Below, piece after piece: positions 1 through 26,541 of a stretch of DNA of 26,541 bases. The notes under the pieces were generated by a model, which searched no databases, was not told where the DNA came from, and worked only from the letters and a program-made list of their open reading frames with translations. How positions within the stretch are numbered: position 1 is the first letter of the stretch; every line of letters begins with the position of its first letter. The stretch lies in the IMG/VR virus record IMGVR_UViG_3300037961_000972, positions 1 through 26,541 of that record; one strand, 5' to 3'. Origin of the DNA: a virus. Lineage: Duplodnaviria > Caudoviricetes. The position numbers and the translations under genes were made by a program.

Positions 1-4
1 GTAA

Positions 5-297
5 TGGTACAGCTAGACCGCCCGCCGTTCGTGCAACGAGAAACCTTTTCTCCGATTTGTACCAACTGTACCGCTTAGATCTGACATACTTTTTTAACCG
101 ACCGCGGACCGTGGTTCGTTTTTCTTGTTCTAATTTCCTATTTTAGTGGTACATCTGGTACAGATTCATGTCTATGCCCCTCCCAGAAAGGGATTCAGCC
201 TGTACCACTACTTTTTCGGTGCTGGTACAGATTTTCTTTTTTTCTATATTTATCAGCGACTTACAACTGTACCACTTGTTTCTTAGTTGTGGTACAG
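5..297. repeat. Cluster of nine TGGTACAG/CTGTACCA-type octamers in direct and inverted orientation (candidate origin or packaging iterons)
   Basis: Copies at 5-12, 57-64, 66-73, 147-154, 156-163, 200-207, 223-230, 267-274 and 290-297 (three with one mismatch), in non-coding DNA with T-tracts. Confidence 0.8.
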
Positions 298-301
298 CAA
301 A

Positions 302-326
302 GCTCGGGCTGGGAGCCCGAGTATAT
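302..326 (+). promoter_or_regulatory. GC hairpin + TATAT element, copy 1 (putative early promoter/operator)
   Basis: GCTCGGGCT-GGG-AGCCCGAG-TATAT upstream of the TAAGGAG SD of ORF 367; near-identical copy at 751. Confidence 0.55.
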
Positions 327-366
327 TGGATTGGGTGTTATTAATTCTATAAAATAAGGAGTAGAA

Positions 367-546
367 ATGAGTATTCAACAGAAACGTCAACCGTTGGACT
401 TTAATCAATCTAATGATTCTGGGTTGATTGAGTCTTTGTCTAGTTGTCCTGACCGTGAGTCGGTTCAATCAACTGTTCGTATTACAAATCTTTCATTGCA
501 AGATGAAGATGGTGTAATTTTAGAATTCAAATCATATAGCAATTAG
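367..546 (+). CDS. Hypothetical protein, 59 aa (not in the ORF track)
   Basis: TAAGGAG SD then ATG at 367; MSIQQKRQPLDFNQ...EFKSYSN; its stop overlaps the next SD. Confidence 0.7.
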   Translation: MSIQQKRQPLDFNQSNDSGLIESLSSCPDRESVQSTVRITNLSLQDEDGVILEFKSYSN

Positions 547-557
547 GAGAATTGATT

Positions 558-740
558 ATGAGTGAATTGTTTGCCTTTTTACTAGGCGGTGGAATCACAT
601 GGTTCTACTGCCTTTGTTCAACCCTCGATGACATAGATAACATGTCTGTATCAGACTTCAAAGCTCTTAAAAAAGACGTTAAACGTTTTGAAGAAGAGTA
701 CCAAGAAGCTATGTCTCAACCGTACACTACCCACGATTAG
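558..740 (+). CDS. Small hypothetical protein with N-terminal hydrophobic anchor
   Basis: AGGAG at 545-549, ATG at 558; LFAFLLGGGITWFYCLC then a charged helix. Confidence 0.65.
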   Translation: MSELFAFLLGGGITWFYCLCSTLDDIDNMSVSDFKALKKDVKRFEEEYQEAMSQPYTTHD

Positions 741-750
741 TGGGTTCTGT

Positions 751-775
751 GCGCGGGCTGGGAGCCCGCGTATAT
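751..775 (+). promoter_or_regulatory. GC hairpin + TATAT element, copy 2
   Basis: GCGCGGGCT-GGG-AGCCCGCG-TATAT; compensatory T-A to G-C change versus copy 1; upstream of the TAAGGAG SD of ORF 821. Confidence 0.55.
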
Positions 776-820
776 GAGTTTTAGTGTAGTTTTTCTTTTA
801 ACCTTAACTATAAGGAGTAA

Positions 821-1576
821 ATGTCTATGGCTAACGTAGATATATTTGACCCATCGGATCAAGAAATTGGTCCAGAACTAGTCCCAACCCAAGAAACACC
901 TGAATCTGCACACGTACCAGATACGAATGCTGATCCAGAGGGTGCTGAGGCTCGTGAAGCAAAACCCGATGTCGCTCTACCTGACTTCTTCTTTAAGAAG
1001 TACATGCTGGACGCCAACGGTAACCCAACTTTTACACCTTCGCTCATCGAAGGCGTCATGAACGTTTATGACGAGAAAGTTGATACGGAAATGATGTTCT
1101 CTGGCGAAGACATCACCAAAGAAGAAGCCTATTACGCTGAGCAAGTTCAAGCTTATGCTAACGGTTTGCTACCTTTGCTAGAGGTTGATCCTCAAACAAC
1201 TGGTATCTCAGTCTTACAACATCTGACTCGTACATTTGCAGAGTTTATCTCTGTCAACTATGAGTACTCCGATTCTATATCGGCGCTTACGATGACTGAC
1301 GATATTCCAACTTGGCTAACTGAACGCGAGGACAAAATGTTTGCTCTCGGTCGTAAGTTCAGATTATGCAGAGACGCCATCAACAGTCTCGATGACAAAT
1401 TCGGCTTGAAAGACACCTCACTAAAACGTGAACGAGTCCAAGCAGAAGTCGAGAGACGCATGCAACGTTTGGCAGAGTGGAACTTCAATCAACATGCTGA
1501 CACTTCTGGAAAAACAAACAACAGCATGAACAAGGCTACTGCTGACCATTGTAAGAAGATGGCTCAATCTGCCTAA
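821..1576 (+). CDS. Acidic hypothetical early protein, 251 aa
   Basis: Long ORF, strong TAAGGAG SD, acidic Pro-rich N-terminus, helical C-terminus; no motif recognised. Confidence 0.85.
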   Translation: MSMANVDIFDPSDQEIGPELVPTQETPESAHVPDTNADPEGAEAREAKPDVALPDFFFKKYMLDANGNPTFTPSLIEGVMNVYDEKVDTEMMFSGEDITKEEAYYAEQVQAYANGLLPLLEVDPQTTGISVLQHLTRTFAEFISVNYEYSDSISALTMTDDIPTWLTEREDKMFALGRKFRLCRDAINSLDDKFGLKDTSLKRERVQAEVERRMQRLAEWNFNQHADTSGKTNNSMNKATADHCKKMAQSA

Positions 1577-1584
1577 TTTGGAAA

Positions 1585-1649
1585 GTCCTGAGCATGACGC
1601 ATAGAGGTTTCTTCTAGTGATTCTCCCCTCTATGTCACAAAAACTGCTC
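1585..1649 (+). ncRNA. Candidate pseudoknotted structured RNA in the 3' UTR of ORF 821
   Basis: GTC/GAC stem with loop CT-GAGCA-T, inserted hairpin CATAGAGG/CCTCTATG, then AAAAAC-TGCTC complementary to GAGCA. Confidence 0.45.
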
Positions 1650-1713
1650 CTTCACCCTTATATCTTGGAATAGTCGGATATTTGACGAAGTAAACAGTGC
1701 AGGCTATTCATTG

Positions 1714-1755
1714 ACCCTGTATCTGACCTTAAAAAGTCGGGTACAGGGTTTTTTT
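1714..1755 (+). terminator. Rho-independent terminator
   Basis: ACCCTGTATCTGAC / GTCGGGTACAGGGT stem (two G-U pairs) followed by a T run. Confidence 0.85.
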
Positions 1756-1864
1756 ATGTTGGCAGTTAACATGTGCCGTTTGTGTACATGTGCCAGCTAA
1801 ATACTTAGTTCTAGTTAATCATTTGTATCCAGTTAATTTTGTGCTTTATTATTTAGGAGTAGAT

Positions 1865-2059
1865 ATGAAAAAAGTAAATTATGTACTTAGATTTTACAAA
1901 GCTGTTTTTCATCATTCAGCAGATCCTGACTTCAAAATCGAGATTGATTTCTTGGCACCTTATCCAAGGCAGCCTGATACTGATTATGAAAAGCTTGCAA
2001 TAGAAGCCTTTAACGAAGAAATACGAAAACGAATCATTAAAATAAGCATAGAGGAGTAG
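1865..2059 (+). CDS. Hypothetical protein, 64 aa
   Basis: AGGAG at 1855-1859 favours ATG 1865 over the GTG at 1790. Confidence 0.7.
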   Translation: MKKVNYVLRFYKAVFHHSADPDFKIEIDFLAPYPRQPDTDYEKLAIEAFNEEIRKRIIKISIEE

Positions 2060-2062
2060 AAT

Positions 2063-3079
2063 ATGCACACTATACGTCCAAAGCATCTTATCGAAGAGAT
2101 CAAAGAAAACATGTTTTGTGGTCTTAATACTATGATCTGGGGTGGTCCAGGCATTGGTAAATCTGAGATTCAAGATCAAATCGCTAAACAAACAAATCGA
2201 ACTCTACTCGATTTCCGAACAAACCTATTCGACCCAGTCGATGTGCGTGGTGTACCGTACGTGGCCCAGCAATCGTCTACTAAGAAACGGTTTACACGTT
2301 GGGCTGTGCCTGACGTCTTTCCTATCGCTGAACGAGATGGCGACAAAGGTATATTCTTGCTTGACGAATTACCTACAGCCCCGCCTGCCACTCAGAATGC
2401 GTTTCTCCAATTATTGATTACCCGTCAAGTTGGTGACTATAAGTTACCACAAGGGTGGTCTATTGTTGCTGCTGGTAACAGACTAACTGATGCCGCAGCT
2501 GTCTATCAAATGCCATCACCTGTAAGAAACCGCCTTTCACACTTTGAACTCGAACCACATATTGATGACTGGTGTGAATGGGCTAGTGCTAATGATGTTG
2601 ACCCTACATTGATTTCGTTCTTACGATATCGACCAGGGCTGCTGTATGACTTCAATGCAGAGAACTATGCTTTTCCTACTCCTCGTAGTTGGTCTTACGT
2701 TGACCGTAGGCTCAAAAGCCCGAATATCAATGAAGACACTTTGTTCTACGGAGTCTCTTCACTAGTCGGTGACGGTCCTGCAGGCGAATACATGGCTTTC
2801 AGACAAATCTATAGTTCCTTACCTGACATAGACGCGCTGATTGCTAATCCTGCAACGTACAAGAAGGATGACAATCCAGCCGTCTTGTATGCTCTTACAG
2901 GTGCTCTGGCAGCTCAAGCTTGTGTGAATAAAATCAAAAACATCATGCGAGTTGTAACTAAGCTACCTACTGAGTTTCAGGTAGTTGCTGTAAAGAGTTG
3001 TTTATCTACGGATAAAAAACTCATCTCTGACCCCGCGATGAAATCGTGGATTACTAATAATTCTAATGTACTTTTATAA
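2063..3079 (+). CDS. MoxR/AAA_5-like AAA+ ATPase
   Basis: Walker A GGPGIGKS, Walker B FLLDE, sensor-1 AAGN, Arg finger RNR, FPTPRSW motif; adjacent to a VWA partner. Confidence 0.92.
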   Translation: MHTIRPKHLIEEIKENMFCGLNTMIWGGPGIGKSEIQDQIAKQTNRTLLDFRTNLFDPVDVRGVPYVAQQSSTKKRFTRWAVPDVFPIAERDGDKGIFLLDELPTAPPATQNAFLQLLITRQVGDYKLPQGWSIVAAGNRLTDAAAVYQMPSPVRNRLSHFELEPHIDDWCEWASANDVDPTLISFLRYRPGLLYDFNAENYAFPTPRSWSYVDRRLKSPNINEDTLFYGVSSLVGDGPAGEYMAFRQIYSSLPDIDALIANPATYKKDDNPAVLYALTGALAAQACVNKIKNIMRVVTKLPTEFQVVAVKSCLSTDKKLISDPAMKSWITNNSNVLL

Positions 3080-3090
3080 AGGAGTGGAAT

Positions 3091-3906
3091 ATGGCTACAG
3101 TTAGAATGTCTCAACAACTAAAATATGATATCAAAAACAACTACAAATATGCGTTCAACAAAGTTAATCCGTTGTTGCAAGTAGGTGCTTATTCATCGCA
3201 ACCTAAAATTGACACCAATATTGGTGATGCTTTGTATGTTCAGTACTTTAAACCTTTGTACGACAAGTATCATCAGTTTTACATGGACCCTGTGTTTGCA
3301 AATGTACGTGATTTTGAGCAAATAAAAAATGCTAACGAGTTTGTAATTAAGTTACCTCTTTATGACGTCAGTTATGGTTTTGACAACCAACATCGTAACG
3401 AAGACGCTACTGAGTATTGTGGTACAGACCGAGCTGCACAGTTATCTAAAGACCCTCAAAACAACGTTCGACAGATTGTATTAGAGCCTGAGTCTAAAAC
3501 CGTAAAACTCTTTACTTCTTCAGAACGTCCTTTTGCTGTAGCTGGTCAAAGCTATGGTGGTTCTGAAATACATGACCTTCAATTTGCACAAACTGATGTA
3601 CAAAATTGTCCAAACTTGACTTCAGTGCAAGAAACAATGCTTGAGTTTTCTAAACTAACACTATTACGTGGTTTTGAAATAGCAAAACTTTCAATTTTAC
3701 TTGAGCAATTTACTACGCTAAATCAAGCACTTAAAGCTTGGGACGGGATACGTAATCTTGTCGACAGTGAGCGTCTTGCTAAAGTCAATGAGAAAGTGTA
3801 TCGCAAGCGTAAACAAGAAAAACAAAAACAAGCCGTTGATACTACAATGGATGACGTTGGTATCAATGACACTCTTCTAACTGCTTCTTTACTGGAGGAC
3901 GACTGA
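3091..3906 (+). CDS. Hypothetical protein, Nmad5-like (nucleotide-modification-associated domain 5)
   Basis: N-terminal VRMSQQLKYDI and C-terminal LLEQFTTLNQALKAWDGIRNLV recall the Nmad5 pattern; family call from memory only. Confidence 0.5.
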   Translation: MATVRMSQQLKYDIKNNYKYAFNKVNPLLQVGAYSSQPKIDTNIGDALYVQYFKPLYDKYHQFYMDPVFANVRDFEQIKNANEFVIKLPLYDVSYGFDNQHRNEDATEYCGTDRAAQLSKDPQNNVRQIVLEPESKTVKLFTSSERPFAVAGQSYGGSEIHDLQFAQTDVQNCPNLTSVQETMLEFSKLTLLRGFEIAKLSILLEQFTTLNQALKAWDGIRNLVDSERLAKVNEKVYRKRKQEKQKQAVDTTMDDVGINDTLLTASLLEDD

Positions 3907-5030
3907 TGTCTGAAGCAATGCAAGCTTATACCAAAGCACGGGCTGGTCTTATACTAGATCAGCCTTTCTTTGGCACTCTGTCTCTACGGCTAACACCCAT
4001 AGAGAATCCAGATGTGCCTACTGCCTGTACAGACGGCAAAGTAATTATGTTCAATCCTAAGTGGTTTCTTAAACTTAGTTCTATACAACGTATCGGTCTT
4101 ATTGCACACGAGGTAATGCACGTGGCTTTACTGCATATGCTTCGTAGACAGGAACGAGATCCAAAACGTTGGAACATCGCAGCTGACTATGTAATCAATC
4201 CAGCATTGAAACAATGCGGTATGGTTTTGCCTCATGGTGAGCTTGATGATCCACAATACCACGGTATGGAAACCGAACAAGTATACAATCTTCTTCCCGA
4301 AGACATAGGTCAAGATCCTATAAATGGTGTACTACTGATTGACGGTTCCGACCCTGGTGGTTGTGGTGAAGTAATCGACCACGGATCGGTGTCCGATGGC
4401 AAAGGTTCAGGTAAGTTTGAAGCTGAAATACAAATTGCTATCCAACAAGCTGCTGAAGTAGCTAAACGTGCAGGTAAATTGCCTGGTCAAATGCAAGAGC
4501 TTATTGAAAAAGTGCTCGCTCCTAAAATAGATTGGGCTATGGTTCTTGCTAGATTCTTACGTGCTAACAACAAATCAGACTTTACATGGATTAAACCTAA
4601 TCGTAGGTTTATTGCACAAGGTATGTACTTACCTTCTTTGCACAATCCTTGTTTGTCTGAGATTGCCATTATTACAGATACATCTGGATCTACTGATGAG
4701 TACAAAGAACAGTTTGTATCTGAAACATGTCATGTACTGCATGATCTTAACCCTGAACGTATACATTTTATTCAGTGCGATTATGAAGTGCAGGATTACC
4801 AACAATACACACGCGAAGACTTGCCACTTAAAATTACCCACAAAGGTGGTGGTGGTACTGCTTTTGAGCCTGCGTTTGAGTATATCAAACAGCACTGCCC
4901 TCAAATCACTGCAGCTGTGTATCTTACTGATCTAGAGTCAGATGATTTTGGTCCAGAACCTCCCTATCCAGTTCTTTGGGTGTCAACTAATTTAGAGGAA
5001 GCCCCTTATGGTGAAATTGTCAAAATGTAA
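3906..5030 (+). CDS. DUF2201-type metallopeptidase + VWA-like domain protein
   Basis: TACTDG, HEXXH (AHEVMH), WNIAADYVIN, MIDAS DTSGS, GGGGT, YLTD. Confidence 0.92.
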   Translation: MSEAMQAYTKARAGLILDQPFFGTLSLRLTPIENPDVPTACTDGKVIMFNPKWFLKLSSIQRIGLIAHEVMHVALLHMLRRQERDPKRWNIAADYVINPALKQCGMVLPHGELDDPQYHGMETEQVYNLLPEDIGQDPINGVLLIDGSDPGGCGEVIDHGSVSDGKGSGKFEAEIQIAIQQAAEVAKRAGKLPGQMQELIEKVLAPKIDWAMVLARFLRANNKSDFTWIKPNRRFIAQGMYLPSLHNPCLSEIAIITDTSGSTDEYKEQFVSETCHVLHDLNPERIHFIQCDYEVQDYQQYTREDLPLKITHKGGGGTAFEPAFEYIKQHCPQITAAVYLTDLESDDFGPEPPYPVLWVSTNLEEAPYGEIVKM

Positions 5031-5190
5031 GAAACTCCTGCATGAGTATAAAAATGCAATTTTGTGCGGTAGCATCGCTTTACTTGGTGCTCTCGCTTTG
5101 GTGTCTACTATACATCACGCTATTACTTTGTTTACTATTGTGTGTCTAGTAGGTGTTTGTTTCTATGTCTTATGGAGTAATTCAAAATGA
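5008..5190 (+). CDS. Small membrane protein (2 TM)
   Basis: Two hydrophobic stretches; GAGG upstream; ATGA coupling to the next ORF. Confidence 0.6.
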   Translation: MVKLSKCKKLLHEYKNAILCGSIALLGALALVSTIHHAITLFTIVCLVGVCFYVLWSNSK

Positions 5191-5336
5191 ACATTCTCAG
5201 TTCTGTTACAACTATTTTATGGATCCTTATTGAAGCAATTCAATTTGGTTATATGGCTTACTTAATGTGGAGGAATCGCAACAATGCTCTTAATCGGAAT
5301 ATTCAGCGCGTTCGGTCTGCTGCTGCTTGCGCTTAA
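5187..5336 (+). CDS. Small membrane peptide, 49 aa (not in the ORF track)
   Basis: GGAG at 5174-5177, ATG 5187; MNILSSVTTILWILIEAIQFGYMAYLMWRNR... Confidence 0.55.
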   Translation: MNILSSVTTILWILIEAIQFGYMAYLMWRNRNNALNRNIQRVRSAAACA

Positions 5337-5607
5337 AATCGGCGGTCGCAAAGCTATCGGTCACGATATTTTTGTCGACATTCTTATCACTCTTACCCTG
5401 ATGGTCTCATTCTATGGGACTTTCAGCGGTATGGCTGCTGCTATGGTTGGTGGTTTATGTGCTTCTATTGTTTTGTTTATTATGAAGAAAACAATGGTGC
5501 ACGAGAAAATGTCCATCAAATCTAAGCCAGTCAAAATGTACAAACTTAATTTTTCTAAACCAACTGTGCAGTGGGAAGAGTATCAACCTGATTGGACAAA
5601 GGAGTAA
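5284..5607 (+). CDS. Membrane protein (about 3 TM)
   Basis: GGAGG SD; three hydrophobic segments and a basic tail. Confidence 0.75.
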   Translation: MLLIGIFSAFGLLLLALKIGGRKAIGHDIFVDILITLTLMVSFYGTFSGMAAAMVGGLCASIVLFIMKKTMVHEKMSIKSKPVKMYKLNFSKPTVQWEEYQPDWTKE

Positions 5608-5610
5608 AAA

Positions 5611-5826
5611 ATGAAAAAGAAACAACCTAAACATATTATGTTAAATTTAGGAAGAGCTGACTCACCAGCTGTACAAGAAGCACTAGCAACTTTTGAAGGA
5701 GTCCAAAAAGAACTTCAAAAAAGAACTCATTTAAGAGTTACTAGAGCACATGCTATACAAGTATTAATTAAACATTGGGAACAAACTAAAGGAGATGACT
5801 ATGGGATTCGATATCTATGGATCTAA
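5611..5826 (+). CDS. Hypothetical protein, possibly small DNA-binding
   Basis: AAGGAG SD, basic helical sequence. Confidence 0.65.
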   Translation: MKKKQPKHIMLNLGRADSPAVQEALATFEGVQKELQKRTHLRVTRAHAIQVLIKHWEQTKGDDYGIRYLWI

Positions 5827-6358
5827 CCCAGACCTAAAATACGAACGTCCTACTATAGATTGGGATTCAAAGCCAACAGATGAAGAAAAGGACAAGTATT
5901 TCAAAGCTACAGACCAATTTGAACAAGACCATCCAGGTTACTACTTTCGTAACAACGTATGGTATTGGCGCCCTTTATGGCATTACATATGCGAAGCTGT
6001 AGCGCCTAAAATTCTATCTGAAGATGATAAAAATGGTGGCACTTACAACGATGGCCATCATATAAATGCAGTTAAAGCACACTATATTGCAGATAAAATT
6101 CAACAACTTGATGAGTCAGGAGAGCTAGACGATTATGCAAAGAAGTTTGAGGAAGCTAGAAAAGCTCTACCTAAAATCACTTGCGAACATTGTGGTGGTA
6201 AAGGTGAACGAAATGACCAGTATGTAAAAGGTAAATGTAACGCTTGTGATGGCTCAGGTAAAGCTGACCATATGGGTTCACATTATCCTTTTGATGCTGA
6301 CAATGTACGTGAGTTTGGTAAATTTTGCCGTGCTTCAGGCGGCTTTGAGGTACGTTGA
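5801..6358 (+). CDS. Hypothetical protein with DnaJ-type CxxCxGxG zinc finger
   Basis: CEHCGGKG and CNACDGSG; YFRNNVWYWRPLW; SD spacing favours ATG 5801. Confidence 0.8.
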   Translation: MGFDIYGSNPDLKYERPTIDWDSKPTDEEKDKYFKATDQFEQDHPGYYFRNNVWYWRPLWHYICEAVAPKILSEDDKNGGTYNDGHHINAVKAHYIADKIQQLDESGELDDYAKKFEEARKALPKITCEHCGGKGERNDQYVKGKCNACDGSGKADHMGSHYPFDADNVREFGKFCRASGGFEVR

Positions 6359-6359
6359 T

Positions 6360-6563
6360 ATGGTTTTTTTAGATTTTGAATACAAAGAAATCGTTAGAGC
6401 CAACAACGGTTCGTCTAGACTTATAATCATTGGCTATATAGAAAAATGCCGTAGTGGTTATTTTTTTAGACCAAAAGGTAAAAAGTATACGGATTTGGAA
6501 AAAACAAAAAGATTTAAAACTCCAAGTCAAGTTAAAGCTTATATTAGAAAACATTATAATTAA
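6360..6563 (+). CDS. Hypothetical basic protein, 67 aa
   Basis: GAGG at 6347-6350 and ATG 6360 right after the previous stop. Confidence 0.6.
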   Translation: MVFLDFEYKEIVRANNGSSRLIIIGYIEKCRSGYFFRPKGKKYTDLEKTKRFKTPSQVKAYIRKHYN

Positions 6564-6567
6564 TTAT

Positions 6568-6682
6568 TTTGCATTACAAACTTTGGCCCAGCCGATGCGT
6601 AATGTACTGCGTACATTACCCATCTCCGTTTCCCTCGCCCACGGGGCTCGGAAAACTGCTCGCCAAAGATTCGTAATGCAAA
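6568..6682 (-). other. Y-shaped secondary-structure element (long closing stem plus two arms)
   Basis: TTTGCATTAC..CTTTGGC / GCCAAAG..GTAATGCAAA closing stem; arm GTAATGTAC-tgc-GTACATTAC; arm TTTCC..GCCC-acg-GGGC..GGAAA; mismatches become G-T and tandem G-A on the minus strand. Confidence 0.75.
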
Positions 6683-6691
6683 GGAGATAAA

Positions 6692-6985
6692 ATGAAGACC
6701 AATATATCTATAGAATTAACTGACGAAGAACGTCTTAACTTAGGTCAAAAATATAATAATACTAACAATAAAAAATTACTTACTCGCAGTGAGCTCAATG
6801 ATATTGTGCAAAATTATGTTAGAGCTTTATTAGATTTTGATGGTACAGTTAAACAAGCTTCAGATGAGTTTATTAAGTATAAACCTAAAATTATTTATTA
6901 CCATAATGGTAGAAAAATACCTAAAAGTGAATGGGACTTAGTGCCAGATGGACCGAGAAAATTTTATGGTATTAGCCAAACATAG
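6692..6985 (+). CDS. Hypothetical protein, 97 aa
   Basis: AAGGAG SD, ATG 6692. Confidence 0.75.
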   Translation: MKTNISIELTDEERLNLGQKYNNTNNKKLLTRSELNDIVQNYVRALLDFDGTVKQASDEFIKYKPKIIYYHNGRKIPKSEWDLVPDGPRKFYGISQT

Positions 6986-6987
6986 AA

Positions 6988-7269
6988 GCCACGCGGTTTA
7001 TTCATGCCGTATTTCCGCAAGCTTGGTGCACTTGTGTGGCCAAACGCACTATAATAGTCACAAGGTTTTAATTTTCGTACCTTATTGAGCAAGCGTGGTT
7101 CACTTGTGTGACGAAACGAACCTATATACCTTAAGTCACAGGTTTTTTTATTTGTAACCTCATGGCAAGCGTGGTTCACTTGTGTGACGAAACGAACCTT
7201 ATTGAATTCCTTGCAGGATAGGGGGTTACACCAAAATCTCGGTAGACTAGCGTGTGTAATCATATAGTC
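6988..7269 (+). ncRNA. Tandem array of structured RNA units (three-way junction + pseudoknot): 3 clear, 1 degenerate
   Basis: 35-nt core GCAAGCGTGGTTCACTTGTGTGACGAAACGAACCT identical at 7089 and 7165, variant at 7017 with compensatory changes in two helices. Confidence 0.7.
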
Positions 7270-7272
7270 AAA

Positions 7273-7510
7273 GAAGGTCGCGCCTTCCATGCACAATGTT
7301 CCCCCGCTTTTTTATGGTACTTCTCAGAGGCTGAGTCGCACTCGTATAAGGGAGAAGCTAAGTTAGTCAGTTAAAACAGATGCATGCCTAGACTGATAAG
7401 CCGTTTTTTACGTTAAGACAGTCAGTTACGACCGAAGAGGCTAGAGATCTCAGAAGCAGTTTGAACCATGCAGCCTACTGCCCTCCTGATACACGACTGT
7501 CTTAGCTTTT
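7273..7510 (+). ncRNA. Additional structured non-coding segment
   Basis: Helices GAAGG/CCTTC, CTCAG/CTGAG, AAGCT 7355/AGCTT 7504, TAAGACAGTC 7414/GACTGTCTTA 7495, AGGCT/AGCCT; no credible ORF; strand uncertain. Confidence 0.4.
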
Positions 7511-7514
7511 ACAT

Positions 7515-7543
7515 AAAAAAAGGCGACTTCTCAGCCGCCTTTT
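7515..7543 (-). terminator. Rho-independent terminator of the inverted gene (possibly bidirectional)
   Basis: Minus strand AGGCGGCT-GAGA-AGTCGCCT then T run; GNRA loop. Confidence 0.85.
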
Positions 7544-7592
7544 ATCCCATTGTTTAGTAAAGGAGATTAACTAAATTTTGGGGGGAACACCT

Positions 7593-8069
7593 TTAGCTGA
7601 AGTATCCATATATTGTTATTGTTCCAGCTGCACTTGTAGCAGGAGCAACTTGTACATGAATATCAATTGTGTCATCAGCTGAAAACGCTAGAGGACCTTC
7701 TGCGAATGCTGTGCCAGCATCGTCATCGGAGCTCCAAACACTAGCAATTGAAGAGCCGCCAGCCTGTCCAATAGTTGAACCATCAATAATATCGTCTGAT
7801 GTAGAAGCAGTAGCAGAATCACTGTTACCATAACCTACATCGAGTACAATTGCTGGAGATCCACCAGTATCAATATCAGTAGATTTAATTCTTACTGCAT
7901 GCAGTTCTTCACCTGCAAATACGTCTAACGCTTGAATTACATCATTAACAACTAATGTACCAGTTGAAATAGTTGCTTTACGAACGAATAAGCCACCCGA
8001 AGGAAACTGTTTGTAAGCTGAATTACCTTCAACGTTACCACTTTTAGTTAAATTTGCTATAGTAGCCAT
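7593..8069 (-). CDS. Virion structural protein, capsid cement/decoration-like
   Basis: GAGG SD; beta-rich A/G/T/D composition with NDVIQ, LDVG, DDTIDI, AAGTITI pattern typical of genes that follow podovirus major capsid genes. Confidence 0.6.
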   Translation of the reverse strand: MATIANLTKSGNVEGNSAYKQFPSGGLFVRKATISTGTLVVNDVIQALDVFAGEELHAVRIKSTDIDTGGSPAIVLDVGYGNSDSATASTSDDIIDGSTIGQAGGSSIASVWSSDDDAGTAFAEGPLAFSADDTIDIHVQVAPATSAAGTITIYGYFS

Positions 8070-8097
8070 TTTACTTACCTCTGTTAATTATGAAAAA

Positions 8098-8109
8098 TTA
8101 TGTTACTCT
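8098..8109 (+). promoter_or_regulatory. Putative extended -10 promoter for the replication operon
   Basis: TTATGTTACTCT (TG-n-TACTCT); similar TTATGTTATTCT at 16222-16233. Confidence 0.35.
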
Positions 8110-8115
8110 AGTTTT

Positions 8116-8143
8116 AACATAAGCTGTTTTCAGAAAATGTCAA
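8116..8143 (-). promoter_or_regulatory. Sigma70-like promoter for the inverted gene
   Basis: Minus strand TTGACA-N16-TATGTT. Confidence 0.55.
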
Positions 8144-8162
8144 GCATAAATAAGGAGTATTT

Positions 8163-8360
8163 ATGGCCACATATGTTTACGTCAAACGTAACACAAAACG
8201 CCCATATTCGTATTCAGACGAAGATGTTGATTATATACAATTTAAATACGTGCCACTTTCCACTGCCTTCAACATGATTCATAGTAAGCAAATCGGTTGG
8301 GAGCGAGCTAAAAAGGGGGACTATGCCCATTGGATAAAACTAAAAAAGGGACAAACATGA
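8163..8360 (+). CDS. Hypothetical protein, 65 aa
   Basis: TAAGGAG SD; ATGA overlap with the polymerase gene. Confidence 0.75.
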   Translation: MATYVYVKRNTKRPYSYSDEDVDYIQFKYVPLSTAFNMIHSKQIGWERAKKGDYAHWIKLKKGQT

Positions 8361-10177
8361 CTACATTGCATAAAAATACTTTAGTTTTAGATTACGAAAC
8401 ATTTTACGATGTTGGTTATTCTCTTACTAAAATGTCTACTGCAGCTTATGTAAACAGTGATCAGTTTTATGTATGGGGCGTTGGTGTTAAGTGGAATGAC
8501 GAACCTACAGAGTGGATCTCAGGCGAAGACATACCTGCTATGTTTGAACAGATACCCTGGGATGAGACCACACTTGTGTGCCACAACACTTTATTTGATG
8601 CTTACATTATGACGCAAATACATGGCGTAAAACCTAGATATTACTGCGACACTGCTGCAATGAGCCGTGGGTTATATCCAAATCAATCTGCAGCTTTGAA
8701 GAGTGTGTGCGAACGCTTATATCCAGACGACAAAAGTATGCGTAAAGGCGATGAATTAGTTAATGCTAAAGGTGTACGTGACTTAGATCCTGAATTAGAA
8801 GAAGTAATAGCTGGATATTGTATACAAGATGTCGATCTAACTTGTGCAATCTTTCACAAAATGATTCAAAACTTTCCTAAAAGCGAACTTGACCTTATTG
8901 ATCTAACAGTCCGCATGTTTGTAGAACCTAAACTAATACTCAACCGCCAACTTTTGATAGACCACAAAGAACAAATAGCTGCTGAAACCGCACAGAAGAT
9001 TGCGGATAGCGGTACAGACAGAGAAACACTCGCTTCACAACCTAAGTTTGCAGCATACATTGAATCCCTGGGTATTACTGTACCTACAAAAAAGTCGCCC
9101 CGCACGGGTGAAATGATACCAGCATTCAGTAAATCAGATGCAGGTTACACACAAATGATGGATATGTATCCTCAGTACAACCACGTATGGGCTGCCAGGG
9201 AAGCTGTAAAGTCACGCATAGAAGAAACGCGTGCCGAACGTTTTCTAACTTCAGTTAACAAAGACGGTACGTTTTCAGTTCCATTACGTTACTACGCGGC
9301 CCATACTGGTAGGTTTGGTGGCTCAGAAAAAATTAACTTACAAAACCTTCCCAGGGGCTCTAAGCTTCGTACTGCATTACAAGCTCCAGATGATAAACTA
9401 CTTTATGTAGCTGACTTATCTAATATAGAAGCTCGTATGCTTGCTTGGCTTGCAAATGAACAAAGTTTGCTCAAGTCATTTGCTGCTGGTAGGGATGTGT
9501 ACTCAGAATTTGCTTCTGAAATATACAATCGTCCTATTACTAAAGCTGACAAGCTTGAAAGATATGTAGGTAAAACCGCTATCTTGGGGCTCGGTTACGG
9601 TATGGGTAAAGATCGTTACAAAGATACGCTACAAAATGGAGCAATTGCAGTGGATGTTACAGAAGAAACTGCACTATCTATTGTAACTGCTTATCGCACT
9701 ATGTACCCAAACATCCCCAGCCTTTGGAATGTATGTAAACAGTTTTTATACGGAATGATGGATCGAGCACAACACGGTAATGTATTTGGCCCCATTACAG
9801 TTTCAAACAACGCCCTTCAGCTGCCTAATGGTATGTTCTTAAAATATCCTCATTTAACATACAGTTACGGTGATTTCTTGTACACCCAAAAAATAAATCG
9901 ACCGCCGATACGGACTCATGGACCACGTGTATGTGAAAATGTTATACAAGCATTGTCGCGCATTGTCATTACAGATCAGCTGCTTACCATTAATAACAGT
10001 ATGCCTGAAGTAGATGTTGTACTTACAGTGCACGATGAGATTATATGTGTAGGTCCTATTACAAATCCAAACGAGACATTAGATAAAATTATAGCTATAA
10101 TGAAAACACCCCCTTCGTGGTGCAAAGATCTGCCCCTAGACGCTGAAGGTGGCTACAGTAAGGTATACGACAAGTAA
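8357..10177 (+). CDS. polA: Family A DNA polymerase with 3'-5' exonuclease (Leu762 type)
   Basis: ExoI LDYET, ExoII HNTLFD, ExoIII YCIQD, TGRFGG..NLQNLP, motif A DLSNIEAR, motif B RYVGKTAILGLGYG, motif C VHDE. Confidence 0.97.
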   Translation: MTTLHKNTLVLDYETFYDVGYSLTKMSTAAYVNSDQFYVWGVGVKWNDEPTEWISGEDIPAMFEQIPWDETTLVCHNTLFDAYIMTQIHGVKPRYYCDTAAMSRGLYPNQSAALKSVCERLYPDDKSMRKGDELVNAKGVRDLDPELEEVIAGYCIQDVDLTCAIFHKMIQNFPKSELDLIDLTVRMFVEPKLILNRQLLIDHKEQIAAETAQKIADSGTDRETLASQPKFAAYIESLGITVPTKKSPRTGEMIPAFSKSDAGYTQMMDMYPQYNHVWAAREAVKSRIEETRAERFLTSVNKDGTFSVPLRYYAAHTGRFGGSEKINLQNLPRGSKLRTALQAPDDKLLYVADLSNIEARMLAWLANEQSLLKSFAAGRDVYSEFASEIYNRPITKADKLERYVGKTAILGLGYGMGKDRYKDTLQNGAIAVDVTEETALSIVTAYRTMYPNIPSLWNVCKQFLYGMMDRAQHGNVFGPITVSNNALQLPNGMFLKYPHLTYSYGDFLYTQKINRPPIRTHGPRVCENVIQALSRIVITDQLLTINNSMPEVDVVLTVHDEIICVGPITNPNETLDKIIAIMKTPPSWCKDLPLDAEGGYSKVYDK

Positions 10178-10362
10178 TGAGTAATCTTATTCTTACAAGA
10201 AGAATTAATGAATCTATTGTGCTTTACAAAGAAGACCAGCCAGATGAAATACTGTGTAAAATTATGGTTACTTCTTTAGGGAACAAACAAGTACGTCTAG
10301 CTTTTGAAGCAGATTTAGATTTAAAAATAGATCGTCAAGAGCTATATAACAAACGTAAATAA
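10177..10362 (+). CDS. csrA: CsrA/RsmA-like RNA-binding translational regulator
   Basis: LILTRRINESI...QVRLAFEA...IDRQELY aligns to CsrA MLILTRRVGETL...QVRIGVNAP...HREEIY, with the R44 equivalent kept. Confidence 0.88.
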   Translation: MSNLILTRRINESIVLYKEDQPDEILCKIMVTSLGNKQVRLAFEADLDLKIDRQELYNKRK

Positions 10363-10374
10363 AGGAGAAATATT

Positions 10375-12861
10375 ATGGAGGTTGTCTTTCTTAAAGCAAA
10401 ACAACATCTTATTAAAGAAATATCACCAAACGAAAAAAAGCCTTATCCTCTAGCTAAGAACTTTACCTCACACCACCATAATATTGATAAAACACCTGAA
10501 GGGTTTACAAAACTTTACGACTACTTAATTAAATATGCAAAGTCAGGAGCGGCTTTACATAAAGGATTACTAAAGAAAAAACTAAAAAACGAATCTAGAG
10601 CTATGATGACGGATCGTGTAGCTAAAACAGATTTGCTAGTTTTAGATTTAGACGGAGTTGAGTTTCCAATAGCATCTTCTAAATCAACTCTAAATACATT
10701 TGATATACAAACTATTGCTGAGCAGTTTGTTACATACATGCCCCCAGAGTTTCAAGATGTAAGCTACATTGCACAAGCATCTGCATCTTTAGGACTAAAA
10801 GGTAACAAAGTATCAATGCATTTGTTTTTTATATTAAAACATTCAGTACACCCAAAAGTACTAAAAGAGTGGTTTAAAGTTTTAAACTACGAAATAGATT
10901 TTTTAGCTAACCAACTTAAACTTTCAGCTAATGGTCAAAGTATAGCTTATCCACTAGACGTTAGCTTAGCAGATAACTCAAAGCTTATTTATATTGCACC
11001 ACCTAAATTTGTAAACGGTGCACAAGATCCTATAGCTGGTGAAAGGTTTGTATGTATTACTCGTGGTGAACCGACCGTGGATATAGATCCTTTGTTAAAG
11101 GATGTTAACCCAGAGAAAGTTCATAGCGTTGGAGTACAAATTAAGGATGGTTTACGTAAAAAAGCAGGACTTACTAAGAAACGCGAGCGTGTTACTACTG
11201 TAAACATCGGAGGCGAATCTCAAGAAGTTTTGCAAAACCCTGACAGAATGACTATAGAAATCTGTAGAGTTAGTGAACCTTATGTTAACTGTAATATAAA
11301 CGGAGGAGACAGCGGTGCCTACTATTTTATTCTTACCAACCCTCACTATATGTACAATTTTAAAGGTGAGCCTGTATTTGAAATACAAAAAGCAGATCCA
11401 GACTTTTACAAAAGCATCTTCGAGATCTTTGCAAAACAAATGGACGGCGGAAAAGAAGTCAGACCAGTAGTATTAAGGGACTTTTATACAGACACTTTTT
11501 ACAATGGTGTGTTCGATACAAATAAAGAACAATTTACTGATGAGTTTCCGCTTACACCTACACAAAAAGGGTCCTTAGAAGGGTTTATGCGTACACATAA
11601 TCGCCCTATGCCTGACTTTATACCTGATGCACAAGTAGTTTTTGATCCTTCATCTAGTGTAGGTATTAATTTAGATCAGTCTCCTTACTTTGTAAATTTG
11701 TTTAGGAAAACTAAATATCTTTTACAGCCTGATTTAAAAATGCCTGAAATTGAGTATGGAGAAGCAGCTAATTTTGTTAAGTACATACCAAATACTTATA
11801 GTCTTATTAAGCATATTTTAGGTAATGGTCAAACAGAAGTAGAACATTTTATTAATTGGCTTGCTTATATATACCAAAATAAACGTAAAACTATGACAGC
11901 ATGGATATTTACAGGCGTACCTGGGACTGGTAAAGGCTTGTTTGTACACAGGATACTCAAACAATTGTTTGGAGAAGCTCAAGCTCCTATGCGTTCTTTA
12001 GAAAATATAGAAGAACAATACAATTTATACATGCGTACAGCCCTTTTCTTAGTTGTAGACGAATTTAGAATGGGTGACTCTGGCAACATAGGTCGTATGG
12101 CAGACAAACTTAAACACCAAATTACAGAACCAACACTTACAGTTCGTGCTATGCGTACAAACCAGGTTGAGCTGCCCAGTTATTGTAACTTTATATTTCT
12201 TACCAACCGAGCCGATGCAGTTAAAATAGAAGAAGGCGACAGACGTTACAACGTAGCTCCCAGGCAAGAACGTAAGTTAGAAAAAGCACTACCTGAATTA
12301 CTTACAAAGCTGCCTGAGCTGGAGCTAGAACTGTTTGCTTTTTCAGGACTACTTAGAAACTTTAAAGTAGACGAACGTATGGCACACACGGCGCTAGAAA
12401 ATGATGCGAAGAAAGACATGAAGCTTGTCAGTATGTCTGTACTAGAAGAATTTGCAAATGCAATAAAACAAAACAACCTAGAGTATTTTGTAGAGATTTT
12501 AGATATACCGCTTACAAACACGTTTGACGCTGGCGGAATAAGTACAGCACAACGTTATGTAAAAAATTGGGTGGCTTCTATAGGTTCAGAGATGATTATA
12601 CCTATGCAACACCTTAAATTAGTGTATGATGTACTTACAGACAACAGAAAAACGTTATCTGTAAGAGACTTTACTAAAGCCATGAGTCGATTAAGTATAA
12701 CTACCACTCGTAAAAGAATGGGTGAAGGTGAACATAGATCAGCTCCTAGAGGTGTATTACTAACTTGGGTTTTAAGTAAAGAACTACAAGAGTCATTAGC
12801 TGAAGAACATTTTGATGCTAAAGATATGGAACTTATAAACAGGAACACTGCTAATAAGTAA
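10375..12861 (+). CDS. Primase-helicase (AEP-like N-terminus, C-terminal DUF5906/SF3-like NTPase)
   Basis: LVLDLDG, SMHLFF, PLDVS primase motifs; GVPGTGKG, LVVDE, FIFLTN, DRRY. Confidence 0.88.
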   Translation: MEVVFLKAKQHLIKEISPNEKKPYPLAKNFTSHHHNIDKTPEGFTKLYDYLIKYAKSGAALHKGLLKKKLKNESRAMMTDRVAKTDLLVLDLDGVEFPIASSKSTLNTFDIQTIAEQFVTYMPPEFQDVSYIAQASASLGLKGNKVSMHLFFILKHSVHPKVLKEWFKVLNYEIDFLANQLKLSANGQSIAYPLDVSLADNSKLIYIAPPKFVNGAQDPIAGERFVCITRGEPTVDIDPLLKDVNPEKVHSVGVQIKDGLRKKAGLTKKRERVTTVNIGGESQEVLQNPDRMTIEICRVSEPYVNCNINGGDSGAYYFILTNPHYMYNFKGEPVFEIQKADPDFYKSIFEIFAKQMDGGKEVRPVVLRDFYTDTFYNGVFDTNKEQFTDEFPLTPTQKGSLEGFMRTHNRPMPDFIPDAQVVFDPSSSVGINLDQSPYFVNLFRKTKYLLQPDLKMPEIEYGEAANFVKYIPNTYSLIKHILGNGQTEVEHFINWLAYIYQNKRKTMTAWIFTGVPGTGKGLFVHRILKQLFGEAQAPMRSLENIEEQYNLYMRTALFLVVDEFRMGDSGNIGRMADKLKHQITEPTLTVRAMRTNQVELPSYCNFIFLTNRADAVKIEEGDRRYNVAPRQERKLEKALPELLTKLPELELELFAFSGLLRNFKVDERMAHTALENDAKKDMKLVSMSVLEEFANAIKQNNLEYFVEILDIPLTNTFDAGGISTAQRYVKNWVASIGSEMIIPMQHLKLVYDVLTDNRKTLSVRDFTKAMSRLSITTTRKRMGEGEHRSAPRGVLLTWVLSKELQESLAEEHFDAKDMELINRNTANK

Positions 12862-12864
12862 ATT

Positions 12865-13620
12865 ATGGTAAAGCTTGTACAAGACAAGCGTCCAGATCTC
12901 GATAGTGTAATCGAGCCTGAGACTCCAGAGGAGCTAGGACTAATCCCAGCTTGGTCTCACTCGACTCTCAAAACATTTGAAACTTGTGCTTACCGCAGCT
13001 ACATAGCTAAAGTTAGACGTATACAAGAAGACTACGGTCCTGCTGCTAAACGCGGTAGTGAAATACATCAAAAAGCTGAAGACTATGTAAGCGGTAAACT
13101 AGATGAGTTTCCTATTGAACTTAATAAATTTAAATCTGAATTTAAAGAGTTAAAAGAACTATACCAGTCAGGTACTGTAGAACTTGAAGGTGAATGGGGT
13201 TTTACAATTGACTGGCAGCCTTGTGGTTGGTTAACACCTGAAACTTGGGGCCGTATTAAGTTAGATGCAATCGTACATGAAACAGAAACTTCAGCTCGTG
13301 TTATTGATTACAAAACAGGTAAAATGTTTGGTAATGAGATAAGCCATTCACAGCAAGCTTTAACTTATGCCATCGGTAGTTTTTTTAAGTTCCCTGAACT
13401 ACAACATGCTCAAACAGAGCTATGGTACTTAGATCATGGAGAAGTCACTAGACAAGCTTATACTAGGGATGAAGCAATGGTATTCATGCCTACTCTACAC
13501 CAACGAGCAATAGCCATGACAACAGCAACTGAGTTCTTACCTAACCCATCTAAAACAAATTGCAGATGGTGCTCTTACGGAAAAGGAGAATATCCAGTTT
13601 GCCAACATGGTATAGAATAG
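12865..13620 (+). CDS. PD-(D/E)XK exonuclease, Cas4/AddB-like with Fe-S cysteines
   Basis: WSHS..ETC, GSEIH, KLD, IDYKTGK, Q..YA, CRWC...C. Confidence 0.9.
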   Translation: MVKLVQDKRPDLDSVIEPETPEELGLIPAWSHSTLKTFETCAYRSYIAKVRRIQEDYGPAAKRGSEIHQKAEDYVSGKLDEFPIELNKFKSEFKELKELYQSGTVELEGEWGFTIDWQPCGWLTPETWGRIKLDAIVHETETSARVIDYKTGKMFGNEISHSQQALTYAIGSFFKFPELQHAQTELWYLDHGEVTRQAYTRDEAMVFMPTLHQRAIAMTTATEFLPNPSKTNCRWCSYGKGEYPVCQHGIE

Positions 13621-13627
13621 TTATAAT
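13599..13627 (+). promoter_or_regulatory. Sigma70 promoter upstream of the helicase
   Basis: TTGCCA-N17-TATAAT. Confidence 0.75.
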
Positions 13628-13679
13628 AGAATGATAAATACAAATACAGTTACAAATAATAAATACAGGATACAAATAT

Positions 13680-15044
13680 ATGAGTATAGATACTTCCGTT
13701 CCACCTCCCTACGCACATCAAACTGACACAACCACTTTTATTACTAACCACCCTAGATGTTTTATTACATCTGATCCAGGCACGGGTAAAACTCGTTCTG
13801 TATTAGATGCCCACGTTCCACTAGGCTGCACTACTTTAGTCCTTGCTCCTTTATCAATACTAGAAGCAGCTTGGTTAGATGACATAAAAAAGTTTCAACC
13901 TACTATAAACTGCGGTGTAGCTTATGCTAAAAACCGTAAAAAAATATTTGAAGATAAAACTTTTGACATGGTTGTAACTAACTTTGAAGCTGTTACTTAT
14001 CTAGTTAAAAACCCTGAAGTCCTTGAAAGATTTGATACTTTAGTCGTAGATGAATTTACAGCATTTAAAAACAAAGATTCAAAGCGATCTAAAAATCTTA
14101 AAGCTATAGTTGATAACTTTGACCGCAGAATATTTATGTCTGGTACTCCTAACAGCAATACTATATTAGACTTATGGCACCCAGCACTTTGCGTTGATGA
14201 CGGCGAACGCTTGGGTAATCGTTTCTACTCATTTAGAAACCAAGTATGTACTTCTCGTTTTAATGGTTTTGCTAATGAGTGGATAGACAAACCAGGTATA
14301 GAAGAAACGGTTGCACAAATGCTAAGCGACATTACAATTCGACACGCTCTGGAAGATTGTATAGATCTTCCTAAAAATATTGTACGCACTTTATACACAG
14401 ATTTGTCTCCTGCAGTGTATAAAATGTACAAAACGCTGCAAGAGTCTTCTGTGTTGTACACAAAAATGGGCACTATTAATGCAGTACACGCAGGAGCTAG
14501 AGTCAAAAAACTATTACAACTTGTTTCTGGCGGGGTATACGATGAAGAAGGTAACGTACAATACTTTCACGAGCAGCGTCACGACATGGTAATGGATCTA
14601 GTTTCAGTCCGTAAACACAGCATTGTAGCTTTCAACTGGAAACATGAGCGTGATGCTTTGGTTACAATGGCTGAGAAAAGAAAGATTTCGTACGCTGTTA
14701 TTGATGGTGAAACACCTGCTAGTAAACGTACAGGTATAGTCCAGCGGTTTCAAGCAGGTCAAATACAAGTCCTATTTGCTCATCCACAATCTGCAAGTCA
14801 TGGACTTACGCTTACTAAAGCAACAACCTGTATTTGGTGTAGTCCTACATATAATGCAGAGCACTTTCAACAGTTTAATAGACGTATCCACAGAGCTGGT
14901 CAAACGCAAAAGACTGAAACAATTCTAATTGCAGCACGTAATACTTGGGAAAAAGAAGTATACAAAAAACTTAACGGTAAGTTAGGCAAGATGGAAAACT
15001 TACTACACGTACTTACTAAACTATATGCACAGGAGGCAGCATGA
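13680..15044 (+). CDS. SNF2-family (SF2) helicase
   Basis: DPGTGKT, VVDEFT, SGTP, HGLTLT, QQFNRRIHRAGQ. Confidence 0.93.
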   Translation: MSIDTSVPPPYAHQTDTTTFITNHPRCFITSDPGTGKTRSVLDAHVPLGCTTLVLAPLSILEAAWLDDIKKFQPTINCGVAYAKNRKKIFEDKTFDMVVTNFEAVTYLVKNPEVLERFDTLVVDEFTAFKNKDSKRSKNLKAIVDNFDRRIFMSGTPNSNTILDLWHPALCVDDGERLGNRFYSFRNQVCTSRFNGFANEWIDKPGIEETVAQMLSDITIRHALEDCIDLPKNIVRTLYTDLSPAVYKMYKTLQESSVLYTKMGTINAVHAGARVKKLLQLVSGGVYDEEGNVQYFHEQRHDMVMDLVSVRKHSIVAFNWKHERDALVTMAEKRKISYAVIDGETPASKRTGIVQRFQAGQIQVLFAHPQSASHGLTLTKATTCIWCSPTYNAEHFQQFNRRIHRAGQTQKTETILIAARNTWEKEVYKKLNGKLGKMENLLHVLTKLYAQEAA

Positions 15045-15421
15045 GTTACGAAGAACAAACTATAGATAATTTATTAGACACTTTAACTTCTACTAGAGGA
15101 GAGATAAAAGCTCTGCAAGAAGTAGAGAAAAAGTTAAAGTCACGTCAAAGAGAACTAGAAGCAACATTGATGGTTAGGCTAGACCAACAAGGTATAGACC
15201 GAGTCGGCAATGAGGTATGCACTGTGTCTTTGAAAAAAGAGATTGTGCCTACAGTAGAAGACTGGGATAAAGTACAACAACACGTCCGAGACACTGGACA
15301 GTTTGAGTTGTTACAGAAACGCATGTCAGCTACTGCTTATAGGGAGCTGCGCACTATGAACTTAGATGTTCCTGGTGTAAAGCCAACGGAGTTGACCCGA
15401 ATTAATTTTAGGTCAAAGTAA
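15041..15421 (+). CDS. Conserved-looking phage replication-module protein (coiled coil)
   Basis: AGGAGG SD; N-terminal coiled coil, VEDWD...LLQKR...VPGV. Confidence 0.75.
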   Translation: MSYEEQTIDNLLDTLTSTRGEIKALQEVEKKLKSRQRELEATLMVRLDQQGIDRVGNEVCTVSLKKEIVPTVEDWDKVQQHVRDTGQFELLQKRMSATAYRELRTMNLDVPGVKPTELTRINFRSK

Positions 15422-15450
15422 TATTAACCAAGAAAGAAGGACCATGAAAC

Positions 15451-16140
15451 ATGGACAAAGACAAAAAAGCAGTATCTCTGGTATCTAGTACAGTGCCAGC
15501 CCATGTTGCAGAAGCCAAAGGCTTAGGCAATGAAAACGTTACAGCTTCTGATTTGCAAACTCCTAGAGTTAAACTTCTTCAACAAATGAACGCCGAAGTT
15601 GATAAAAGCAACGATGCGTACATTGAAGGAGCTGAGCCTGGGTTGTTGTTAAATACAGTAACTAACGAGCTATACGGCAAAGAAATTTATGTGTTGAATA
15701 TTAACTTCAACGATGAATTTGTTGTTTGGCGTAAACGGGACAAAGGTGGAGGTTTAGTAGGTAGCTGTGCTTCATCAAGTGAAGCAGATGCACTTATAGA
15801 ACAACAATCTGGCAGCCCAGATGACTTTGAGGTAATACAAACGCATAGTCATTTACTAATGAGAAAAGACGCTGAAACTGGAGAACTTATAAACACTCCT
15901 TTCCAGATGGACTTTTCTTCATCTAAATTGCGTGTATCACGAGAGTGGAACACTCAAATTGCACAGTTAGGTGGCGATAGATTTTCTTCTTTATGGAAGT
16001 TATCTTCTGTCTCTACACAAAACCGTGCAGGTCAAAAGTTTCATAATCTCTCCGTTGAAAGCCAAGGATGGGTCGTAGACGAAGACTATGAAAAAGCGAA
16101 AGCTGTTTACCAAGCGGTTAAAAAACCTGCTGCTAAATAG
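15451..16140 (+). CDS. Putative ssDNA-binding/annealing protein
   Basis: GNENVTASDLQTPRVKLLQ..EGAEPG pattern, aromatic beta-rich core, replication-module position; function inferred. Confidence 0.5.
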   Translation: MDKDKKAVSLVSSTVPAHVAEAKGLGNENVTASDLQTPRVKLLQQMNAEVDKSNDAYIEGAEPGLLLNTVTNELYGKEIYVLNINFNDEFVVWRKRDKGGGLVGSCASSSEADALIEQQSGSPDDFEVIQTHSHLLMRKDAETGELINTPFQMDFSSSKLRVSREWNTQIAQLGGDRFSSLWKLSSVSTQNRAGQKFHNLSVESQGWVVDEDYEKAKAVYQAVKKPAAK

Positions 16141-16148
16141 TAGTTGCG

Positions 16149-16223
16149 AGGGGCCGTGTACGGAGAGATAAGTAATTGCGAACACCATAAAAACAACAAT
16201 TACTCGTGCACAGCCCCTTTTTT
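16149..16223 (+). terminator. Long terminator-like hairpin
   Basis: AGGGGCCGTGTACG..AGTAATTG / CAATTACT-CGTGCACAGCCCCT followed by a T run. Confidence 0.7.
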
Positions 16224-16239
16224 ATGTTATTCTTACTCC

Positions 16240-16656
16240 GTGAATGAAAGTCAGTTTATAAATAAAATACATAAAAAACTTTCTAACCAAGTTTATCGTT
16301 GGAAAATAAACGATCCTTATCATGGAGGAGTAGCTGATGCTTACTACAGCGGGCCAGCCGCTTCAGCGTTTGTAGAATACAAATACAAACCTATACTACC
16401 CGTAAAAGATACTTCTAAAATAAACTTTGGTTTATCTAAACAACAAGAACTTTGGCTTACAACCCAGGTAAATCACCAGGTTCCTGTGTACGTTATTGCA
16501 GGATGCGAAGACAAAGTAATACAACTAACCACTAATTTCGGATCTATAAACACTTATACAAAAAAAGATTTTACTAAAAACTGTATAGATTTAAACGATT
16601 GGATAAATATACTGCAAGAACATTGCTTGCATACAAACGGAAAAATAAATGACTGA
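16240..16656 (+). CDS. VRR-NUC/Holliday-junction-resolvase-like PD-(D/E)XK nuclease
   Basis: (M)NESQF, GGVADAYY, FVEYK, LSKQQELW; start placed at GTG 16240 because the longer frame runs through the hairpin. Confidence 0.75.
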   Translation: MNESQFINKIHKKLSNQVYRWKINDPYHGGVADAYYSGPAASAFVEYKYKPILPVKDTSKINFGLSKQQELWLTTQVNHQVPVYVIAGCEDKVIQLTTNFGSINTYTKKDFTKNCIDLNDWINILQEHCLHTNGKIND

Positions 16657-16903
16657 CTTTGTAAACAAACCTCCACATTACGCTGACCAGGGGCCCATTG
16701 AGTGTATAGACGCAATTCAATCTGCTATGTCTGCAGAACAATTTGAAGGCTGGCTGCGCGGGAATGTACTCAAATATTTATGGCGTTACCCTAACAAAAA
16801 TAAAATAGAAGACTTAGATAAAGCACTTTTTTATCTAAACAAACTAAAATCTGTTAAGATAGAGTATGAAACTAAACATGATTTTAAAAAGGTAGGTAAA
16901 TAA
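16649..16903 (+). CDS. DUF3310 (T7 gp1.7/SaV-like) protein
   Basis: VNKPPHY, IECIDAI, GNVLKYLWRY, EDLDKALFYL. Confidence 0.9.
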   Translation: MTDFVNKPPHYADQGPIECIDAIQSAMSAEQFEGWLRGNVLKYLWRYPNKNKIEDLDKALFYLNKLKSVKIEYETKHDFKKVGK

Positions 16904-17079
16904 TGGCTAAAGTAAAAGGTGTAAATATTTCTTCTTTAAACAAACGCCAGCAAACTGCAATGAAAAAACATGCAAAACATCACACTGCTAAGCATATAAA
17001 AAGTATGGTTGCTATGATGAACCGCGGATCTACGTTCACTGAATCCCATAAAAAAGCAATGAACAAGGTTGGTAGATAA
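16903..17079 (+). CDS. Small basic His/Lys/Met-rich protein, 58 aa (not in the ORF track)
   Basis: TAATG coupling at both ends; MAKVKG...MKKHAKHHTAKHIKSM...FTESHKKAMNKVGR. Confidence 0.8.
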   Translation: MAKVKGVNISSLNKRQQTAMKKHAKHHTAKHIKSMVAMMNRGSTFTESHKKAMNKVGR

Positions 17080-17324
17080 TGGCACGTAACTACAAAGAAG
17101 AGTATAGAAAATACCAAGGCACTCCTGAACAGAAAAAAAGAAGAGCAATGCGTAACAAAGTCAGGCGTGCCGCGCTTCGTAGTGGTCAAGTACGTAAAGG
17201 TGATAACAACGATGTACATCACATAGATGGTAATCCAATGAACTCCAGTCCATATAACTTACGTATTGTTAACAAAAGCAAAAATAGATCTTTCCCACGA
17301 GATAGAAACGCTAGAAAAGCTTAG
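17079..17324 (+). CDS. Small HNH endonuclease
   Basis: DVHHIDGNPMN....NLRIV...KNRS. Confidence 0.85.
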   Translation: MARNYKEEYRKYQGTPEQKKRRAMRNKVRRAALRSGQVRKGDNNDVHHIDGNPMNSSPYNLRIVNKSKNRSFPRDRNARKA

Positions 17325-17333
17325 GTAATTATT

Positions 17334-17519
17334 ATGACAACAGCAAAAGAGTCCTTATTAAAAATTGAAGCACATGAAAGAGAGTGTGCAATTCGTTACG
17401 AATACATTGAAAAACGACTCGATGAAGGGTCTGCTAAATTTAAAAAACTAGAAAACATGATATGGGCTGTATACCCATTTATACTAGGTTCTATAGTTTT
17501 ATCAAAATTTTTAGATTAA
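17334..17519 (+). CDS. Small coiled-coil protein with C-terminal TM
   Basis: HERECAIRYE...KFKKLE then hydrophobic IWAVYPFILGSIVL. Confidence 0.75.
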   Translation: MTTAKESLLKIEAHERECAIRYEYIEKRLDEGSAKFKKLENMIWAVYPFILGSIVLSKFLD

Positions 17520-17534
17520 ACCATTAACCTATTG

Positions 17535-17957
17535 CTACGTTGTAGGTGTAAACAACCCAGTTTCTATTAGTTTATCTCTATTAATTTGATGTGATACTTC
17601 TACATCATCTTTGTTTTGACCGTAATAAGCTACTGCTAAGTAATTATCTACTAAAGCTTCATTAATATTTAAATCGTCTATTATTAAAGTCCCTAATATA
17701 CGTCCAAACTTACCTTTTGAATCTTTTAAATGTGTTTGGATTACAAAGTTTTTTCCTGAATTAACTGCTTGTACAATAAAATTTTTAGCTAATAAACCTC
17801 TAGCTTTTTCATCTTTATTTCTAGTCCTACATTCAGGTGTATCTACAGCATACAGTCTTACCCTGGCTTTATGTAGTATAGAAAAACCTAAATCTAAAAC
17901 TACATCTACTGTATCTCCATCTACTACTCTATCTATTTTACATTTATATTCGTACAT
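17535..17957 (-). CDS. Thermonuclease (SNase-like)
   Basis: RVVDGDT, RVRLYAVDTPE, GKFGRILG. Confidence 0.92.
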   Translation of the reverse strand: MYEYKCKIDRVVDGDTVDVVLDLGFSILHKARVRLYAVDTPECRTRNKDEKARGLLAKNFIVQAVNSGKNFVIQTHLKDSKGKFGRILGTLIIDDLNINEALVDNYLAVAYYGQNKDDVEVSHQINRDKLIETGLFTPTT

Positions 17958-19064
17958 TTAACTCCCCTGTTTAATTGTAATTGAAGAAGCACTACCACCA
18001 TTTGTGCTTACCTGGTTTGTTTTACCTCCTTGTTCTATTCTAATATCATAACTTCCTTCTTTAGAAACTTGTAGCTGTAAGTTGTTTTCTACTTGTCTAA
18101 TAAATTTAACTTCACTTTCATTAACAAAAGTGCTTATTTGAGTATCGCTATCAAATCCTATAGCTGTACCTCTTACACCTTGTTGGCTTAAAGTACTACT
18201 TGCTTTAGAAAGCTCATCTACTTCTTGTATTATATCTAACAAATCTTCAAGAAAATTAGCTGCAAGATAATCTATATCTAGTTCTGTATACTCTAAATCA
18301 TCTTGTTCTAGTTCGTCTGTATCGAGTTCATCAAACTCAAGAAAATCAACATCTAAAATACCATTATTATTTGCACTAGTTTCTTCACCTGTGCCATCTT
18401 CAGCTGCAGACGGTGGGTTTACAATCAACATGTTGTCTATCATATCGACAGTAAGATCAAGAATAACAGCAGGAGTAGGAGCTGTTTCAAAGTTGTAAAC
18501 TGTTGTGCTCTCATACGGCCTGTTTAATATAACTTGTCCTAAAGCTGTATCTACCGTTATTTCTCCACTAGCATTACCAAACTCATCAGGTAAAAGTATA
18601 ACCAAAGCTTCACCCGTCTCTTTTACAGTAATTGTAAAGTCTGTTCCCCTTATACCTACTACTGCTGCATGAGTTCTAATTGTAATGTTATCTTTAGGAA
18701 TGCGTGGCTTTTTGCTAGATATAAAACGCCCCGTCCCTTTGATAAAATTAAGAGCCATTGTTGATTTGGCGGGATCAGGATCAAACACAAACTCATCTAT
18801 TACAACGTTGCTATGTTCAGTCAAACGTATAGTTGTCTCATCCCTAAACGTTACACCCATACGTCCCGCTGCGGTTTCTAGTTTGTCCATAGAGTTTAGT
18901 GAAAAATTAATTTCACTTTCATATGGCTTATCTCTTACTACTCTGGTGTTTCCGTTTAATTCTGTGATATTACCAATATCAACATCCAACGCTTGAGCCC
19001 TGGTCATTTTGCTGTACGCACACGGACCCATTATTACCAGAAGAAGTAATGCGTAACCAGTCAT
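17958..19064 (-). CDS. Exported FecR-domain protein
   Basis: Signal-like MTGYALLLLVIMG; D.LET..GR..VTF.D.T.IRL.E.S.V.ID, IRT..AVVGIRGTDF FecR pattern; acidic linker. Confidence 0.8.
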   Translation of the reverse strand: MTGYALLLLVIMGPCAYSKMTRAQALDVDIGNITELNGNTRVVRDKPYESEINFSLNSMDKLETAAGRMGVTFRDETTIRLTEHSNVVIDEFVFDPDPAKSTMALNFIKGTGRFISSKKPRIPKDNITIRTHAAVVGIRGTDFTITVKETGEALVILLPDEFGNASGEITVDTALGQVILNRPYESTTVYNFETAPTPAVILDLTVDMIDNMLIVNPPSAAEDGTGEETSANNNGILDVDFLEFDELDTDELEQDDLEYTELDIDYLAANFLEDLLDIIQEVDELSKASSTLSQQGVRGTAIGFDSDTQISTFVNESEVKFIRQVENNLQLQVSKEGSYDIRIEQGGKTNQVSTNGGSASSITIKQGS

Positions 19065-19710
19065 TGTCTTGCGTAGATGTTTGATCAATGTCAAAGCTCC
19101 TTGTATTACCATCATGTTCTAGTTTAAAGTAACCACCAGCATAGCCTGATTGCACAACATCTACTGTATTTGAATCGCCATCAAGATCTATGTAGTTTGT
19201 ACCTGAGTCTACATCTAAATCAATATGAACAGTGTTACTACTACCTTGCACTATCGTATCTATATCTGCACTACTAGCTAAAGAATTTGTAGCTAAATCC
19301 AGTGTAAAGGTGTTAGTTGACCCGTCCACGTCCACATTTACGTTTGATGAATCTGCACTATTCGCATTACCAGGATCAACTTGAATAGTGTAAGAGTTTG
19401 TATCCCCATCAAAATCAAATACACCAGTAAATGTATCTGCATTAATATCGCCTAACATCTTGTTATTATTACCTATTTGGTTCACATCTAATGTCATAGT
19501 TGCACCATCAAGGTCGAACGCGGTCATAGAACCGTGTGCACTGTTCAAACCACCTATAATATTCCCACTTCCTAATTGTTCTAAATCAATACTAGCTGTT
19601 GCACCAATTTGATCTACATATATTTCGTTATCGTCAGCATTAGTACTTACTGCATAAACAAGTAAAGTTAAAAGAACAACTGCTGTAACTTTATTAAATT
19701 TATCATTCAT
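18979..19710 (-). CDS. Curlin-like (CsgA/CsgB-like) repeat protein
   Basis: Signal peptide; repeated hydrophobic-x-Q/D-x-G-x-x-N units (EQLGSGN, NQIGNNN, VQGSSN, DGDSN); directly downstream of csgG. Confidence 0.75.
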   Translation of the reverse strand: MNDKFNKVTAVVLLTLLVYAVSTNADDNEIYVDQIGATASIDLEQLGSGNIIGGLNSAHGSMTAFDLDGATMTLDVNQIGNNNKMLGDINADTFTGVFDFDGDTNSYTIQVDPGNANSADSSNVNVDVDGSTNTFTLDLATNSLASSADIDTIVQGSSNTVHIDLDVDSGTNYIDLDGDSNTVDVVQSGYAGGYFKLEHDGNTRSFDIDQTSTQDNDWLRITSSGNNGSVCVQQNDQGSSVGC

Positions 19711-20509
19711 ATTCCCAATACCCTCTTTCAATACCTATTTTTACAATTTCTAAAATACCTGTTTCAATTGCTTTTTGTAGAGCAATAGATGTGCTTTCGT
19801 TTTCTGCTACTCCTCCTTCTACTTCTATTAAACGACTGCCTTCATCAATAAACCTAAAAACATCTTGCGAAAGACCTACTGATAAAACTTTTTTAGAAGT
19901 AAGCACTTCTATTAGTATCTCTCCTGTAGATACTGAAACCACTCTTAATGATACACTAACAGTGTCTTCTCTATACTGTTTACTAGTTCCTATTCCAAGA
20001 TAACGCGCACCCGCTCCACCTGATCTTGTGTTAACATCGTAAGAAATAACTCCACCTTGCATCAACAAACCTGCTAATAATAAAGGTTTTACACGGCTTT
20101 CTTCATCAAAAGTCTCACGTGTGCTGCGAATTAACTGTCTTTCTTTAGTCAAAGAGTCAAGCCCAACACGTTCTACAACTTTAAAAAAATTTCCGCTAGA
20201 TGCGTGTTTTAAAGCACGAATTAAAAATGCTTCAGGTGCTTGTGTAATTGCTGTACTAAACAACGCAAACTCACTATTACTCTTCCTTTGTCCTGTTAAG
20301 TCCTGCAAACTATTACTATATACTGCAATAACAGGTTGTCTTTTTGCTGGAGGTAAATCTTGTAATTCTTGCAACTGTAATTGCATAATAGAAGAACTTT
20401 GAATCACTACACTAGGTATACCATTACCTTCTAGCAAATTTTTAGAAGCACAACTAGAAAGTAAAACTAGCAGTGGGTACAGAAATCGTTGTAATATCCC
20501 CGTTTTCAT
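19703..20509 (-). CDS. csgG: Curli secretion channel lipoprotein CsgG
   Basis: Lipobox LSSC; DLTGQRK, FSTAITQ, VVERVGL..LTKERQLIR, SGGAGARYLGIG, VSLRVVSVSTGEIL. Confidence 0.95.
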   Translation of the reverse strand: MKTGILQRFLYPLLVLLSSCASKNLLEGNGIPSVVIQSSSIMQLQLQELQDLPPAKRQPVIAVYSNSLQDLTGQRKSNSEFALFSTAITQAPEAFLIRALKHASSGNFFKVVERVGLDSLTKERQLIRSTRETFDEESRVKPLLLAGLLMQGGVISYDVNTRSGGAGARYLGIGTSKQYREDTVSVSLRVVSVSTGEILIEVLTSKKVLSVGLSQDVFRFIDEGSRLIEVEGGVAENESTSIALQKAIETGILEIVKIGIERGYWEYE

Positions 20510-20930
20510 CCGTTATAGTCAAAGTAATTACTTCAGCTTCTACTGTGTATTCTAAAATATTTCCTTCTAGCTCCAATTTACCTTCTGTGCTTGGGTTTTC
20601 TCCGAACAGCTGTTCAACTAGCTGCCGTGATAACTGTGCATACACCCTAGATTCAAAATTTCTAATAAACCTGCTAAGGGTAGAATTAGATTCTTCTCGT
20701 TCAGCTTCTTCAATTAATGACTTTGCCTCCTCAATTTTAGTTTGGCGTCTTGTAGCTTCTTGATTCTCAATTGTAAGATAATGCGAACTGCTATTTATTC
20801 CTGAAAAACTAGGACTTTTAAACTTATATACCAACTCGTCTGCATTACTGTAAACGTTAAGCAGTAACAAAAACAAAGCTACATAAATATATATGCCAAA
20901 AAACCAGTGCCAATTACTTTTCATTCTCAT
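20454..20930 (-). CDS. csgF: Curli assembly protein CsgF-like
   Basis: Signal peptide, mature ELVYKFKSPSFSG (compare CsgF FQFRNPNFGG); upstream of csgG. Confidence 0.82.
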   Translation of the reverse strand: MRMKSNWHWFFGIYIYVALFLLLLNVYSNADELVYKFKSPSFSGINSSSHYLTIENQEATRRQTKIEEAKSLIEEAEREESNSTLSRFIRNFESRVYAQLSRQLVEQLFGENPSTEGKLELEGNILEYTVEAEVITLTITDENGDITTISVPTASFTF

Positions 20931-21171
20931 CTTTTAACTTATTTTCTTCTTTTAGTTCCAATACCGTGTTTACTTTTTGCTGTAATCGTATCATATCTTG
21001 ATCTAACAAACGTAATTGGTCCGTAAGTCGTATAATAGTTACCTTCATTTCCTGTACTGCTGGGTCTATTTTGTTGTTTATTGTTTGCCATACAAAATAA
21101 ACAAAATACCCTAAACCTCCTACCATAACTGCACTAAACCCAAACTCAGATACTAAAGCAACAACGTCCAT
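20914..21171 (-). CDS. Single-TM coiled-coil membrane protein (paralog of 21338-21634)
   Basis: LVSEFGF, TM, coiled coil with DMIR. Confidence 0.75.
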   Translation of the reverse strand: MDVVALVSEFGFSAVMVGGLGYFVYFVWQTINNKIDPAVQEMKVTIIRLTDQLRLLDQDMIRLQQKVNTVLELKEENKLKDENEK

Positions 21172-21338
21172 TATTTAAACTTCTTTTGTATATACTTAAT
21201 ACCTGCATAGATTGATAGGCCGTACACTGCAAACAAAGTTAAAGAACCAAATACAATTAAATAATCAGACGGGTATAAATAAATTAAACCAAATAACCCA
21301 TCTACAACTGCTTCTGCATCACCTACTGGTGCGTCCAT
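21171..21338 (-). CDS. Small membrane protein, 55 aa (not in the ORF track)
   Basis: TAATG coupling at both ends; MDAPVGDAEAVVDGLFGLIYLYPSDYLIVFGSLTLFAVYGLSIYAGIKYIQKKFK. Confidence 0.75.
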   Translation of the reverse strand: MDAPVGDAEAVVDGLFGLIYLYPSDYLIVFGSLTLFAVYGLSIYAGIKYIQKKFK

Positions 21339-21634
21339 TAGTCTCTCCTAGCATCTATTTTTCCATCCTCAACAAAGTTTTCACTTCTAGCAATGCGATC
21401 TAAATCAGGCGACAAACCCAAAGCACTACTAACGCTTGTATCTATGCGTATCATATCATTATTCATAGTAGCAGCTCTGGTAATAAGCATTTTAGATATT
21501 GCTTGAACAGTTTGTATTTCGCTAACTAAACCATCCATAAGTTGTTTCATTACAAGAAAAATAAAGTAAGCCATAACTAGACCACTAGCTATAGGCAGCC
21601 CAAGCTCACTCACTAGTTGTGCAACGTCTTGCAT
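21338..21634 (-). CDS. Single-TM coiled-coil membrane protein
   Basis: LVSELGL, TM, coiled coil with DMIR. Confidence 0.75.
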   Translation of the reverse strand: MQDVAQLVSELGLPIASGLVMAYFIFLVMKQLMDGLVSEIQTVQAISKMLITRAATMNNDMIRIDTSVSSALGLSPDLDRIARSENFVEDGKIDARRD

Positions 21635-21637
21635 AAC

Positions 21638-21802
21638 TTACATATTTAACGATTTAGACTTTTTCTTTGCTTGTCTAAGCGTATCGCCAAATAAAACCCT
21701 TCTTTTAATATAAGATCTTTTATCAGTAGGCAGTTTATTTATAGCTCTCTGTTGTCTTTTAGAAACTCTACGTTTCTGTAATTTCATACTTGGTCTTTTC
21801 AT
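21638..21802 (-). CDS. Small very basic protein
   Basis: K/R-rich MKRPSMKLQKRR...; start uncertain (track gives 21844). Confidence 0.55.
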   Translation of the reverse strand: MKRPSMKLQKRRVSKRQQRAINKLPTDKRSYIKRRVLFGDTLRQAKKKSKSLNM

Positions 21803-21818
21803 AACTTTATTGTACCTT

Positions 21819-22052
21819 TTATTCTGGTGGCGTGGGAAAAACAATTTTTAATAAATCTGTTTCGCCCTTATATGTTTCTGGTAAATCTCTTAGTTTTTGT
21901 CTATATGTAGCCCATTCTGCTTTTTTTGTGTCACTTAGCGGCGAGTCTGCTGACTGTGTCCAATCAGAAGCAGTTAATAAACCGTAACGTCTATCTTTTA
22001 CCACTGTCCATATAGTCATATTAGGTATTTCGTCTGATGTTCTCTGTACCAC
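21819..22052 (-). CDS. Tail fibre assembly chaperone
   Basis: R..LLTASDWTQ..DSPL...EWATYRQKLRDLP...FPTPP. Confidence 0.88.
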   Translation of the reverse strand: MVQRTSDEIPNMTIWTVVKDRRYGLLTASDWTQSADSPLSDTKKAEWATYRQKLRDLPETYKGETDLLKIVFPTPPE

Positions 22053-22053
22053 T

Positions 22054-23406
22054 TTATACTCCTAATCCTTGTACTGTTATAATTGCGCTTCCTACTCCGC
22101 CATCAGTACTTCCTGATGGACCGTAATCACTAATACCATGAAACAACCAAGCGTAATATGTTGTATTCGGAAGAAGATCTACTACACCAGATAATATAAC
22201 GCTACCAAGAACATGATCACCAGCTACTCGTACTACTGATTTTGATAATATAAAATCACTTGCTGTAGAAGATTGATACCCAGTAGCACTTGACGTTTGT
22301 CTGACTGCTAAAGCAGTTAAATTTTCTGCACGACCATCTCCAACCAGCTGTCCTGTCGCATTTAAAGAACCAGTTACAATAAATTTTTTTGTTGTACTAG
22401 AACTTGATGCAGCAGTCCAATTGGGTGTTGTCCATCCTACTTGAGCTTTATTACCCCCTGAGTCAGTTGGTATATGCACATAATTGCTACCAGAAGCATG
22501 AAACGGACTACTTGCCCAATAAGTAGTCAAATAATTATGCACATTTGTATCGTCTGGAATCGCACTATCAGTAATACTATTAGATGCAACTACAGTTCCT
22601 ACTGAACCTGTTACTGCCTTTCCTGCAAGATTAAGTGAACCTGCTGCTATTCTATCTACATTTAAACTCCCACCAGTTATATTAGTAGCACTTAAATTTG
22701 TTACAGTTACATTACTTCCATTAAGTGTGCCTGTTGAAATATTATTTGCTGTAATATTTGTAACATCAATTTGAGAGGCATCTATTTCTGCAATAATACC
22801 AGAAGCTGTTGTTATAGTGTCTGCAGTAAGGTGTGCTGCTGTTAAAGTAGAAGCAGTAGCATTTACTGAACCTGCAAACGGACTGAATATACCCGCAGTT
22901 GTTACGTGTCTAATCCAGTAATAAAACTGATCTCCAGGGTCTACGCTATCTACCCAAACAGTAGCTTCAGTAGTGTCATGTCTTACTGCGTTACCTAAAC
23001 TGCTGTCACTTGATCTCCATACTTCTGTATGTGCTAAATTAGATACTTGTGATTTATTCCAATTAAGTATAAGTTTAGTCCTACCTGCAGATGCAGCTAA
23101 CCCCGTAGGAGTTGAAGGGGCTGTTAAATCGTTAGTATCATCTAGTTTACCATCTACATAAGTTGAACTAGAAGCAAAGTCAGTTACACCTGCACCTGCA
23201 TTTGGATCAAAAGGATTATCAAGTAGTTCTTTAGCCATCCCGCTGTCAATTAACTCTCTAAGAGTAACAGCTCTGTCTTTTGGGTCACCCCTACGACCAA
23301 GGCGTACTTCTAGTGCTTCTTTTATAGAATTGTTAAAAGCTATAGCTTCACGTTCATTTTTTGGTACAGCTGGTATTGAAGGAACTTGAGTTTTAGTAGT
23401 AGCCAT
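22054..23406 (-). CDS. Tail fibre / receptor-binding protein with FnIII-like domain
   Basis: APSTPTGLAASAG..LNW..TEVWRS..YYWIRHV; ITANNISTGTL-type fibre repeats; followed by its chaperone; TAATG-coupled start at 23406. Confidence 0.8.
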   Translation of the reverse strand: MATTKTQVPSIPAVPKNEREAIAFNNSIKEALEVRLGRRGDPKDRAVTLRELIDSGMAKELLDNPFDPNAGAGVTDFASSSTYVDGKLDDTNDLTAPSTPTGLAASAGRTKLILNWNKSQVSNLAHTEVWRSSDSSLGNAVRHDTTEATVWVDSVDPGDQFYYWIRHVTTAGIFSPFAGSVNATASTLTAAHLTADTITTASGIIAEIDASQIDVTNITANNISTGTLNGSNVTVTNLSATNITGGSLNVDRIAAGSLNLAGKAVTGSVGTVVASNSITDSAIPDDTNVHNYLTTYWASSPFHASGSNYVHIPTDSGGNKAQVGWTTPNWTAASSSSTTKKFIVTGSLNATGQLVGDGRAENLTALAVRQTSSATGYQSSTASDFILSKSVVRVAGDHVLGSVILSGVVDLLPNTTYYAWLFHGISDYGPSGSTDGGVGSAIITVQGLGV

Positions 23407-25154
23407 TACAGACTCCTTATTTCTGAAATAGACTCTGCTATACAAACCTCGTTTACAATTTTAGCGGCTTGTATTTCTACTGAATATGTTCTATGTACAC
23501 CACTCGGTAGTCTAGCTACAGGTTCTTGTATGTTTACCTGACTAAAACTAGGAGTAGAACCCGTAAGATTATACGTAGCTCCACTTTTATTAAACGTAGC
23601 ATGGTAAATAAGAGAGCCATCTCCGTATACTTTTATTACTACAGGCCAGTCTTCTGCATCTACTTTTACAAAACCCATCCTACCAGGGCGTTCAGGTACA
23701 AACTCTTTACTTTTCCAAGTAAATGTTTGATTAGTAGTACCACCTTGAAACTTTTTAACTACGCTATTACCACTACTAGGATCAATAATTAAGTACAACT
23801 CGTTGTCATCTGGGTCTGTAAAACCGCCTGAAGCATCTGTAGTTGCTGTTTGTGTTAACGTTGTTATTCTACGTTCGCCAAAACGATTATCAAATATAAA
23901 ACCGCCGTAATTACCACCACTAGTGTAAAATCCTACATAACGTCCTTCCCACAAAAAACCTTGTAATGAACTAGGGTAGTAGTCAGCTCGCCATTGTGCA
24001 GGTGAAATTTGTCCTTCCGTTACAACTTGTACGTCAGTACCTGTCGCAGCGACCAACCCATCTGCTCCTGCATACAATACATATGGTCCCATATCTACCA
24101 TTGAACGTTTGTTCAAACAAGCTTGTGCAGCTTCTATACGTATGGCACTCATAGACTGTGGGTCTGTACCTAAAACTAAATAAGGTGTGCCTTTTGTACC
24201 GACAAACAAGCCATTTCCTGCCATAGCAATAGACACTATCTCTTCGTCTAATGTTATACGATACGCCACAGGCCAGGCGTGTGGTAAAAATGGTTCAGAA
24301 AAACATAAACGTTTACCTGAAAACCCTGCAAATATACCGTTTGGCATAGCAGTTAAACCTAACATTTGACCGTTAGGGTACAAAGAACTGTTTTCATCAG
24401 GCGGTGCAATCCAATAAGTAGAAGGTATAAGTTCGCCTAAGTTAGCATTAGTGGTTGAATCTGTGTAACTGGCTACGTTTAAATTAACCTCAGCTACAAA
24501 CTGAAACGCTGTAGTGTTTGAGCCTGTGTTTGATCTATAAATTCGTTTTTTAGTAATGTTTGTATTACTTCTGCTCGTACCGCTGCCTGCACTTGTACTC
24601 ATGTTAGCTACAGTTACAGTCTGTGCATCTACTTTGGTAAACACGGTAGAAGCCGCGGACGGCGGTCCTTCTTCACCAAAACCAGACACAAAAGTGTACA
24701 CATATGAAGTGCTATGCTGTGTTTGCGTACCATCGTCAGATCCAGAAGCGATACTTGTAGTAATCGTGTTTTCAGGTGCAGGTATACCTAGCCGATAAAA
24801 ACTTCTAGGGTACGCACCTGACCCAGAAGCAAGCAGTTCGGTAGAACTCCCCATTTTAGGGAACGTATCTCCTGTCCAATAGAGTCTTGCGTTTGCATCA
24901 TCAGGTATAGGAGCAGGTTGTACATTCACGTCTGCAGTCCACTCAAACCAATAGTCAGTACCACCAAAGGTGTATTTATATATAGAAGTTTTACCAGATG
25001 CGTTTAAAGTAGCTGTAGTGCTGTTATCAGTTATAGGAACTAAACGTCCACTATCTAAAACTACATCCTGAGCGGTTTGCGCCATTGTATCTGCTAATAA
25101 TCTAGGAGAAATTTGAGGTGCAATTCCCTTAAATGTTATTAACTTATAATACAT
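23406..25154 (-). CDS. Tail nozzle/stabilisation-like virion protein
   Basis: 582 aa beta-rich; FKGIAPQISPRLL, YVYTFV..GEEGPPS, FSEPFLPHAWP, WKSKEF; late-module position. Confidence 0.65.
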   Translation of the reverse strand: MYYKLITFKGIAPQISPRLLADTMAQTAQDVVLDSGRLVPITDNSTTATLNASGKTSIYKYTFGGTDYWFEWTADVNVQPAPIPDDANARLYWTGDTFPKMGSSTELLASGSGAYPRSFYRLGIPAPENTITTSIASGSDDGTQTQHSTSYVYTFVSGFGEEGPPSAASTVFTKVDAQTVTVANMSTSAGSGTSRSNTNITKKRIYRSNTGSNTTAFQFVAEVNLNVASYTDSTTNANLGELIPSTYWIAPPDENSSLYPNGQMLGLTAMPNGIFAGFSGKRLCFSEPFLPHAWPVAYRITLDEEIVSIAMAGNGLFVGTKGTPYLVLGTDPQSMSAIRIEAAQACLNKRSMVDMGPYVLYAGADGLVAATGTDVQVVTEGQISPAQWRADYYPSSLQGFLWEGRYVGFYTSGGNYGGFIFDNRFGERRITTLTQTATTDASGGFTDPDDNELYLIIDPSSGNSVVKKFQGGTTNQTFTWKSKEFVPERPGRMGFVKVDAEDWPVVIKVYGDGSLIYHATFNKSGATYNLTGSTPSFSQVNIQEPVARLPSGVHRTYSVEIQAAKIVNEVCIAESISEIRSL

Positions 25155-25564
25155 TACCCTTCCAACAATAAGTCTTTTAAGCGGTGACTTCTAGCACCTA
25201 CTTGTCTACTCCATTTCGAGTCAAGCATTTGCACACCAGCTTCTTCCCAGTCTCCTTTTTCCATAGCAGCTAAAAACTTTTTAAATCCTAATAACCTAGA
25301 TAAACCTAAATTAAAACACATATTTACACATACACGTTGTCTTGCATCTGTTAAATTTTTAAACCAAGCAAAAGTAGACTCTAACTCTTTTACGCATATG
25401 TCTATATCATTGCTAAGTAAGAAATCAGATTCTTCTACTGTAATCCCTCGATCATCTAAGTTTCTACCCACGCCAATTGTGTTTTTGGAAGCTGAACATT
25501 TGTATAAAGTAAGAACTTCTCCCTCGTCTCGTTTCAGTTCTTCTATAAGTTTTTCTCTATTCAT
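25154..25564 (-). CDS. Endolysin, T4-lysozyme-like (GH24)
   Basis: LKRDEG..LYKC...TIGVGRNL, NMCFNLG, MLDSKWSRQVGARS. Confidence 0.92.
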   Translation of the reverse strand: MNREKLIEELKRDEGEVLTLYKCSASKNTIGVGRNLDDRGITVEESDFLLSNDIDICVKELESTFAWFKNLTDARQRVCVNMCFNLGLSRLLGFKKFLAAMEKGDWEEAGVQMLDSKWSRQVGARSHRLKDLLLEG

Positions 25565-26046
25565 TCGTCTTTATCCTTATTAGAATTAGAAGCACCAAAG
25601 TAAAATGATATAATAGCACTTGCTAAACCGCCAAGATAGCCGAGGACTAAGTTGATCAATGCCTCGCTGTTTTGCTCTGGAGGCTGGAGCGTGATTAAAA
25701 AGATATAACCCATAAAGCCACCAACAACAAGTAAACCTATCATTCTAGATGTCCAGTCTTTAGAAAACTTACCTCTAGCATCTTGTATATCTTTTGTTTC
25801 TAAAGCATATAAATCAACTTCTAACTCTTTCATCTTGACTTCAAAGTCTGCATCAATCTTTTTAAGTTCTGCCAGTTGTTCTGGTGTAGCGGCTTGTACT
25901 GCTTGTTCTATCTTCTTTGGGGTAGGCTCACAACCTAATGCTTCTGCTACCATGTTAGCCGCCATGTTACCCATTGGGCCACCTAATGCTGTTCCAATCG
26001 TTGGAGCTACTGCGCCTATAATGTTTTTTACAAATTTAAATTTCAT
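25561..26046 (-). CDS. Holin (3TM/GTA-holin-like)
   Basis: VAPTIGTALGGP N-terminus, D.QDAR, two C-terminal TMs ending SFYFGAS; overlaps the endolysin start. Confidence 0.75.
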   Translation of the reverse strand: MKFKFVKNIIGAVAPTIGTALGGPMGNMAANMVAEALGCEPTPKKIEQAVQAATPEQLAELKKIDADFEVKMKELEVDLYALETKDIQDARGKFSKDWTSRMIGLLVVGGFMGYIFLITLQPPEQNSEALINLVLGYLGGLASAIISFYFGASNSNKDKDE

Positions 26047-26266
26047 CTTCTTTATGCTCTTTTATTTTATCTTCTTCTATAAACTGTTTAACTTGAGATA
26101 TTACCATTGTTTGAGCCGCATCTAACTTTTGCATTTCATACGCCTGCTCTTTAATCTCAGCTTGTAGTTTAACCAACATATTAAACCCCTCTATAACTCT
26201 AGGGGTTAAGTCTTTTACTCCGTATTTCGCACCATCCAATGATACTGTTTGTACTCCATCCTGCAT
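26036..26266 (-). CDS. Hypothetical tail-region protein, 76 aa
   Basis: AAGGAG SD; VSLDGAKY..DL then coiled coil. Confidence 0.75.
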   Translation of the reverse strand: MQDGVQTVSLDGAKYGVKDLTPRVIEGFNMLVKLQAEIKEQAYEMQKLDAAQTMVISQVKQFIEEDKIKEHKEDEI

Positions 26267-26281
26267 TTTGTTACTCCTTCA

Positions 26282-26541
26282 TTAACTATTGTTAGAAATA
26301 TATGTATTACCAGTAGTAATAGCTGTAGTGTAAGATGATTTATTATCACTTGCGTCTTTAACATTAGGTGTTTGACCAGTTCCATCATACGCAAGAATAG
26401 CAGTCAGATGATCTACGTTTCTTTGTACTGTAGCGTTTGCATCGGCTTGTGTAACTCCAGCAGAGGGATCGGATGCTGGAATATGCTTTGATGAAAGACC
26501 TTTAGAGTTAATATCATTAATTACTGTTACGCTATCTGTAG
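26282..26541 (-). CDS. 5'-truncated hypothetical tail-region protein
   Basis: Open frame from the window edge: TDSVTVIN...VQRNVDHLTAIL...TTGNTYISNNS-stop, followed by the SD of the next gene. Confidence 0.7.
   Translation of the reverse strand, partial: TDSVTVINDINSKGLSSKHIPASDPSAGVTQADANATVQRNVDHLTAILAYDGTGQTPNVKDASDNKSSYTTAITTGNTYISNNS

Follow-up and report, generated by a model that had tools for sequence, protein, structure and literature searches.

Class 1 exoribonuclease-resistant RNAs (xrRNAs) of flaviviruses, with subclasses 1a and 1b, consist of a three-way junction of the helices P1, P2 and P3 and a pseudoknot between the P3 loop (L3) and the 3' tail, and they occur in tandem after the coding region (PMC8374639, PMC7527734). 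The lengths of P1 and P3 are fixed; the orientation of P2, away from the ring, lets this helix vary (PMC7527734). The sections of both papers on which we draw describe xrRNAs from eukaryotic RNA viruses only (PMC8374639, PMC7527734).

Tandem pseudoknotted repeats with variable copy number are also the form of the type III antitoxins (ToxI, AbiQ, CptI) and of the pseudo-ToxI of phage TE. Guide arrays, such as those of CRISPR and TIGR, combine a constant scaffold with variable segments in an arrayed order. The C4 RNA folds into a cloverleaf, and Hfq-independent sRNAs have C-rich seed loops. The C4 antisense RNA of phages P1 and P7 acts on translation of its target ant, and trans-encoded sRNAs, including the phage RNAs PreS and VpdS, are short and direct imperfect seeds at regions of translation initiation (PMC12197685). 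The words 'pseudoknot', 'tandem' and 'array' do not occur in this review (PMC12197685).

We analysed a window of 26.5 kb, the whole stretch of a virus record that is 44% complete. It contains three RNA units that belong to a genuine family of phage RNAs, one that seems to be undescribed and extends far beyond the array in the window. The units share with class 1 xrRNAs the three-way junction, the pairing of L3 with the 3' tail (PK2), fixed P1 and P3, a variable P2 and the occurrence of tandem copies. Hence, the xrRNA-like topology proposed in the earlier note on this DNA was confirmed as far as the class 1 helix order is concerned. In contrast to class 1 xrRNAs, in which PK1 comprises 2-3 bp with a conserved G-C pair, the units show no PK1 (11 of 58 units, versus 10.9 in the swapped control), and because PK1 was not seen we did not file them as class 1 xrRNAs. 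Furthermore, the parsed units have no unpaired bases between P3 and P1, their P2-P3 linker is variable (4-9 nt), they originate from dsDNA phages, and they carry an anti-Shine-Dalgarno (anti-SD) arm. Class 1 xrRNAs form a U-A-U or C-G-C triple with the 5' end. Position −1 of the units is an A, and not U or C, in 29 of 33 arm clusters. The class 1 ring measures 15-16 nt, compared with about 16-18 nt, by count on the sequence alone, for the strand closed by the knot in the units.

Unlike type III antitoxins, the units have a three-way junction and differing arms, are mostly present in single copy, and are not accompanied by a toxin ORF after the terminator; the flanking ORFs include no member of the ToxN, CptN, TenpN or AbiQ families. 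The earlier suggestion of a type III antitoxin mimic is not supported, since there is no toxin gene, the units are not identical, and they have no conserved cleavage linker. C4 RNA offers the parallel of a phage antisense RNA acting on target translation, but the units have a pseudoknot core, no Rfam match and no self-targets in the phage genome. As in CRISPR and TIGR arrays, a constant scaffold is combined with variable segments, but the units lack an adjacent effector protein, their arms are structured hairpins, and no perfect matches to the arms were found.

Knotted units and other RNA modules in a gap between phage genes

The window encodes a family A DNA polymerase, a primase, a helicase, a CsrA-like protein and the curli proteins CsgF and CsgG. 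Its primase is 28-30% identical to the closest cultured primases. The genes for CsgF, CsgG and a FecR-domain protein lie at 17958-20930, and relatives of CsgG occur in HTVC008M and Melnitz phages. A tRNA scan found none. Related records suggest a marine origin of the window, and the carriers of the unit are likely marine.

The unit array occupies the gap between the end of a plus-strand gene run and a terminator-like hairpin (7518..7543). The last gene of this run is a 97-aa ORF (6692..6985, plus strand), which is also present in relatives without units and is therefore not a dedicated partner of the units. The hairpin, found on the minus strand and with symmetric A/U runs, has no defined strand; it separates the RNA cluster from the convergent ORF 7593-8069. 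A long minus-strand ORF (6964-7296) that overlaps the units was taken as spurious, because close relatives gain or lose whole units here. ORF 7593-8069 is a lone, structural-looking minus-strand gene between two plus-strand gene runs. It has no Pfam or PHROG match, and in some relatives its counterpart sits inside the virion gene block. Upstream of the array, a long three-way structure (6566..6684, plus strand) ends on the ribosome-binding site of ORF 6692. This very stable structure (z = −6.4 relative to mononucleotide-shuffled sequence), which has a long outer stem, is a different element from the units. It is kept in close relatives and has no Rfam match.

The coordinates and helices that had been proposed for units 1-3 held up. 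Unit 1 (6988..7050, plus strand; 59 bits with model R3) begins 2 nt past the stop codon of ORF 6692-6985. It consists of P1 (6988-92/7036-40), a P2 arm (6993-7016) with the P2 helix at 6993-97/7006-10, P3 (7017-21/7031-35) with a 9-nt L3, a 5-nt linker and the knot (7025-29/7046-50). Its arm has the word AUUCAU in the loop and CC within the P2-P3 linker. Unit 2 (7057..7122, plus strand; R3, 75 bits) has a unit 1-type core with a different arm (7062-7088), and unit 3 (7135..7198, plus strand; R3, 69 bits) has the core of unit 2 with a third arm (7140-7164). The 35-nt 3' core is identical between units 2 and 3, while unit 1 is 80% identical to that core. AU-rich linkers between the units (7051-7056 and 7123-7134, within 7051..7134, plus strand) are predicted processing sites. 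The YAT linker and U-rich loop, which had been read as parts of every unit, are features of this locus and not of the family, in which the linker between P2 and P3 varies and many loops are C-rich.

A sequence-free structure descriptor, applied to 1.52 Mb of both-strand sequence, retrieved only units 1-3 and family members (10 distinct matches), and the same pairing rules gave no matches in 265 kb of shuffled window. The folding energy of single units was ordinary (z = −0.16 to −0.32), so that the support for the units comes from covariation and not from stability. The plus strand is favoured, because 13 G.U pairs in P1 and the knot of 31 units would become A.C mismatches on the other strand.

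A compact fourth unit had also been claimed. Its knot is real and covaries in six variants, but it lacks P2 and a consistent P3, and it was missed by the models, matching neither family model R1 nor R3 (filters off, E ≤ 10). It is a separate knotted motif (7224-7270) inside a larger module (about 7205..7308, plus strand), and not a member of the family. This module comprises a stem, a 5-bp knot, a hairpin and an outer pairing of a G-run with a C-run; both the knot and the next hairpin covary across the six variants.

Further modules follow. An optional module (7308..7404, plus strand) is deleted between U-runs in some relatives, with a joint from 7307 to 7404 in runs X2 and X3. Among the three runs searched, X1 was the only RNA run. 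It gave no contigs on the units, which, with contigs only, is uninformative on transcription, and one 171-nt contig over 7310-7430 (again from contigs only). The latter contig continues with sequence similar to the beginning of the module, as would be seen in a repeat or a circle. A long-stem module downstream (7410..7510, plus strand) is kept in close relatives, with z = −2.2 against mononucleotide shuffles, and has a CCUCC-like tract. In a contig of run X3, the core of this module (7437-7482) lies inside a different complementary outer stem. The gap is a cluster of several RNA modules that are gained and lost between relatives.

A covarying family with a fixed core

The suspicion that this is an undescribed phage RNA motif was borne out by our searches. 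Rfam 15 gave no match in the window at the gathering threshold, none on the units at E ≤ 10, and none at E ≤ 1 across 20 homolog loci. In GenBank phages, three unit queries had no match and the wider region gave chance-level matches only. In GTDB genomes, an early narrow pattern found two matches, neither with the knot or P1, from which absence in bacteria does not follow. The literature searched, exclusive of bioRxiv supplements and subscription papers, contained no description of the unit family, and its core words were absent. Six supplements of PMC10690425 do not contain the motif; the large files 1, 2 and 4 of that paper lay outside the search and may list an unnamed candidate.

Search patterns were relaxed stepwise. 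Freeing P1 yielded 12 new loci, with P1 sequences that were wholly different yet paired. The final pattern placed no constraint on the two middle pairs of the knot or on the 3' base of its outer pair. Of its 102 matches at 100 loci, 67 (at 65 loci) nevertheless paired at all five knot positions, compared with about 6 expected by simple arithmetic. The 65 full-knot loci lie on 61 viral contigs (58 once three without P1 are removed). A metagenome scan with the early narrow pattern found 18 full-knot contigs among 118 loci, some of which duplicate viral records. From 64 parses we dropped two without P1 and two mis-parsed long-arm duplicates, which left 60 distinct complete units (58 after removal of two without a parsed P2) with 52 arms in 33 arm clusters, from at least five phage lineages.

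The helices of the family change yet keep their pairing, as had been noticed among the units of the window. In 44 units aligned by fitting to the family model, 98.9% of the pair cells were standard, compared with 30-46% in slid-alignment controls. Moreover, 103 pair cells were changed on both sides, versus 27 in shuffles, and such changes affected all five P1 pairs and three of the five knot pairs. The conservation of P3 is partly ascertained, because the search patterns largely fixed this helix; one unit has a compensatory P3 change. The P2 helix scored 11.7, versus 2.7 in shuffled arms, for arms that were parsed with P2 required. Several features are invariant among the units found: a U and an A at positions 3 and 9 of the loop, G-C as knot pairs 2 and 5, and an AC preceding the knot, which the pattern also constrained. 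The P1 3' strand plus the linker measures 9-11 nt in all 60 units. The core of P1, P3 and knot is constant in length and nearly invariant in unrelated phages; the P2 arm ranges from about 20 to 74 nt.

Two other elements resemble the core. In three large phage records (L352, L359 and L427, around 500-536), P3, the loop and the knot occur without P1 and without a match to R3. These loci were left out of the family, of which they are possibly a reduced cousin. At L334:355-440, an intergenic element combines P3 and the loop of the family with a longer knot and with a P1 that is AU-rich. It has no match to R2 and is a possible distant member.

Carriers belong to at least five unrelated phage types, among them the type of the window. 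An HTVC023P-like type has capsid proteins 60-63% identical to those of HTVC023P, DSL-LC04 and 023Pt_psg01. Further types are integrase-bearing (G037), small siphovirus-like (G044) or of the G008/G041 types, and the G+C content of the carriers is 34-48%. Six near-complete carrier genomes have only structural or replication proteins in common and share no accessory protein; therefore, any partner of the unit is probably a host factor. The unit is an accessory element. It was present in 4 of 20 records in one survey, all four already known as carriers, and its pattern was found in none of five cultured relatives. More distant relatives of ORF 7593-8069 have no unit at this site. A tie to a serine recombinase gene was ruled out, as none of 68 loci with recombinase relatives has a unit. 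In L085, L185 and L188, a 14-nt palindrome lies just upstream of the first unit, between the stop of an ORF and the unit and upstream of a serine recombinase; we take it to resemble a parS site.

Most carriers have a single copy of the unit, which measures 65-70 nt, while tandems of two or three occur in several lineages, with arms that differ within each array. The tandem arrangement is thus incidental, which the earlier note had missed. We considered whether the unit is a decoy, of which the knot face, or a CUCC loop resembling the 16S 3' end, binds or distracts a host defence nuclease, toxin or RNA-binding protein; the idea of a pseudo-antitoxin is included here. The near-invariance of the core in unrelated phages, the variation in copy number from 1 to 3 among close relatives and the lack of a common phage partner protein would all suit a decoy. 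Phage TE is described to expand its pseudo-ToxI repeats (PMC5086642), but type III antitoxins are plain H-type knots beside a toxin gene. Moreover, tandem copies of the unit have different arms instead of being amplified identical ones, the linkers have no cleavage word in common, and the 14 neighbouring ORFs include no defence protein, save for one weak match (E = 0.008). We therefore regard a decoy as distinctly unlikely.

Of the 60 units, 23 start at a stop codon (−15 to +4 nt), 9 behind another unit and 5 behind a promoter-like site, with 23 placed otherwise; the background was 40 of 3778 positions. A readthrough signal was ruled out, because the spacing from the stop ranges between −12 and +3 and many units have no such stop. 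Starts at stop codons, behind other units and behind promoter-like sites would agree with an xrRNA-like nuclease roadblock or 5' stabiliser acting in cis, in which the knot would halt 5'-3' degradation or conceal the 5' end, so that the downstream RNA (an ORF or modules) persists, and the arm is neutral. The class 1 helix order, with likewise fixed P1 and P3 and variable P2, would agree as well, and the position of tandem copies ahead of other RNA modules is reminiscent of flaviviral 3' UTRs. However, a roadblock leaves the anti-SD enrichment described below unexplained, and no PK1-like pairing between the 5' leader and the junction was seen. Some members also have nothing downstream to protect, such as the unit of L429, which is followed by a terminator-like hairpin. 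A roadblock seems unlikely to us; it would not conflict with the scaffold part of the sRNA reading proposed below.

Placement at gene junctions would also fit a new self-cleaving ribozyme that frees the units or the downstream RNA, as would the A at position −1 together with the G that is the first P1 base in 27 of 33 clusters. In units 1-3, however, the core words of hammerhead, HDV and twister ribozymes are absent, apart from a lone GAAAC, and the family has few invariant unpaired bases. The units follow no known ribozyme consensus and have no match to an Rfam ribozyme, so that a known ribozyme is not supported; a new one is extremely improbable.

The P2 arm and its pairing potential

The P2 arm is the variable part of the unit, a feature that the earlier note had overlooked. 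It is either a hairpin of about 20-30 nt or a multi-stem insert of 44-74 nt, of which there are three groups. Long multi-hairpin arms in the same scaffold occur at L092:1244-1353 and L188:1487-1601 and in L358, L387, L434, L406 and L414, and one long-arm type is common to two unrelated phage lineages. Across arms, loop words are retained while stems are altered.

The motif CCUCC is the anti-SD motif of the 16S 3' end. The words CUCC or CCUC were found in the P2 loop in 16 of 33 arm clusters, compared with 3.8 expected from loop shuffles, where the clusters (70% identity) are not fully independent and the shuffles preserve composition but not ancestry. The anti-SD idea was noted after the first 18 arms, and later sets were then tested. 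The words occurred in 5 of 14 clusters in the discovery set (0.64 expected), in 3 of 6 in a second set (1.0 expected) and in 8 of 13 in the set found last, after the idea had been noted (2.0 expected). In contrast, the mirror control words GGAG and GAGG occurred once in loops versus 0.66 expected. The remaining 17 clusters lack CUCC and CCUC in the loop; they include all three arms of the window, which have CC in the stem or linker only.

P2 also has a polarity. In 28 of 32 clusters it combines a purine-rich 5' strand with a CC-bearing pyrimidine 3' strand, while P1 is wholly changed. A CC tract lies past the 5' strand in all 27 arms tested, and the three arms of the first set whose stems lack GG/CC all have a CUCC loop. 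Two non-RNA runs from one sample contributed one further arm, with a CC-bearing loop. An anti-start-codon word at SD spacing was not significant (4 of 18 versus 1.66, p = 0.07; 9 versus 6.8, p = 0.18). The anti-SD signal in the arm, likewise overlooked in the earlier note, points to base-pairing regulation rather than to a pure decoy or roadblock; alternatively, the CC-rich loop could be a protein-binding or cleavage signal.

With trans-acting sRNAs the units share an exposed seed complementary to start regions, although the complementarity is of a generic anti-SD kind only. They differ from trans-encoded sRNAs in that one conserved pseudoknot scaffold carries many different seeds, in arrays. 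The CsrA-like protein of the window (10177-10362), if active, would also target GGA-bearing ribosome-binding sites, the same kind of site that the arms match.

An SD sequence with an ATG lies within 50 nt downstream in only 12 of 33 clusters, where the start codon is 20-33 nt away and the downstream genes are unrelated. Pairing in cis with the unit's own downstream ribosome-binding site was rejected, as the own start was no better than swapped starts (p = 0.86, 14 units). In L351, L394, L398 and L446, a conserved hydrophobic ORF of 21-25 codons lies about 100-170 nt downstream of the unit. This ORF has its own promoter-like site and a structured leader and is, by eye, reminiscent of small membrane peptides.

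These results bear on a riboswitch or translational switch in cis, in which a ligand would bind to the knot and P2 would alternate between self-pairing and pairing with the downstream SD. Such a switch would be in line with the conserved unpaired U, A and AC of the core, with the 12 clusters that precede a start codon, and with the SD-like/anti-SD layout of P2, which resembles an expression platform. But the arms show no preference for their own SD, the unrelated downstream genes are swapped while the unit stays, and the array in the window has no same-strand ORF downstream. A switch of this kind is thus very unlikely.

Own-genome start sites matched the arms at p < 0.05 for 2 of 35 arms (Fisher p = 0.82), and the longest own-genome complement reached p < 0.05 in 1 of 24 tests. 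The arm of L006 has a 14-nt perfect complement near 9017 in G005:C1 (p = 0.007, 1 of 24 tests), inside a reading frame and probably by chance; the site lies in a small ORF upstream of the DNA polymerase. A start-site match in G037 proved to be an internal methionine, and the site of one candidate target was not kept in the relative that was checked. Hence, specific targets were not found in the phage genomes searched.

A proposed small RNA with exchangeable guides

With a covarying fold, variable arms enriched in anti-SD words and no targets in cis, the unit may, at somewhat less than an even chance, be a trans-acting phage sRNA, the arm of which pairs with ribosome-binding sites of host mRNAs and blocks their translation. 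The RNA would either have a promoter of its own or form the end of a longer transcript, and a host endonuclease would then cut at the AU-rich flanks. P3 and the 5-bp knot would form an H-type pseudoknot, whose long loop would capture the 5' end through P1, an arrangement that would protect both ends against exonucleases or provide a docking site for a host factor. P2 would point away from the core and carry the guide. The processing, the nuclease resistance, the host targets and the repression are inferences. The guide could be exposed in two ways: the loop would show CUCC or CCUC directly, or the CC-bearing 3' strand of P2 would be held by the SD-like 5' strand until displaced by the target. 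An array whose arms differ would act on several mRNAs in parallel.

In its widest form, this proposal envisages a natural, programmable RNA-silencing platform among marine phages. Its xrRNA-like chassis would be nuclease-proof or serve as a handle for a host factor, and its swappable, arrayed guides would silence host mRNAs, for example those of defence genes, without any phage protein. A swappable-guide platform would be a categorically new kind of system, and we consider it doubtful at present, though conceivable.

The firm outcome of this work is a new RNA family with strong covariation, which occurs in unrelated phages and shares its helix order with flaviviral xrRNAs. If the units act as a roadblock, they would be the bacterial-virus counterpart of xrRNAs. 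If they are sRNAs, phages would regulate translation in the host through interchangeable guides on a constant scaffold, and the chassis of 65 nt could become a compact, stable tool for engineered sRNAs. The arms would then list host genes that matter during infection of uncultured marine bacteria.
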